64,000 nucleotides of DNA from an uncultured Alphaproteobacteria bacterium (GCA_944390835.1 CALXQT010000010.1:583-64582); one strand, 5' to 3'; positions 1 to 64,000 are shown, counted from the stretch's first letter. A program made the numbers and translations. The notes: generated by a model from the letters alone, not told the origin.

Positions 1-2
1 TA

Positions 3-1232
3 TTGCCGGAGGCCGATGCCGTTGTAAACCCCAAGCGTACAGATGATAATTCAAAACTCGATTATTTGGCTGGTGTTGGTGTGGCTTTTTTAACTTTGGT
101 TGCTTTGCGAAGAGAGTTAAGAGGTCGCAATCTAAGTTCTGATATGGACCAACGTATTAAAGACACTAATTTAATGAATTATTTGGATTTAGTGGCTTTG
201 GGAACTATTTGTGATACTATGCCACTGATAGGACTAAATAGGGCTTTTGTTGCAACAGGTTTAAAAATTTTAGGTCTGCGTAATAATTTGGGGTTACGTA
301 CGTTGATGGATATTGCCGGAATAAAAAAACCTTCTGTATATGCAGCTGGCTTTGCCATAGGACCACGTTTAAATGCAGCGGGGCGTTTAGATTCGGCAGC
401 ACCAGCGTTGGAATTATTACTTACAGATAATCCATTAATTGCAAATGATTTAGCGCAAAAATTACATCAAATGAATCAGGATAGGGTTGATATACAAAAT
501 GCAATAATGGTGTCCGCAGGTGATATAGCTCAGAAATGCTGTGATGCTGGGTGCTGCAGTTTATTTGTGTGTGGTGACAACTGGCATGGCGGGGTTATGG
601 GTATAATAGCGGGTCGTTTAAAAGATAAATACAATTTACCGTCTTGCGTTGCTACCAGATGTGATGGGGTTATAAATGGTTCTGGGCGTTCTATTCCTGG
701 GGTGGACTTGGGAAAAATTATACACGATGCGTTGGCACTGGGTATTCTGTCAGAGGGGGGCGGGCATGCTGCCGCTGCTGGTTTTTCTTTAAGTGCAGAA
801 AACGAACAGCGTTTTTGTAATTTTTTGGAACAGTCAGTAAAAGAGCAATTAAATGGTGAAAAACCAAGTTGTGAAATAGTTGCAGATGCAGAAATAGATG
901 CAGGTAGCGCAACTTTAAAACTGGTAAATAAATTAAATGCATTAGAACCGTTCGGGCAAGGTAACCCAGAGCCATTGTTTATATTAAATGGTGCGTCGTT
1001 ACGGTTTGCTACGACAATGGGGCATGGTTCACACCTAAGAGGAAGTTTCGTAACAAGTAGCGGAACGCAATTGGCCTTCGTTGGTTTTAATTTAGTTGGT
1101 ACACCTGTTGGTGATTTTTTACTGGACGACGCAAACACAAACACTACAATAAAAGTATTGGGTAAATTGAAAGAAAACGAATATAACGGAAGAACTACTG
1201 TTCAACTTGTACTTGAAGATATAGCTGTATAA
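3..1232 (+). CDS. recJ: Single-stranded-DNA-specific exonuclease RecJ (C-terminal ~410 aa; 5' end lies outside the window)
   Basis: ORF is open at the left window edge. It has the DHHA1 motif GGGHAAAAGF, EPFGQGNPEP and a C-terminal region typical of RecJ. Confidence 0.9.
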   Translation: MPEADAVVNPKRTDDNSKLDYLAGVGVAFLTLVALRRELRGRNLSSDMDQRIKDTNLMNYLDLVALGTICDTMPLIGLNRAFVATGLKILGLRNNLGLRTLMDIAGIKKPSVYAAGFAIGPRLNAAGRLDSAAPALELLLTDNPLIANDLAQKLHQMNQDRVDIQNAIMVSAGDIAQKCCDAGCCSLFVCGDNWHGGVMGIIAGRLKDKYNLPSCVATRCDGVINGSGRSIPGVDLGKIIHDALALGILSEGGGHAAAAGFSLSAENEQRFCNFLEQSVKEQLNGEKPSCEIVADAEIDAGSATLKLVNKLNALEPFGQGNPEPLFILNGASLRFATTMGHGSHLRGSFVTSSGTQLAFVGFNLVGTPVGDFLLDDANTNTTIKVLGKLKENEYNGRTTVQLVLEDIAV

Positions 1233-1234
1233 TT

Positions 1235-2191
1235 ATGAATTTAGAAAAACTGAAACTTTTATCTGATAAGATTAGTAAAGCGCGAACTATCGCGATTGCT
1301 GGACATAAAAATCCAGATGGGGACTCCTTGTGTTCGGTTTTGGCTTTGGCGCAGTTGATAAAGTTAAATTTTAATAAAGATGCAGTATGTCTTTATGACG
1401 GTAATATACCAGATATGCTGGATAATGTACCTTTAAGAGATATGATGGTTTATTTTAGCAAAGCCGATTTATCACATCCTTTTGATTTAATGTTTGTACT
1501 GGATTATGGAACTAAAAATCATATCGGTGGCGCAATGCCAGCATTAGAGAAAGCGGGGTTTATAATAGAAATAGATCATCATAAAAACGATGATAATATT
1601 GGTGACTTATGTTTAAATGATGATAAGGCCGCCTCTGTTGGGGAAATACTGTTTAATATTTCAAATAAATTAAAGTGGTTGCGTGATCATGCAGTAAATG
1701 ATCTGTTTGCCATTTCTATTTTAACAGATACGGGTTATTTTAAGTATGCACGTAAAGGAAGTATATTTCGTGTAATGGCATCATTAGTAGATTCTGGTGT
1801 TGATGTAGAGTATATTTCAAATCTTTTAGATAATAAACCACGAAAGACGGTCGTAACAGAGGCTGATGTTGTGGCTAAAACGGAATTTTTATTTCATGGA
1901 AAACTTGCACTAGCGACTATAGATGCCGATGCTTATAAAAATTTAGATGGACGTGGTGAAACAGTATTAAGTTTATTAAGACAGATAAAAGGCATAGAAT
2001 ATATTGTATTATTAAAAAGGCAAAAGGCGAACCAGACGGGGGTATCGTTACGCGGTAAAACGAAACCAGTGGATAAATTTGCCGCAGCGTTGGGTGGGGG
2101 CGGGCATACGTATGCTGCGGGTGCGGTTGTTCAAGATTCTTTGGAAAATGTTCGCTGTAAAATTCTGGAGTTATTTAGGGGGATAAAATGA
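1235..2191 (+). CDS. nrnA: DHH/DHHA1 phosphoesterase, NrnA-like oligoribonuclease/pAp phosphatase
   Basis: Motifs GHKNPDGDSLCS, EIDHHKND and GGGGHTYAAG. The start lies 3 nt after the recJ stop. Confidence 0.8.
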   Translation: MNLEKLKLLSDKISKARTIAIAGHKNPDGDSLCSVLALAQLIKLNFNKDAVCLYDGNIPDMLDNVPLRDMMVYFSKADLSHPFDLMFVLDYGTKNHIGGAMPALEKAGFIIEIDHHKNDDNIGDLCLNDDKAASVGEILFNISNKLKWLRDHAVNDLFAISILTDTGYFKYARKGSIFRVMASLVDSGVDVEYISNLLDNKPRKTVVTEADVVAKTEFLFHGKLALATIDADAYKNLDGRGETVLSLLRQIKGIEYIVLLKRQKANQTGVSLRGKTKPVDKFAAALGGGGHTYAAGAVVQDSLENVRCKILELFRGIK

Positions 2192-2805
2192 AGTGGAAGA
2201 TATTTTCTGTAATTTTTGGATTTGTTTTTTGTACTGTAGCAAACGCGGCTGTAGATACAAATTTGATTAATTCTGCAGAAAAATATCTAAATTCTATAAC
2301 TGGTTTATCTGGAAATTTCGTTCAAACCGCAAGCGGTAAAAAAGAAAAAGGCGAATTTGCTATGTTGCGCCCAGGAAGGGTAAGGTTGGATTATGATAAT
2401 TTACCTGTTCAGCTTATTTCAGATGGTCGGGATTTATATTTCTTTGATAAGTCTTTAGACCAGATTACAACTGTGCCGTTGACCAGCACACCCGCCGGAA
2501 TTTTGATTCGGGAAAACATAGATTTGCAAAATGCAGATATTAGTGTAATTGAAACCGCAGATATGGATGATACGTTTTCTTTAAAGATGAATTTGCGTGG
2601 TCAAGAGGGGCTTGGAAATATGACGGTTGTTTTTGATAAAAAACCAGTAAAATTAAATTCGTGGACTGTTATTGATGCAACTGGGGCCAAAACAGACGTT
2701 GCTTTTAACGGGTTAAAAACAAAAACGAATTTCCCGTCAGACTATTTCCAGATTCAACATCATAGAACAATAAGCACTAGTGGCGGAGACGCTTTTTACG
2801 ACTAA
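2188..2805 (+). CDS. lolA: Outer-membrane lipoprotein carrier protein LolA-like
   Basis: ATGA overlap with nrnA. Signal peptide (..TVANA/AVD). LolA-like core GNFVQT..GEFAMLRPGRVRLDY..LISDGRDLYFFD. About 200 aa. Confidence 0.75.
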   Translation: MKWKIFSVIFGFVFCTVANAAVDTNLINSAEKYLNSITGLSGNFVQTASGKKEKGEFAMLRPGRVRLDYDNLPVQLISDGRDLYFFDKSLDQITTVPLTSTPAGILIRENIDLQNADISVIETADMDDTFSLKMNLRGQEGLGNMTVVFDKKPVKLNSWTVIDATGAKTDVAFNGLKTKTNFPSDYFQIQHHRTISTSGGDAFYD

Positions 2806-2807
2806 AA

Positions 2808-3125
2808 ATGTTTGGAATAAGTTGGTCAGAATTTTTGGTTATCTTGTTGGTTGCCGTATTGGTAATTCCGGCACGTATGTGGCCGGATGTGGCCAGGTTC
2901 TTGGCAAAAGCTGTAACTTTTATCAGAAAATTAATTTGGAAAATAACAGATGCTTCTGAGCAAATAAAACAACAAATAGATTTAGAAAAGCCTATTGACG
3001 ATTTAATTCGTACAACTACGGCAGATATGTTAAATGGTATTTCTGAGCCCCTTAAAAAGGGGAAGTACGATAACAAAACAGTTAAAACAAAAGTAAAAAC
3101 AAAGAAAAAGAGAACAAGCAAATGA
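2808..3125 (+). CDS. tatB: Sec-independent translocase TatA/TatB family protein (size fits TatB)
   Basis: N-terminal MFGISWSEFLVILLVAVLVI TM helix followed by an amphipathic helix and a Lys-rich tail. Immediately upstream of tatC. Confidence 0.75.
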   Translation: MFGISWSEFLVILLVAVLVIPARMWPDVARFLAKAVTFIRKLIWKITDASEQIKQQIDLEKPIDDLIRTTTADMLNGISEPLKKGKYDNKTVKTKVKTKKKRTSK

Positions 3126-3835
3126 TGCGCATGACTTTGGGACAACATTTTGCGGAACTTCGTCGGCGGATATTATTAACGCTTGGGCTATTTGTTATCG
3201 TTTTAATCTTTGGTTGGTATATATCACCGTGGCTGCAGGAGTTCTTAACTACGCCGTTATTGACGGTTTGGCCGGATGGCGCATTGCTATATACAGGAAT
3301 TGCAGATGGATTAATGATTCGTTTTTCTTTGTCTGTTTTATTTAGTTTATTTATTACGACTCCGTTTGCATTGTGGAATTTATGGACTTTTGTTGCACCA
3401 GGATTACATAAGTCCGAAAGAAACGTAATTTGGCCAATTTTAATTAGTTCCCCGATTTTATTTATAACGGGGGCTGCATTCGCATTTTATATATTATTTC
3501 CATTTATATTCGGTTTTTTCATTGAGTTAAATCAATCTGCTCTTGTGCCTGCGGTTGTTCTACCTGCGGCTGCAGAGTATTTATCTTTTGCTATCGGATT
3601 ATTAAAAGTTTTTGGTATCGCTTTTCAGTTGCCTTTGATTTTAGTTTTACTTAATCGTGTGGGAATATTGTCTCGTGAAAGAGCGGTAAAAATGCGTCGA
3701 TATGCAATAGTTTTGATTGTAGTAGTTGCAGCTGTTCTAACGCCTCCTGATGTTGTTTCGCAGATACTATTGGCATTACCTATGTGGGGCTTGTTTGAAA
3801 TTAGTTTATTATTTATGCGCGATGATAGAAAATAG
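3122..3835 (+). CDS. tatC: Sec-independent protein translocase TatC
   Basis: ATGA overlap with tatB. Six hydrophobic segments. N-terminus LGQHFAELRRRIL is typical of TatC. Confidence 0.9.
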   Translation: MMRMTLGQHFAELRRRILLTLGLFVIVLIFGWYISPWLQEFLTTPLLTVWPDGALLYTGIADGLMIRFSLSVLFSLFITTPFALWNLWTFVAPGLHKSERNVIWPILISSPILFITGAAFAFYILFPFIFGFFIELNQSALVPAVVLPAAAEYLSFAIGLLKVFGIAFQLPLILVLLNRVGILSRERAVKMRRYAIVLIVVVAAVLTPPDVVSQILLALPMWGLFEISLLFMRDDRK

Positions 3836-3872
3836 ATAAGATTTATTGTATTTTTTATGGTATAATTAGCGT

Positions 3873-5204
3873 GTGAAAAAATTCTGTGTATATTTTATTG
3901 GCTTGGGCGCATTATGTCTTGCCGCGTGTGATTTGCAGCCAAAAATTGTATCGCTGCCGGATACGGTAGGCGAGTTCATTTCTGCACGTTATCCTGCTTT
4001 GTTGGCAGATCCCGAGACGCAACCAGAAATATATTATTCGGCTGCGACTGACTATGGTGTTTACGCCTCTCCGAATTTATACGGTTCTGTTCAATCGGCA
4101 GATTATGTCGAATATGCAAGTGTGGATGATTATATCGTCCCGCCGGCTAAAGAAGGTGCAGCTATGTATGGTGATGCGCCAGTTTTGGCAAGCGTTGAAT
4201 ATGGCGAGCCTATCGTTACAACAAAAACAGAAATCGCGGATGCAGATAGCGAATACTTATTTGTGCCAATGTATGGTGGAGTAAAAACTATTCAATCAAC
4301 AACAGAGGTTACGGTTAAAACAGGCGATACGTTGTATTCTTTAGCAAAGAAATATAATACATCTGTTGATGAAATTGCAAAGGCAAATGATTTGTCAGAG
4401 CCGTACTCTTTATATGGGGGACAGGTTTTAAAAATACCGACAACTTCGGAAACAACAGTTGCACAAACTATAAAAGTTCCTAATAGTACGATTGAAAAAG
4501 CTAATACTACTACGCGGGTTGCACTGCAAGAAATAACAGTTAAGGCGGGGGATACATTGTATTCATTATCGCGTCAATATTCGGTACCTGTAAACGATTT
4601 GGCAGTTATGAATAATTTAACGACACCGTTTACATTATCTGTGGGGCAGAAATTAAAAGTTCCTAACCTAAGTAATGCTCCTGTTCGTGCCGCTTCTGTT
4701 GCGGATAATAAGACGGCCACTGTGGCGACTTCTGCATCATCTAAAACTACCCAAACAACAGCGAAACCGAAAACAAAGATTTCTTCTGATCCTACGAAAA
4801 AACTACCTACCATCAGCGCAAGGTCTTCTTCTAAATTTACTTGGCCTGTTCAAGGCAAGGTGTTATCTAGTTATGGTTCTAAATCTAATGGATTATTTAA
4901 TGATGGAATAAACATTGGGGCGGCACGTGGAACAACGGTAAAAGCTGCAGAAAATGGTGTAGTGGCATATGCTGGTAATGAAGTAAAAGGTATGGGAAAC
5001 TTAATAATTATTCAACATTCTGATGGGTGGATGACCGTTTATGCACATCTTGATTCAATGTCTGTACGGCGCGGTACAAAGGTTTTAGTAGGACAAAAAA
5101 TAGGTACTGTGGGTGAAACAGGTAAAGTAGACCAACCCCAGTTACATTTTGAAATCAGAAAAGGGACCAAGGCATATAATCCATCTTCATATCTAAAAAA
5201 GTAA
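3873..5204 (+). CDS. nlpD: LysM-domain M23 peptidase lipoprotein (NlpD-like murein hydrolase activator)
   Basis: GTG start. Lipobox LCLAAC. Two LysM repeats (VKTGDTLYSLAKKY.., VKAGDTLYSLSRQY..). C-terminal M23 motifs (GINIGAARGT, HLHFEIRKG). Confidence 0.85.
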   Translation: MKKFCVYFIGLGALCLAACDLQPKIVSLPDTVGEFISARYPALLADPETQPEIYYSAATDYGVYASPNLYGSVQSADYVEYASVDDYIVPPAKEGAAMYGDAPVLASVEYGEPIVTTKTEIADADSEYLFVPMYGGVKTIQSTTEVTVKTGDTLYSLAKKYNTSVDEIAKANDLSEPYSLYGGQVLKIPTTSETTVAQTIKVPNSTIEKANTTTRVALQEITVKAGDTLYSLSRQYSVPVNDLAVMNNLTTPFTLSVGQKLKVPNLSNAPVRAASVADNKTATVATSASSKTTQTTAKPKTKISSDPTKKLPTISARSSSKFTWPVQGKVLSSYGSKSNGLFNDGINIGAARGTTVKAAENGVVAYAGNEVKGMGNLIIIQHSDGWMTVYAHLDSMSVRRGTKVLVGQKIGTVGETGKVDQPQLHFEIRKGTKAYNPSSYLKK

Positions 5205-5206
5205 AA

Positions 5207-5230
5207 AAAACCGCTATGCGGTTTTTATTT
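5207..5230 (+). terminator. Rho-independent terminator after nlpD
   Basis: aaaaccgc-tat-gcggtttt hairpin followed by a T-run. Confidence 0.6.
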
Positions 5231-5306
5231 TGGTGGGCGCGCAGGGACTCGAACCCTGGACCCACTGATTAAGAGTCAGTTGCTCTACCAACTGAGCTAC
5301 GCACCC
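5231..5306 (-). tRNA. tRNA-Lys (anticodon CUU), CCA encoded
   Basis: The reverse complement folds as a 76-nt cloverleaf. Acceptor GGGTGCG/CGCGCCC, D-arm GCTCAGTTGGTAGAGC, anticodon loop CTCTTAA, T-arm GGTTCGAGTCC, 3' ACCA. Confidence 0.95.
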
Positions 5307-5510
5307 GGGTCCGTTTGACTTTATAAAAATATCAGCCTTTTAACCTAGGCGATTATAGTCCTTTTTTTACTAAATGCAAGGGCATTTATATTTTATGTTA
5401 CGCATGTTTTCAGTATAGGCAGCCATACCTATGTAAAGTTGTTTTTGTCTTTGATAACATTACAATGGTGACATGAAAGGTTCTTTTAACAAAAAACAAG
5501 GAGAGAGAAA

Positions 5511-6122
5511 ATGAAAAAAGTAGTTATATCGACACTGGCTGTGTTGATTGCAAGTCCTGCATTAGCAACGGGTTATCAATCACAGGGTAGCAGTTGGCAG
5601 ATGTTTGGCTTGGACCCATATATCGGTATTCGTGGCGGAGCCAGTTACTCTAATTTGAACTATAATTATAACGATCACAAAGAAACATTGTCGGATATGG
5701 TTTTTCAGGGTAGAGCGGCAATGGGATTAGAAATATGTGATACTGTACGTTCTGAAATAGAATGGTCTATATACAGTAAAGCGAAAGATAGCGCGAGATT
5801 TGGTGAAGCAGAAGATATTAAAATTGAAACGAAATTGCAAACGTTATTGTGGAATTCTTACTGGGAAATCGGTGGGTATCACATGGTACGTCCATTCATC
5901 GGTCTAGGTGTTGGTGCCGCGTTTGCAGATGTTAAACGCGAAATTCCTGATGTTGGTCATCATAGTGAAAATAAAACACGTTTTTCTGCAATGGGTACAC
6001 TGGGTGTAACGTTTGATATGAAAAAGTTTGCTGTTGATTTAGCAGCACGTTATAACTATGTTGATATCAATTCAGGTTTGCATAATTTTGGTGGAGATAT
6101 AGGTATAAGATTTATGTTCTAA
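5511..6122 (+). CDS. Outer-membrane beta-barrel protein (Omp25/31-like, small porin-family barrel)
   Basis: Strong RBS (aaggagag). Signal peptide ..SPALA/TG. Alternating hydrophobic beta-strand pattern. C-terminal ..GIRFMF aromatic terminus. Confidence 0.7.
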   Translation: MKKVVISTLAVLIASPALATGYQSQGSSWQMFGLDPYIGIRGGASYSNLNYNYNDHKETLSDMVFQGRAAMGLEICDTVRSEIEWSIYSKAKDSARFGEAEDIKIETKLQTLLWNSYWEIGGYHMVRPFIGLGVGAAFADVKREIPDVGHHSENKTRFSAMGTLGVTFDMKKFAVDLAARYNYVDINSGLHNFGGDIGIRFMF

Positions 6123-6139
6123 TATAAGCCAAACTTTAA

Positions 6140-6169
6140 ACGCCCCATAAAACCGGGGCGTATTTTTTA
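6140..6169. terminator. Bidirectional rho-independent terminator
   Basis: acgcccc-N8-ggggcgt hairpin plus tttttt, between convergent genes. Confidence 0.75.
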
Positions 6170-6196
6170 TATCGCTTATTTTTTATGGGTGTGCGC

Positions 6197-6553
6197 TTAT
6201 AAGAGTTTTGCCAGCGCCATTTTGTTTAAAAAACCTTCTTCTATCGCACTTAATAAGGATCTCATCCCTTCGTTTAATTCGCCATCGTTTTGAAGTTCTT
6301 CTAAATGAGAAATTATAGTTTCACACATTTTTATTAAATCATTTTCTATAAGTTTTGAATTTAATATATTGGCTTTAAATACATTTTTGTTATCCATTGC
6401 CATAAAATATGCCTCAGAGATATTATCAACCCAATCGTCAATTTCTTCTGTTAATCGGTCAAATAAAAGGTGATCGGCATATTTATTAGTTGTCCAATGA
6501 TTAATTTTACAGGCATATTTAAAAGCGATTAAATGTTGTAAAAGTTCATACAT
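6197..6553 (-). CDS. Hypothetical small helical protein, possibly ferritin/Dps-like four-helix bundle
   Basis: 118 aa with RBS aaaggagaaaaaa. The segment INHWTTNKYADHLLFDRLTEEIDDWVDNISEAY resembles the Dps pattern HW..G..F..H..F.E....D.IAE. Weak call. Confidence 0.35.
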   Translation of the reverse strand: MYELLQHLIAFKYACKINHWTTNKYADHLLFDRLTEEIDDWVDNISEAYFMAMDNKNVFKANILNSKLIENDLIKMCETIISHLEELQNDGELNEGMRSLLSAIEEGFLNKMALAKLL

Positions 6554-6739
6554 TTTTTTCTCCTTTGGTTACATAGATAAAACATATCACTTGAATTATT
6601 TTTTTATTATAGGATCAAATTCAAAAAAACGCTCTATGTGCATGATTTCTTGATATTCCTAGGCATTGAAACCTGACGAAAAATAGACTTTTTTAATATA
6701 AAATAACTTTTGTAACCATAAGGAAAAAAGGAGACCTTT

Positions 6740-7285
6740 ATGAAAAAACTAATAAAAAAAATGTTAATATTATCTTCTGTTTTTGCATTAGCTGTTTTGA
6801 TGGCCGGATGTACAAATTGTGGTCAAAAAAAGATGCGGCCACAACCAAAGCAACCTATGCAACAACAAATGACCGAAACGGTTGTTTTTTATCAAACATA
6901 TGAAGATTCAGATATAAACCGTGTAGAAGCAAAAATGTATACGCACAGTAGTCATGGTGGAGAATCTCGTATGGGTAATATCAAATTTGTAGAAACAGAT
7001 GCAGGATTAAAAATGGAGGTAGACGTAACGGATTTGCGACCAGGAAAAGTTTATACCATGAAAATATATCCGTGTAGCAAATGTGATAGCGGCATGTGCT
7101 GCAATAAATCACCGATGCAGATGAATATGCCAACGCTAAGTGTAACTAAACCTGGACGTTTGAAAGAATCCTTTATAATCCAGGGTTTAACGGCGGAACA
7201 GCTGAATAATGCTAAATTATATCTAGAACGTGACGGGGGGTATAAAGCTGCTTGGGGTACGCTGAAAAAAGGTATGATGTTGTAA
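6740..7285 (+). CDS. Lipoprotein with a Cu,Zn-superoxide-dismutase-like core that lacks the metal-ligand histidines
   Basis: RBS aaggagacc. Lipobox LMAGC. MGNIKFVETDAGLKMEVDVTDLRPGKVYTMKIYPCSKC aligns by eye to the SodC pattern IG.V.ItEtd.GL.....L..L.PG.HGFHIH..G.C. The C-terminal ..LERDGGYKAAWGTL resembles SodC ..VH.GGD...ACGV. Confidence 0.5.
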   Translation: MKKLIKKMLILSSVFALAVLMAGCTNCGQKKMRPQPKQPMQQQMTETVVFYQTYEDSDINRVEAKMYTHSSHGGESRMGNIKFVETDAGLKMEVDVTDLRPGKVYTMKIYPCSKCDSGMCCNKSPMQMNMPTLSVTKPGRLKESFIIQGLTAEQLNNAKLYLERDGGYKAAWGTLKKGMML

Positions 7286-7305
7286 AGTGTCCGTAGTCTA
7301 AGACT

Positions 7306-7333
7306 AAAGCCCGAGTTTCCTCGGGCTTTTTTT
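7306..7333 (+). terminator. Rho-independent terminator
   Basis: agcccgag-tttc-ctcgggct hairpin plus T7. Confidence 0.85.
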
Positions 7334-7379
7334 AATAAAACACTTTAAGAAAAAAATCTTATATGCTATACCTATTTTT

Positions 7380-8927
7380 GTGTATGTCAGATGGTGTTTC
7401 TTTATAATTCTGTTTAATACAATATCGACATTCAGTTATGCCGAGACTGTTTACGTGAATGGAAATTTACAAAATATAGAAATACGTAAAAATACAGAAA
7501 TAACGGAAAATTCAACTGTACATAATATAAATATTGCAAAAGCAGTTAACATTAATAACAAGGGCGTAATAACCGGCTTAGTTCAAATATGTCGCGGATG
7601 CGATGTTAATATTGAAAATTCTGGTTTTATAAATGCGGTGTTTGATGTGCCGAATGAGTCTATGGTTAATCAGATAATACATGATGAATCTGATATTAAT
7701 TTATTGGGTATTACTAACAATTTTCAGATAAAAGTAGAAAACGCAGAAAGAATATCCTTAAGTAAATTAAAATCAATTTCTAATTTAGCTGATAAAATCA
7801 TTATTAACGATTCTGGTTTAGATCTTGGCTCAAAACTTGAAGATACTAAAGCATTTCCGCCAAATATGGAGTTGCGTGGAAATATCACTTTATATATTGA
7901 TGATCTTTCTATTTTTGATGATAAGCCAGTTTTATCAAATGTTTCTGGTAATGGTACGATTATTGTGAAGTCAGATGAAGTTAACCCTTTATATAGATTT
8001 TCTTCGTTTGTATCGGATAATAATTTGTATATTTCAATGCTAAGAGATACCGATTATGTAAAAATATTGGATGATAAAATTGGTTCTTTCTTAAATGAAA
8101 TTCGTTTAAAAAATCCGTCAGATAAACTACTAGGGGCTTTGGATAATGCACAGTCTATGAGCGAAATAAAAGATTTAATTTCTAAATCTGTGCGTTTGAA
8201 TCCGATTAGATTAATGGATGCAGTTCGGACTTTTAATACATTTGAAGTAAATAAATTTGCAAGCGATATTAATGGATTGGGTTTTTCGCCTATGTTTATA
8301 TTTTCTAATAGTTTTAATATTTCTGGGGCAACGGCAGATGTGGGTTATAGCTTTACAAAAGATTTACGAATAGGTGTATCGGGTTATGCCGCAAAAATTA
8401 ATTTTGCTGACAACATTGATGAATATGAGGGCTTTTTATATGGAGGTAATATTCGCATATCATATAAAAATGGTTTTATATTATCTCGTATATTAGCGGG
8501 TCTAACACAAGCAAATTTTAAAATAGATTCTATATTTGACGGCGAGACAGCATTAACTAACCCGGAAGGAAAATCGTTTTATTCTTTTGGTGATATTGGT
8601 GTAAATTTTGATGTTTTATCAAATTTGTCTATTTCGCCTTTTATACGAATAGGGTTAAATTCTGCTGAAATTGCCAACGCGACAGATACTGGTGTTTTGA
8701 CGGGCATCGGTACAGATTTATTCTTAATGACCGACACATATGATATAAAATATAAATATGGGATAAATATAAGCGCGTATACCAATGGCATAGTTAATGC
8801 AATGTTTCAAGTTGATATGATGTCCGTTGCTGATGGGGCAGGTGGTAATATTCAATTAGGTATAGTTCGTGATGAATTTGAAAATTTCAGTTATAAAGTT
8901 GGTATAACAGCCGGTTTAAAATTTTAA
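7380..8927 (+). CDS. Autotransporter-type outer-membrane protein (Asn/Ile-rich passenger plus C-terminal beta-barrel)
   Basis: GTG start with a short signal (..TFSYA/ET). Repetitive N/I-rich passenger. The last ~270 aa show an alternating beta-strand pattern ending ..ITAGLKF. Confidence 0.6.
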   Translation: MYVRWCFFIILFNTISTFSYAETVYVNGNLQNIEIRKNTEITENSTVHNINIAKAVNINNKGVITGLVQICRGCDVNIENSGFINAVFDVPNESMVNQIIHDESDINLLGITNNFQIKVENAERISLSKLKSISNLADKIIINDSGLDLGSKLEDTKAFPPNMELRGNITLYIDDLSIFDDKPVLSNVSGNGTIIVKSDEVNPLYRFSSFVSDNNLYISMLRDTDYVKILDDKIGSFLNEIRLKNPSDKLLGALDNAQSMSEIKDLISKSVRLNPIRLMDAVRTFNTFEVNKFASDINGLGFSPMFIFSNSFNISGATADVGYSFTKDLRIGVSGYAAKINFADNIDEYEGFLYGGNIRISYKNGFILSRILAGLTQANFKIDSIFDGETALTNPEGKSFYSFGDIGVNFDVLSNLSISPFIRIGLNSAEIANATDTGVLTGIGTDLFLMTDTYDIKYKYGINISAYTNGIVNAMFQVDMMSVADGAGGNIQLGIVRDEFENFSYKVGITAGLKF

Positions 8928-8928
8928 T

Positions 8929-10230
8929 TTATTTAATAATTTTGCCGCGTAAAGACGCTTTATTTGCATCAGTTATCTCTATTTGTGCAAGATGTGGAAT
9001 TGCTTCGCCAACAGTATCGGTTATACATTGTTGCATATAAGGCGTTCTATAAACTAAATGACGCCCCGTTTTATCTACGCCCTCGTATAGGCAGGGCATA
9101 ATTTTACCAATACAAGAAGTGTTGAATTCTCGCTGAAGGTCGTTTAAATAAGCATCTAATTTTGCAAGTCGTGCGGATTTTATACTTTCTGGAATTTGAT
9201 CTGGCATAAGAGCCGCCGCTGTATGTGGACGTGGAGAATATTTAAAAGAATAAGAGTTTATATATTTTACGCGTTTTGCAATTTCCATTGTTTGTTCAAA
9301 ATCAGAATCTGTTTCTCCCGGAAAGCCCACAATGAAATCACTAGATATTTGAATATCTGGGCGTGCAGATTTGAGTTTGTTTACAATATCTATATATAGA
9401 TCTAGCGAGTAAGGGCGATTCATTCTTGTCAATACATTTTGAGATCCGCTTTGTATAGGCAAATTTAAAAAAGGCAGTAGTTTAGTCTCTGTTCTAAACA
9501 TGTCTATCAAATCATTTGTCATTTCTGTTGGGTAACTAGATGTAAATCGGATGCGTTGTATAGCATTTAATTTTGCAGCCTCTCGAATCAGGTCAGATAG
9601 TCGATAAGTTTTTCCTTCCTGATCCGTATATTTATATCCATTTACATTCTGACCTAGGAAACATATTTCTATTGCACCGGTATTTGCGGCGTGAATAGTA
9701 TCTTTTATTATATCATTAAATGGGCGTGATAGTTCTCTGCCTCGTGTATACGGTACGATGCAATATGTGCAACAATGATTGCAGCCTTCTTGAATAGGTA
9801 TGTACGCAACAGCTGGCGATTTTTCTAGTTGTGGTAACTCATCAAATTTTTCAAGACCACCCAAGTCAATATTTAATAGTTTGATATCTGGGTTTTCTAA
9901 TATTTCTGGTAACTTATGATAACTTTGTGGTCCCAGGACAAAATTTAGTTCTGGAATACGACGAAATGCATCAGCACCAGATTCACGCGCAACGCACCCC
10001 ACTATACCAAATAAAGCGTCAGGCTTCTTTTCGTTGCGAATACGTCCCAATGCACTAAAGACCTTGTCTGTTGCTTTAGCTCGTACTGCACAAGTATTTA
10101 GTATAATTATATCTGCTTCTGATACTTTGTCGGTTTGTTTCATTCCTCGAGACGTCAGCATGCCGGCAATACGTTGACCGTCATAAACATTCATTTGACA
10201 TCCAAAGGTATGAATATAAAAACGCTTCAT
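8929..10230 (-). CDS. miaB: tRNA-i6A37 methylthiotransferase MiaB (radical SAM)
   Basis: N-terminal FGCQMNVYD, radical-SAM CNHCCTYC, TRAM-like C-terminus. 433 aa. Confidence 0.9.
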   Translation of the reverse strand: MKRFYIHTFGCQMNVYDGQRIAGMLTSRGMKQTDKVSEADIIILNTCAVRAKATDKVFSALGRIRNEKKPDALFGIVGCVARESGADAFRRIPELNFVLGPQSYHKLPEILENPDIKLLNIDLGGLEKFDELPQLEKSPAVAYIPIQEGCNHCCTYCIVPYTRGRELSRPFNDIIKDTIHAANTGAIEICFLGQNVNGYKYTDQEGKTYRLSDLIREAAKLNAIQRIRFTSSYPTEMTNDLIDMFRTETKLLPFLNLPIQSGSQNVLTRMNRPYSLDLYIDIVNKLKSARPDIQISSDFIVGFPGETDSDFEQTMEIAKRVKYINSYSFKYSPRPHTAAALMPDQIPESIKSARLAKLDAYLNDLQREFNTSCIGKIMPCLYEGVDKTGRHLVYRTPYMQQCITDTVGEAIPHLAQIEITDANKASLRGKIIK

Positions 10231-10237
10231 TTGTGAC

Positions 10238-10414
10238 TTATTTGTTCTTTGTTTTTTCTGCGCGTATGGTTAGGTTCCTTGCTGCTTGAATACGTTTAAT
10301 TTTTTGTATAGCGCGATAAGCTTTTGATGGTCTTTGAACTTTATCAGGAATGTCCACAATCCCATATTGTATGCCTGTTATAGAATCGTCTCTAATAATT
10401 TTTATTACTTTCAT
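10238..10414 (-). CDS. Small hypothetical protein (58 aa) wedged between gatB and miaB; below the ORF-track cutoff
   Basis: Hand translation: MKVIKIIRDDSITGIQYGIVDIPDKVQRPSKAYRAIQKIKRIQAARNLTIRAEKTKNK. ATG lies 13 nt after the gatB stop, preceded by aaaaagg. Its stop lies 7 nt before the miaB start. Confidence 0.4.
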   Translation of the reverse strand: MKVIKIIRDDSITGIQYGIVDIPDKVQRPSKAYRAIQKIKRIQAARNLTIRAEKTKNK

Positions 10415-10427
10415 ATGTTTTACCTTT

Positions 10428-11948
10428 TTAAGATAGCTTTTTACGTAATAGTTCGTTTACTGCAGCTGGATTCGCTTTACCGCCAGTTGATTTCATAACG
10501 TTGCCGACAAAGAATCCCAATAATCCAACTTTACCAGCCTTATATTGTTCTACTTGTGCCGGATTAGCAGCTATCACTTCATCAACTGCTTTTTCAATTG
10601 CTGCTGTATCTGTAATTTGCTTCATACCGAATCGGTCTGCGATTTCTTTCGGGGTACCAGATTCACCGTCTAACATCTTTATAAATATTTCTTTAGCTTG
10701 TTTGCCATTGATTTCAGATGCAGAAATCATATCAACTAATTCGGCTAAATTTTCTGGTGTGATAATTCGTGCTGTGCCTTGATTTGATGTATCCACAGCG
10801 TTTTTTACATCCCAATTTTCTGGGTGCGCAAACAGTTCGCTGATCATCCAGTTTGCGATTGATTTAGCGCGTTCTGGTTTATTACCAACCGCTGCATCAA
10901 ACCATTTTGATATGTCTGTTGTCTCTGTTAAACGTGCCGCATCGTATTCGTTTAAACCTAAACTGATAAAGCGTGCACGTGTGGCAGCAGGTAATTCTGG
11001 CATAGTGCTGCGAATCCTTTCAATTGTCTCTTCGCTTATTTCCAATGGTAATAAGTCTGGGTCTGGGAAATAACGATAATCTAATGCATCTTCCTTGCTA
11101 CGCGCTACAGAAGTTGTTCCGTCTTCTTGATTATAGTGCATTGTATCCTGTGATACCTTACCACCGTTTTCATATATTTCTATCTGGCGACGTGCTTCGT
11201 ATTCAATGGCTGTACGTATGAACTTAAAGGAAACCATATTCTTTGTTTCCGTTTTTTTACTTATTTCTTTACTGCCAACGGGGCGTACTGATACGTTAAC
11301 GTCAGAACGCATAGAACCTTCTTCCATGTTGGCCTTTGATACCCCAAGTGCACGTGCAATTTCACGAATTTCACGTAAATAGCGTTCCATTTCATCTGGA
11401 GATGATATATAAGATCTGTTATCTGGGTTCTTTGTATCCAGGTAAGTTATAATTTCTAATAATGCAACCCCTGTTCGATTAAAATCTACGAATGATTTTG
11501 TCGGATGAATGTCGTGTTTTAATTTCGCGGCGTCTTGTTCCAAGTGTGCACGTTCAATTAAAATTTTTTTAGGTTTACCGTCATCACCCATAATTTCAAC
11601 CCAACCGCGACCTACAATTGGTGGTTCTTCGACAGGTTGAGAAATCTGGTAACCCTGGGGCAGGTCAGGGTAAAAGTATTGTTTACGGGCAAATTTAATT
11701 TTGCGTGATATTTCTGCGTTCAACCCCAGTCCCATACGAATCGCTTGTTCAACGCAAAATTCATTCAATACTGGTAACATACCAGGCATTGCAACATCGA
11801 CCATAGATACCTGTGTGTTTGGAGATATTGTCGGATTATAATTGGCAGAGGCACCACTAAAGAGTTTACGATTAGAAAGCACTTCTATATGCGTTTCCAA
11901 TCCGATAACTAATTCCCAATCTGTCGTTTTGCCTTTTATCGTAAACAT
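10428..11948 (-). CDS. gatB: Asp/Glu-tRNA(Asn/Gln) amidotransferase subunit B
   Basis: WELVIGLETHIEV.., full-length GatB pattern with a C-terminal YqeY-like tail. 506 aa. Confidence 0.95.
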   Translation of the reverse strand: MFTIKGKTTDWELVIGLETHIEVLSNRKLFSGASANYNPTISPNTQVSMVDVAMPGMLPVLNEFCVEQAIRMGLGLNAEISRKIKFARKQYFYPDLPQGYQISQPVEEPPIVGRGWVEIMGDDGKPKKILIERAHLEQDAAKLKHDIHPTKSFVDFNRTGVALLEIITYLDTKNPDNRSYISSPDEMERYLREIREIARALGVSKANMEEGSMRSDVNVSVRPVGSKEISKKTETKNMVSFKFIRTAIEYEARRQIEIYENGGKVSQDTMHYNQEDGTTSVARSKEDALDYRYFPDPDLLPLEISEETIERIRSTMPELPAATRARFISLGLNEYDAARLTETTDISKWFDAAVGNKPERAKSIANWMISELFAHPENWDVKNAVDTSNQGTARIITPENLAELVDMISASEINGKQAKEIFIKMLDGESGTPKEIADRFGMKQITDTAAIEKAVDEVIAANPAQVEQYKAGKVGLLGFFVGNVMKSTGGKANPAAVNELLRKKLS

Positions 11949-12001
11949 TTTTATTTTTCCTTGCTTTTTTTTATTTGGTATCTTATTATTCGTCTCACGT
12001 T

Positions 12002-12077
12002 GGCTAGATAGCTCAGTTGGTAGAGCAAGGGACTGAAAATCCCTGTGTCAGTGGTTCGATTCCACTTCTAGCCACCA
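12002..12077 (+). tRNA. tRNA-Phe (anticodon GAA), CCA encoded
   Basis: GGCTAGA acceptor, GCTCAGTTGGTAGAGC D-arm, anticodon loop CTGAAAA, GGTTCGATTCC T-arm, TCTAGCC-A-CCA. Confidence 0.95.
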
Positions 12078-12080
12078 TTT

Positions 12081-13547
12081 TTATTTCCCCATTACCTTTG
12101 TTGGACGATTATCTACATCTGCAAACTGCTCAATGTGTTTTGCAAGTTGCAATACTCGCATATCGTCAAAGCGTTTCCCAACCACTTGTATACCAAGCGG
12201 TAACCCATTTGTTGCCAAACCAGCTGGAACGCTGCATGCAGGAATACCAGCCAGATTCATCGCTACTGTAAACAAATCCAAAGCATAGTATTCTAATGGT
12301 GTCAAATCAGAATCTAGCGGCATCGCTGTTCCGGCGCTTGACGGACAGACAATCAAATCACATTCTTTAAAAGCATTGTTAAAACTGTCTGCTATCATGC
12401 GACGAACGCGTGCAGCCTGCATAAAATATACTTCATACGATTCGCTAGATAATACTGCTGTACCAATAATCATACGACGTTGAACTTCTTCCCCGAAACC
12501 AGCAGCACGTGTTTTTTTAAATGTGTCATATATATTTTCACCTTCAACTCGTAAGCCATATCGCATGCCATCGTAGCGGGCCAAGTTAGAAGATGCTTCT
12601 GCAGGAGCGATGATGTAATATGCTGCCAATGCATCCAAAATGTTTGGAATTGATATTTCAATTACTTCTGCACCGATTGATTTTAAATCTGCTATACGAG
12701 ACTCAAACAAACGTTTCATATCAGAAGAAATTTCAACGTTTGCAAATTCTTTTATTACACCAACACGTAATTTTTTACCATCTCCTAAAATTGGTTCAAG
12801 TGGTGTATGTGCATGAAATCCGGCTTTTGCGCTAGTTGAATCTTTTGGATCATGTCCTGCCATTGCAGATAATAATAGTGCAGCATCATCAACTGTACGT
12901 GCAATCGGTCCAGGGGTATCTAAACTTGAAGCAAACGCAACACAACCCCAACGACTGCATAAACCATATGTCGGTTTCATACCTACCAGACCAGTTATTG
13001 CAGATGGAAAACGAATCGAACCACCAGTATCTGTACCTGTGCCACCAATTGCTAATCCTGAAGCAATCGCACTTGTTGCCCCACCAGATGATCCGCCGGC
13101 CGTTAACCTCTTTTCCTTTTGCCACGGATTTACTGGGGCACCGAAATAACTTGTTTTACTGAAAGTGCCCATTGCGAATTCGTCTAAGTTTGTTTTTCCA
13201 AGTAATACCGTTCCTGCATCTATGAATTTCTGAGATACAGTAGACTCATATTCTGGTACGAAATTTTCTAACATACGAGATGCCGCAGTAGTCCTGATTC
13301 CCTTGGTCGCAAATAAATCTTTCATTCCGATAGGCAGACCATCCAGGGGCAGAGTGGATTCAGACGCATACCTAGCATCGGATGCCGCAGCGTCCGCCAA
13401 TGCACGTTCTGGCGTCGTTGTAATATAGCAGTTTAATTCGGTACCATATTTTTCAATACGCTCCAAATAAGCCTTTGTTAACTCTGTTGAGCTGATCTCG
13501 CGTTTTTTCAGTTTTTCTAATGCTTCTGTAATCGTTAGGTCTATCAT
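12081..13547 (-). CDS. gatA: Glutamyl-tRNA(Gln) amidotransferase subunit A
   Basis: Amidase signature GGSSGGATSAIASG..GTDTGGSIRFPSA. 488 aa. Confidence 0.95.
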   Translation of the reverse strand: MIDLTITEALEKLKKREISSTELTKAYLERIEKYGTELNCYITTTPERALADAAASDARYASESTLPLDGLPIGMKDLFATKGIRTTAASRMLENFVPEYESTVSQKFIDAGTVLLGKTNLDEFAMGTFSKTSYFGAPVNPWQKEKRLTAGGSSGGATSAIASGLAIGGTGTDTGGSIRFPSAITGLVGMKPTYGLCSRWGCVAFASSLDTPGPIARTVDDAALLLSAMAGHDPKDSTSAKAGFHAHTPLEPILGDGKKLRVGVIKEFANVEISSDMKRLFESRIADLKSIGAEVIEISIPNILDALAAYYIIAPAEASSNLARYDGMRYGLRVEGENIYDTFKKTRAAGFGEEVQRRMIIGTAVLSSESYEVYFMQAARVRRMIADSFNNAFKECDLIVCPSSAGTAMPLDSDLTPLEYYALDLFTVAMNLAGIPACSVPAGLATNGLPLGIQVVGKRFDDMRVLQLAKHIEQFADVDNRPTKVMGK

Positions 13548-13569
13548 TTCTAATATCCAAATTGTTTAT

Positions 13570-13863
13570 TTATTCATCCATAACTTTTGGTACGGCAAAA
13601 TAACCACGTGAAACACCCGCAGAATCTGGGGCGTTCGCTAAAACTGCGTCTCGAATATTACCATCTGTTACAACATCTGGACTTTCTGGCAGTTTGTGTT
13701 CGGCCGGATTTAACATAGGTTCAACACCTGTTGTGTCTATTTGCTGTAATTTATCTAACCAATTAATTACCGAATCGATATTCATTTTTTCTAATTTTTC
13801 GTCCGGAATATCGATTTTTATCAAATCAGCAAATTTTTTTAATTGTTGCTTGCTAAATGCCAT
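13570..13863 (-). CDS. gatC: Glutamyl-tRNA(Gln) amidotransferase subunit C
   Basis: 97 aa, located upstream of gatA. ..WLDKLQQIDTTGVEPM.. is typical of GatC. Confidence 0.9.
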   Translation of the reverse strand: MAFSKQQLKKFADLIKIDIPDEKLEKMNIDSVINWLDKLQQIDTTGVEPMLNPAEHKLPESPDVVTDGNIRDAVLANAPDSAGVSRGYFAVPKVMDE

Positions 13864-13915
13864 TTTGAATCCTATTCTATTCTATATCTATAAAAACACT
13901 GAGGAAAATTATACA

Positions 13916-14362
13916 ATGATTTTGCCAGATTTCAACGATTTTCCGCGCAAAGGGCGCATTTTAGGTATAGATTGGGGGGCAAGACGTATAGGTCTGGCTG
14001 TTTCTGATGAAAATCACGGTTTTGTATTTGAAAGGCCGGTACTTGTGCAATCAGATATGAAAACTTCTGCAAAACAGATTTATGATTTAATACGAAGTGA
14101 AAAAATTGTGGGGGTTGTCGTGGGCTTGCCTTTGCGGTCGGATGGTTCTGATTCTGATACAACAAGAAATGTTCGAGATTTTGCAAAAGAACTTACGGCT
14201 TATACAGATATACCGGTTGCTTTTATTGATGAAAGTTTAACCAGCATAGAAGCACAAGAAAAACTGGGGCGAATTCGTGTATCTGATATAAAACGTAATT
14301 TGGATTCTGCTGCGGCCCGTGTAATATTGGAAAACGCGATTTCGTTGATGAATAGAATTTAA
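13916..14362 (+). CDS. ruvX: Putative pre-16S rRNA nuclease / Holliday-junction-resolvase-like YqgF (RuvX)
   Basis: GRILGIDWGARRIGLAVSD and VVGLPLRSDGSDS motifs. I prefer the internal ATG at 13916 because the track ORF from 13694 overlaps gatC. Confidence 0.85.
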   Translation: MILPDFNDFPRKGRILGIDWGARRIGLAVSDENHGFVFERPVLVQSDMKTSAKQIYDLIRSEKIVGVVVGLPLRSDGSDSDTTRNVRDFAKELTAYTDIPVAFIDESLTSIEAQEKLGRIRVSDIKRNLDSAAARVILENAISLMNRI

Positions 14363-14373
14363 TAATCAGAAAC

Positions 14374-14402
14374 AAAAAACGGTGCAAATAGCACCGTTCT
14401 TT
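14374..14402. terminator. Bidirectional terminator
   Basis: aacggtgc-aaata-gcaccgtt hairpin flanked by A- and T-runs, between convergent genes. Confidence 0.8.
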
Positions 14403-15450
14403 AATCGTCTTCATTTTTATCAGGAATTTTCCCGTCTGCTGACAACAATATGGCAATCCAACGTGTAGAATCAAATTGTGCTGTTATTATAAATATTGCA
14501 ACTAACAGAGGAACACTGAAAAACATTCCTGCTATTCCCCATATTACCCCCCAGAACACAAGGTTTATTAGAATCGCCAATGTTGAAAGATTCAGAGTTT
14601 TTCCCGTAAGTTTGGGTTCTAATATGTTCCCAAAAATTATTTGTAGTGCAATTAAGCCTAGGGCTGTTAGAATTGGTTGGTGTAAGGATGGTGCGGTTAC
14701 TAATGAATATAATATAGGTAATCCGCAAGCAACAATGGCACCAATTGTTGGAATATAACTTGTAATAAAAACGATAAACGCCCATATCCCAGCAAATTCT
14801 ACGCCGATAAAATGCAACCAGAAATATGATAAAACACCAGTAATACCCGAAAGCAACGTTTTCATAAATAAATATTTTTTCATGTTTTCGTCAATGCTAT
14901 CAATAATATATTTTACTTTTTTATATTTTGTTTTATTCGGGAAAAGCGCAGAGAATTTCTGATTAAAAGTGCTTTGCTCTATGAATAAAAATATCATATA
15001 AACGATAATCATACCCGTAGAAGCTAATAACCCGGCAACAGAAGAACCTATGTTTGCTGCGATGTTAGTTATATTTGGTATCATATTAGCGTCAAAATGA
15101 ATCCCCATAGATTGGGATAGGTACGAACCAAATTGTACGACTTTGTGTTGCAGTTCTGGTAGTGCAGCGACCAGTTCGCGGAACATTGGTTGAATTTGCG
15201 TTATGAAAAAATAAATTAATCCGCACATAGCCAGTACAGATAATACATTAGATAATATATCAAAACCAATAGCACTGATATGATGGCATTTGCGTTTTTC
15301 TATGGAATTAAATGGGAATAATTTTCTGCAGTATGTTGCAATAGCATTTATTAAATACCATAAAAAGGTTGCAACTAATAACGGTATTAGAATTGACCGT
15401 CCAAGCCATAAGACTAAAATTAATCCAAGAAACAAAACAATACCATTCAT
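14401..15450 (-). CDS. AI-2E family transporter (PerM/YhhT-like permease)
   Basis: 349 aa polytopic membrane protein. Its architecture and C-terminal conserved block (..FWGVIWGIAGMFFSVPLL..) are typical of the family. Confidence 0.75.
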   Translation of the reverse strand: MNGIVLFLGLILVLWLGRSILIPLLVATFLWYLINAIATYCRKLFPFNSIEKRKCHHISAIGFDILSNVLSVLAMCGLIYFFITQIQPMFRELVAALPELQHKVVQFGSYLSQSMGIHFDANMIPNITNIAANIGSSVAGLLASTGMIIVYMIFLFIEQSTFNQKFSALFPNKTKYKKVKYIIDSIDENMKKYLFMKTLLSGITGVLSYFWLHFIGVEFAGIWAFIVFITSYIPTIGAIVACGLPILYSLVTAPSLHQPILTALGLIALQIIFGNILEPKLTGKTLNLSTLAILINLVFWGVIWGIAGMFFSVPLLVAIFIITAQFDSTRWIAILLSADGKIPDKNEDD

Positions 15451-15490
15451 AAAAACCTCCTATGCCAGTAAACAATGCATATATCACGTT

Positions 15491-16381
15491 TTAATTTGTT
15501 ATTTGCGCTACTTCTATATCACTAATATTTATTGTTACATTATGGCTAATCTTTTGCGGTATATATATTGCCAAGCTAATAAGCACCAGTATGTTTATAA
15601 TAATTGCTGTATAAGAATAATATTTTGCTTGCTGTTGACGGAAACTAGATAGTTTTGCAAAGCGAAACCATACGGCAAATATTAAAGCAGATGACAAAGT
15701 CAACAATGTCATATTAAATTCATAAAAGAATCCAGCATAAATTGTAGTTAATATAAAAGCTATTGTTGTGTACGTTGTTTTGGATGTAAGCTTGTTTGTA
15801 AGCGAAAGATACCATTTTGTATGAAGCGCAACTGCAGGATTACTTTTGTCTTCGTCTTGTAAAAGGTACCCAGGAATCCATAGTAACGAAAAACCAAATG
15901 GCATAGAACAAATGATTTTCCAAGGTGCTATTTTCATATCACGACAGCGAAGATATTTGGCATATAGATTTGTAATAAAGATACCTAATAAATATAAGAA
16001 TAGTAAAAGCACTGTTACGGATATAAATGTATTGATATAATAGTTTGCCAGCATAAGTTTTGCAATAATTGCTGTTTTATTTGCTTGTATTATATAAATA
16101 GTGGTAATAAAGATTGTGGCCCCAATTATAATTTGGGCATTGTTTAAAGCGATAAAACCACGCCAATCCATATTATCTCGCGGTAATTTGTATAAAACTA
16201 ATCCGGTTGCTACCAAAACAGAAATTGTTGCTGATAAACTCATAGCTGTACCAAACGTAAAAGACGGAATCAAACCAGCAATAGCAACCAATAAAATCAT
16301 CAAGAAAAACGAAATTACGGCAAATTTTATTGGTGTCCATAATAACCAGGACAATAATGATATGGATTTATTATAAGTCAT
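15491..16381 (-). CDS. Hypothetical polytopic membrane protein
   Basis: 296 aa with ~8 hydrophobic segments. No motif recognised. Lies between sufC and the AI-2E permease on the same strand. Confidence 0.5.
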   Translation of the reverse strand: MTYNKSISLLSWLLWTPIKFAVISFFLMILLVAIAGLIPSFTFGTAMSLSATISVLVATGLVLYKLPRDNMDWRGFIALNNAQIIIGATIFITTIYIIQANKTAIIAKLMLANYYINTFISVTVLLLFLYLLGIFITNLYAKYLRCRDMKIAPWKIICSMPFGFSLLWIPGYLLQDEDKSNPAVALHTKWYLSLTNKLTSKTTYTTIAFILTTIYAGFFYEFNMTLLTLSSALIFAVWFRFAKLSSFRQQQAKYYSYTAIIINILVLISLAIYIPQKISHNVTINISDIEVAQITN

Positions 16382-16404
16382 GATGCGTCCTTTTTTGATT
16401 AAAT

Positions 16405-17082
16405 TTATTTTATCATAACTTTCCCTTTATACAAAGTCGTTATGCCCGTAGGATTAACAAGTTCTGTAAAGTTCCTTTGATGACTGATGAATAAAAATGT
16501 TGTGTCTTGCATTTCTTGTATTATATCAATTAATTGTTTTTGTACGCCTGTATCTGCCCCAGAATCCGGTTCATCTAAAATTGCAAATAACGGTTTAGTC
16601 ATAATTAGACGTAATAGCATTAACTTTTTGCGCTCGCCGCCAGAAAAGCCTACATTTATGCTACGATTAAGCCATTCTTTTGGAATGTTTAATTTATTTC
16701 TGGCGTTTTCTAGATTTGTTAGGAATTCACCCATGGATAAATCTTTACCAGTTTGAAAATGTGTGTGTGCTGATAAAGAATGTTTTAGAAAACTTAATAC
16801 TGTTAAACCTGGAATTTCTGGTACAGTTTGCGCCCCAAGAAATAAACCCAATAATGATCTGGTCGTAGAGTTTTCTTTTGTAATGTCTTTTCCATTAAAA
16901 ATTATATTCCCAGAATCAATAGTATACTGTGGGTTTCCCATTATCGTACCAACCAGTGTGGATTTCCCAGAACCATTTTGACCAGATAATAGATGTCGTG
17001 ATCCTTTTGCAACATGCATATTTATATCGGTTAATAATTTTTTCTCGTCTAATGATACAGATAAATTTTTTATGTCTAACAT
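16405..17082 (-). CDS. sufC: Fe-S cluster assembly ATPase SufC
   Basis: Walker A GQNGSGKST, ABC signature FSGGERKK, Walker B ILDEPDSG. Downstream of sufB. Confidence 0.9.
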   Translation of the reverse strand: MLDIKNLSVSLDEKKLLTDINMHVAKGSRHLLSGQNGSGKSTLVGTIMGNPQYTIDSGNIIFNGKDITKENSTTRSLLGLFLGAQTVPEIPGLTVLSFLKHSLSAHTHFQTGKDLSMGEFLTNLENARNKLNIPKEWLNRSINVGFSGGERKKLMLLRLIMTKPLFAILDEPDSGADTGVQKQLIDIIQEMQDTTFLFISHQRNFTELVNPTGITTLYKGKVMIK

Positions 17083-17096
17083 GATTTTTCCGTTTT

Positions 17097-18431
17097 TTAT
17101 TTCTTTTCTAGCGCCATTTGAATCAGTTGTTTTGATTCAACTAAAAATTCCATTGGTAATCTAGATATAACTGGGGCAGCAGTTGCACCAATTATTAAAG
17201 CTGTGGCAACGTCTTCTTCTATGCCGGCCATCATTAAAAAATCTAATTGATTTTGATCTATGGAACCAGTTGATGCTTCATGGCTTTGTTGGTTATCTGC
17301 ATTTGCATGAATTATTGTAGGAATAGTATTGGCAGTCGCGCAGTTACCAATTAATCTAGTATCACATTTTGATGCATTTTTACCGTTATGACCGCTGAAA
17401 CTAACAAGACTACGGAATGTTTGTCGTGATTTATCAAGTGCAACACCATATGAGACGATATTTGAAACGGTTTCGTCTCCAATATGTATCATTTTAGTTC
17501 CTGTGTCAGCCTGTTGTGCACCGCGAGTAATAGATAATGAATAAAAGTCGCTATGTGCATGATTTCCGGCTAAAATTGTAGATGGATATTTCCATGTCAT
17601 AGCAGAACCAATTTCTACTTGAGTCCAATTAAGACATGCGTTTTCGTAACACTTTCCACGTTTCGTTACAAAATTCAATATACCGCCGTCATTTTTTTTA
17701 TTTGGGTTATTAAACTCTCCAGCATACCAATTTTGTACAGTTGCGTATTTTACTAGTGCATCATCATGTACAATAATTTCTACAACGCCACTATGTAACT
17801 GATGGTTGGGACGGCGTGGGGCGCTGCACCCTTCCATGTAACTTAATTCTGATTCGCTGTCGGCGATAATTAATGTACGTTCAAATTGACCAATTTTTGC
17901 AGTTTCTATTCGAAAATAACTAGCAAGATCTATTGGGCATTTTGTGCCCTTGGGAACATAAACAAATGTGCCGTCAGAAAATACTGCAGCATTTAAGGCA
18001 GCAAAAAAGTTATCTGTTGCAGGAACTACTGTACCTAGGTATTTACGTACTAATTTTGGATATTGCTTAACTGCCTCTGAGAAAGGTAAAAATATTATAC
18101 CAAGTTTTTTTAATTCGTCTGTATAAGAAGTATGAACGGATTTACTGTCTATAACCGTATCTGTAGCCATGCCTAATAATGCACGTTGTTCATTTTCTGG
18201 CAACCCCATTTTTTCATAAGTTTCGCGTAAATCAGAATTATCAATAGGATGTGTTTCGTTGTAATAATTTAAAGCATCATAATCTATCGGTGCATAATCA
18301 ATCTCTGCCCAATGGGGCTCATTCATTTTTTCCCATGCATAGAGTGCCTGCAATCGCCAGTCTAACAGCCAGTCCGGTTCCCCGCGTCGGAAGGATATTT
18401 CACGGACAAGATTTTCAGATAATTTTGCCAT
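17097..18431 (-). CDS. sufB: Fe-S cluster assembly scaffold SufB
   Basis: ..TWKYPSTILAGNHAHSDFYS..DTGTKMIHIG..HEASTGSIDQNQLDFLMMAGIEE..LPMEF. 444 aa. Confidence 0.9.
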   Translation of the reverse strand: MAKLSENLVREISFRRGEPDWLLDWRLQALYAWEKMNEPHWAEIDYAPIDYDALNYYNETHPIDNSDLRETYEKMGLPENEQRALLGMATDTVIDSKSVHTSYTDELKKLGIIFLPFSEAVKQYPKLVRKYLGTVVPATDNFFAALNAAVFSDGTFVYVPKGTKCPIDLASYFRIETAKIGQFERTLIIADSESELSYMEGCSAPRRPNHQLHSGVVEIIVHDDALVKYATVQNWYAGEFNNPNKKNDGGILNFVTKRGKCYENACLNWTQVEIGSAMTWKYPSTILAGNHAHSDFYSLSITRGAQQADTGTKMIHIGDETVSNIVSYGVALDKSRQTFRSLVSFSGHNGKNASKCDTRLIGNCATANTIPTIIHANADNQQSHEASTGSIDQNQLDFLMMAGIEEDVATALIIGATAAPVISRLPMEFLVESKQLIQMALEKK

Positions 18432-18433
18432 AT

Positions 18434-18979
18434 TTATTCATTGTTTTGCATGGCTAATTGTTTTGCCTGTGCAAAAAAAGTTAACGATTGTCCCAACAAG
18501 CCATCCGTAAATGTTGTTGCAAGAATTCCATCCGGATCAGTTGTTGTTAGATGGTTAAGAAAACTATCGGCCCTGTTCATGTAGTTATCTATGCTGCGTG
18601 CTACTTCTGGGTCAAGTTTTATGCATCTACGTAATTTTTCTAAAGCGAATGGGTTCTTGGCGTATTCGTCCATTATTCCGCCCAAAGCTCGCCATAGCGG
18701 GTGTTCGTTCGTATTGCGTGGCATTACATCAATTGCAGCCATTATAGGAATCAAATTTTGTAATAAATCTTGATATATCATCTCTGCATTTTCTGCAACA
18801 GCATTTGTTGCAGATTTATTCTTTAATACAGATTGAATTTTGACTATCAAATTATATTGATGGGTAATATTTTTTGATATATCTCGGATACGAGCATTCG
18901 TCGTAAATATCAAATAAAGCATTGCAAGTTGTATTAGTAAGACAATGCTTAAAACCGTAATAATTATTATAGCCTGCAT
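18434..18979 (-). CDS. Hypothetical N-terminally membrane-anchored protein, first gene of the sufBC transcription unit
   Basis: One N-terminal TM helix followed by a helical domain. Its stop lies 2 nt before the sufB start. Confidence 0.5.
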   Translation of the reverse strand: MQAIIIITVLSIVLLIQLAMLYLIFTTNARIRDISKNITHQYNLIVKIQSVLKNKSATNAVAENAEMIYQDLLQNLIPIMAAIDVMPRNTNEHPLWRALGGIMDEYAKNPFALEKLRRCIKLDPEVARSIDNYMNRADSFLNHLTTTDPDGILATTFTDGLLGQSLTFFAQAKQLAMQNNE

Positions 18980-19166
18980 ATGTTATTACCCCCGCATTTT
19001 GTACTTATTTGGTTTAGTATAGCATCTTTTATCGATTCGTGCGATTTTATCTTTATAAAATTTAAAACTTTCCCTATTTAGTATGCGTTTTAGTCTTGCA
19101 CAGATTCGGTCAAATTGTTATAATTATGTAATAAATGGGGTAAAACATTCAGGAAAGGAAGTTTTC

Positions 19167-20075
19167 ATGTTCCGTAAATTTTTTATTTTTGCTATGTTTG
19201 CTACGGCTGCAGGGTATTGCTTTGCGGCAGAAACATTACCACAAATTGTTACATCAGAGGTTTATTATTCTCAACAACCGGTTGTAACAGAAACGCAAAG
19301 CGTTCAATATGATGCCGCCGCGACACAAGCGGAAATACCGGTATGGCCTATTGCTGGGTCTGATGCTGACGTTACCGTTGCGTGCGGAGATAGCGCATGT
19401 TCAGGTTCGCAGAACGATAACATTCGTATAGTTTCGAAAATTGGTGCAGATTTAGTCGTAGAAAATAATTTTAATCTTGGCAGAAATACAGATGGGGACT
19501 TTAACGGTTGGTCCGGTGGTGCAAATATGCTGCATGGTATGCAAGTTCCGGCTGGATTTGACGATCCTTGTAATAGCGGGGCAGAAATGCCTTTGTTAAG
19601 CAGGGAAATGCTAGAAGATGATGGTGGAACTGTTTTGGCTGTTTCTCGTAGTAGTCGCCAAGATTGTAATCAATATCGCGACGGGTACGAAGCTTTCATG
19701 GCAAAAGTTGGTATGACAGATGCTGAAATTGCTGCTGCTAATGAAGCAACGGAATCTTTAGATGCTGAAATTTCAGTTGATGTTTCTGCAGATGCAGAGG
19801 CTCCTGTAACTTTAACGGATCAAGTGCGTTCTTGGGTTGTTGCAAATGGTCAGACATTGCGTGAGGTTCTACAGGATTGGTGTAACAAAGAGGGGTGGGA
19901 TTTAGTTTGGGCCACTTCTCGTGAATATCCGATTGAAGCTAGTGCTGTATTCAAAGGGCGTTTTGTTGATGTTGCGTCTGCGCTGGTTCGTAACTTTGCG
20001 CGAGCTACGCCAATCCCATATGCTAAGTTTTATAAAGGAAATCGGGTTCTTGTAATTTCCACAACTGAAGAATAA
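19167..20075 (+). CDS. Secreted protein with a C-terminal TcpQ/PilL-like domain (type IVb pilus / secretin-associated)
   Basis: RBS aggaaaggaa. Signal peptide ..GYCFA/AE. C-terminal WVVANGQTLREVLQDWCNKEGWDLVW...YPIEASAVFKGRFVDVASALV...FYKGNRVLVIS fits the TcpQ-domain pattern as I recall it. Confidence 0.6.
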   Translation: MFRKFFIFAMFATAAGYCFAAETLPQIVTSEVYYSQQPVVTETQSVQYDAAATQAEIPVWPIAGSDADVTVACGDSACSGSQNDNIRIVSKIGADLVVENNFNLGRNTDGDFNGWSGGANMLHGMQVPAGFDDPCNSGAEMPLLSREMLEDDGGTVLAVSRSSRQDCNQYRDGYEAFMAKVGMTDAEIAAANEATESLDAEISVDVSADAEAPVTLTDQVRSWVVANGQTLREVLQDWCNKEGWDLVWATSREYPIEASAVFKGRFVDVASALVRNFARATPIPYAKFYKGNRVLVISTTEE

Positions 20076-20109
20076 TTGTCAAGTTAGTTTGCCGTAGGAG
20101 AAAATAAAT

Positions 20110-21738
20110 ATGACCAAACCGATAAAATTTTTAATTATGTGCACACTTTTAAGTGCGTTTGTTGCTGGATGCACAACGAAAGAGTCGGCCAAGGTTGCGG
20201 CTTCTGTGGATCAAGACTTTATTAATGCATATGATGCGTTTGAAATGTCTAAAAATCCTCCGGCCAAGGTTGCTAGTGGCGATACTGTTTCTATGTCCGA
20301 AGGTGTTTGGTTGGGGTCTTCTTCTACCTTATTAGAACATCGTAATAATTTACCGTCTAAATTTGAAACAAGTACCGGAATTACAATTTTATTAAACGAA
20401 CCTGTTACTTTAAATGTGTTGGCGAATAATATTACATCTATAACTGGTATCCCAGTAAAAATTGATAGTCAGATAAATGCCGAAAAATTAAAGAAAACAA
20501 TAAATATTGCATATACTGGTAGTCTGTCTGGATTATTGTCTCAGGTTGCAACAGACTTAGATTTATTGTGGTATTATAATAAGTCTGCAATTGTTTTTTA
20601 TGAAACAGAGACAAAAACATTTACTTTGTATGCCTTAGGTACAGATGTTTCTTATCAAACGGCGGTTGAAACAGATGGCGGCAATACCGTATCTTTGGAA
20701 TCTACATTAAAAGAGTGGGATGAAATAGAAAATGCGATAGAAACAATTACTAGTGAAGTAGATAATGCAACGTTTACGGTGTCTCGTAGCTTGGGCACGA
20801 TAACTGTGACAGCTCCTCCGTCGACCCTTGCACGTGTTTCTGATTATATAGATCGCCAAAATAAACGTTTGTCTCAATTAGTAACAATTGATGTAAAAGT
20901 TTTACAAGTATCTATATCTAATGATTCTGCATTTGGTTTAAATTTGGCGGCGGCAATAAATTCTGCTTCTGGTTTAAATATAGTTGCTAACCCTAAAAAT
21001 AATTTAACCAGTACAGAAGCCAGTTCTATGAATATAGCTGTTTTATCTAATGCTGTATCTGGAATGACTGGGGCAACGCATACTGAAGGTAATTCAACTG
21101 TATCCGGTGCATATACCCAAGATCAAATTCAAAACGGTTCTTTATCAGGCTTGGCTGGTACAGATGCATTGATTCAGGCGTTGGCAAAGCAGGGTAAGGT
21201 ATCTTTGGTTACAAACGTAGGTGTTACAACCCGTAGTAATCGTGTGGCACCTGTAAATAACACAAAAACAACGGGTTATATAAAGCGCTTTGAATCACGT
21301 AACTTTACGACAGTTGAATCAAGTACGGTTGATCAGGATGATTTGGAAACAGGATTTTCTATGCAGTTATTACCAAATGTTCTTGAAAACGGAAAAATAT
21401 TGTTGCTATTCAGAATGTCAATTCGTGAATTGTTAAAGATGTCTACGCAAACGATTGGTGAGGTTACTTTACAGCTACCAGAGGTTGAAGAACGTAGCTT
21501 TATGCAAGAAGTTATTATGGAATCTGGACAGATGTTGGTTGTTTCCGGGTTTGAAAAACAAACAAATAATGATACTCGTTATGGGTTAGGAGATCCTGAC
21601 TTTATGGCGTTGTCCGGTTCTAGGGAAACAAGCGCTACGCGAGATGTGTTAGTTGTAATCCTGACCCCGCAAGTATTGGTAAGCCCAATGGATGCCGAAA
21701 GAACGATACAGCAACATTGGGGTGCCCCGTTGAATTAA
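20110..21738 (+). CDS. Lipoprotein secretin (PilN-like type IVb-pilus-type outer-membrane secretin)
   Basis: Lipobox FVAGC. Secretin core LVTIDVKVLQVSISNDSAFGLN.. and C-terminal ..RDVLVVILTPQVL. 542 aa. Confidence 0.7.
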   Translation: MTKPIKFLIMCTLLSAFVAGCTTKESAKVAASVDQDFINAYDAFEMSKNPPAKVASGDTVSMSEGVWLGSSSTLLEHRNNLPSKFETSTGITILLNEPVTLNVLANNITSITGIPVKIDSQINAEKLKKTINIAYTGSLSGLLSQVATDLDLLWYYNKSAIVFYETETKTFTLYALGTDVSYQTAVETDGGNTVSLESTLKEWDEIENAIETITSEVDNATFTVSRSLGTITVTAPPSTLARVSDYIDRQNKRLSQLVTIDVKVLQVSISNDSAFGLNLAAAINSASGLNIVANPKNNLTSTEASSMNIAVLSNAVSGMTGATHTEGNSTVSGAYTQDQIQNGSLSGLAGTDALIQALAKQGKVSLVTNVGVTTRSNRVAPVNNTKTTGYIKRFESRNFTTVESSTVDQDDLETGFSMQLLPNVLENGKILLLFRMSIRELLKMSTQTIGEVTLQLPEVEERSFMQEVIMESGQMLVVSGFEKQTNNDTRYGLGDPDFMALSGSRETSATRDVLVVILTPQVLVSPMDAERTIQQHWGAPLN

Positions 21739-21741
21739 AAT

Positions 21742-21774
21742 AAAGAACCGCCTTTGTTGCGGTTCTTTATTTTA
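21742..21774. terminator. Bidirectional terminator (secretin / rpsT)
   Basis: aaagaaccgc-N7-gcggttcttt 10-bp stem plus T-run. Confidence 0.85.
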
Positions 21775-21835
21775 TATATCAATAAAAAACATCTCATTAA
21801 GGGATATTTTTTTATTTAGAGTTCTAAAAATAGTT

Positions 21836-22096
21836 TTATGCCATTTTGGCAACTTTTTTAGTCAAACGAGAAATTTTACGTGCCGCACGTTTTTTTGGCA
21901 TAACTTTACCAGCAGCTTTCATAATTTTACTTTCTGCTGCGCGTGCCGCGCTGATCGCATTTGCTTTATCACCAGATTCAACGGCGACAAGTACTTTTTT
22001 TGACGCTGTTTTTACAGCACTACGACGAGAGTTATTAACGGCATTCTTTTTTTCCGTTATTAAAATTCTTTTTTTTGATGACTTGTGATTTGCCAC
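21836..22096 (-). CDS. rpsT: 30S ribosomal protein S20
   Basis: MANHKSSKKR.. with a basic helical body. 86 aa. Confidence 0.95.
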   Translation of the reverse strand: MANHKSSKKRILITEKKNAVNNSRRSAVKTASKKVLVAVESGDKANAISAARAAESKIMKAAGKVMPKKRAARKISRLTKKVAKMA

Positions 22097-22169
22097 TTTA
22101 TTTTCCTTTTATTTATTTTTGTTTTCTGATATTTTATAGAAAACAAACATAAAATCAAGGAAAAATAAA

Positions 22170-22763
22170 ATGATGTGGCTTTATATAATTGTATTAATCA
22201 TTTCTTATTTGTTAGGTTCTATTCCTATGGGGCTGATCCTGACAAGAGCAATGGGTAAAGGGGATTTGCGAAAAGTAGGGAGTGGTAATATCGGCGCTAC
22301 CAATGTTATGCGGGTGGGCGGTTTACGTATGGCCGCTGCAACGTGGCTTCTTGATATGGCGAAAGCCGTTATTGCTGTATTAATAGGTACTTATGTTTTG
22401 AACCCAGTTTTTGGGGCTTGGTGCGGTTTCGCAGCAATCGTAGGACATTGTTATCCTGTTTGGTTAAAGTTTAACGGTGGCAAAGGCATTTCTTCTTTAT
22501 TTGGAGTTTTGTTGACTACTAATCCGTTAGCTTTTCTTGTCTGCGGTGTGGAATGGTTAATTGTGGCCCTGTCTTCTGGTTATTCTTCGTTGGGGGCGGT
22601 TGTTGTATTTTGTTTAATACCTATATTAGGCTTTGTTATAAGTTTTCAAATGGGGTGGCCTTTTTTAGCAATTGCTTTATTATGCATGTGGCGACATCGT
22701 GCAAATATAAAGCGTTTGCTTACCGCATCCGAGTCAAAAATAGAGTGGAAATGGAAAAAGTAA
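22170..22763 (+). CDS. plsY: Glycerol-3-phosphate acyltransferase PlsY
   Basis: GSGNIGATNVMR and FKGGKG-like (FNGGKGIS) motifs. 5 TM helices. 197 aa. Confidence 0.9.
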   Translation: MMWLYIIVLIISYLLGSIPMGLILTRAMGKGDLRKVGSGNIGATNVMRVGGLRMAAATWLLDMAKAVIAVLIGTYVLNPVFGAWCGFAAIVGHCYPVWLKFNGGKGISSLFGVLLTTNPLAFLVCGVEWLIVALSSGYSSLGAVVVFCLIPILGFVISFQMGWPFLAIALLCMWRHRANIKRLLTASESKIEWKWKK

Positions 22764-22765
22764 AA

Positions 22766-22791
22766 ACGTGTCGCCAAATGGCGACGTTTTT
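22766..22791 (+). terminator. Rho-independent terminator after plsY
   Basis: gtcgcc-aaat-ggcgac hairpin plus ttttt. Confidence 0.7.
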
Positions 22792-22861
22792 ACATGTATT
22801 TATTCTTTATTTTTAAGCCTTTTTATGATATAATAATACACATATGAAATATGGAAGAGAG

Positions 22862-23737
22862 ATGAAAAAAATAATACCATATATTATTATTTGCTTTATT
22901 GGGATGCCTGCTTTAGCGTCAACATCAGAAAATCAAGTTCGGCGTTCAATGGCAACACAATTTGTACAGGCGGCCCCACGGGCAACGGCTTCAACTAATC
23001 AAATTTCTGCTATGGCAAATGCTAGTGCAGGGGCCGCGGTCGTTGATATGTCTAGCGTTAGGGTACCAGCTGGGACGGTAACGGCCAATGACGATGCTAC
23101 CGATAATGAAGAAAAGCCTTCTGTGCCAAATAATAATAGTGAATATGAAAGGCAAAAAGCAGCCTGTTTGAATAATAATATTGGTATAGGTAATACATTC
23201 GTTTGGGCTTCTCGTTATAGTAATACCAATAATTATTCTTCTATGGTAGAAGACGTTAATAACCCAGAGAATAATGTTTGTTTTGTGCTAGTAGATATAA
23301 AATCTGCAGACCCTAAAATTAATGTATCGGATATTTTGTCAAAATACTTTCAGATGGGGCAGAATATAACTTGTGGAAGTTGGGCAAATGAGGATACATT
23401 GCGGCAACGCATCTTAGACGCTAAAAAAAGTAATCGTACATGGGCGACTGTTGGTGGCGCTGTTGGTGGTGCTGCGTTGGGGGTCGGAGCGATGGAATTG
23501 TTTGGTAATCGATTGATCGGCGGAAGCGTTATGGGGCAAAAGCAGGCAGATATATCTGATGATGATCGGTTGTTAATGCAATTACGGGCATTAAAGAACG
23601 ACAGCCCTTCTGAATTTGAACAATTTATGAGTGCTTTAGAATCTTTACAGAAAGCGTGTGACGAGTGGGAGGGGGAAAATAAGCCATCAGAATGTAATAG
23701 ATATAATTACAAGAAATTAATAAATGCTAAAAATTAA
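22862..23737 (+). CDS. Hypothetical exported protein with a glycine-zipper hydrophobic segment near the C-terminus
   Basis: RBS ggaagagag before ATG 22862. Signal ..MPALA/ST. WATVGGAVGGAALGVGAMELFG segment. No family recognised. Confidence 0.5.
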   Translation: MKKIIPYIIICFIGMPALASTSENQVRRSMATQFVQAAPRATASTNQISAMANASAGAAVVDMSSVRVPAGTVTANDDATDNEEKPSVPNNNSEYERQKAACLNNNIGIGNTFVWASRYSNTNNYSSMVEDVNNPENNVCFVLVDIKSADPKINVSDILSKYFQMGQNITCGSWANEDTLRQRILDAKKSNRTWATVGGAVGGAALGVGAMELFGNRLIGGSVMGQKQADISDDDRLLMQLRALKNDSPSEFEQFMSALESLQKACDEWEGENKPSECNRYNYKKLINAKN

Positions 23738-23740
23738 ATA

Positions 23741-23762
23741 AAAAGCCCATTAGGGCTTTTTA
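23741..23762 (+). terminator. Rho-independent terminator
   Basis: aaaagccc-atta-gggctttt hairpin. Confidence 0.8.
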
Positions 23763-23812
23763 TTATAAAATATACTTTCAATATATAATTTATTTTTCTT
23801 ATAGTATTTATC

Positions 23813-24844
23813 ATGGATAATATAGATTTATTTAATAAATTGCTTATATTGCGCTCTCCTAATGTGGGGCCCGTTCGTTATAATAAATTGATCCATAAGT
23901 ATGATGGAAATTTAGCAATGGTTATAGATGAATTAAAACCAGATGTTTCGATTCGTAATGCTGTTGCACGTGAATTAGATTTAGCAGATAAATTACATAT
24001 ATATTATATATGTGATGATACGGATTTATATCCTGAGGCTTTACGAAATATGTCATCACATCCCCCAGTATTATCTGTGCGTGGGAATATAAACACATTA
24101 TTAAAACAGTGCGTCAGTATTGTCGGAACTCGTCATGCAACAGCCGCAGGTATGAATTTCATTGCTGATATTGCAAAGGAGTTTGCTTCACACAATTATG
24201 CAGTAGTATCTGGTTTGGCCATGGGGACCGATAGTGCTGCACATCGTGGCGCTTTAAGAGCTGCTGGTAGTACACAGACAATAGCTGTAGTTGCTGGTGG
24301 TGCAGATTACATATGGCCTCTTGAAAATGAAAAACTGTATTGGGAAATTGTAGAGCGTGGGGCCGTTATTAGCGAGATGCCTGTCGGCTTTGTTCCAGTC
24401 TCGGCGAACTTCGTTATGCGAAATCGTTGGATTGCTGGATTAGGTCAGAAATTAATATTAGGTGAGGCAGATTTAAACTCTGGCAGTATGAAAACAGTCC
24501 GATTCGCACGTGAAGCGAATCGGGAAATTTGGGCAATACCGTCACATCCCTCTGATTCTAGGTCTTTGGGACCAAATTCATTGATAAAATCTGGTGTTGC
24601 TAATATATGTATGGGAGCTTCAGATTTTTTTAATGTAGAAAACAAAGAACAAATGAACATAAAAAATAATAAAAAAATTGATTCGGAAAATACAATATTA
24701 GATGCGATAGGAATGATTCCTGTATCAGAATCTGTATTGTCAGAAATTGTCAAAAAAACAATTTCGGAAATAAAAAGTGAATTAGTGATTCTAGAAATGC
24801 AAGGTTTAATAAGAAAAGTTGATGGCGGGTATGTTCGTTCGTAA
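23813..24844 (+). CDS. dprA: DNA-processing protein DprA (Smf)
   Basis: Rossmann core VSIVGTRHATAAG..VVSGLAMGTDSAAHRGAL..IAVVAGG. C-terminal winged-helix-like tail. Confidence 0.85.
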   Translation: MDNIDLFNKLLILRSPNVGPVRYNKLIHKYDGNLAMVIDELKPDVSIRNAVARELDLADKLHIYYICDDTDLYPEALRNMSSHPPVLSVRGNINTLLKQCVSIVGTRHATAAGMNFIADIAKEFASHNYAVVSGLAMGTDSAAHRGALRAAGSTQTIAVVAGGADYIWPLENEKLYWEIVERGAVISEMPVGFVPVSANFVMRNRWIAGLGQKLILGEADLNSGSMKTVRFAREANREIWAIPSHPSDSRSLGPNSLIKSGVANICMGASDFFNVENKEQMNIKNNKKIDSENTILDAIGMIPVSESVLSEIVKKTISEIKSELVILEMQGLIRKVDGGYVRS

Positions 24845-25044
24845 GAAAAAAGTTGTCTATACAATGTATATACAAGGTGCAGAAAACTGGTAAAAAAACG
24901 AATCGTTGTCAAAAAATAAATCTTAAAAAATTCTTTAACAAATTGTTGCAAATCCAGTTTTATCTTATAACGTATTTGACGTATCCAAAACGATTGAGAG
25001 TAACCTCAATCAAAACGAAGCGAGAGAGTTAAGAGTAGGGCTAG

Positions 25045-25103
25045 ACATAAACACTAAATTTTTATGATGTCGTAGATATGGCAGTAAAATTTAGTGTTTA
25101 TGT
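25045..25103. repeat. Perfect 18-bp inverted repeat (23-nt spacer) in the dnaA upstream region
   Basis: acataaacactaaatttt (25045-25062) pairs with aaaatttagtgtttatgt (25086-25103). It is nested inside further complementary segments: 25032-37/25118-23 and 25024-31/25138-45. Confidence 0.85.
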
Positions 25104-25168
25104 GCAGGTGATTTTTATACTCTTGCGCTATAACGGGTAACTCTTTTAGGGAAGGAAAGGAGAAACAT

Positions 25169-26446
25169 ATGCAGGTAGTGGCGACAATGAAAACGACTAA
25201 CTTGGATCAAATCAAGGAGGCCATCGCCGCGAAAATGGATTCTGCTAGTTTTACTTCTTGGATTGCCCCATTACAATTTGATATTTGCGATAAAGAATTA
25301 ATTCTGACGGCCCAAAATCAATTCTCGGCAGATTTTATCGGTAGTGTGCATAAAAATGTTTTATCTGAAGTTGCGGCTCAATTTGGTTTAGTGGTTTCAA
25401 TTTGTGTTCGTGGTGCAAGTGTTGCCTCAACGGTTGCAAATGATAATAATGTTCAATTATATACTCCGGCTGTAGCACCTAAAAAAGAAACGACAGACGG
25501 TTTCGATACCTTTGTTTGTTGTGACGAGAATGCCTTTGTCTTATCGGCGTGCAAAAAATTGGCGGCGGGTTCGGTTTCTTTCTCGCCGCTGTTTATTTAT
25601 GGGGCTGCTGGTTGCGGAAAGTCTTTGTTAGTAAATTGTATAGAAAATGCCACAACCGCTCGTGTTGTAAAAATGTCTGGTGGGCAATTTGTTTCTGAAT
25701 TTACCCGCAGTTTGCATGATCGTACTGTTTTCGCATTTAAAGATTTTTGTCGTAATTGTGATACATTTATTTTGGATGATGTTCAAGCCTTAGCTGGTAA
25801 ACGGGCAACATGCGAAGAATTTGCACAATTGATTATGGATTTACGTGCGGCAGGAAAAAATATTGTTTTAACAGCAAATGTTGCACCAAGTAATTTAAAT
25901 GGTTTTGATCGTCGGATGCAATCATTGTTTGCCTCTGGTTTGGTGGCGGACGTTGCGGCGCCTACAACAAATGTAAAGCGCGTTATATTAATGCGTTCTG
26001 GGATTTCTGCGGATGTTGCAGATACAATTTCTTCTCGTATAGCGGGAGATGGGCACCTAGTAAGCGGCGTCGCAATGAAAATAAAAACATATGCAGAATT
26101 AATGGGGCAGACAGTCACAATGGATGTCGCACAGCATTTGTTGGCAGATACTTTGCAGAAGTCAAAAACACCAATAGCTATGGTAAAATCTATGTGTGAA
26201 AAATTAGGCGTTGCCTATGATGCGGTGTGTGGAAAAGGGCGTTGTCGTGCAGTTGTTTTAGCTCGTCAGATGATGATGTCTGTATTAAAAGAGGCGACTA
26301 ATATGTCTTTAACAGAAATCGGACGTGTATGCGGTGATCGTGATCATGCAACAGTCGTATATGCAATTGCACAAATAGAAAAACTAAAGAAATCAGATCT
26401 AGTATTATCAGCGCAAATAAATCAATTGGTTGCAGATTTTAAATAA
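25169..26446 (+). CDS. dnaA: Chromosomal replication initiator DnaA (divergent)
   Basis: Strong RBS ggaaaggag. Domain I ..FTSWIAPL... Walker A GAAGCGKS, Walker B FILDDVQ. Domain IV ..LTEIGRVCGDRDHATVVYAIAQIEKL. 425 aa. Confidence 0.8.
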   Translation: MQVVATMKTTNLDQIKEAIAAKMDSASFTSWIAPLQFDICDKELILTAQNQFSADFIGSVHKNVLSEVAAQFGLVVSICVRGASVASTVANDNNVQLYTPAVAPKKETTDGFDTFVCCDENAFVLSACKKLAAGSVSFSPLFIYGAAGCGKSLLVNCIENATTARVVKMSGGQFVSEFTRSLHDRTVFAFKDFCRNCDTFILDDVQALAGKRATCEEFAQLIMDLRAAGKNIVLTANVAPSNLNGFDRRMQSLFASGLVADVAAPTTNVKRVILMRSGISADVADTISSRIAGDGHLVSGVAMKIKTYAELMGQTVTMDVAQHLLADTLQKSKTPIAMVKSMCEKLGVAYDAVCGKGRCRAVVLARQMMMSVLKEATNMSLTEIGRVCGDRDHATVVYAIAQIEKLKKSDLVLSAQINQLVADFK

Positions 26447-26565
26447 TCATAAATATAATATTTTCTTGTTGAGTGTAATTTCATTATTGGAAAGACCGGC
26501 TTTTTATGATAAAATCATAATGATATTTATATAATACCTATTGAGTGTTATGAATGGAGAGAGTT

Positions 26566-27873
26566 ATGAAAAAACTAGTCTTGTTTGGTCTTTTTTTATT
26601 AGTTAGTTGGTGTCCTAATAACGTTTTTGCTGCATGTAAACCTACTAGCTGTAGCGTTAGTTCTGGGGATGACAGATTAAATGCAGATACTTTGGAAAAC
26701 ACCAGTAAAGCCAGAAAGTCTGCGGCAAGTTGTTACATTTGTGAACCAGATTATTGTGAAGATGGGGATATCGTTTATTTGGGAGATTTTTCAAGATTTA
26801 TGGTTTGCCGACAGTCTCCGGGGTGGATTGGAAATGATCGGTGGGAGACTTATACTCCAGAATACTGTCTTGATGAAACAGATTTAACGGTATCATTTAA
26901 TCGTGGAAACACTGGGTTGGCAAAATATTGGAAAATTGATGGTGTTAAATATGGTGAAACACAGGCGACTAAAAACGCTGCCACTACAACTCAGTCAGGG
27001 CAAAACGTTTGTTTTTATTATGGATGTCCCGATAATTATAAATTCGATGTAGAGGTAAATAAATGTGTTTCTAGTCAGAGCTCTATACCACCAGTAAAGG
27101 AGGAAGATGCCCCAGAAAAACTAAAGACTCCAGCAGCACAAGAAGGCGGAGGTCAGTCGGTATCTACAACTCAATCTTGTGTGGAATCACGCTGTGGCGG
27201 ATTAAGTGGAACGGCTAAAAGTCAATGTATTACGTGTTGTTATGTTTCGTCATCAATTGCTGTATGGAATTCTGCAACAAAAATATGTGAGTGTGCTGAT
27301 AAAAGCCTAACATTTGATCCTGTGAATTTGAGTTGTGAAGCGGCGGTTGTTGAAGAAGAAGTTCAAAATCAAGAACCTTATGAATGTGACCCTGTTAAAA
27401 TAGAACAATTGTCAAGTTGGGTTATAACTTATGCATCAAATAACCAGATTGTTGCTCAAATCAATCAGGTTTTTTCATACTGTGCGGATAATCCAAATTC
27501 CAGAGTTTTTGATACCCAATTTTTGCAAATTAAAAATATAGTAGATCGGGTAATTAGTGATGAAGATGCCAAAGAATTAAATCAGAAACAGATTGCTTGG
27601 CGAGACAGTATATCAAAAGCTGCAGCAGAAATGGATGATATAAAATCTGGTTTAAAACTTACTGTGTGGAAAGACGAAGAGGGAAACTTTAATACTTCAA
27701 GACTGTTATCTGATTCTATCGCGGGTGTTGTGCTGGGTACCGCTGGGGGATTAATAACGAGTAATGTTGTAAAGAAAAACCAAGTTGAAAATGGTTTTGA
27801 AGATATCCAATGCTCTATCGGTGGACAGGTTGTAGCCGGTTGGGGAGACGAGTTCCGCGTCGGTATCCAATAA
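26566..27873 (+). CDS. Cys-rich exported protein with a C-terminal glycine-zipper hydrophobic segment
   Basis: RBS ggagagag. Signal ..NNVFA/AC. More than 25 Cys. SIAGVVLGTAGGLITSNVV segment near the C-terminus. No family recognised. Confidence 0.5.
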   Translation: MKKLVLFGLFLLVSWCPNNVFAACKPTSCSVSSGDDRLNADTLENTSKARKSAASCYICEPDYCEDGDIVYLGDFSRFMVCRQSPGWIGNDRWETYTPEYCLDETDLTVSFNRGNTGLAKYWKIDGVKYGETQATKNAATTTQSGQNVCFYYGCPDNYKFDVEVNKCVSSQSSIPPVKEEDAPEKLKTPAAQEGGGQSVSTTQSCVESRCGGLSGTAKSQCITCCYVSSSIAVWNSATKICECADKSLTFDPVNLSCEAAVVEEEVQNQEPYECDPVKIEQLSSWVITYASNNQIVAQINQVFSYCADNPNSRVFDTQFLQIKNIVDRVISDEDAKELNQKQIAWRDSISKAAAEMDDIKSGLKLTVWKDEEGNFNTSRLLSDSIAGVVLGTAGGLITSNVVKKNQVENGFEDIQCSIGGQVVAGWGDEFRVGIQ

Positions 27874-27891
27874 AACAGATGGGGAAAACGT

Positions 27892-27920
27892 AAAACGCCA
27901 GATGAAAATCTGGCGTTTTT
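27892..27920. terminator. Bidirectional terminator abutting the parE stop
   Basis: aaaacgccaga-tgaaaa-tctggcgtttt hairpin. Confidence 0.85.
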
Positions 27921-29899
27921 TATACAAAAAGGTCTTTAACAAATTGTGCGTGTTCTGTGATGAATTTAAAACGAAATTCTGGTTTCTTTCCCATCAATTC
28001 AGAAACAATTGTGCGTGTTTTTTCTGTGTCTTCTGCACCCTCATCGGTACGTGGGGGCAGGTCAACTCTTATCAATCTTCTAGTCTTGGGTGACATGGTT
28101 GTTTCTTTTAACTGGTTCGGCATCATTTCACCTAGACCCTTAAATCGAGATATTTCTACTTTTTTATTTTTATACTTTGTATTTTTTAGTTCTTCTAATT
28201 CTTCGTCTGTATCAACATATATCGATTCGGTTCCGCAAGTTAATTTATAAAGAGGCGGACAAGATAAATATAGGTGCCCACCATAAATTAATTGCGGCAT
28301 AACCTGATAAAAGAAAGCCATTAATAATGATGCAATATGACTTCCATCAACGTCCGCATCTGTCATGACAATTATTTTTTCATAACGTAATTTACTTTCA
28401 TCCCAATCTTTGGCGGTTCCTGCCCCGATAATATCAATTAACTCATTTAATTCTTTATTCGCACTGAAACGTTCATCAGAATTTGATATAACATTTAGTA
28501 CCTTACCGCGTAATGGCATAATTGCTTGTGTTGCCCGATCTCTCGCTTGTTTTGCGGTACCACCCGCAGATTCCCCCTCAACTATAAATAATTCTGTACC
28601 TTCAACGCCATGTTTAGAGCAATCCGCCAATTTCGCCGGCATTCGAATACGTTTTGTCGGGGTCTTTCGTGCAATTTCTTTTACCTGCTTCGTTTTGATA
28701 CGTGCGTTTGCAAGGTTAATTACAAATTCTAGTATTGCATTCGCTGTCTTTGGATCTGATGCTAAAAATATTTCCCATGGATCGCGCAGTGCATTTTCTG
28801 TAAACCTTGCTATTTCAGGATTAGACAATTTTTCCTTTGTCTGACCTAAAAATTGCGGTGTTTTATAAAATACAGAAACTATCGCAGCAACAGAATCAAA
28901 TACGTCATCGCTTATAATTGAAGAGGCTGCTTTATTGTTTGTCTTTTCACCGTACGCTTTTATCCCGCGGGTAATTGCAGATTTAAAACCTGTTTCATGT
29001 GTTCCACCGTCAATTGTTGCGATTGTATTACAATAGGATGAGAAGAACCCGTCATCTGATGCCGCACCGTTTTCATCGGTTAAAAATGTTAAAGCCCATT
29101 CTACGCGACCAGATTCGTCTGGAAATTCAACTGTGCCGCTAAAAATTTTGGGTAATATACGCGGTTTGTCACGTGTTTTTTCGTCCAGAAAATCTGCAAC
29201 ACCATTAGGATAATAAAATTCCGTTTGAGTCGGTATATTCATATCCTCTGTTAATAATTCTGGGTTACAAATCCAATTAACGTGTACCCCACGTGATAAG
29301 AAAGATTTTGCGCGCGCCATACGATAAATCTTAACAGGTTTAAATATCGCATTTTGTCCGAATATTTCCTCATCAAGGGTAAATCGAACTTTTGTTCCGT
29401 GATTTTTTGTGGGTGCACCTTGGATCATTTTACTTGTTGGTTTCCCACGGGAAAAACTTTGCTGCCATTCATAACCGTCTCGAGATATTGTGACAATCAT
29501 TTCTGATGATAAAGCATTTACAACAGAACTTCCTACACCATGTAGACCACCACTAGTTTTGTAAACATTATTATTAAATTTACCACCAGAATGTAGAGTT
29601 GTTAAAATAACCTCTAGAGCAGATTTTCCAGGAAATTTTGGGTGTTCGTCAACAGGTATTCCACGACCATCGTCGGTTATCTCGATGGTTTTGGCGTCTA
29701 TTAAATTTACTGTTATTTTTTTTGCAAATCCGGCAACTGCTTCGTCAATGGCGTTGTCCAAAATTTCTACAGGCAGGTGATGCCACGCCTTTTCGTCTGT
29801 ACCCCCAATATACATTCCAGGGCGTAGACGTACAGGTTCTAGGCCTTCTAATACCTGAATATCTGATGCGTCATAAGTATGTGTATTTTGTTCTGTCAT
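27920..29899 (-). CDS. parE: Type IIA topoisomerase B subunit, most likely topoisomerase IV ParE
   Basis: GHKL ATPase (LEGLEPVRLRPGMYIGG, DNAIDEA, DDGRGIP, GGLHGVG) and Toprim (EGESAGG, DADVDGSHI). At 659 aa it lacks the insertion that makes Gram-negative GyrB ~800 aa. Confidence 0.75.
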   Translation of the reverse strand: MTEQNTHTYDASDIQVLEGLEPVRLRPGMYIGGTDEKAWHHLPVEILDNAIDEAVAGFAKKITVNLIDAKTIEITDDGRGIPVDEHPKFPGKSALEVILTTLHSGGKFNNNVYKTSGGLHGVGSSVVNALSSEMIVTISRDGYEWQQSFSRGKPTSKMIQGAPTKNHGTKVRFTLDEEIFGQNAIFKPVKIYRMARAKSFLSRGVHVNWICNPELLTEDMNIPTQTEFYYPNGVADFLDEKTRDKPRILPKIFSGTVEFPDESGRVEWALTFLTDENGAASDDGFFSSYCNTIATIDGGTHETGFKSAITRGIKAYGEKTNNKAASSIISDDVFDSVAAIVSVFYKTPQFLGQTKEKLSNPEIARFTENALRDPWEIFLASDPKTANAILEFVINLANARIKTKQVKEIARKTPTKRIRMPAKLADCSKHGVEGTELFIVEGESAGGTAKQARDRATQAIMPLRGKVLNVISNSDERFSANKELNELIDIIGAGTAKDWDESKLRYEKIIVMTDADVDGSHIASLLMAFFYQVMPQLIYGGHLYLSCPPLYKLTCGTESIYVDTDEELEELKNTKYKNKKVEISRFKGLGEMMPNQLKETTMSPKTRRLIRVDLPPRTDEGAEDTEKTRTIVSELMGKKPEFRFKFITEHAQFVKDLFV

Positions 29900-30061
29900 A
29901 GCATAATATTATTAGTACATTTCCAAATATCTTTCAAGTGAAAGAATTCTATCGGCTATACTGTATTAACCAGAAATTATATATTGTTATTTTTATAATC
30001 TTGATTTTTATTACTATAGTAACTATATATTTTGAAGCAAGTTAAGTTATGGGATAAAAAA

Positions 30062-31198
30062 ATGAATAAAAATCCTTATGAAGTTTTAGGTGTTGCTCGG
30101 AATGCCTCGGATGATGATATCAAAAAAGCTTATCATAAATTAGTTATGAAATATCATCCTGATAGAAATCCTGGGAATAAAGATGCCGAAGAAAAGTTTA
30201 AGGAAGTCAATAATGCGTTTGATATTCTAAAAGATCCACAAAAGCGGGCTGCATATGATAGATTTGGAGATGCTGCTTTTGCTGGTGGAAACGCATCTGG
30301 TGCGAACCCTTTCGGCGCAGGTGGTAATCCTTTTGGTAACGGTGCGTTTCATTTTGATATGGGTGGCGGCGCCGGTATGGAAGATATTTTACGTGAGGCA
30401 ATGAGAGGCTTTGGCTTTGATATGGGGGGGGCTACAGGCTCTCGTGGTGCCAAAGCACAGCGAAGAGGGCGTGATTTACTGGACGAGGTAGTTATAGATT
30501 TACGAGATGCTTATTTCGGTAAAGACCATACAGTAAAATTTACAACTAACGTTGAGTGTGAAAAATGTCATGGATTTGGTACCGCGGATGGAAAAGAGGC
30601 CCCAATTTGTTCTAGATGTGGCGGAAGTGGCTATGTTCGTTCTGCTCGTGGTTTTTTTGCTATGGAAACGCCTTGCCCAGATTGTAATGGGCTTGGGCAT
30701 AAAATTGATAAAAAATGTACCGAATGCGATGGTGATGGAACTGTACGCAAGACCAGAACAGTGGATGTAAAAATTCCTGCTGGCATAGAAGATGGTACCC
30801 GTTTGCGTTTGGCTGGCCAAGGAGAAGCAGGACAAAACGGTGCTCCTGCTGGTGATTTTTATTTGGATGTTCATATTAGGCCAGATAAACGTTTTGAGAG
30901 AGACGGATCAGATCTAATAACAAAAGTTGACGTTCCGTTTACTACTTTGGCACTGGGTGGTGAGATAGAAGTAGAAACAATTGATGATAAAAAACTATCT
31001 GTAAAAGTTCCTGCTGGAACACAGGTGGGTGAAAAATTACGCGTGCGTGGTCATGGTATGCCGGGACGGCGCGCAGGTAGTTTTGGAGATTTGTATATAG
31101 ACATTAATATGCCAGTCCCAACAAAATTGACCGAAAAACAAAAAAAGATTTTGACTGAATTTTCAGAAACGAAAAATGCAAAAAAAGGATGGTTTTAA
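30062..31198 (+). CDS. dnaJ: Chaperone DnaJ
   Basis: J-domain with HPD. G/F region. Four CxxCxGxG zinc-finger repeats ([32 protein letters not shown]). Confidence 0.95.
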
Positions 31199-31247
31199 AA
31201 TGTGCTATATGCATAAAATCTAGCATAAAGCAGCGTTCTAGAGGTAT

Positions 31248-31278
31248 AAAAAATCCCGATTTTAATCGGGATTTTTTA
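31248..31278. terminator. Bidirectional terminator (dnaJ / pgsA)
   Basis: aaaatcccgat-ttta-atcgggatttt hairpin. Confidence 0.85.
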
Positions 31279-31280
31279 TT

Positions 31281-31916
31281 TTATTTTTTTATCTTTTTTA
31301 ACTTATCAATAAATGTAAATGTATATTGGGTTGCAGACCAAAGAGATGCCACCAATGCCAACCACAAAACGATTATTCCTGCGTATGCCATTATAAAGAA
31401 TGTATATGAAGCAAAGACCGCATAGCTAGGATACATTGCTAATCTTGGCATGCACATCATAAATAATAAAGCGCAGATAGCAATCATTTGAAGAGTGGTT
31501 TTAATTTTTCCCATAGAAAAACGGGCTTTTGGTACAGGCATTTCTATTTTTTGTGTACCAAGAAATTCGCGCAGCCCACTTATATATAGTTCACGCGCAA
31601 TCATTATGATGACAGGTATTATAATCAGCCATACAGGGAAGCCCGGTATAAATGCAGGTAATATTAATGTTAATACGATAGATAACATAATCAATGTATT
31701 AACCACAAGTAACTTGTCCCCAATGTGATCCATTACACCGCCAAGTTTTGTGCATACATTATATTTACGTGCAAGATACCCGTCAAACCAGTCAGATATA
31801 GAACCAAGAACGAATAATATAAAGCTTGTCCAATACCAACCAAACATTAATGTTGGTATAATCGCAAATGCTGCTGCAATGCGAAAAGCAGATAAAAAGT
31901 TAACAAAAAATTTCAT
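31281..31916 (-). CDS. pgsA: CDP-alcohol phosphatidyltransferase (phosphatidylglycerophosphate synthase-like)
   Basis: Signature DWFDGYLARKYNVCTKLGGVMDHIGDKL. Polytopic. 211 aa. Confidence 0.8.
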   Translation of the reverse strand: MKFFVNFLSAFRIAAAFAIIPTLMFGWYWTSFILFVLGSISDWFDGYLARKYNVCTKLGGVMDHIGDKLLVVNTLIMLSIVLTLILPAFIPGFPVWLIIIPVIIMIARELYISGLREFLGTQKIEMPVPKARFSMGKIKTTLQMIAICALLFMMCMPRLAMYPSYAVFASYTFFIMAYAGIIVLWLALVASLWSATQYTFTFIDKLKKIKK

Positions 31917-31953
31917 AATGTTTTCTCCTTAATTATAGTGGCCAATGTTATTA

Positions 31954-33378
31954 TTATATCACTTCAGAATGAAAATGGGCATATATTTTTTTTGCAGCTG
32001 CTTTACCTAAGCCTGGTACGTGGAGCAGTGCATCTAAATTTGCTTCTGTTATGGCTCTAACAGCTCCAAAATGCGTTAGAAGAGCCTTTTTTCTTGTTGG
32101 TCCGATACCTTCTATTTCATCTAATACGGATGTCGTCATACTTTTTGCTCGAATTGTTCTGTGAAAGGTTATTACAAATCTATGCGCCTCGTCGCGAACT
32201 GCCCGTAATAATAAAAATAATCTGGAATCTTTTTTTAAATCCTTGCAGACACTGCCGTCTGGCATAATGAAGTGTTCATCACCGTCTCGAACTTCTCCTT
32301 TTGTAACACCAAGAACAGGAATATCAGGAGCCGTTTTATGTGCTATATTCCATTGCGCAGGTCCCCCATCTACAATTATTAAATCTAACTTAGGACCGTG
32401 ACTGATGGCACGCTTAACAAATTCTTCCATCATGGCGATATCATTTCCTGCCCGTGACGCATCACGTAGTTTAAAATGCCTATACCCAGTTTTTATAAAA
32501 CCTTCTTTTCCAAATGTTATCATGGCACCAACAGGATTTTTTCCGAATAAATGTGAATTATCAAATACGCCAACACAATTTATATTTATACCTAACCAAT
32601 TTTGTAAATCTGTAACGCTGTCTGACCAATTAAAATTTGCGCTATGTGCACGATTCTGGCACATACCGCGATTTGATGTTTGGGTTAAAGCAGCGATTTT
32701 ATCTCGACATTGGGCGGCAGATTCAAAGTCCATTGATTCTGAAAATTTTTTCATTTGTTTTGTTAGATCTGCGATTATTGGTTCGCTGTCGCCAGTCAGA
32801 ATTTTACGAGCAAGTTGAACGCTTTCTGAATATGAAGTTTGCGGTATTGTACAAGGGGCACTACATCTTCCAATTTGATATAATAAGCACGGCCGTGTTC
32901 TGTTTCGCATAAATGTGTCTGTGCATGTTCTCAGTTTACAAACTTTTTGAATCGTTTTTATTGTTTCGTTTAATGCTGACACTGATGGATAAGGACCATA
33001 AACATCTCGCCTTTGTGATATTTTTCCACGAAATTTTAATAATCTTGGGTATTCTGATGTTGTTAAAGCTATCATCGGGTACATTTTCCCGTCGGTTAGC
33101 ATTATATTATATTTAGGCTTAAGCGTTTTTATCAGCTTTTGCTCTAATAGTAAAGCGTCTGACTCTGTAGCTGTTATATCCCAATCAACACGGGCAACCA
33201 ATGTTCGCATAACTTGTTTGTGTGGTTCCAGCTTTGATATGTCTTGATATTGTTTTAAGCGGTTAGATAAATTTTTAGCTTTCCCGACATATAATAGCAT
33301 GCCGTCTGCGTCATACATTTTATATACGCCGGGGGCATTGGGACTATTTTCAATTAAATCAGAAAATTGAATATTCAT
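31954..33378 (-). CDS. uvrC: Excinuclease ABC subunit C (compact, 474 aa)
   Basis: GIY-YIG (PGVYKMY..LYVGKAKNL), UVR motif (..MDFESAAQCRDKIAAL), endonuclease domain and C-terminal (HhH)2 (IEGIGPTRKKALL..VPGLGKAAAKKI). I prefer ATG 33378 over the track start. Confidence 0.85.
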   Translation of the reverse strand: MNIQFSDLIENSPNAPGVYKMYDADGMLLYVGKAKNLSNRLKQYQDISKLEPHKQVMRTLVARVDWDITATESDALLLEQKLIKTLKPKYNIMLTDGKMYPMIALTTSEYPRLLKFRGKISQRRDVYGPYPSVSALNETIKTIQKVCKLRTCTDTFMRNRTRPCLLYQIGRCSAPCTIPQTSYSESVQLARKILTGDSEPIIADLTKQMKKFSESMDFESAAQCRDKIAALTQTSNRGMCQNRAHSANFNWSDSVTDLQNWLGININCVGVFDNSHLFGKNPVGAMITFGKEGFIKTGYRHFKLRDASRAGNDIAMMEEFVKRAISHGPKLDLIIVDGGPAQWNIAHKTAPDIPVLGVTKGEVRDGDEHFIMPDGSVCKDLKKDSRLFLLLRAVRDEAHRFVITFHRTIRAKSMTTSVLDEIEGIGPTRKKALLTHFGAVRAITEANLDALLHVPGLGKAAAKKIYAHFHSEVI

Positions 33379-33429
33379 GCCTTTTATGATAGAATATAAA
33401 AAAATAAATAGCAAATAGAGGTTACAAAT

Positions 33430-33894
33430 ATGAAACAAGAATCAGGACGTTCTATGATAGAAATGATGGGTGTACTGGCAATTATGGGTGTAATTACTGT
33501 TGGTGCAATCGCGGCCATATCCAGTGCGATGAGTATGCAAAAACACAATACGGTTAATGACGAAGTGTTACAAATGGTTACGCAAGTGCGTCAGATGTTT
33601 ACCGAATACGATGATTATTCAAATATAAATAATTCTACAATATTTGGTGCAATTGGTATGTCAAATAAAAACCCATATGGTGGAACTTATGAAATTTCGG
33701 TGAACCCATCAGATACTAGACAATTTGTAATTTCAATTACAGGCTTATCTAAGTCAGATTGTGAATATTTTGTTACAAAAGGATGGGATGGTTCGGTAGG
33801 TTATGAATTGTCTGGGCGTACACAAAGCGGAGCGACAGGTTCTTGTAACAACGCAAACGGTGAAAACGTTGTTCAAATAACATATAGTGAATAA
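33430..33894 (+). CDS. Type IV pilin / pseudopilin-like protein with an atypical cleavage site
   Basis: Short leader MKQESG followed by RSMIEMMGVLAIMGVITVGAIAAI. Gly at -1 and Glu at +5 fit a prepilin peptidase site, but +1 is Arg. Two Cys in the C-terminal region. Confidence 0.65.
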   Translation: MKQESGRSMIEMMGVLAIMGVITVGAIAAISSAMSMQKHNTVNDEVLQMVTQVRQMFTEYDDYSNINNSTIFGAIGMSNKNPYGGTYEISVNPSDTRQFVISITGLSKSDCEYFVTKGWDGSVGYELSGRTQSGATGSCNNANGENVVQITYSE

Positions 33895-33920
33895 ATGACG
33901 CTTTTGTGGGGGTTGATATA

Positions 33921-34889
33921 ATGGCGGAAATGGTAACTGTTTCCAAAACCGAAGAGGGTACGCGATTATTGCGCTGGTTTTTGCGTCGGTATCCGGCTAT
34001 GCCCCAACGTGAATTTTATAAATTATGTAGAGGCGGTCAAATTCGTGTAAATTCTTCAAGAGCACGAGGGCAAGAAATATTGCGTTCTGGTGACGTGGTT
34101 CGCGTTCCTCCCACTTTAAATAGTTATGCAACGCTTCCAACCAAGAAGACAGAAAGTGGAAATCTTTTTTCCTTGTCGGATTTGGAGGCCTTACGTCAAT
34201 GTATAATTCATAATGATGAAGATATTGTTGTTTTTAATAAACCGGCTGGTTTGGCTGTACAGGGGGGGACGGGCATTCGAAAATCTGTGGATAAAATGGC
34301 TGCTGCTCTTTTCCCTTACGATAAAATTTCGCTTGTTCATCGCTTAGATAGAGAAACTAGTGGGGTTTTAGTAGTCGCGAAAAATCAAATTGCGGCGCAA
34401 GAATTATCTGCAGAGTTTCAGTCTAAAACGGCGCATAAAGAATATCTCGCCTTGTTAAATGGTGATGTTAGTCCGCAGCAAGGTGTCATAGATAACTATA
34501 TGGTAAAAGGTCAGGTTTTTAATGACGCTTCTAGGTTAAATAATGGTACTGGTCAGCGACCACAACGTGCGGTAACTCAATATAAAGTGTTGTCGCAAGC
34601 TGGTCATTTGTCTTGGGTTCTTTTTTCTCCGAAAACAGGACGTACGCATCAATTGCGAGTTCATAGTGCATTATGCTTGCACGCGCCTATTGTCGGGGAT
34701 ATTTTGTACGGAACAGATAAAAAGTTGGATGGGGCTATGCGTTCTATGTTAGAAACAAATAACTTGTTTTTATTAGCATATAAATTAACGTTTAGACATC
34801 CGTCTACGGGCAAGATACTTACTTTTCAAGCACCGGTACCGGAGTTTATGCAACCTGTTATAAAATTTTTGGAATTTAAATTACCATAA
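33921..34889 (+). CDS. rluC: RluA-family 23S rRNA pseudouridine synthase (RluC/RluD type) with an S4-like N-terminus
   Basis: HRLDRETSGVLVVAKN catalytic motif and ..GRTHQLRVH... Start is ambiguous (33906 GTG or 33921 ATG). Confidence 0.8.
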   Translation: MAEMVTVSKTEEGTRLLRWFLRRYPAMPQREFYKLCRGGQIRVNSSRARGQEILRSGDVVRVPPTLNSYATLPTKKTESGNLFSLSDLEALRQCIIHNDEDIVVFNKPAGLAVQGGTGIRKSVDKMAAALFPYDKISLVHRLDRETSGVLVVAKNQIAAQELSAEFQSKTAHKEYLALLNGDVSPQQGVIDNYMVKGQVFNDASRLNNGTGQRPQRAVTQYKVLSQAGHLSWVLFSPKTGRTHQLRVHSALCLHAPIVGDILYGTDKKLDGAMRSMLETNNLFLLAYKLTFRHPSTGKILTFQAPVPEFMQPVIKFLEFKLP

Positions 34890-34907
34890 ACAATTACGGT
34901 ATAAAAA

Positions 34908-36989
34908 ATGGTAAAGAAAAAGAAAAAAGAAAAAATTTTTTTCAAAATTATGCGGGTTTTAACCCTGTTCTTTATGGGGTTGATTGTGGCGATTATTGTC
35001 GCGTTGTCTCAGATTAATCTTGAGACTTTACGAGGCGATGTTTTAGCAATTCTACAGGATTCAACTGGGTTGCCCGTAGAAATAGATGGTGCTGTATCAT
35101 GGAAATTATCTTTACGGCCACAGATTGAGTTAAATCAAGTTCGCGTTCCTAATGCGACATGGGCAAAACATAAAAATGCTTTTAGCGCAAAAAAAATAGA
35201 CGTTACATTAGATTTAATTTCTTTGTTTAGATCACGCCCAACAATACAAAATGTAAAAATTTATGATGCTACAATTTGTTTAGAGCAAAATGAAGATGGT
35301 GAGTTTTCCGTTATTTCTAAATTGTATGAAGATACCACAGAAGACCAAAATAAAGATACAGGCAGCAAATCAGATTTTCCGTTTGTTGACCCTGGTTTAG
35401 GGGGGCTAGAAGTTCAAAACCTGGATGTAGATGTGTTGGGGGTTATGTATTCGCTTAATGGTTTTCAGATTAGATACATTCCAAGAAGTGATACCAGAGA
35501 GTATAGTGGTTGGGTAAAATCAAAATCAGATGTATTTCCTTTTATTTTGTCTTTCTCTAAATATAACGAAGAGCGTAAGGTGTACCCCGTACGTATAGCT
35601 TTTGCGACAGGTGGAGACGCATTGATCGCAAATATTGCGCTTGAGGGTACCAGTAAGGCGCCAATAGACTTTATTATTAAAGGAGATATACCAGATGTTG
35701 CAGAAATAGGTAAGGTTTTTGATTTGAATTTAGTAAAAATGCCAACGATGAGTGTAAATATTTCTGGCGGATACGATTGGCAAAAATTAACGCTTCGCAA
35801 TTCATCTATTACTGTCCATAATAATAAACTTGCTTTTTCTGGTGTAATAGATTGGTCTAAAGATTTACCCAACATAACAGCTAAGTTAGAATCAAAGTCT
35901 ATAAATTTGGTGGAGATCTTTCCAGAAGCCTATGATAAAAAATGGGTTCGCCCTGATCGTGAATTAAATGTTTTTCACAATATACCACTATTCGGAGAAT
36001 TTTTTGCAAAGTGCAACTTAGACGTAAAAATTTTATTAAATAATTTTATAGTTTATCGAGAGTTTAATTTACAGGATGTAGATGCGGTAATAAAATTAAA
36101 AAACGGTGATGGCCGAATCGATTTATCTACAGTTATCGCCGGTGGTAAGGTTACAACTGCTGCAGATGTTGTTGTAAATCCAGATGGGCATATGTATATG
36201 AAATTTGGGGGAATAGGACGAGATGTCGTCATAGGAAAAATGCTAAACGAACTACACATAGATAACTTGATTTCTGATTTACCAGTAAATCTTGATATGT
36301 ATGTTGAAGCAGATGGATCAAACTTATCGGAATTAATGCAGACAATGACAGGACCGGTCCAGGTTTATTCTTCTGCTTCTGGTTACGCGCATTCGGCATT
36401 GGTTGCGAATATGTATGGAACAGATTTTCTGACTACTTTACGACACAGCATTCAAGACTTATTCAGATCAGAAAAGAAATATAATCAAATGAAAATTTCT
36501 TGCGCGTCTGTGAATACAAAGATACGAAATGGTTTAATTGAAACCCAACATGGAGTTGCTGTGGAAACGAACGCAATAAATGTACGTTTGGCGGGCAGTT
36601 TAGATTTGGGTAAAGAAAATATAAAATTGTCTTTAATAACGGTGCCTGTGCGAGGGCTAAAACTTTCCTTGACTGGTAATGTTGTTAATTCTATTGAGAT
36701 TACAGGTAATTTAGCAGAACCATCTATTCAAATTAGTGGGGTGGCAATGGCTGGAAAGGTTGCATCAGCAACAGGGCTGGGGCTATTGTTGGCACCGTTT
36801 ACAGGCGGAATAGGCTTGGTCGCAGGTGCAGGTGTTGGTTTGTTGGCAGGAGATTTATTAGAAAATTGGTTGGCAGACGATACTCCTTGTAAAACCGCAA
36901 TAGAACGTGGCGCACCGATACGGCGTGATGATCCAGAATGGATGAGTATACCTGCATTGGATCTGGCAAATAATATATTAAAAAAATAG
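34908..36989 (+). CDS. AsmA-family outer-membrane-biogenesis protein
   Basis: 693 aa. N-terminal TM anchor followed by a long beta-rich periplasmic region and a Gly-rich C-terminus. The architecture is AsmA-like. Confidence 0.65.
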   Translation: MVKKKKKEKIFFKIMRVLTLFFMGLIVAIIVALSQINLETLRGDVLAILQDSTGLPVEIDGAVSWKLSLRPQIELNQVRVPNATWAKHKNAFSAKKIDVTLDLISLFRSRPTIQNVKIYDATICLEQNEDGEFSVISKLYEDTTEDQNKDTGSKSDFPFVDPGLGGLEVQNLDVDVLGVMYSLNGFQIRYIPRSDTREYSGWVKSKSDVFPFILSFSKYNEERKVYPVRIAFATGGDALIANIALEGTSKAPIDFIIKGDIPDVAEIGKVFDLNLVKMPTMSVNISGGYDWQKLTLRNSSITVHNNKLAFSGVIDWSKDLPNITAKLESKSINLVEIFPEAYDKKWVRPDRELNVFHNIPLFGEFFAKCNLDVKILLNNFIVYREFNLQDVDAVIKLKNGDGRIDLSTVIAGGKVTTAADVVVNPDGHMYMKFGGIGRDVVIGKMLNELHIDNLISDLPVNLDMYVEADGSNLSELMQTMTGPVQVYSSASGYAHSALVANMYGTDFLTTLRHSIQDLFRSEKKYNQMKISCASVNTKIRNGLIETQHGVAVETNAINVRLAGSLDLGKENIKLSLITVPVRGLKLSLTGNVVNSIEITGNLAEPSIQISGVAMAGKVASATGLGLLLAPFTGGIGLVAGAGVGLLAGDLLENWLADDTPCKTAIERGAPIRRDDPEWMSIPALDLANNILKK

Positions 36990-37001
36990 GAGGATAGCGT
37001 T

Positions 37002-37760
37002 TTGTTTAGTTGGGTTAATTTGGTACAAATCCTAGTAATTGTTATTTTATTATGGGTGTTTTATAGAACCTTTATAAAAAATACTTCTTCAGAACGCTTG
37101 GTGCGCGGTTTGTTTGGGTTGGCGTTACTGTGGGGGGTTAGTTTTGTCTTGTCTTGGGCTCATTTGGATTTGTTAGGTACTTTTTTGCGCTGGGTTGCTT
37201 TATTCTTGTCTATAAGTTTAATTGTGGTATTTCAACCAGAATTAAGAAAATTTATGGCGCTTATGGGAAATATAGAAGAATGGCGGCGTATATTTAAATA
37301 TAATCATAATATTACCCGAGATACCAAAGCTTTAGATGCAATTTTATCGGCCGTGGAGTTTATGTCCGCAAAACATACTGGAGCCTTGATAGTTTTTACA
37401 AATCTTTTGGATGAAAGCGCAATTGAAAAATTAGGTGTACCAATCAATGCAGATATTTCTAGCGAATTATTATTAACTATATTTTTTAATAAAACCCCGT
37501 TACATGATGGCGCGGTAATAATAGAAAAAAATCGTATCGCATACGCAGGGGGCATTTTACCTTTGTCTAAAAATAATTTGAACTGGAAATATGGAACAAG
37601 ACATAGAGCCGCCTTGGGATTGACAGAAGTTTCTGGTGCAATTGTGTTAATTGTTTCTGAAGAAAGCGGTGAGATTTCTGTCGCAGAAAAAGGTAAATTT
37701 ACCAAATATGATGATTTGAAAAAACTACGTGCGAAATTAGAAAAAGTTATGTATAAATAA
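37002..37760 (+). CDS. cdaA: Membrane-bound diadenylate cyclase CdaA (DisA_N domain)
   Basis: AGGAGG RBS plus TTG start. Three N-terminal TM helices. TGALIVF, DGAVII and RHRAALGLTEVSGAIVLIVSEESGEISVAEKG motifs. Confidence 0.85.
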   Translation: MFSWVNLVQILVIVILLWVFYRTFIKNTSSERLVRGLFGLALLWGVSFVLSWAHLDLLGTFLRWVALFLSISLIVVFQPELRKFMALMGNIEEWRRIFKYNHNITRDTKALDAILSAVEFMSAKHTGALIVFTNLLDESAIEKLGVPINADISSELLLTIFFNKTPLHDGAVIIEKNRIAYAGGILPLSKNNLNWKYGTRHRAALGLTEVSGAIVLIVSEESGEISVAEKGKFTKYDDLKKLRAKLEKVMYK

Positions 37761-37910
37761 AGCTTGGTTAAACATATTTATATAAATTGACTGCTTGTTG
37801 ATTTGTCTATTGGGTTTTATGTTTGAATAACCCTTGCACCGAATCGGGCTTTTTTGATAAACTTATTTGAAAGGAATGTAGGGCGAAGATAGATTTAACA
37901 GGAGCAAGTT

Positions 37911-39029
37911 ATGGAATTTTCAGTATTTCGTCAGGTTTTAATACGTGCGTTGGGGCATATGCAATCGATTGTGGAAAAGCGTGCAACCTTGCCGATATTG
38001 GTTAATGTTAAGATAGAGGTTGCTGATGATTTGATTTTGTCCGCAACTAATGTTGATTTGGAATTGGTTGAACACGTAGCCGCTGATATAACGTTGGGTG
38101 GGACAACAACTGTTCCTGTTCAAATGTTGTATGACATCGTTCGTAAATTACCAGATGATGCAGAAATATCTTTTAAACAATCTGGTGATCAATTGGTTGT
38201 GTCTAGTGGACGTGCGGTGTTTCGTTTGCCAACGTTGCCAGCAGAAAACTTCCCAGTAATGGCTGGTAGTAATTTGACCACAAAGTTTCAGATGACTACT
38301 GGCGATTTAGCGCATTTGATAAACCAAACAAAATTTGCGATTCCAACAGATGATGTTCGTTATCATTTGGGTGGTATTTATTTCCACATTTCAGATGAAG
38401 GAAAGGAAAAAATGCTAACGGCCGTTGCAACAGATGCGCAACGTATGGCTTTGTGTGCAATGCCTGCACCAGTTGGTAGTGCCGAAATGCCTGCGGTCAT
38501 TTTACCACGCCGAGTAATTGGTGAGTTGTCTAAATTATTAGAAGATGCAACCGTTGATGATGTAACGGTTGAATTATCTGATACAAAGGCACGTTTTACT
38601 GTTGGAGCTGCAACTTTGACCAGTAAATTGGTTGATGCACAATATCCAAATTATCGTGTTGTGATACCAAAAGGTAACGATAAAATTGCGATTTTGGATA
38701 GAAAGTCTTTCTTGAATGCGGTTGATTTGGTTTCTGTTGCTAGTGTGGACAAAACAAAATCTGTTCAGTTGACATTTTCTATGAATAAATTAGTAGTAAA
38801 TGCTTCTAGTCCAGACGCAGGAACAGCAACTCAGGAATTAGACGTAGAATATAACGGTGATAGCGCATTTACGGTTATGTTTAATGTAAAGTTTTTGATG
38901 GATGTCGCCGGACAGGTAGAAGGAGAAAAATTCCAGATGGAAATGCAAGACCCGCTATCTCCAACTGTGATTAAGTCTACAGATAAAAAGACAGACGCTT
39001 TATTTGTTTTAATGCCGATGCGTATGTAA
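37911..39029 (+). CDS. dnaN: DNA polymerase III beta sliding clamp
   Basis: 372 aa with the three-domain clamp pattern. C-terminal ..LFVLMPMRM. Confidence 0.95.
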   Translation: MEFSVFRQVLIRALGHMQSIVEKRATLPILVNVKIEVADDLILSATNVDLELVEHVAADITLGGTTTVPVQMLYDIVRKLPDDAEISFKQSGDQLVVSSGRAVFRLPTLPAENFPVMAGSNLTTKFQMTTGDLAHLINQTKFAIPTDDVRYHLGGIYFHISDEGKEKMLTAVATDAQRMALCAMPAPVGSAEMPAVILPRRVIGELSKLLEDATVDDVTVELSDTKARFTVGAATLTSKLVDAQYPNYRVVIPKGNDKIAILDRKSFLNAVDLVSVASVDKTKSVQLTFSMNKLVVNASSPDAGTATQELDVEYNGDSAFTVMFNVKFLMDVAGQVEGEKFQMEMQDPLSPTVIKSTDKKTDALFVLMPMRM

Positions 39030-39050
39030 GAAAATTTGTAAAGACTCTAT

Positions 39051-39075
39051 TCCCCCCCCGGTTGGGGGATTTTTA
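39051..39075 (+). terminator. Rho-independent terminator after dnaN
   Basis: C8 tract pairing with ggggg (loop ggtt), followed by ttttt. Confidence 0.7.
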
Positions 39076-39142
39076 TTGTTGATAAAAAATTGCAAATCAT
39101 AATTTTTATGATAAAATCTGCCGAAAATAAAGGATTTAACGT

Positions 39143-39685
39143 ATGACATTAGAAGAACTTGTTCCAGGTAAGGAACCTCCTAAAAAAATGAACGCTATAA
39201 TAGAAGTTCCAGAAAACGGGCATGTAAAATATGAAATTAACAAGGCAACGGGTTTGTTGCGTGTGGATAGAATTTTACATACGCCTATGGCGTATCCAGC
39301 AAATTACGGTTATTTCCCAGGAACTTTAGGTGACGATGGGGATCCATTAGATTGTGTGGTTGTGTGTAATGCGCCATTACGACCAGGTGTGTTAATAGAA
39401 GTTCGTCCAATCGGTGCTTTGTTAATGGAAGATCAAGCCGGAGGAGACGAGAAAATTATATGTGTCCCGCGCGATAATATTGACCCTTTTTATACTACAA
39501 CGGAATATATTGAACAGTTACCTGCAATTTTGCGTTCTAAAATAGAATACTTTTTTCAACATTACAAAGATTTGCAACCAAACTCATGGTCAAAGGTAAA
39601 AGGTTGGGCCGATCGTGAAACTGCGGATAGACTGATTATGGAAAGTATAGATAGATATTGGGAGCATAAACGTGCGGCGCAATAA
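39143..39685 (+). CDS. ppa: Inorganic pyrophosphatase (family I)
   Basis: IIEVPENGHVKYE.., YPANYGYFPGTLGDDGDPLD, DEKIICVP motifs. Confidence 0.95.
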   Translation: MTLEELVPGKEPPKKMNAIIEVPENGHVKYEINKATGLLRVDRILHTPMAYPANYGYFPGTLGDDGDPLDCVVVCNAPLRPGVLIEVRPIGALLMEDQAGGDEKIICVPRDNIDPFYTTTEYIEQLPAILRSKIEYFFQHYKDLQPNSWSKVKGWADRETADRLIMESIDRYWEHKRAAQ

Positions 39686-39745
39686 GTGCTTGCGCGCAAT
39701 ATAATCGAATTTTATAATAACACAGAAAAATTAAGAGGTATAAAT

Positions 39746-40315
39746 ATGGCATCATATATTGCAAATGATATGCGCGTTGGTTGGGTTATTTCTCATAATG
39801 GTAAACGTTATTCTGTTATGTCTATAACAAAAGTAAAACCAGGTAAGGGTGGTGCATTTGTTCAGGCAGACTTGCGTGATATTGATTCTGGTAATAAGGG
39901 TAATGATCGTTGGCGCGCAGAAGATAAAGTTGAAAAATTGTTGGTTGAAGATTTTGACTGTCAATTTTTATATTCTGATGGGACAGACGCTTATTTTATG
40001 AACTTATCTAATTACGAACAATTCACGATGCCTGTTGAGGCAATGGGCGATCAAATGAAATTTTTGGCCCCAGAAATGATGGTAAAAGCTAACTTTGTTG
40101 AAGGTAATCCTGTTTCTATTTCTTTGCCAAAAACAGTTGTTGCTATCGTAGAAGAGACGGAACCCGCACTAAAAGGGCAAACTGTTTCCAGCAGTGGTGG
40201 TAAACCAGCAATTTTGGATAACGGCGTTCGCGTTCAAGTTCCGCTTTTTATTGAACAGGGTGAAAAAATTGTTGTTAATACTGAAACATTAGAATACGTA
40301 GAACGCGCAAAATAA
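39746..40315 (+). CDS. efp: Elongation factor P
   Basis: ..VKPGKGGAFVQADLRDI.. loop. 189 aa from ATG 39746. The track ORF starts upstream at a GTG immediately after the ppa stop (39685). Confidence 0.95.
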   Translation: MASYIANDMRVGWVISHNGKRYSVMSITKVKPGKGGAFVQADLRDIDSGNKGNDRWRAEDKVEKLLVEDFDCQFLYSDGTDAYFMNLSNYEQFTMPVEAMGDQMKFLAPEMMVKANFVEGNPVSISLPKTVVAIVEETEPALKGQTVSSSGGKPAILDNGVRVQVPLFIEQGEKIVVNTETLEYVERAK

Positions 40316-40347
40316 AAAATCGGCGATTATTATCGCCGATTTTTTTA
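40315..40347. terminator. Bidirectional terminator (efp / fba)
   Basis: aaaatcggcgat-tatt-atcgccgatttt hairpin. Confidence 0.85.
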
Positions 40348-41289
40348 TATTTTATTTGCAGAACCCATAATATTTTTTATTTCATCGATACAATTTTCGT
40401 ATATGTTTTTCTTCCCAGCACCAAGGTAGTCACGAGGATTAAAATTATCTGGTTGTTTTGTCATTGTTTCTCGTATTCCTGCGGTAAACGCAAGACGAGA
40501 ATCACTGTCTACGTTGATTTTGCAGATGTTTTTTTTAACTGCTCGCTTTAGTTGTGATACAGCAATACCGCGTGCGTTAGATATTTTGCCCCCGTATTCG
40601 TTTATGGTTTTTACAAAGTGTTGAGGTATGCTGGATGCGCCATGCAATACAAGTGGAAAGTCAGGAAGTTGTTTTGCAATATCGTCAAGAATATCAAAAC
40701 GTAATTCTTCGTCATCGCTTTTTCGCTTATATGCGCCATGACTGGTGCCAATTGCAATTGCTAAAGAGTCTATATTCGTCGCGTTTACAAAGTTGACAAC
40801 GTCATCTGGATTGGTATAGCTAGAAAAGTCTGACTTTGTGCGTTCGTCTTCTATGCCAGATAAAACCCCGAGTTCTGCCTCTACTGATACGTCATATTGG
40901 TGGGCATATTCGACCACTTGTTTTGCCAAAGCGACATTAGATTCAAACGGTAATTTTGATCCGTCAATCATAACACTTGAAAAACCAAGTTTTATCGCAT
41001 TAACGCAAGATTCAAAAGAAGAACCATGATCCAAGTGCAGTGCGACACGGTTGCTGTCTTTTAAATTAAGTCCCCATATCATACCACGTAATAAATCTGA
41101 GCCCATGTATTTTAAAGCAGACTCTGATACAGCAAGAATAACGGGGCTGTTTGTGTCGTGTGCGGCCTCGATTATTGCTGCAAGTGTTTCCATATTATAG
41201 AAGTTAAATGCTGGTATCGCGTAATGATGTCTCAGCGCGTCCGCAAACATTTGTTTCGTATTTACCAAGCCAAAATCTTTATAGTCCAT
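40345..41289 (-). CDS. fba: Class II fructose-bisphosphate aldolase
   Basis: YAIPAFNF, LHLDHGSS, VMIDGS, HGAYK and LVLHGASS motifs. 314 aa. Confidence 0.9.
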   Translation of the reverse strand: MDYKDFGLVNTKQMFADALRHHYAIPAFNFYNMETLAAIIEAAHDTNSPVILAVSESALKYMGSDLLRGMIWGLNLKDSNRVALHLDHGSSFESCVNAIKLGFSSVMIDGSKLPFESNVALAKQVVEYAHQYDVSVEAELGVLSGIEDERTKSDFSSYTNPDDVVNFVNATNIDSLAIAIGTSHGAYKRKSDDEELRFDILDDIAKQLPDFPLVLHGASSIPQHFVKTINEYGGKISNARGIAVSQLKRAVKKNICKINVDSDSRLAFTAGIRETMTKQPDNFNPRDYLGAGKKNIYENCIDEIKNIMGSANKI

Positions 41290-41391
41290 TTGCTTATCCC
41301 TTTGTACATTTTGTATAAAAATTATAACACAATATATATGTTGGTGCCCTAAATTTTTATTAGGAAAAATCGCCTATATACAAAGCAATAC

Positions 41392-41420
41392 TTGACAAAG
41401 TTTATTTTTTCGTCTATATT
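41392..41420 (+). promoter_or_regulatory. Sigma70-type promoter (TTGACA-N17-TATATT)
   Basis: ttgaca at 41392-41397, a 17-nt spacer, then tatatt at 41415-41420. Confidence 0.55.
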
Positions 41421-41466
41421 TATATACGAATAAAATAAACAACGCAAAAGCGAGAAAGTAACGTAG

Positions 41467-41622
41467 ATGGTTCAGAAAAAGTATGTTTTTTATGTTTTGT
41501 CTGGTAATGCGCCAGATTGGCCGCCATGTGACGTTGGTGTCATTATCGGCGGGGGGGACAGTAATGTTTTTTTGCCTGAAACGTTGATTGTAAAAGATGC
41601 TTTTGTGTTAAAAGATCAATAA
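41467..41622 (+). CDS. Small stand-alone transcription unit: a 51-aa ORF, or alternatively a ~220-nt sRNA
   Basis: Hand translation: MVQKKYVFYVLSGNAPDWPPCDVGVIIGGGDSNVFLPETLIVKDAFVLKDQ. It has its own promoter (41392-41420) and terminator (41623-41650). The RBS is weak. It contains a G7 tract at 41551-41557. Confidence 0.3.
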   Translation: MVQKKYVFYVLSGNAPDWPPCDVGVIIGGGDSNVFLPETLIVKDAFVLKDQ

Positions 41623-41650
41623 AAAGCTCGGTTTTTTTCCGGGCTTTTTC
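41623..41650 (+). terminator. Rho-independent terminator
   Basis: agctcgg-ttttttt-ccgggct hairpin (one G-U pair) followed by tttt. Confidence 0.65.
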
Positions 41651-41702
41651 GCTTTTGTCAGGAAAAAATCTTGATAGGACGCATAACAAATAGAGGACAA
41701 AA

Positions 41703-42176
41703 ATGAAATTTAAAAACGTTGTATCTTTTAATATAAAAAGGGTTGTTCCTATATTAGGATTGGCTGGTGCCACCATGTTTATGGGGGGGTGCGAGAAAGA
41801 TGATAATGGTCCAACACGAGATGTTGAGATAAGATTTACACAGAAGGAAACAGACGATTTATTTTATGACGACGAAAATGATGTGCGTCATCCAAGTATC
41901 CTTGCGCAAGAGTACGTAAAAGATCCGACAATAAGGACAATATATTTAGTACCAGAAGGTACTTGGGCCAATATGGATCGAAATGGAATAAAAGGAATGC
42001 GCACAGCAACGTTAGACCTAATTATGAACTATTCTCCGAAATTTCGTGGTAAGGGCGATTTTAACTTCATGGTAGGAGAAGCTTCAAAAATCCCCGAAGA
42101 TAGTTTGTGGTATGTATCTAAAGGCTGGACGATAAATAAAAGATTATTGGAACAAGCTCAACAAAATCAGCGATAA
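41703..42176 (+). CDS. Tandem-paralog lipoprotein 1 of 3 (unknown family)
   Basis: Lipobox-like FMGGC. Conserved blocks DDLFYDDEN.VR.PS..AQEY, TIYLVPEG.W, SPKFRGKGDF, PEDSLW.VS.GWTINK. 157 aa. Confidence 0.75.
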   Translation: MKFKNVVSFNIKRVVPILGLAGATMFMGGCEKDDNGPTRDVEIRFTQKETDDLFYDDENDVRHPSILAQEYVKDPTIRTIYLVPEGTWANMDRNGIKGMRTATLDLIMNYSPKFRGKGDFNFMVGEASKIPEDSLWYVSKGWTINKRLLEQAQQNQR

Positions 42177-42188
42177 AAGGAATAAATA

Positions 42189-42662
42189 ATGAAACTAAAA
42201 CAAATAGTGCCATACAATATAAAAAAAATTATTCCTATGTTGGGGTTGGCTGGTGCCACCATGTTTATGGGCGGCTGTGAAAAGACGGAAGAGCCCCAGC
42301 AACGAGATGTAGAGATAACCTTTGCATATAAAAGTTATGACGATTTGTTTTATGATGATGAAAACGGGGTTCGTTATCCAAGTCTTAAAGCCCAAGAATA
42401 TGTAAATGACCCAACAGTAAGAACAATATACTTGGTACCACAGGGAAGTTGGGAAATTTATAACCGTTTTTCTATAACTGGAATGCGCGAAAAAACTCTT
42501 GAAAAAATTTTGGATTATTCACCTAAATTTCGCGGCAAGGGGGATTTTGATTTTAAAGTTGGTGAGGCCTCAAAAGTACCAGAAGACAGTTTATGGTTTG
42601 TATCCAATGGTTGGACAATAAATAAAAGACTATTAGAACAAAGTCAGCAAAATCAACGATAA
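42189..42662 (+). CDS. Tandem-paralog lipoprotein 2 of 3
   Basis: About 65-70% aa identity by eye to paralogs 1 and 3. Same length and lipobox. Confidence 0.75.
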   Translation: MKLKQIVPYNIKKIIPMLGLAGATMFMGGCEKTEEPQQRDVEITFAYKSYDDLFYDDENGVRYPSLKAQEYVNDPTVRTIYLVPQGSWEIYNRFSITGMREKTLEKILDYSPKFRGKGDFDFKVGEASKVPEDSLWFVSNGWTINKRLLEQSQQNQR

Positions 42663-42679
42663 ATTAACGGAGTACAAAA

Positions 42680-43147
42680 ATGAAATTTAAAAACGTTGTA
42701 TCTTATAATATAAAAAAGCTTGTTCCTATATTAGGATTGGCTGGTGCCACCATGTTTATGGGGGGCTGTGAAAAAACAGACGAAACCCCAAAAAGGGAAG
42801 TGGAATTAACTTTTGAACAAAATAGGTTTGATGATTTGTTTTATGATGATGAAAATGGTGTGCGTCGTCCAAGTCAAAAGGCTCAAGAATACATAGATGA
42901 TCCAACTGTTGGTACAATATATTTAGTGCCAGAAGGAAGTTGGCTTAACTTTGGTGAAATTGGTATTCACGCTTTACGTGAGCATGGTCTTGAACCTGTT
43001 ATGAAATATTCACCGAAGTTTCGTGGTAAAGGAGATTTTCGTTTTTCTTTAGGGGTCGCATCAACCATACCAGAAGACAGTTTATGGTTTGTATCCAATG
43101 GTTGGACAATAAATAAGTATGTGTCATCACAAACTAATCATAGATAA
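42680..43147 (+). CDS. Tandem-paralog lipoprotein 3 of 3 (mosaic: 5' end like paralog 1, 3' block identical to paralog 2)
   Basis: The first ~87 nt are nearly identical to 41703-41790. The 47-nt block 43080-43126 is identical to 42579-42625. Confidence 0.75.
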   Translation: MKFKNVVSYNIKKLVPILGLAGATMFMGGCEKTDETPKREVELTFEQNRFDDLFYDDENGVRRPSQKAQEYIDDPTVGTIYLVPEGSWLNFGEIGIHALREHGLEPVMKYSPKFRGKGDFRFSLGVASTIPEDSLWFVSNGWTINKYVSSQTNHR

Positions 43148-43148
43148 T

Positions 43149-43174
43149 AAATCCGGCATAATGCCGGATTTTTA
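43149..43174 (+). terminator. Rho-independent terminator after the paralog array
   Basis: aaatccggc-ataat-gccggattt hairpin plus T-run. Confidence 0.85.
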
Positions 43175-43238
43175 ATAAATTGACACTTTTGTTAAAAACG
43201 TGTAAAAATATAATTGATTAGTGGGAGATTTTTTCCAA

Positions 43239-44516
43239 ATGAAAAAAGTTATTATTTTCGCAGTAAGTATATGTATGGTTTTTATAACTAATGGTTTCGC
43301 TGATGATAACTCGCAAGTAACAGCTTGTGGTGCGCCAGATGATATAAATATGTGCGGAATGGGGTGTGAGTATGTATCTTTTAGTAAATCTTGTCAGCTG
43401 TGTCTTGAGGGTACATATAACAGTCAGGATTTAGCGTCTGAGTGTATCAATTGTTCCATCCCGGCAGGGGGGACGCCTTTAATTGGTGATGAGTATATGG
43501 GATTTATTGAAGATTCTTGCCCGTGGAAGGCAACTTGCACAAAATACCAATATTGGCAGCCTAAAGATACGAATTTGGTTCAGTGGGGCTGTCTAGATTG
43601 TGGAAAAGGATACGAATCTTCTTTAAAGGACGGATATGATGTTTATGGAAGAGGACCAGAGGCGGAAGATGCTAGTGGTCATAGTTTTGATGAGGTTTGT
43701 GATGGCATGATATATACATTAAACTTATTGGCAAACGATGGTGGCTTTGATGATCCAACTTTAGAGGGTGTCAGAGAGGAAAAGAACCTATATTATAAGT
43801 ACGATAATTATTTTTCTGCAGATGAGGCGCCTGAAGAATGGTCAACAGGGGCATTGCCAGATGGGTTCCTTCAGCCCTCCAGTATTCTTAAGACCTTCCT
43901 TGGTTATGGTTTATCTGAGGAGAACTGTAGTAACGGACATTTAGCCTTTGACTCGGAAGGTATTTTTTCGTTTTATGGAAAAGAAAACATATTGGAGTAT
44001 GTAGATGAACTTACCGGTAGTACTATTTCTTTACAAGCTTGTTGGTACAATAATTCAATTACTATTAATTATAATTATGGAGGTGCAGCGGGTAACACAA
44101 GGGAAACATGTGGTTTTAAATATAATAATGATGAATTTTTTGAATGTAAGGTAAATGATGAAATAGTAAGTGTAGATGGATTGGTTTTTGAAGGATACGA
44201 ATGTACTTATATCAAGGATGGAAATACCGTCAATTGTTATGAAGACGGCAAATTGCTGACGTATGATGAACAAATTCCTATTTTGGCACAAGAAATGTCT
44301 TTAACGGCAATATTTTCAGATTGTCCTGCTGGCTATTATTGTGGTGAAAGCGGTATAACAAAGTGCCCGATCGGAACAACAAGTAACCCTGGAAGTACCA
44401 GTATAGAGAAGTGTTTCATGAAGGCCGGAACGGATGGGACTAGGTTTTGCGACAATAACGGTTGCTTCTTTTTACCGGGTAGTTTTACAATTCCTTATAT
44501 GTCTAATAATCAATAA
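43239..44516 (+). CDS. Cys-rich secreted protein with terminal eukaryote-type Cys repeats (GCC2/GCC3- or TNFR-like) and central Listeria-Bacteroides-type repeats
   Basis: Signal ..NGFA/DD. CQLCLEGTYNSQDLASECINC and CPAGYYCGESGITKCPIGTTSNPGSTSIEKC. Central ..YTLNLLANDGG.. and ..ITINYNYGGAAG..FEGY.. repeats. Confidence 0.5.
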   Translation: MKKVIIFAVSICMVFITNGFADDNSQVTACGAPDDINMCGMGCEYVSFSKSCQLCLEGTYNSQDLASECINCSIPAGGTPLIGDEYMGFIEDSCPWKATCTKYQYWQPKDTNLVQWGCLDCGKGYESSLKDGYDVYGRGPEAEDASGHSFDEVCDGMIYTLNLLANDGGFDDPTLEGVREEKNLYYKYDNYFSADEAPEEWSTGALPDGFLQPSSILKTFLGYGLSEENCSNGHLAFDSEGIFSFYGKENILEYVDELTGSTISLQACWYNNSITINYNYGGAAGNTRETCGFKYNNDEFFECKVNDEIVSVDGLVFEGYECTYIKDGNTVNCYEDGKLLTYDEQIPILAQEMSLTAIFSDCPAGYYCGESGITKCPIGTTSNPGSTSIEKCFMKAGTDGTRFCDNNGCFFLPGSFTIPYMSNNQ

Positions 44517-44628
44517 TAATTATTAATAAGAACTAAAACTTGACAACTGATACTTTTGTGCAACAATTAGAGTACGAATCGGGGAGATGGTCAGAGGATA
44601 CAGATTTTTTAGCTGGGGGTACTGAAAT

Positions 44629-45015
44629 ATGAAAAAAGTTTTAGTTTCTGTAATCGCATTGACATCTTTGGCTGGTTGTGGTGCATATTATGATTATTAT
44701 AAGGGTGGTGTAAGATATACCCAAGACGGTCAAGATTGTATTTATTATGCTGGTGAATATGGCCGTAATTTCTCCCGTGATATTAGAGGGTTGAATAACG
44801 GTAAAAAAATAGTTTACCGTAATACACGCTGTGAAGATTTGTATGCGATGGATAATTTTGGTCAGGAACCTCGTCATGATCGTCAGATTTTAGTTCCTGC
44901 TGCACAAGAAGTTTCATGTAATTCATGTTCACGTGTAGAAAAAGTTTCTTGTGATTCTTGCAGCAAGGTACAACCAGTTTTGAAACGCAGATATGTTATC
45001 GTTCCTGCTATGTAA
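44629..45015 (+). CDS. Small lipoprotein with a Cys-repeat C-terminus
   Basis: Lipobox SLAGC. CNSCSRVEKVSCDSCSKV. 128 aa. Confidence 0.55.
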   Translation: MKKVLVSVIALTSLAGCGAYYDYYKGGVRYTQDGQDCIYYAGEYGRNFSRDIRGLNNGKKIVYRNTRCEDLYAMDNFGQEPRHDRQILVPAAQEVSCNSCSRVEKVSCDSCSKVQPVLKRRYVIVPAM

Positions 45016-45030
45016 TTTATAGTGATATAA

Positions 45031-45064
45031 AAAAAACGGCGTCTTGAATAGATGCCGTTTTTTA
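45031..45064 (+). terminator. Rho-independent terminator
   Basis: aacggcgtc-N7-gatgccgtt hairpin plus tttttt. Confidence 0.8.
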
Positions 45065-45128
45065 TTTATGCTGCTTGAATCTGCACTTTTTTTATGATAA
45101 AATTATAAAAAAAGAAAAGGGGATATAC

Positions 45129-45515
45129 ATGAAAAATTTACTGAAAAAATTAGGTTTTGCAGGATTTACAGTTTTATCTGGTGTATCTGTCGCTTTGGCT
45201 GCAGGACCTGTTGTTGGTGGTGTTGGGGTTGATGAATCCGGATTGTGTGCCTTGATATCACAAATGTATGGCGTGTTTCAAATTCTGCGTACATTAGCTT
45301 TCGTTGGCGCTGCATTTGTTATAGCCAATTGGGCGTGGGGTTATATTAAAGATGGTGGCCCTAAGGACGGTATTTTAGAAGACCTGAAGAAAAAAGGTAC
45401 GGCTTTGTTAGTTGGATTCGTCTTGCTGTTCGGTATTGGGGTTATATTATCTTTCTTCCTATCTTCGACCGGTCTTGGAATGATTGGCTGTGAAGGGGTT
45501 ATTAAAAGTTGGTAA
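45129..45515 (+). CDS. Small exported two-helix membrane protein with TrbC/VirB2-pilin-like topology
   Basis: RBS aaagggga. Signal ..SVALA/AG. Two hydrophobic helices are separated by the charged loop KDGGPKDGILEDLKKKG. 128 aa. Confidence 0.3.
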   Translation: MKNLLKKLGFAGFTVLSGVSVALAAGPVVGGVGVDESGLCALISQMYGVFQILRTLAFVGAAFVIANWAWGYIKDGGPKDGILEDLKKKGTALLVGFVLLFGIGVILSFFLSSTGLGMIGCEGVIKSW

Positions 45516-45518
45516 TCT

Positions 45519-45547
45519 AAAAAAGCGACCTAAAAGGTCGCTTTTTT
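45519..45547. terminator. Bidirectional terminator
   Basis: aaaagcgacc-taaaa-ggtcgctttt hairpin. Confidence 0.85.
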
Positions 45548-46511
45548 ATCTTAGTTTTTGATACGCAAACTTCTTTGCAAATTCTCGTTCTTTTTTCTTT
45601 AACTCTGTTGCTACTTGCGAAACTGGTATACGTGATAAGTCTGATGCTGGAGTTTTGGGCATAGATTTTCGTGCAATATCTATTTCTTTGGATAAAATGC
45701 AGATAAACTCATCAAATGATATTTTTGGACCTGTTTTATGTGTCGGAATTGCATCGTAGGCACTAATTGTTTTGTTTAGGGCGTTATAACGACCTATTAA
45801 AGATAGTGTCCCCATATAATCAAATATTGTTCCTTTTACACCGTAAGTAGTTTTTAGGGCGTTTACATCATAGTCGCAGAAAAATTTATTATGCATGAAA
45901 GCATTAAAAGCCTGCATATCTGTTTTGGGGTATTGGTTTGCAATACCGTTAATAACTTTTTCTGCCTGAGCTAAATTATTGCGATGGTATATGCGTGAAA
46001 AATGCCAAGCTGCACGATTAATTTCTTCAAAAGTTGCATCTAGCATCATAAAATATAACTGGGAAAAAATCATGTTTGGAGATAGTTTTGTTAGTGCCCA
46101 GCATGCATAGCGACTTAATTTTGCGTCATAGTCTTTCTTTTTGAATATTACGTTACCATTAGGATCTTGAATATTATAGTTATTAATGATGGGTAAGACA
46201 TGATTAAAACGGAAAGTGTTTAAATCACATGCCTTAGGAAGCTTTTCTAGATTTTTCTTGGGCAATTTTTCAAAATTTGACGATTTTATGGCGGTGCTCA
46301 TTGTGTATTGAATATGTTTATGTTCGCCTACATAAGCAGAACCAAATAAATTATATAAATCAGAAAACAACCAATATTCTGCATCGTTATTATATAACTC
46401 AACATCATGAAATAGTGGTAACTCATCAACATGGCTTTCGTTTACGTGATGCACGTGTTTGGATAGAGTGTTAAATACTTTTTCCGGCAAAGGCAAAGGT
46501 ACGTTGTTCAT
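45546..46511 (-). CDS. DinD / Bro-N-like (DNA-damage-inducible protein D-like) protein
   Basis: N-terminal ..AEYWLFSDLYNLFG.. and central ..DYDAKLSRYACWALTKLSP..SQLYFMM.. resemble the DinD pattern (W.ARELM..LGY ... LSRYACYLI.QN.DP...Q.YF). 321 aa. Confidence 0.45.
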   Translation of the reverse strand: MNNVPLPLPEKVFNTLSKHVHHVNESHVDELPLFHDVELYNNDAEYWLFSDLYNLFGSAYVGEHKHIQYTMSTAIKSSNFEKLPKKNLEKLPKACDLNTFRFNHVLPIINNYNIQDPNGNVIFKKKDYDAKLSRYACWALTKLSPNMIFSQLYFMMLDATFEEINRAAWHFSRIYHRNNLAQAEKVINGIANQYPKTDMQAFNAFMHNKFFCDYDVNALKTTYGVKGTIFDYMGTLSLIGRYNALNKTISAYDAIPTHKTGPKISFDEFICILSKEIDIARKSMPKTPASDLSRIPVSQVATELKKKEREFAKKFAYQKLR

Positions 46512-46523
46512 ATGCTTTTCCTT

Positions 46524-46751
46524 TTATTGTTGTCCTTCTTCGGCGCTGACCAATGAAAACAGAACAGAAGAAATTAATAACTGATAGGGCACGTGCTGCT
46601 TTTCTGCCATTTTTTTTATGCGTTCCAAGATTTGATGAGGAATACGCATATTTATAACGCTGTCTGATTTGTTAAAAGCACGATATGCGGCGTATTCTTT
46701 TAACAACGCCTCTATATTCATTATAAATAATTGTTGCATTACGTTTGGCAT
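46524..46751 (-). CDS. Ribbon-helix-helix (CopG/BrnA-like) DNA-binding protein
   Basis: Strong RBS aggagg. ..VINMRIPHQILERIKKMAEKQHVPYQLLISSVLFSLV matches the RHH antitoxin/regulator pattern. 75 aa. Located 12 nt upstream of the DinD-like gene. Confidence 0.6.
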   Translation of the reverse strand: MPNVMQQLFIMNIEALLKEYAAYRAFNKSDSVINMRIPHQILERIKKMAEKQHVPYQLLISSVLFSLVSAEEGQQ

Positions 46752-46818
46752 ATACTACCTCCTATACCAAAGACAATACTACAGTACTTACAAGTGACTA
46801 TATCATTGTATTGGCATT

Positions 46819-46860
46819 TGTCAATACATTTGTAATTATGTGTGTCAATATTCTTGTAAT
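46819..46860 (-). promoter_or_regulatory. Two 18-bp direct repeats (24-bp period) upstream of the RHH gene; candidate operator
   Basis: tgtcaatacatttgtaat (46819-36) and tgtcaatattcttgtaat (46843-60) are 15/18 identical. Confidence 0.4.
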
Positions 46861-47024
46861 GGCTTTTGTGGGGGCGTTTGTCTGACGGTTTTTGTCGGTT
46901 GGAAAAGTATTGAGACGCTTGGAGTTTGAGTTGTTTTTAGGCCGTTTTTCTTTGCGGGTTTTCTTGCTTTTTAAATTATAACTGTATAAAATTACATACA
47001 TTAATAATTGGAAAGGAAATATAA

Positions 47025-48344
47025 ATGATTAAAAAGTTTTTTTCTGCTTGTTTGTTATGTTTTGCTTTTATTATTCCAGCTAGCGCAGAGTTAAAGGTTG
47101 ATATTATTGCAGGTGCGCTGGATCCTATCTCTGTTGCGGTACAAAAAATAGAAACCGTTGGAAATGTATCTACAAATGATGCGAAAATGATACGTGATGT
47201 TGTTGATGCAGATTTAAAATCGACAGGTTTATTTAGAATTGTCTCGCGTGATGCGTTACCAGAATTTGTAGAGATGGGAGAATTGCCAGATTTTCAACTT
47301 TGGGCGGCAGTCAAGGCACAAGTTTTGGTCCAAGCGAAATTGTCTGCTGAGTCAGGAGATAGGTATAACTTAGAGTTTTATGTTTGGGACGTTAATGCAA
47401 AAGAGCAGATAGAAGCACAAAGTTTGGTAGCATCTAAAAAATCTGCCAGGCGTTTGGCACATATTATGGCAGACGCAATATATGAACGTTTAACGGGAGA
47501 GGTTGGATATTTTGATACTCAAATAGTTTTTATTGCAGAAACTGGTCCTGTACATGACAGAACGAAGCGCATGGCAATCATGGATCAGGATGGCTATGGT
47601 TTGCGGTATTTGTCGGATAAGAAAACATTTGTTATGTCGCCGCATTTTTCACCGAATATGCAGACTATAGTTTTCTTATCGTACCGTGATAACGATCCTA
47701 TGGTTTGGACTTTGGATTTGGAAACCGGCGAGCAAAGGCGATTAGGGCAATTTGGTGGTATGAATTTTGCACCGCGTTTTTCACCAGATGGAACAAAAAT
47801 TGCCTTGTCTTTGGTTAAAAACGGAATTACTCATATATATGAATATGATATAGAAACGAAATCTTTAAAACAGTTGACGTTCGGAAATTCATTGAATACC
47901 AGTCCTTCGTATTCACCAGATGGTAAAAAAATGGCATTTAATTCCGATCGAAGTGGGAAACAACAGATTTATGTATTAGACTTGGAAACTGGCGGGGTTG
48001 AACGCATAACTTACGGGGCAGGGCGTTATGCAACACCGGCATGGTCTCCAGATGGAAAGTTTATTGCTTTTACTAAAATGGCCGATGATACTTTTTATAT
48101 TGGTATTATGGATCCTCGTGGACGTAACGAGAAAATTTTAGCAGGTGGCTGGTATATGGAGGCACCATCTTGGGCCCCAGGCTCTCGTCGATTGGTATAT
48201 TATGAAACAGAAAAAGCTTTAGATGGTATAGAACGTATAAGCCATATTCGTAGCGTCGATATAACAGGGCAAAATATTTATGAAATAGACTTGCCGGACG
48301 ACGTTAATGGAGTAGAACCAACTTGGTCGCCAAAATTACCATAA
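47025..48344 (+). CDS. tolB: Tol-Pal system beta-propeller protein TolB
   Basis: Signal peptide. Repeated ..P.WSPDGK.IAF.. blades (FSPDGTKIAL, YSPDGKKMAF, WSPDGKFIAF). 439 aa. Confidence 0.9.
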   Translation: MIKKFFSACLLCFAFIIPASAELKVDIIAGALDPISVAVQKIETVGNVSTNDAKMIRDVVDADLKSTGLFRIVSRDALPEFVEMGELPDFQLWAAVKAQVLVQAKLSAESGDRYNLEFYVWDVNAKEQIEAQSLVASKKSARRLAHIMADAIYERLTGEVGYFDTQIVFIAETGPVHDRTKRMAIMDQDGYGLRYLSDKKTFVMSPHFSPNMQTIVFLSYRDNDPMVWTLDLETGEQRRLGQFGGMNFAPRFSPDGTKIALSLVKNGITHIYEYDIETKSLKQLTFGNSLNTSPSYSPDGKKMAFNSDRSGKQQIYVLDLETGGVERITYGAGRYATPAWSPDGKFIAFTKMADDTFYIGIMDPRGRNEKILAGGWYMEAPSWAPGSRRLVYYETEKALDGIERISHIRSVDITGQNIYEIDLPDDVNGVEPTWSPKLP

Positions 48345-48757
48345 TGAGAAGAAGCGTTATTACTGTTTTAATTTTGTCTTTGATGGCGGGCAGAGTTTAT
48401 GCTTTACCCGCCATTGTTGATAGAGTTCTAGACGGAGATACTTTTGCGGCACGCGTTAATTTGGCAGACGATACCGAAGTTACTGTTAAAGTACGTCTGT
48501 TAGATGTAGATACACCAGAAATAAATGGTTTATGTCAAAGTGAAATAGACAAAGCTTATAAAGCGAAAAACAGGACTGCTCAACTTTTACCCGTTGGATC
48601 TGCTGTTGAGTTATCGGATATAAAAGATGATAAATATTTAGGTCGTATAGATGCTCGCGTTCGTATATCAGATGGTCGTGATTTATCAGATATTTTAGTA
48701 AAGGAAAAACTTGGCAGAAAGTATGATGGAAAAAAGCGTCAAAGCTGGTGTAAATGA
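48344..48757 (+). CDS. Secreted thermonuclease (staphylococcal-nuclease-like)
   Basis: TAATG overlap with the tolB stop. Signal peptide. VLDGDTF..VRLLDVDTPE..DKYLGR motifs. Confidence 0.8.
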   Translation: MRRSVITVLILSLMAGRVYALPAIVDRVLDGDTFAARVNLADDTEVTVKVRLLDVDTPEINGLCQSEIDKAYKAKNRTAQLLPVGSAVELSDIKDDKYLGRIDARVRISDGRDLSDILVKEKLGRKYDGKKRQSWCK

Positions 48758-48787
48758 AAAATCTCGCAAAAAAATGCGAGATTTTTT
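48757..48787. terminator. Bidirectional terminator
   Basis: aaaatctcgca-aaaaaa-tgcgagatttt hairpin. Confidence 0.85.
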
Positions 48788-49493
48788 ATGCGCTGTGTCG
48801 ATTAATAGCTTCACTTATTTCTTCTAGAGATGCGTTACATGGCAACATTGGTTCAAACCATACATTTGCTGTTCCACTATGCATTCTGCCGTGCTTTGGC
48901 CAATATTTTCCAGCATCTGTACCAACTGGTAAGATAGGTAATTTTAATTCATGTGCTAGGAATAATAATCCCCGTTTTAATTGAATTTTTTGACCAGGTT
49001 TAGCACGCGTTCCTTCTGGAAATATGATCAGAACTTGGCCGTTCATGATTTTTTTAGCAACTTTATGGCTTAATTTTTTCATATTTGTTGCACCCCTGGC
49101 ACGATTAACTGGTTGTAACCCCATACGCCAGAAAGCCCAACCATAAATAGGAATCCATAATAATTCGCGTTTTATAATAAAGAAAGAATGTGGCACGTAG
49201 TTTGATAAAATAGCAATTTCTAGAATAGACATATGCTTCGCAGCTATAATTGCTTTGCCGTCTAGTCTAATATTTCCATTAGGTGCCACAGGTACTCCGT
49301 TTTCTTCAATCGGTGGATAGTGAATCTTGTACTTAATTCCAGCAACTACTCGTGCAAGCATCAATACCCCACCAGCACATGTTAGAACCAAGAAATCGTT
49401 TAGGCGTTTTGAGATTAAACCTATTAATAGTATTGGTGACCATAAGATAAAATATAACGCCAAAAGAACTTTGAATATAATTGTTCTGAACAT
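48786..49493 (-). CDS. plsC: 1-acyl-sn-glycerol-3-phosphate acyltransferase
   Basis: AAKHMSILE (HX4D/E-type block) and FPEGTRAKPG motifs. 235 aa. Confidence 0.8.
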   Translation of the reverse strand: MFRTIIFKVLLALYFILWSPILLIGLISKRLNDFLVLTCAGGVLMLARVVAGIKYKIHYPPIEENGVPVAPNGNIRLDGKAIIAAKHMSILEIAILSNYVPHSFFIIKRELLWIPIYGWAFWRMGLQPVNRARGATNMKKLSHKVAKKIMNGQVLIIFPEGTRAKPGQKIQLKRGLLFLAHELKLPILPVGTDAGKYWPKHGRMHSGTANVWFEPMLPCNASLEEISEAINRHSA

Positions 49494-49514
49494 TTTTTTC
49501 CCTTTGTTGTTTTT

Positions 49515-50024
49515 TTAGCCTTCTTTAATTCCTAGTAGTGTAACAATATATTTTATATATTCTATTACCCAGCGTTCAAGTCTTTTTGTTACTGGCATAT
49601 CTGTTAGAGTTACAGGACAGGCAATAATTTCAGTATCTGGTAGTTCTTTGCTTATTAAATATTTTGCGCGGTTCATATGGTCTTCTGTTGTTATAATGAC
49701 CAGTCTTTGTAAGTTTTTTTCTTGGGCAATTTCTTTTATTGCCAGTGCATTTTGATAGGTCGATTTCGAATCGGTTTCTATTGTGACCCGTTGCGCCAGA
49801 TCAAAAGAACCGTTTGTTCCTGCACCTATTATATATAAATCTGCATTGGGGTGTTTATGTAGTTGACGCATTGCGAAAGGAATCCTTCTAATATCGCCAG
49901 TAAGAACGAATATCGTATCATTAGACAATATTTTCTCGCACTTTCTTGGCGCTAATGATTTAAATCCCATTCCGCCGATAACAAAGCACGTTATTAATAA
50001 TAAAGATGGTGTCAGAAGTTTCAT
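49515..50024 (-). CDS. DUF218/YdcF(ElyC)-like envelope protein
   Basis: N-terminal anchor. ..IFVLTGD..YIIGAG..ETDSKSTYQNA..VIITTEDHMNRA pattern. Confidence 0.65.
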   Translation of the reverse strand: MKLLTPSLLLITCFVIGGMGFKSLAPRKCEKILSNDTIFVLTGDIRRIPFAMRQLHKHPNADLYIIGAGTNGSFDLAQRVTIETDSKSTYQNALAIKEIAQEKNLQRLVIITTEDHMNRAKYLISKELPDTEIIACPVTLTDMPVTKRLERWVIEYIKYIVTLLGIKEG

Positions 50025-50863
50025 TAATTATTTTTCAAAATATTTATAGTCGTACGTTTAGTAATCCAGATTGCAAAAATAACAATTGCGATTGGTAATA
50101 AAATAAGTGCAAACCATCCCCAACCAGAAATTGATAGCATTGCCATTAATCCAACGCGGGCACTATGTGCAGCCCCTAGAATTAGTAATAAAATTGGGGC
50201 GGCAACAACGAAGCCAGCCGTACCAGAAACAATACAAATTTTAGCGATAATTATTTGCATTTGGTACGCAACGTACGAGTCTGTAGCACCGATTTGATTT
50301 AGAATTTCTAACTCTCGTCTATGTAACAAAGCAGTATTTCGCGCAATGTATGAAATGCATATAGCTATTGCACCAAGTGTTAACAATAATACAAATGATG
50401 AAATTAAAATCATTTTCCATCCAGCAGATGTAGAACTTTTTAGTGCCTGAGCATGAGTTAAAAATCTTGCGTATTCAGAGATTTCTTTTTTTACAGATTC
50501 TAAATCTTTTGTTGTATTGAATTGCAATTCATACATTTTTGGTAAATAGTTTTCAAGTGCACCGCCCCCAGATATCCACGGCCCCAACAAGTCACGCATT
50601 TGATCTGTTGTAATTTCGTTTACTACGGTTATTTTTTCGGAATTATCATCAATGATTTTTTTTACTTTTTGCGTATTGTCTGAATCCATTATTTGAACTG
50701 TTGCGTATAGATCCCATTGAGAATTCCAGCGTATTACCCCTGTGCCTATTGCAAGCGCAATACCAAATGCCAAAACAGCCAAAAATGTCAATAAAGACAT
50801 AATCGCAGTCATAAAAATTGACTGATCTTTGACTAATGAAAAAACGATTGGTTTTTTTGTCAT
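50024..50863 (-). CDS. ftsX: FtsX-like permease
   Basis: 4-TM topology with a large first periplasmic loop. Directly downstream of ftsE and adjacent with no gap. Confidence 0.75.
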   Translation of the reverse strand: MTKKPIVFSLVKDQSIFMTAIMSLLTFLAVLAFGIALAIGTGVIRWNSQWDLYATVQIMDSDNTQKVKKIIDDNSEKITVVNEITTDQMRDLLGPWISGGGALENYLPKMYELQFNTTKDLESVKKEISEYARFLTHAQALKSSTSAGWKMILISSFVLLLTLGAIAICISYIARNTALLHRRELEILNQIGATDSYVAYQMQIIIAKICIVSGTAGFVVAAPILLLILGAAHSARVGLMAMLSISGWGWFALILLPIAIVIFAIWITKRTTINILKNN

Positions 50864-51655
50864 TTATGCGTTCCCAATATCATCAAATTGTTTTGATAAT
50901 TCTGTGAAGTAGTTTTGCGGTTTTGGCCCTTTCCATATTTTTTTCGTTGCAGGTGTTTCAACTGTTTTCGAATTTTTTGAAGTAATAAAGTTTACATGAT
51001 GATTTTCAACGTGAATTACTGGAAATTTATAGGTTTCCATTAATTTTGTACTGTGAGTAGCCAAAATGATTGTGGTTCCGAATGTTTTATTCATTTGTAC
51101 GAATAATTCCATAAGTCGAGACGCGTTTTCATCGTCTAAATTACCTGTTGGTTCGTCAGCTAGTAATATGGCTGGTTGTATGATGATGGCGCGAGCTACA
51201 GATACACGTTGTTGCTGTCCGCCAGAAAGGGTTTTAGGATTTACATCTGCGTATTTCGCCAAACCTACCCATTCAAGTACCTTTAGAACTAATTTTTTTA
51301 TTTTTGATTCAGATATTCCGCGTACACGTAAAGGCAGGGCCACATTATCAAATACAGACATGTGTGATAATAAAGAATATTCTTGAAAAACTATGGCCAT
51401 TTTATGCCGTAATAGTGCGATTTCATCGCGAGTCATTTCATTGGTAACCCGACCAAATAACTTAATTTGTCCACGAGAAGGTTTATGTAATTGATAAATT
51501 AATCTTAATAAAGTTGTTTTACCAGCACCAGATGCACCAGATAAAAAATAAAAAGAACCAGCACTTATATTGAAAGAAACATCAGACAGAACTTCTCGAG
51601 CGTTATCATACCGAGCACCAACATTTGCAAAAGAGACAGCTGTGTTATCTTCCAT
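50864..51655 (-). CDS. ftsE: Cell-division ABC ATPase FtsE
   Basis: GASGAGKTTLLRLI, LSGGQQQRVSVARA, LLADEPTGNLD motifs. Confidence 0.85.
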   Translation of the reverse strand: MEDNTAVSFANVGARYDNAREVLSDVSFNISAGSFYFLSGASGAGKTTLLRLIYQLHKPSRGQIKLFGRVTNEMTRDEIALLRHKMAIVFQEYSLLSHMSVFDNVALPLRVRGISESKIKKLVLKVLEWVGLAKYADVNPKTLSGGQQQRVSVARAIIIQPAILLADEPTGNLDDENASRLMELFVQMNKTFGTTIILATHSTKLMETYKFPVIHVENHHVNFITSKNSKTVETPATKKIWKGPKPQNYFTELSKQFDDIGNA

Positions 51656-51704
51656 GCAAAAAATAGTAGTAAAAAAAGACTATATGGTCAAGTACCCAAA
51701 ACAT

Positions 51705-51731
51705 AAAAAATGCGCCATAGGCGCATTTTTT
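51705..51731. terminator. Terminator after pal
   Basis: aaaaaatgcgc-catag-gcgcatttttt hairpin. Confidence 0.8.
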
Positions 51732-52134
51732 ATTCTGCATCAACAACTTTAGTTGTTGCATTTCTATTTTTTGCCCAAACTTCTTCGCCTGTACCAGGGT
51801 ATTGTGGGTTTTCCTTTCCGTATGAAATAGTTTTAATTCTTGATGGTTCAATACCTTCTGCTATCAAAACATGCGCTGCGTTTCCTGCACGTAAAGCACC
51901 TAGTGCTAAATTATATTCTGTGGAACCACGCTCATCGCAATGTCCCTCTAATATAACATCTTTATTTGGATGTTTTTTCATATACAGAGCTTGAGATTCC
52001 AAATCTGCACGAGCCGTGTCAGATATTGCCGCAGAATCAAATGCAAAGAATACTTTATCATCATTTATGTTACTAGGTACACCACTGCAGGCAGCCAATC
52101 CTAATAAAATAAAGGCTAATAGAATGTTTTTCAT
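51730..52134 (-). CDS. pal: Peptidoglycan-associated lipoprotein Pal (OmpA C-terminal domain)
   Basis: RBS gagagga before ATG 52134. Lipobox GLAAC. ..VILEGHCDERGSTEYNLALGALRA.. motif. Confidence 0.85.
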   Translation of the reverse strand: MKNILLAFILLGLAACSGVPSNINDDKVFFAFDSAAISDTARADLESQALYMKKHPNKDVILEGHCDERGSTEYNLALGALRAGNAAHVLIAEGIEPSRIKTISYGKENPQYPGTGEEVWAKNRNATTKVVDAE

Positions 52135-52221
52135 ATTTTTTCCTCTCACTTTTATTTAATAAGTTCTTTATAAGAATCTAGCAGATTTTATAAAAAGTTG
52201 TCAATATATGTTTTTTATGCT

Positions 52222-52250
52222 TTGTCTGGGGGGGGGATTTGTGATATACT
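52222..52250 (+). promoter_or_regulatory. Candidate phase-variable promoter: TTGTCT - 17-nt spacer containing G9 - (TG-n-)TATACT
   Basis: ttgtct at 52222-27. G9 at 52228-36. Spacer ends with tga at 52242-44. tatact at 52245-50. ATG of the OMP gene lies at 52277 with RBS aaggaagga. Confidence 0.5.
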
Positions 52251-52276
52251 TTTTTAAAAGTAAAAGGAAGGACAAT

Positions 52277-53002
52277 ATGAAAAAATTAATATCTTTGGTT
52301 GCTTTATTAGGGGTAACAACTACTGGGGCTATTGCGGCGCCAAGTTATTTAACGCGTGATAATAGTGGTGGTTATCGTGTAACATATGATTATACAGATA
52401 AAGCGAAAACTGGTTGGTATGTTGGTGCCCGTGCGGATTTTAATTTTCTAAACTGGGAAAATAAGTATAGCCTTGATGATGGTCTAAAAGGTCCTGAGGA
52501 CTTTGAAAACGATAAATATTCTTTTGAACCTGTTTTTGGTGGCAGTGCTTTCGCTGGTCGTCGTTTTGCATACTTCTGGCGTGCAGAATTAGAAGCAGGT
52601 TATATGGGATACTTTGAAGATAAGGATGCATCTTCTGAATTTTCGTTGCAAATCCCTTACGTTATGCTGAACGGTTATTATGATTTCGTAAATGGCATCT
52701 ATTTGGGGGTTGGTGTCGGTGCAGCAGTGCCTATTACAACAATTGATACGGTATATTCTAGTGGTGGTGAACGTAAAGAGTATGGGGTTTCTCCAATGGC
52801 TGGTGTGATGCTAGGGTATTCTTATGAATTAGATAACAATTTAGTACTAGATTTACGTTATCGTCTGTCTGGAATGACTGGTTTAGATCAACGCATAAAT
52901 GATATTGAAGTTAAATATATGCCAGGTGAACATTGGTTCCAAAATGATATAGATTTTATTTTAGATAATTCTTTATCAATTGGTATTAGATATGAATTTT
53001 AA
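52277..53002 (+). CDS. Outer-membrane beta-barrel protein (Omp25/31-like)
   Basis: Signal ..GAIA/AP. Beta-strand periodicity. C-terminal ..IGIRYEF. Related in pattern to the 5511-6122 protein. Confidence 0.7.
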   Translation: MKKLISLVALLGVTTTGAIAAPSYLTRDNSGGYRVTYDYTDKAKTGWYVGARADFNFLNWENKYSLDDGLKGPEDFENDKYSFEPVFGGSAFAGRRFAYFWRAELEAGYMGYFEDKDASSEFSLQIPYVMLNGYYDFVNGIYLGVGVGAAVPITTIDTVYSSGGERKEYGVSPMAGVMLGYSYELDNNLVLDLRYRLSGMTGLDQRINDIEVKYMPGEHWFQNDIDFILDNSLSIGIRYEF

Positions 53003-53023
53003 CCAAAATAGGTATTGACCCGA

Positions 53024-53053
53024 TTCGTTGAAATATGATATTATTATGTAGGT
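53024..53053 (+). promoter_or_regulatory. Candidate promoter of the fibre-gene array (TTGACC-N18-TATTAT with an upstream TG)
   Basis: ttgacc at 53024-29. tg at 53045-46. tattat at 53048-53. Confidence 0.45.
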
Positions 53054-53064
53054 AGAGAGAATAG

Positions 53065-55278
53065 ATGAAAAACGATTTGAAAATTTCGAAATTAGCAATT
53101 GTTTGCGTCTTGTGTACTGCTGTATCTGGTGCATATGCTGCTTCATCTGTAAGGTCGTTGGGTGGTAGTGGTACTTATACCAGTGCGTCTAGTGCGGCAG
53201 AAGCGAATGCTTCTTCTTCTGTACGTGGCGGTTCTGTTCGTGTAACGCCTTCGTCTGGTGTTTCAGGTACAAGTACGACTGTAAACGCCGGAACAACTAC
53301 CAGCGGTCGTGTTGCAACAACGCCTCGTTTATCAATAGGACAATATCTAGGTGGAACTACTTCTGTTAGTGGGGGCAGTTCTTTACGTCCGCAGACTCCG
53401 AGTGGTGGTTCGTCTTCTTCTGGTGGGTCTGGTTCTATAGATGAAGAATTTGTTGAAATTTTGCGTAGTGATGTAGATGAGTTGCAAGGAACGGTTGAGA
53501 CCTTACGTCAAAGTGATGAACGGTTAGAGGACCAACTTCTTGATAAGCAAGATGCACTTGTCCCTGGTCAAGATGGTTATATTTTTATAGATACAAATAC
53601 GAATGAAATATTTGTAGAAGTAGATGCTTTAGAAGAAGCATTGAAAGATAGCTTGCAATTATCTGATGGTAAGGACGGCCGTGAAGTAGAATTGGGTTAT
53701 AACGAAACAGAATTGTTGTGGCGTTATAATGACGGCAGTCCGTGGGAACATTTGATATACAAATCTGAAATTACTGGTCCGCAGGGACCTCAAGGTGAAA
53801 AGGGTGAAAAGGGTGATAAGGGTGACAAAGGTGATCCAGGTGATGCGGCGGATTTGAGTAATTATCCTACATTAGCGCAAATGGACTCAAAAATTGCGAC
53901 CGCAATTGCCAGCATTGCCACTACTTATGCAACCAAAGATGAATTGGCTCTAAAGGCTGATAAAACAGAGCTAGCAGCTTATGCTACGACAGAGCAATTA
54001 AATGCGAAAGCGGATGCAACTGATGTAGAAGCACTAGATATGGTAATAAATGCGGCCGGTACAGGTTTGACTGCCCAAGTAAATAATGCTTTGCAGGTTG
54101 CGGGTGGCGCGCAAGATATGGCAGAAGCGGCCCAGAGTACAGCAGAAGCAGCTCAGGGTACTGCAGAAGCGGCTCAAGCTGCGGCAAATGAAGCCAAGGC
54201 TGGTCTAGCGACAAAAGCAAATGCTGCGGATGTATATACCAAAAGCGAAGTTTATAATAAGCAAGAAATAGAAGATAAGGTTGCAGAAATCGTTGCTGGT
54301 GATGGTGTTGTATTAGAGGGATATGTAAAGAAAGAAGATTTTAATAGTGCGATTAATCTTAAGGCTGATACAACTTATGTAGATCAAGAGTTAGATAAAA
54401 AGGCAGATGTAGTATCTGTTTCTGCACTTGAAACAGAAGTCGGTGACATAAATGATCTTGCTATTAGTGCTGCAGAAGCAGCCACGCAGGCAATCAATGA
54501 ATTGGATTTAAAAGCCAGTAAAACAGAATTAGATAGTTATTTGAAATCTGATACAGCGGCTTCTACATATGCTACTAAGGAAGAATTGGGGACCAAGGCG
54601 AATGCATCAGACGTACAAACAATTACTGAAAGTGTTACGAATATAACACAACAGGTTAATCAGATAACAAATCCGGAAACGGGTTTAGCTGCTCAGGTTG
54701 ATGATGCGGTTTCTGCAGCTGAAGGGGCTCAGCAGGCGGTTACAGAAATGCAGGGGGACGTAAATGCATTAAAGACAACTGTTGGCAACGAGAGTTCTGG
54801 TTTGGTCAAAGATGTTGCAGATGCTGTGTCTGCGGCTGGGGCTGCCGTAAGTGCTGCAGAAGAAGCAAATACTCTTGCTGGTAAGGCGGAATCTGATGCT
54901 GCAGCGGCACAAGCAAAGGCTAATCAGGTAGAAGAAAATTTAAATTTGAAAGAAAATTTAAGTAATAAAGTCTCAAGTATCACAGAAGGTAATCAGAATT
55001 CTCAAGATGCATATCCGTCTGTTGGTGCAATTGTTAAATGGACTGATACTAAGATTGAAAGTTTATCGGATTCAGGTTTACCTGTAAATCCTGATAACTT
55101 TAATGACAATTCTATTAGTGGAACCAAGTTAGAAAACGATACGGTAACTCAAGGGAAATTGTCGCCTGATGTTCAGCAGGTATTAAATAATGCTGTGACG
55201 GTTGACGATAATGTCGGCGCAAACAAAGTGCTGGGTACTGATGATACAGGTGCCAAAGTATGGTATGATATAATTTAA
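53065..55278 (+). CDS. Fibre protein 1: exported, S/G/T-rich N-terminal region, coiled-coil segments, collagen-like GXY run, A/T/E-rich stalk
   Basis: Signal ..SGAYA/AS. GPQGPQGEKGEKGDKGDKGDPGD. Repeated Y(A/V)TK.EL..KAD boxes. YPSVGAIVKW and LPVNPDNFNDNSISGTKL boxes. 737 aa. Confidence 0.8.
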   Translation: MKNDLKISKLAIVCVLCTAVSGAYAASSVRSLGGSGTYTSASSAAEANASSSVRGGSVRVTPSSGVSGTSTTVNAGTTTSGRVATTPRLSIGQYLGGTTSVSGGSSLRPQTPSGGSSSSGGSGSIDEEFVEILRSDVDELQGTVETLRQSDERLEDQLLDKQDALVPGQDGYIFIDTNTNEIFVEVDALEEALKDSLQLSDGKDGREVELGYNETELLWRYNDGSPWEHLIYKSEITGPQGPQGEKGEKGDKGDKGDPGDAADLSNYPTLAQMDSKIATAIASIATTYATKDELALKADKTELAAYATTEQLNAKADATDVEALDMVINAAGTGLTAQVNNALQVAGGAQDMAEAAQSTAEAAQGTAEAAQAAANEAKAGLATKANAADVYTKSEVYNKQEIEDKVAEIVAGDGVVLEGYVKKEDFNSAINLKADTTYVDQELDKKADVVSVSALETEVGDINDLAISAAEAATQAINELDLKASKTELDSYLKSDTAASTYATKEELGTKANASDVQTITESVTNITQQVNQITNPETGLAAQVDDAVSAAEGAQQAVTEMQGDVNALKTTVGNESSGLVKDVADAVSAAGAAVSAAEEANTLAGKAESDAAAAQAKANQVEENLNLKENLSNKVSSITEGNQNSQDAYPSVGAIVKWTDTKIESLSDSGLPVNPDNFNDNSISGTKLENDTVTQGKLSPDVQQVLNNAVTVDDNVGANKVLGTDDTGAKVWYDII
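53776..53847 (+). repeat. Collagen-like (Gly-X-Y)x8 coding tract built from imperfect 9-bp tandem units
   Basis: ggtccgcag ggacctcaa ggtgaaaag ggtgaaaag ggtgataag ggtgacaaa ggtgatcca ggtgatgcg. Confidence 0.9.
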
Positions 55279-55295
55279 GGAAAGGGATATAGAAA

Positions 55296-56813
55296 ATGAA
55301 AAAGGTAAATATCGTATTTTCTGGTTTTATGGCGGCAATATTATTAAGTGCCGGCGCAGCTGATGCAGCAACGACAATAGCCAGCCAGGCGTATGTAGAT
55401 AGTCAGAAAGCAAATGTCTTGCAAACTGTTGATGATACATATGCGACAAAAGAATCTGTTACTGGCTTTTCCGATCAAGTAACGCAGTTAGAAACAACGG
55501 TTGGGGATGAAGCATCGGGTTTGGTAAAAGATGTTGCAGATTTGCAAACTGAAGTTGCAGGTAAGTTGGATTCTGTAACAGCGGGAACTACATACCAGAC
55601 ATTGGGGAACAAAACTGATAATTTGACGGCGGATGCAGAAAGTACAGAGAAATATCCATCGGCCAAAGCCGTTACTGATGCCATTAAAACGGCCACCGAA
55701 GGTGTTGCGTCTAGTGGGGCAATTACGGATTTACAAGATAAAGTTGGTGACGGGGTGTTAAATACAACCGCACAGGATTTGACGGGTGCCGTGAATGAAT
55801 TAGACGGGGCGTTGGACGACAAAGCAGATAAAACGGATTTGGATGCTTATGCAACCACGGTTCAATTGGATACAAAGCAAAATAAAAATATTCCAAGCGC
55901 AATAAATCATGTCGTTATTACAGATGCTTCTGGTAACATTACAACAGCGGCACAACTTGCTGCGGATAAGGTCAGCGGGTTAGCAGGTGTAGCGACAAGC
56001 GGGCAATATTCTGATTTGTCTGGAACGCCGACGATTCCGACAGCGGTGTCAGACCTTGAAAACGACAGTGGGTTTATTACAAATACTGCTTTAACCGGTC
56101 TGCAGGAAAAGAACGTTGGTGCTGATAAAAGTGGTAATATATTAACTGTTGGTGCCGATGGGAATATCACACCAAGTGCTGCAATTGAACAAGATAAAGT
56201 TAATGGTTTGACAGATGCGTTGGCGGGTAAAGCGTCTATAGATGATGTTCCAACAACGGTCGCTGAATTATCAGATTCAGCCAATTATGTAACAACAACG
56301 AAACTGACAGAAGATTTAGCAACAAAACAGGATCGTTTGGGCTTTACACCGGAAAATTCTGCTAATAAAGCAAAGACAATAGATTCTCTTAATGAAGCGT
56401 CAGATACTGCGTTCCCGACAGTTGGTGCTATAACCTCATGGGTTTCTTCAGAAATTTCTGATTTAAGTGAGCTGCCGGTTAATCCAGGTTTGATTGAAGA
56501 TAATACTTTAGACGGTTCAAAGCTAAAGAACGGTGCGGTTACAACAGAAAAAATTTATGATGGTGCAGTTACCACAGATAAAATTGCAACTGGTGCTGTA
56601 ACAGAAGCAAAATTAAGCACAGAACTGCAACAAACAATTAACAATAAAGCAAATTCTGATGATGTTTATACAAAGGTTCAAACAGACGCCAAGATTCTTG
56701 AATTGGCTGTCGGGAAACCAACACAAAAATGTTTGGCGTCGTCTTTGTGTGTATTAAGTGTAACGAAAGACGGAACTTACGAATGGACAAGTGTTACAGA
56801 GCCAACCGAATAA
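55296..56813 (+). CDS. Fibre protein 2 (exported, tail-fibre-like boxes)
   Basis: Signal ..GAADA/AT followed by TIASQAYVDS. Boxes KYPSAKAVTDAI, LTGAVNELDGAL, GQYSDLSGTPTIPTAVSDLENDSGFIT, FPTVGAITSWV, LPVNPGLIEDNTLDGSKL. 505 aa. Confidence 0.8.
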   Translation: MKKVNIVFSGFMAAILLSAGAADAATTIASQAYVDSQKANVLQTVDDTYATKESVTGFSDQVTQLETTVGDEASGLVKDVADLQTEVAGKLDSVTAGTTYQTLGNKTDNLTADAESTEKYPSAKAVTDAIKTATEGVASSGAITDLQDKVGDGVLNTTAQDLTGAVNELDGALDDKADKTDLDAYATTVQLDTKQNKNIPSAINHVVITDASGNITTAAQLAADKVSGLAGVATSGQYSDLSGTPTIPTAVSDLENDSGFITNTALTGLQEKNVGADKSGNILTVGADGNITPSAAIEQDKVNGLTDALAGKASIDDVPTTVAELSDSANYVTTTKLTEDLATKQDRLGFTPENSANKAKTIDSLNEASDTAFPTVGAITSWVSSEISDLSELPVNPGLIEDNTLDGSKLKNGAVTTEKIYDGAVTTDKIATGAVTEAKLSTELQQTINNKANSDDVYTKVQTDAKILELAVGKPTQKCLASSLCVLSVTKDGTYEWTSVTEPTE

Positions 56814-56864
56814 AAGATAAACGGCAATATAGGAATTTAACATAAAAAAAGAAAGGAAAGGAAA

Positions 56865-58061
56865 ATGAAAAAACTAACCGCAAGTATATTTGCAACATTA
56901 TTGACGGTTGTAACTGTCGGCGCCGCTAACGCGGATATCGCATCCAGTGGGTATGTAGATACAAAAGTTGGTGAAGTAAGTGCTAAAGTTGCGACAAAAG
57001 CTGAACAATCAGATCTTACAGATTTGGAAGGGACTGTAACAACTTTGTCTGGAACGGTTTCTGGACACACAACTTCTATCGCTAATTTGGAAACAAATAA
57101 AGCTGATAAAACAGCATTATCTGCTTACGCGACAACGGAAAGTGTAACATCTGGTTTGGCGGGGAAGCAAGATAAAGCCCTGATTACATCTACACAATAT
57201 GGAACAAATAAAACGAGTGATACATCGTATCCATCTGTAAAGGCGGTCGCGGATGCAATTACAGCTGCAACAGAAAATATTGCAAGCAGCGATACTGTTT
57301 CCGCATTGGGTACTCGTGTAACAACGGCAGAAGGTGATATCACAGCCTTAAAGGCTCGTATGGATACAGCAGAGTCTGATATTGCAACAGTAGAAGGTAC
57401 AGTAGGCACAGCAAGTGCGAATGCTACTCAGGCGTTGAATAATATTGGTACGTTAAGTCAATTGACGACAACCAAGAAAGATAATACAGTTAATGCGATC
57501 AATGAAGTTAAGACTGCGGCTGATAATGCAGCATCTGCAGCATCGACAGCACAAGGCGCAGTTACAACTTTGACTGGTCGGGTTGGTAAGAATGAAACAA
57601 ATATTTCGGCGTTGCAAAGTGGCAAGTTAGATGTTGGTGGTACTGCAGCAAAAGCAACAGCGGATGCCGCCGGTAATAACATTGTTGATACATATGCAAC
57701 AAAAGCTCAAATAGCAAATATGGCAACAGAGGAAAATCTGAATTTGAAGCAGGATAAAACAGATAATTCTCTGGCCACAACGGCTAAGACGATTGTTGGT
57801 GCTATCGGCGAAGTAAAAACAACGGCTGATGATGCTTTAGCCGATGCGGCGACAGCACAGGCAGATGCTACACAGGCAATCTCTGATGCAGCGACAGCGA
57901 AGGGTGTGGCAGATGCAGCACAGAGCACAGCTAATCAGGCCAAGACAACTGCTGATGCGGCTATCCCAAAACCAAGTGCGGACCAGATCAACTCTAATGG
58001 CGTATATGTTTTGACCTTTAATGGTACAAATGGTTATGCGTGGGAAACAATTACTCGTTAA
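56865..58061 (+). CDS. Fibre protein 3 (exported, tail-fibre-like boxes)
   Basis: Signal ..GAANA/DIASSGYVDTKV. Boxes SYPSVKAVADAI, NTVNAINEVKTAAD, TIVGAIGEVKTTAD. Ala/Thr-rich coiled-coil-like stalk. 398 aa. Confidence 0.8.
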   Translation: MKKLTASIFATLLTVVTVGAANADIASSGYVDTKVGEVSAKVATKAEQSDLTDLEGTVTTLSGTVSGHTTSIANLETNKADKTALSAYATTESVTSGLAGKQDKALITSTQYGTNKTSDTSYPSVKAVADAITAATENIASSDTVSALGTRVTTAEGDITALKARMDTAESDIATVEGTVGTASANATQALNNIGTLSQLTTTKKDNTVNAINEVKTAADNAASAASTAQGAVTTLTGRVGKNETNISALQSGKLDVGGTAAKATADAAGNNIVDTYATKAQIANMATEENLNLKQDKTDNSLATTAKTIVGAIGEVKTTADDALADAATAQADATQAISDAATAKGVADAAQSTANQAKTTADAAIPKPSADQINSNGVYVLTFNGTNGYAWETITR

Positions 58062-58068
58062 TAAAACA

Positions 58069-58098
58069 TATGTGCGGTGCCTAACCGCACCGCACATA
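58069..58098 (+). other. GC-rich intercistronic hairpin without a U-tract, between fibre genes 3 and 4
   Basis: tatgtgcggtgc-ctaacc-gcaccgcacata, a 12-bp stem. Confidence 0.7.
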
Positions 58099-58157
58099 GG
58101 ATGTAGGGTATAAATGTGTTAATGTAAACAGTAAAACGATTGGATAGAAATAGGGCT

Positions 58158-59795
58158 ATGATAAAGTTAAAAGAAATTTTTTCAGTTTCATTTATAGCAC
58201 TGTCAATTTGCAGTGTGGCACATGCAGATATCGCATCTACTGGTTATGTTAACCAGCAATTGAGTGGGCGTCTGTCTTCAATTTCTGCTTCTAGTAGTGG
58301 GACGGGTAACGTTGTTACTTCCATTTCTGCCAGTGGCGGGACTGTTACTGCAACTAAAGGGATAAATGCGGAAGTTACTTCCAATAAGACAACGTCTATC
58401 GCAGCATCAACCAGCGCCAGTGATACAAAGTATCCATCTGAAAAGGCGGTCAGGACCGAATTAGATAAGAAAGCAGATATTGATGATGTGCCAGCGGCAA
58501 TTACTGTTGATTCTGCTTTAAACTCAACAAGTACAAATCCTGTCCAAAACAAAGTTATAAATACTGCTTTGGCGGCTAAACAAAACGCAAGTACTGCGGT
58601 TGAAGTCGCTTCAGCTGGTACTGCCGTTGGTAGCGCAAGTCAGCCTGTTTATGTCGATAATACCGGGGTAGTGCGTGCGGCAAATTCAATTCCAACTGTA
58701 AATAATGCAACGTTAACTATTCAAAAAAATGGTTCTGATGTCGGAACGTTTACTGCAAATGCTTCTTCGCCGGCAACAATTAATATAACGGTACCTACAA
58801 CAACATCTCAATTGACTAATAACAGTGGGTTCATTACAGCTGATGATTTACCAGAAGATTATGTTTTAACTGCTGCTACTGCAACTGCGTTGGGTGGTGT
58901 TAAAAGTGGAGGCGATATAGAGGTTGGAACTGACGGTACAGTAACTGTTAATAGTGCGAATAGCGCAGATAGTGCAACTAAAGCGACTCAAGATGGGAAT
59001 GGGAATACTATTTCATCTACGTATACAAAAATTGCACAAGGTTCTACTAATGCTAACAAGGCTGTTATAACAAATGCATCTGGTAATATTACAACAGGTA
59101 CTATAACAAGTGCTATGATTACAGATGGTACCATAACAAATGCTGATATATCTTCGTCTGCAGAAATTGATCAATCAAAGATTTCAGGATTATCAACCGC
59201 ATTGGCGGCAAAGGTAGATTCTACAGATTTAGCGGAAGTTGCAAAAACAGGTTCATATAATGATCTGACCAATAAACCAACGATTCCAACCGCGATTACA
59301 GTTGATGCTGCCTTGAGTTCAACAAGTACAAATCCTGTTCAAAATAAAGTTATTAATACTGCATTGGCGGCAAAACAAAATGCAAGTACTGCCGTTGAAG
59401 TTGCCTCAGCTGGGACTGCTGTGGGTAGTGCAACTCAACCTGTTTATGTCGATAATACTGGTGTAGTGCGTGCGGCAAATTCAATTCCAACTGTAAATAA
59501 TGCGACTTTGACCATTCAGAAAAATGGCTCGTCTGTTGGTACGTTTACCGCAAATGCCGCAAATGCCGCAACGGTAAATATTACTGTGCCGACTAAAACT
59601 TCTGAATTAAGTAACGATAGTGGTTTTGTTACTTCGGCGCAACTTAATGCGTTGGATAGTACGTCTTCTGGGAGTGGTGCCGTTGTTACAGAGGTTGCAC
59701 AGGTAAATGGTAAGGTTACTGTTACAAAAGGTAATGTTCAAATACCTGTTGGTAGTGCTACTGCCACTACATATGCTACTATTTGGGTAGAATAA
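58158..59795 (+). CDS. Fibre protein 4 (exported; contains a ~114-aa internal duplication)
   Basis: Signal ..SVAHA/DIASTGYVNQQL. Boxes KYPSEKAVRTEL, STNPVQNKVINTALAAK (x2), GSYNDLTNKPTIPT, (T/S)N(N/D)SGF(I/V)T. Start is 58158 ATG or 58140 TTG. Confidence 0.8.
   Translation: MIKLKEIFSVSFIALSICSVAHADIASTGYVNQQLSGRLSSISASSSGTGNVVTSISASGGTVTATKGINAEVTSNKTTSIAASTSASDTKYPSEKAVRTELDKKADIDDVPAAITVDSALNSTSTNPVQNKVINTALAAKQNASTAVEVASAGTAVGSASQPVYVDNTGVVRAANSIPTVNNATLTIQKNGSDVGTFTANASSPATINITVPTTTSQLTNNSGFITADDLPEDYVLTAATATALGGVKSGGDIEVGTDGTVTVNSANSADSATKATQDGNGNTISSTYTKIAQGSTNANKAVITNASGNITTGTITSAMITDGTITNADISSSAEIDQSKISGLSTALAAKVDSTDLAEVAKTGSYNDLTNKPTIPTAITVDAALSSTSTNPVQNKVINTALAAKQNASTAVEVASAGTAVGSATQPVYVDNTGVVRAANSIPTVNNATLTIQKNGSSVGTFTANAANAATVNITVPTKTSELSNDSGFVTSAQLNALDSTSSGSGAVVTEVAQVNGKVTVTKGNVQIPVGSATATTYATIWVE
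58497..58838 (+). repeat. Internal direct repeat, copy A (pairs with 59292-59633)
   Basis: Encodes AITVDSALNSTSTNPVQNKVINTALAAKQNASTAVEVASAGTAVGSASQPVYVDNTGVVRAANSIPTVNNATLTIQKNG... Confidence 0.9.
59292..59633 (+). repeat. Internal direct repeat, copy B (795 nt downstream of copy A)
   Basis: Near-identical protein sequence to copy A. The DNA differs mostly at third-codon positions. An identical 41-bp core gtagtgcgtgcggcaaattcaattccaactgtaaataatgc is present in both copies. Confidence 0.9.
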
Positions 59796-59804
59796 GAACT
59801 AAAC

Positions 59805-59838
59805 AAAATCCCCGTTCTGGGGATTTTAATTTTTTGTT
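59805..59838 (+). terminator. Rho-independent terminator after the fibre array
   Basis: aaaatcccc-gttct-ggggatttt hairpin plus T-run. Confidence 0.85.
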
Positions 59839-59847
59839 TTATAAAAC

Positions 59848-59877
59848 TTGATTTGACTTATTTCAGTATAATATAAT
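59848..59877 (+). promoter_or_regulatory. Candidate promoter TTGATT-N18-TATAAT for the structured leader/PAP2 gene
   Basis: ttgatt at 59848-53. tataat at 59872-77. Confidence 0.45.
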
Positions 59878-59884
59878 TCAATTG

Positions 59885-60086
59885 CTTTTAAGGGTTCTTA
59901 AAAGTGGACCATGTTAGTAGACGGGTTTAGTCACCCGAATATAACAGTTTTAACTAACTTGTTCTCCCGATGTCTTAGTCGGGAAGTCGTTGTTATACAA
60001 AAACTGCTTCGCGGTAAAGGCAACGAATTCATCGTTATATTTGAATGACTAACTTCCCGACACCTACTTTCATAGGTGTCTTTTTT
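59885..60086 (+). promoter_or_regulatory. Structured ~200-nt leader ending in an intrinsic terminator, upstream of the PAP2 phosphatase gene (candidate riboswitch or attenuator; class not recognised)
   Basis: Hairpin 59885-59904. 18-position long-range stem 59928-45/60034-51. Segment 59978-87 is perfectly complementary to 60052-61 (pseudoknot/antiterminator) and alternatively pairs with 59965-70. Terminator 60059-60086. Confidence 0.45.
60059..60086 (+). terminator. Intrinsic terminator inside the PAP2 leader
   Basis: gacaccta-ctttca-taggtgtc hairpin plus tttttt, 29 nt before the ATG at 60115. Confidence 0.8.
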
Positions 60087-60114
60087 CTTGTTTTTTTCAC
60101 ATAAGGATAAAAAT

Positions 60115-60669
60115 ATGAAAGTTTTTTTGTCGGGATTATTACTTTTTTGTTGGGTTTTGTTTCCTAGTAATCTTTTTGCTGGTAACTTCATCGCAGATGC
60201 AGGTGATTTCATTTCTTTTAAAATCTTACCAGTGTATTCTTTCGCAGCAACTGTTTATAACTCTGATTGGGATACTTGGTATGATTATGATTGGAACGGG
60301 TTAAAGCAACTGATTGTGGTTAATTTAATTAAATCCACTGTAACTGATACGATCAAAGAAAATGTTTCTGAGCAAAGGCCTAATAAAATGGGATTCGACA
60401 GTTTCCCGTCTGGGCATACTGCAAACGCTTTTGCAAACGCTGCTTTCATTCATAGACGTTACGGTATTAAACAGGCAATCGTTCCGTATGTATTAGCTTC
60501 GTTCGTTGGATATTCCAGAGTTCAATCAAGGTGGCATTATACTCATGACGTATTGGCTGGTGCCGCTATCGGTTTTTTATCTGCTTGGATATTCGCGGAA
60601 AGAAAGCAGAATGTTTTTATCGCTGCTGATACAGAAAGCGTTGCCCTGCGATTCAGTACTGTATTTTAA
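60115..60669 (+). CDS. PAP2-superfamily acid/lipid phosphatase (exported)
   Basis: RBS taaggat. Signal peptide. Motifs KENVSEQRPN (KX6RP), PSGH and SRVQSRWHYTHD (SRX5HX3D). Confidence 0.8.
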   Translation: MKVFLSGLLLFCWVLFPSNLFAGNFIADAGDFISFKILPVYSFAATVYNSDWDTWYDYDWNGLKQLIVVNLIKSTVTDTIKENVSEQRPNKMGFDSFPSGHTANAFANAAFIHRRYGIKQAIVPYVLASFVGYSRVQSRWHYTHDVLAGAAIGFLSAWIFAERKQNVFIAADTESVALRFSTVF

Positions 60670-61241
60670 AATAATGATATCAGAAATATCCCAAGAGCTG
60701 CTGCCACTATCGCACCGATAGTTAAAGGCCAGAAATATTTTTTTACTATCGCGTTCGCGCGTTCTTGGAAAAAGTATAATAATGTCGCAACTATTATAAA
60801 ACGACCTGTGCGGAATATCGCGGATATACCCAAAAATATCCATATTGGATAACCAATAAAACCAAGCCATAAGGCTAATAATTTATATGGTATAGGGGTT
60901 ACCGCAGTCAGCACAATAATCAGTATTCCATACTTGCTGAACATTGGTTTAATCGCTGTTTCTATTAATTCGGGATTAGAAAATGTATTTATTAGCCAAA
61001 TGCCCAATGAATCCCATAACCATGCACCTATCATATATGCGATTGCACCACCAACTATTGAACCCAACGCCACCGCTATTGTGATTGGTACTGCACGTTT
61101 TTTATTCGCAATTATGGGCGGTGTCATAAATACTTCTGGTGGAATAAATAAAAATATTGATTCGAATACCGTCAGAATAAAAACAACCCATGAATATGCG
61201 CGACTTTCCGATTTGCTTAATATATATTCTGCAAATTTCAT
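60666..61241 (-). CDS. YqaA/DedA-type (VTT-domain-like) inner-membrane protein
   Basis: 191 aa. ..FESIFLFIPPEVFM.. and ..GSIVGGAIAYMIG.. pattern. Convergent with the PAP2 gene, with a 4-nt overlap. Confidence 0.6.
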   Translation of the reverse strand: MKFAEYILSKSESRAYSWVVFILTVFESIFLFIPPEVFMTPPIIANKKRAVPITIAVALGSIVGGAIAYMIGAWLWDSLGIWLINTFSNPELIETAIKPMFSKYGILIIVLTAVTPIPYKLLALWLGFIGYPIWIFLGISAIFRTGRFIIVATLLYFFQERANAIVKKYFWPLTIGAIVAAALGIFLISLF

Positions 61242-61331
61242 AAAATGTTCTCTCTAGTTAATTAGTAAAATTTACTTGATTGTAATTTAATCTTTTATAT
61301 TTTACAATCATATATATCAGGAATATTTAAT

Positions 61332-61688
61332 ATGGTTAAAAAGCAAAATAATAATTCAAATCGGGCTCAACGGGTCGCAAGTAAAGTTCAAACGTTGGTC
61401 GCAGAAATTCTGCGCGATGATTATAGTGATGATGGTCTTGTCGCAGGCGTGTCGCTGGTTGGTGCGGTTGCACATGGGGGGCTGCAATTCGTACGTCTTT
61501 TTTATTATTCTAGAAATACTGATATTGATGCCGTCCAACGTCGCTTAGACGAAATTACAAAAACTGTTCGTTATGAATTAGCATCTCGTATGGATCAGAA
61601 ATATGTCCCTGATATTAGATTTGAATATGATGATACCTTGGATAGGGCGGAACGCATAGACGCCTTATTAGAAAATATAGACAAATAA
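61332..61688 (+). CDS. rbfA: Ribosome-binding factor A
   Basis: RAQRVASKVQTLVAEILR.. and ..VPDIRFEYDDTLDRAERIDALL. 118 aa. Confidence 0.9.
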   Translation: MVKKQNNNSNRAQRVASKVQTLVAEILRDDYSDDGLVAGVSLVGAVAHGGLQFVRLFYYSRNTDIDAVQRRLDEITKTVRYELASRMDQKYVPDIRFEYDDTLDRAERIDALLENIDK

Positions 61689-61774
61689 CATAAGTTTTTT
61701 GAAATTTTATAGTTGCGACTTCCTTTATACTGGTGTATCATTGCCGCGTATACTACTTTCGGTACGGGTTTTTT

Positions 61775-63574
61775 ATGAGTCAACAAAATATCAGAAATTT
61801 TGCAATCGTTGCACATATTGATCATGGAAAGTCAACTTTGTCTGACAGGTTGATTGAGTATACTGGTGGGCTGCAATCGCGAGAAATGAAAGCGCAAGTA
61901 CTGGATTCTATGGATATCGAACGTGAACGTGGTATTACAATTAAAGCACAGACGGTGCGCTTAAATTATAAAGCAAAAAATGGTCAAACTTATCAGCTGA
62001 ATTTAATGGATACCCCTGGACACGTTGATTTTTCTTATGAGGTATCTCGTAGTTTGGCGGCTTGTGAAGGGGCGTTGATTTTAGTAGACGCAACACAAGG
62101 TGTGCAAGCTCAGACGTTAGCAAATGCATATCTTGCGCTGGATAACGATTTAGAGATGTTACCTGTATTGAATAAAATTGATTTACCGTCCAGTGACGTT
62201 GCAGGTACACGTGAACAGATTGCGGACGTTATCGGACTGGATGCGGCGGGGGCTTTATGTGTATCTGGTAAAACAGGAGAAGGTGTTCCAGAATTGTTGG
62301 AAGAAATCGTAAATAAACTGCCGTCTCCTCGTGGTGATGAAAATGCACCGTCAAGAGCATTATTGGTGGATTCTTGGTACGATTCGTATTTAGGCGTTGT
62401 CATTTTAGTACGCGTTGTTGACGGCAGATTGGTGCGCGGTCAGAAAATAAAATTTATGGCAACAGGTGCTGAATATGTAATTGAAAAAATTGGTTATTTT
62501 ACCCCAAAAATGGTTGATGCCGATTCGTTAGAAACAGGTGAAATAGGTTTTATTATCACAGGAATGAAAACAATACATGACTGTAAGGTTGGTGATACTA
62601 TAACTGATGCTAAGACCGCCGAAAATAGTGAACCTTTGCCGGGGTTTAAACCGTCTATTCCCGTTGTGTTTTCTTCGTTTTTCCCAGTTGAGGCTGATGA
62701 TTATCCCACTTTGCGGGATAGCGCTGAAAAACTGGCTTTAAATGATGCATCCTTCATGTTTACAACAGAAAAGTCCTCTGCGCTGGGATTTGGATTGCGC
62801 TGTGGTTTTTTAGGTTTGTTACACATGGAAATAATAAGTGAACGCTTGCGTCGAGAGTTTAATTTAACACTAATAAATACTGTCCCAAGTGTGTTGTATA
62901 AAGTTCATTTGCGTGATGGCAGTATTATCGACTTAGAAAATCCTGCAGATATGCCAGACCCAACAAAAATTGCTTCTATCGAAGAACCATGGGTTAGGGC
63001 GACAATCATGATGCCAGATAAGTATATGGGTGGCATTATGTCTCTATGTTCAGAGCGACGCGGGGTACAAGAAAACATTTCTTATGTCGGTAATAGGGCG
63101 GTATTGGTTTATCAATTGCCTTTGGCGGAAATTGTTTTTGATTTTTATGATAGAGTAAAGTCTATTTCTTCTGGTTATGCATCATTTGACTACGTTGTGC
63201 AGGGTTATCAGGCGTCTGATTTAGTCAAGGTTTCTATATTGGTCAATGATGAAAATGTGGAACCGTTATCGTTTATGTGCCATCGAAGTTTCGCCGAAAA
63301 GCGCGGACGACAGATTGTTGAAAGATTAAAAGATTTAATTCCGCGTCATCAATTTAAAATACCTTTGCAGGCGGCAATCGGTGGAAAAATTATAGCGCGT
63401 GAGACAATCGCTGCGTATCGTAAAGATGTTACGGCTAAGTGTTATGGTGGTGATATCACACGAAAAAGAAAATTATTGGAGAAGCAGAAAGAGGGTAAAA
63501 AACGTATGCGGACGTTCGGTAATGTTGAAATCCCACAGTCGGCATTCATTAACGCATTAAAGGTATCTAATTAA
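61775..63574 (+). CDS. lepA: Translation elongation factor 4 (LepA)
   Basis: [30 protein letters not shown]-motifs. LepA-specific C-terminus ..[22 protein letters not shown]... I prefer ATG 61775. Confidence 0.95.
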
Positions 63575-63591
63575 ATAAAGGATTTATAGTT

Positions 63592-63999
63592 ATGTTAAAT
63601 ATTTTTAAATATGTTTTGAATAATACTATTACAGATATTCGTTCAGATATTGCAGAGTATGGCACATTAAGCCGAACAGTTAGTTCGTTGAAAAAAGATA
63701 AGACTGATAAGTATAAAGCGTTGCGTGTGGAGAATGGTTGTATCTCTGTACGTACAGAGATTGACGCTATTGGGTTTTCTTCTATAACGGATGAGAAAGG
63801 ATCGAGAAATATAGATTTGGTTGAATATGAAAAGGAAACGTATTTTCCGTGCAGTAATTTATCAGAAAGTTTGTGTATAAATACTAAGTGTCCGCATTTT
63901 CAAAAAAATCAAAAATATATGGAATCAAACAGCGCATATGAAAAAGCTTTACAAATGAAACGAGCGTTTTGGGATAAAAAAATTGCTCGTGAGAAATAA
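63592..63999 (+). CDS. Hypothetical protein (135 aa)
   Basis: ORF with RBS aaaggat. No motif recognised. Its stop codon lies at the last full codon of the window. Confidence 0.45.
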   Translation: MLNIFKYVLNNTITDIRSDIAEYGTLSRTVSSLKKDKTDKYKALRVENGCISVRTEIDAIGFSSITDEKGSRNIDLVEYEKETYFPCSNLSESLCINTKCPHFQKNQKYMESNSAYEKALQMKRAFWDKKIAREK

Positions 64000-64000
64000 G

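Follow-up and report, generated by a model that had tools for sequence, protein, structure and literature searches.

A structured RNA leader with an sRNA-Xcc1-type core and an intrinsic terminator upstream of a PAP2 phosphatase gene in an uncultured gut alphaproteobacterium: a candidate transcription attenuator

The window analysed here is the whole stretch of 64,000 nucleotides from the genome of an uncultured alphaproteobacterium (GCA_944390835.1, CALXQT010000010.1:583-64582), for which the genus name Candidatus Enterousia was taken from related records. Candidatus Enterousia is an uncultured gut alphaproteobacterium of the order Rs-D84, with genomes smaller than 1 Mb (PMC12306168). A gene of this window encodes a PAP2-family lipid phosphate phosphatase, whose match to an LpxE-like model is weak (40 bits, cut-off 177). 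The gap preceding it carries a sigma-70-type promoter, with a predicted transcription start at about 59884, followed by a succession of paired elements. The features of the locus are the following:

59848-59877, plus strand: sigma-70-type promoter, TTGATT (59848-59853), spacer of 18 nt, TATAAT (59872-59877)
59885-59904, plus strand: 5' hairpin CTTTTAAG-GGTT-CTTAAAAG, perfect stem of 8 bp (59885-59892/59897-59904), kept in orthologues L073-L076
59922-59937, plus strand: hairpin Hb, stem CGGG/CCCG, loop TTTAGTCA, with box b1, TTAGTCA, at 59927-59933
59938-59945, plus strand: box a1, AATATAAC, which pairs with the hairpin-2 loop at 60034-60041
59965-59970, plus strand: decoy TCCCGA, partner of 59979-59984 in the P1 5' strand (hairpin 59965-59984), a pairing that excludes P1
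59978-59986, plus strand: P1 5' strand, GTCGGGAAG; helix 95% paired, with double changes at 7 of 10 pairs in the family
59987-60026, plus strand: hairpin 1, basal stem 59987-59992/60021-60026, apical stem 60003-60007/60011-60015
within 59987-60026, plus strand: conserved internal loop of hairpin 1, TTATACAAAAA / AAAGG
60027-60046, plus strand: hairpin 2, stem ATTCA/TGAAT, loop 60032-60041 with box a', GTTATATT (60034-60041)
60046-60052, plus strand: junction strand J2/1, TGACTAA (box b'), which pairs with the Hb loop
60053-60061, plus strand: P1 3' strand, CTTCCCGAC, ending in GAC, the 3 nt with which the terminator stem begins
60059-60098, plus strand: intrinsic terminator GACACCTA-CTTTCA-TAGGTGTC (60059-60080), then T6-C-TTG-T7
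60103-60117, plus strand: Shine-Dalgarno sequence AAGGA (60103-60107) and ATG (60115-60117) of the PAP2 gene
60115-60669, plus strand: PAP2-family lipid phosphate phosphatase, 184 aa, hydrophobic N-terminus (Pfam PF01569, E = 4e-18)

The gap upstream of PAP2 encodes a real folded RNA leader of about 205 nt that ends in a terminator, and PAP2 is, as predicted from the sequence, the gene that this leader regulates. The MFE z-score of the leader is -4.6, with none of 200 shuffles equally stable, and it scores 91.6 bits (E = 5e-18) against the covariance model of its family described below, so that its structure exceeds what chance would give. PAP2 orthologues share 63-93% protein identity; the leader is almost unchanged, boxes included, in those whose protein is 79-93% identical, and both the terminator and the apical stem of hairpin 1 show compensatory changes among these leaders. 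The leader is missing from two PAP2 genes that are more distant. By blastn, the leader stretch is single-copy in its own 816-kb genome, and a repeat or mobile element of that genome was therefore rejected, the family being detectable by structure model alone.

A whole-window Rfam scan gave no match at the gathering threshold. However, when 59700-60300 (601 nt) was scanned, sRNA-Xcc1 (RF02221) was matched at 59978-60069 over its full length (model positions 1-87), with 37.0 bits and E = 7.6e-5, which is below the gathering score of 53 bits. The remaining matches of that scan fell on the neighbouring terminator or were noise. The original prediction had assigned the leader to no known family; this stands for riboswitches, for which no credible match was obtained, but not for sRNA-Xcc1, a family without an established mechanism, and the weak, unconvincing resemblance to ydaO that it mentioned had no counterpart among the matches at E <= 10 in the 601-nt scan. 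The significant Rfam match that it had named as a refutation was thus obtained by half, as the score stays under the gathering score and the matched family brings no mechanism with it. When 40 related genomes were searched with RF02221, sub-threshold matches were obtained in 17 of them, up to 13 in one genome. Additionally, a covariance model of the junction and terminator, built from 15 copies, identified 510 copies in total; of the 41 genomes of the genus that were sampled, 40 carry the family, with 1-51 copies per genome and a median of 12. The source genome holds three, namely the PAP2 leader, C25:5677-5799 and C46:4329-4471, the last of which has no U-tract, and the maximum of 51 was found in a 1-Mb genome (G019).

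Every copy examined follows one order on the same strand, in which a TATAAT box is followed by a 5' domain (about 120 nt), then by the junction, terminator, ribosome-binding site and start codon; in the family copies inspected, the TATAAT box lies 6-10 nt upstream of the first hairpin. The downstream proteins, most of which start with a signal peptide, include a YadA-anchor adhesin, an outer-membrane beta-barrel protein, porins, and large paralogous fibre-like families, in addition to GT2 and GT8 glycosyltransferases, an EcoRI-like methyltransferase and PAP2. Regarding the regulatory proteins of these bacteria, Hfq was absent from 21 of 21 related genomes, for which reason an Hfq-dependent sRNA was rejected, and no CsrA gene above the cut-off was found in 31 genomes. 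Rho was present in all 21 genomes in which it was sought, so that its loss was rejected as the reason for an intrinsic terminator. In the full-text literature on sRNA-Xcc1 and Enterousia no description of this leader family was found, and the literature on Rs-D84 and leader RNA returned unrelated leader-RNA work only; the family is not catalogued as such.

The fold of the leader is a three-way junction closed by P1, from which hairpins 1 and 2 emerge. The original prediction had pointed to the promoter-like TTGATT-N18-TATAAT, the perfect 8-bp hairpin at 59885-59904, the alternative pairing of a 10-nt segment with TCCCGA at 59965-59970, and a terminator (60059-60080 and its T-run) about 29 nt before the ATG at 60115, whose 5' arm shares GAC with the 10-nt pairing, and all of these are present. 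Two further pairings were read differently. The 10-nt pairing 59978-59987/60052-60061 is perfect, but it is the closing stem P1 of the junction rather than a pseudoknot, and the 18-position long-range helix is the pseudoknotted element. The latter does exist, as 59927-59945/60034-60052 with 16 of 19 positions complementary (84%), but what had been taken for one helix is really two, PK1 and PK2, with local stems between them.

Across 89 aligned copies, 93.9% of the alignment cells that belong to junction or terminator helices hold paired bases, and double changes were found at 27 of 31 pairs, including 12 of 12 in the helices of hairpin 1. None of 500 shuffles reached the observed pairing and covariation, and slid controls paired at 31-50%; the alignment was fitted to the covariance model, which favours pairing, although the margin is still large. 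The abundance of G-U pairs and the constant orientation toward the downstream gene indicate a structure that is strand-specific and acts at the RNA level. These data bear out the main claim of the original prediction, a structured, pseudoknot-capable and terminator-containing cis leader with mutually exclusive pairings, for which conservation with covariation in relatives had been proposed as the check. By contrast, the translation-coupled attenuation that it offered as an alternative is not supported, since the 45-codon ORF at 59911-60048, which is present in the PAP2 leader, is interrupted by in-frame stops in six of six orthologous leaders (L073-L078), and a leader peptide was thus rejected. 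The 5' hairpin stands where most family members have a GGGA-tetraloop hairpin (Ha), ACAGGGAUGU, which resembles the CsrA SELEX consensus; a CsrA site was rejected given the lack of CsrA noted above and the GGUU loop of the PAP2 variant.

PK1 joins 59927-59933 (TTAGTCA) to 60046-60052 (TGACTAA), and PK2 joins 59938-59945 (AATATAAC) to 60034-60041 (GTTATATT). In 92% of 63 copies, the Hb loop holds an exact complement of the junction core of the same copy, against 1.4% in the cross-copy control among copies with a different code, there being 20 different codes in total. Similarly, a complement of the hairpin-2 loop matching at least 8 of 9 positions was found in the copy's own 5' domain in 78% of cases versus 4% across copies (p = 2e-4). 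The continuous rod seen in MFE folds was rejected as a nested-only approximation of the two pseudoknots, and the Hb stem covaries locally, being GGAG/CUCC in L071. PK1 and PK2 can coexist with the three-way junction. The boxes are highly variable: among the 41 copies fetched from G019 there are 12 different junction codes and 31 different hairpin-2 loops, which combine in 40 different ways. Among nearest-neighbour copies, the alignment-free similarity of the two boxes was 0.70 and 0.77, compared with 0.92 for a stem of hairpin 1, 0.86 for the terminator and 0.73 for a loop under no constraint. The boxes are thus close to the free-loop value and change about as fast as free loops while their complementarity is kept. 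This diversification is compatible with selection for mutually orthogonal leaders, and is no proof of it.

The 5' strand of P1 has a second potential partner in the decoy. A complementary run of at least 6 nt within the 30 nt upstream of P1 was found in 92% of 79 copies, with a mean of 8.1 nt, and decoy and P1 change jointly in other genera of the order (L035, L038, L041, L028 and L029). On the other side, in 82 of 84 distinct copies, the 3' strand of P1 and the terminator overlap by 3-6 nt (mode 4; mean terminator stem 8.2 bp), the overlap of the PAP2 leader being 3 nt, GAC. The terminator stem covaries across the family, with CCTA/TAGG versus CCTG/CAGG among the PAP2 orthologues; at the 3' end of the terminator, the family has a repeat of the bases that open the P1 5' strand. 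The PAP2 leader fits the layout of an intrinsic-terminator attenuator, in which a G+C-rich hairpin and a U-tract lie just upstream of the gene with no promoter between them. The family median of 26 nt from the T-run to the start codon leaves no room for a second promoter, and the downstream gene would consequently rely on read-through.

The energies of the two states were compared by forcing P1 in one case and keeping its 3' strand free in the other, with pseudoknot energies left out of all the values given here. Over 83 copies, the difference between the P1-closed state and the state with decoy and terminator was -0.3 +/- 3.4 kcal/mol, each of the two being the more stable in about half of the copies. 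For the PAP2 leader copy the values were -33.0 (P1 closed) and -33.5 (decoy and terminator), and for the whole PAP2 leader -39.9 and -41.6 kcal/mol, respectively. However, a structure of the whole leader in which P1 lacks 3 bp and the full terminator is formed reached -40.7 kcal/mol and is about as stable as the alternatives. Since the shortened P1 and the full terminator can coexist, the exclusion of the terminator would be kinetic at best, or would need extra stabilisation of the junction. In many family copies the C-rich 3' strand of P1 can pair with the G-rich Shine-Dalgarno sequence; in the PAP2 leader no such pairing was found, the sole downstream partner of this strand being UGUCGGGA in codons 5-7, which is lost in more distant orthologues.

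From this anatomy, the stretch at about 59884-60092 is probably a cis-acting transcription attenuator of the PAP2 mRNA, made from its own promoter, a reading to which we give somewhat better than even chances. The RNA would fold as an sRNA-Xcc1-type three-way junction, with P1, hairpin 1 (AUACAA/AAA internal loop) and hairpin 2, and the two pseudoknot helices would clamp this junction onto the 5' part of the same RNA. The 5' strand of P1 would then choose between the upstream decoy TCCCGA and the 3' strand of P1. If the decoy hairpin is formed, the full terminator would assemble and transcription would stop about 29 nt upstream of the PAP2 start codon, giving an RNA of about 205 nt; if P1 is closed, the terminator would lack the basal pairs of its stem beside the U-tract and the polymerase would enter PAP2. 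Since the state energies are nearly equal, a modest input could tip the choice, whether a ligand, a protein, the speed of the polymerase or a copy of the RNA itself after processing. We infer that termination is conditional, that closed P1 is the ON state, and that the trigger is of such a nature, from an arrangement whose anatomy, covariation, conservation and genomic setting are directly observed. It weighs against an attenuator that the overlap comprises only 3 nt in the PAP2 leader and that the classical relatives of the core act, by their architecture, as antisense RNAs and not as attenuators.

These relatives deserve closer comparison. sRNA-Xcc1 is an RNA of 88 nt from Xanthomonas campestris; it occurs in integron cassettes, where it precedes symE, in APSE phage, where an ORF6N gene follows it, and with several copies in Xylella. 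To our knowledge, it has been in Rfam for more than a decade without a mechanism, and none was found in the full-text literature. The PAP2 leader shares with it the three-way junction, the closing stem of 9-10 bp, hairpin 1 with its AUACAA/GAA loop, which is the most conserved part of the Rfam family too, hairpin 2, a single-stranded junction and, upstream, a hairpin loop with its flank whose complements are the junction strand and the loop of hairpin 2. Judged from these sequence comparisons, the core of the leader is best described as a diverged relative of sRNA-Xcc1, its score of 37 bits and those of most copies of related genomes (23-51) lying below the gathering score of 53. At or above that score, RF02221 was found in 41 of 301 Pseudomonadota genomes, with 1-6 copies per genome. 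At these classical loci, which have no strong terminator, both boxes recur around the Shine-Dalgarno sequence and AUG of the downstream antirepressor-like gene, which is often Bro/KilA/Rha-like, as in L130 (CGAAAA-GGAG-AATAGTAGC-CATG) and likewise in L141, L142, L139 and L144. In contrast, the Enterousia leaders have no target boxes at the start codon, a terminator that overlaps P1, up to 51 copies per genome and chromosomal surface genes downstream.

The leader can also be compared with the C4 RNA of phages P1 and P7, which is by its architecture a structured RNA co-transcribed upstream of a gene, with two short boxes that are complementary to upstream sites in the same transcript and that set its specificity. 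The immI region of phage P1 has the order a1 b1 - c4 - a2 b2 - icd/ant. The upstream boxes a1 and b1 complementary to the loops, a feature of C4 membership, are present in the PAP2 leader (59927-59933/60046-60052 and 59938-59945/60034-60041), whereas the downstream boxes a2 and b2, which define C4 action, are absent from the Enterousia leaders, and neither the sequence nor the models of the C4 clan gave a match over the PAP2 leader, with no C4-clan match on any family copy. Moreover, C4 works by blocking translation and via Rho rather than by an intrinsic terminator. P1 is followed by ACCU in the PAP2 leader and by GCC (the start of GCCA) in about half of the family, which indicates that a CCA-like tail is not conserved.

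It could nevertheless be that the junction is a stand-alone antisense gene of the C4 or sRNA-Xcc1 type, released, for instance, by RNase P-type processing and the terminator, and that its boxes silence the downstream gene over the ribosome-binding site, as phage P1 C4 does on icd/ant. The match of the core to sRNA-Xcc1 and the accumulation of the latter as an 88-nt species in Xanthomonas (PMC2996969) speak for this reading, as does the architecture of classical loci from other Pseudomonadota (L130, L141, L142, L139 and L144 among them), which have both the upstream boxes and a second copy at the start region. Loop parsing from MFE folds was unreliable (4-11 usable loci) and RNAduplex over-extended long duplexes, so that a parse-free repeat test was used in place of the former, and ungapped and word tests in place of the latter. 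With the repeat test, the 5' domains of the classical loci resemble their own start region more than those of others (16.9 versus 14.3, p = 2e-4), with no signal against a coding control. In the Enterousia leaders, however, the same test gave p = 0.23, the boxes are not enriched within 1 kb downstream, and no copy-specific complementarity to the start regions was found either for the hairpin-2 loop code (own 3%, cross 2%, p = 0.18) or for the junction code (own 6%, cross 5%). Seven bases of the hairpin-2 loop can pair with AAUAUGA, which spans the PAP2 start codon, but this weak, AU-rich match of 7 bp is lost in L074-L076 although the loop is invariant. Additionally, no other site in the source genome matches both boxes exactly, for which reason trans targets elsewhere in the genome were rejected, and the absence of Hfq from the relatives also stands against an antisense RNA. 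We therefore regard this reading as unlikely for the PAP2 leader. Silencing of the C4 type would, from the sequence comparisons, fit classical sRNA-Xcc1 and not the PAP2 leader, which has kept the self-complementary half of the design and gained a terminator, and which we rate as an sRNA-Xcc1-type core in a new regulatory configuration.

The leader might instead be a true riboswitch, with the junction and its invariant AUACAA/AAA loop as the aptamer for a small molecule or ion; the set of surface genes would then be under a global signal, such as a second messenger, that acts by stabilising P1. The layout of aptamer and terminator, the conserved unpaired nucleotides of hairpin 1 and the near-isoenergetic states would suit such a function, as would the high copy number per genome and the position ahead of adhesin, porin and glycosyltransferase genes, in genomes without Hfq and CsrA. 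Multi-copy c-di-GMP riboswitches are known in Geobacter and Clostridioides, and the arrangement of the present family is similar. Like terminator/antiterminator leaders such as the multi-copy c-di-GMP-I (GEMM) class, this family has exclusive helices that touch the terminator and many copies before surface and adhesion genes; it differs from them in having no known ligand, an overlap of 3-6 nt and two hypervariable copy-specific pseudoknots. Against a riboswitch, the only riboswitch match listed in the Rfam scan at E <= 10, SAM-V, lies outside the leader (17.2 bits, E = 4.5), no metabolite is common to the regulated genes, and the same junction occurs elsewhere in prophage antirepressor cassettes with antisense target boxes, where no ligand is needed. 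The heterogeneous gene set and this antisense use of the junction argue against a pathway metabolite, though not against a global signal, and the whole reading is improbable. Thus, of the novel riboswitch or attenuator put forward by the original prediction, the attenuator type is the best fit, whereas a PAP2-related metabolite is opposed by the homology to sRNA-Xcc1, the unrelated surface genes and the two hypervariable copy-specific helices. Still less is to be said for a constitutive cassette, in which the element would not switch and would provide a fixed low read-through, insulation from upstream transcription, and/or a stable 5' end or processing site. The promoter, leader and terminator do move as a unit before unrelated genes, the state with the shortened P1 and the terminator is equally stable, and the C46 copy of the source genome lacks a U-tract; but a decoy kept in 92% of the copies and covarying with P1 across genera would be useless to a fixed element, and an energy balance near zero over 83 copies looks tuned, which makes a constitutive element highly unlikely.

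A further reading, also distinctly unlikely, concerns the pseudoknot boxes, which could serve as addresses: a junction sRNA, released as in Xanthomonas sRNA-Xcc1, would recognise the corresponding boxes only in nascent transcripts of its own locus and shift the terminator decision, giving each surface gene a private feedback loop. If this were true, it would provide an RNA-based and locus-specific on/off memory, a kind of phase or antigenic variation for a host-associated bacterium that has neither Hfq nor CsrA and few regulators.

If the attenuator reading holds, an antisense RNA module of the phage and integron type has been rebuilt as a portable cassette of promoter, leader and terminator. 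Such a cassette would head as many as some 50 transcription units of a 1-Mb genome, mostly for adhesins, porins and glycan- or lipid-modifying enzymes. Few known families of cis-regulatory RNA would be as dense, and this one would serve uncultured gut symbionts that have a very small number of protein regulators. The comparison also yields a concrete hypothesis for sRNA-Xcc1: in the classical loci, the junction strand and the hairpin-2 loop have complements at two places, an upstream site and the start region of the downstream antirepressor-like gene. The position of the PAP2 gene within this family suggests that a periplasmic, weakly LpxE-like lipid phosphatase is co-regulated with the surface proteome, and the leaders would thus be a pointer to how the surface is controlled in such organisms.

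The leader upstream of the PAP2 phosphatase gene is flanked in the window by the following features:

56865-58061, fibre-like surface-protein gene with a signal peptide, first of a tandem pair
58140-59795, fibre-like surface-protein gene with a signal peptide, second of the pair
59804-59838, hairpin resembling a bidirectional terminator (AAAATCCCC-GTT-CTGGGGATTTT; T-runs on both strands)
60666-61241, minus strand, DedA/VTT-domain membrane protein gene, convergent with PAP2

Both fibre-like proteins share an N-terminal ADIAS(S/T)GYV motif, and within the second gene a stretch of about 100 aa is repeated almost identically. The motif is similar to the ASI(V/I)SRGF start of a large leader-controlled paralogue family in G019, a relative with 51 leader copies. 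For the two fibre-like genes, no leader copy was detected in the family-model search. The hairpin sits between the second of these genes and the promoter of the leader, and the weak Rfam matches Phe_leader and rimP map onto it. On the other side, the stop codons of PAP2 and the DedA/VTT gene overlap by 4 nt (TTAA, 60666-60669), with no terminator between the two genes. A lipid phosphatase gene paired with one for a DedA protein suggests lipid-carrier or lipid A handling.

Copies of the family outside the window, together with one sub-threshold match, were located as follows:

C46:4329-4471, third family copy of the source genome, with matching boxes and P1
L081 (G019:C4:150-782), two tandem leader copies about 516 nt apart
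L127:2890-2958, c4-2 RNA (RF02944), 34.8 bits, below threshold

In the third copy, P1 is followed by a hairpin that takes in the Shine-Dalgarno sequence (CCATCTTT...AAAGGATGG), and there is no U-tract; this copy may be a variant that works on translation instead of transcription. Each tandem copy in G019 precedes a 66-aa ORF (MGLKLYNGKKNQRSL...) without a signal peptide. In several other contigs of this genome (C3, C6, C13 and C32; L084, L090, L093 and L110), the contig end and a leader copy are separated by only about 50-180 nt, the break lying 118-177 nt inside the downstream gene on three of them. Draft assemblies apparently break within the repeated leader and signal-peptide region, and thus leader copy numbers per draft genome are lower bounds.

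The classical sRNA-Xcc1 loci of other Pseudomonadota (L124-L147) carry two box pairs complementary to the junction strand and hairpin-2 loop, the first upstream of the RNA and the second on either side of the downstream gene's Shine-Dalgarno and AUG. This gene often resembles Bro/KilA/Rha antirepressors. The sub-threshold c4-2 match in L127 lies about 1.3 kb from a classical sRNA-Xcc1 copy in the same locus, a neighbourhood resembling the clusters of C4, isrK and sRNA-Xcc1 described in Xylella (PMC12189769). The placing of box pairs both upstream and at the downstream start implies that classical sRNA-Xcc1 would have a C4-like immunity role, of which no statement was found in the literature searched.
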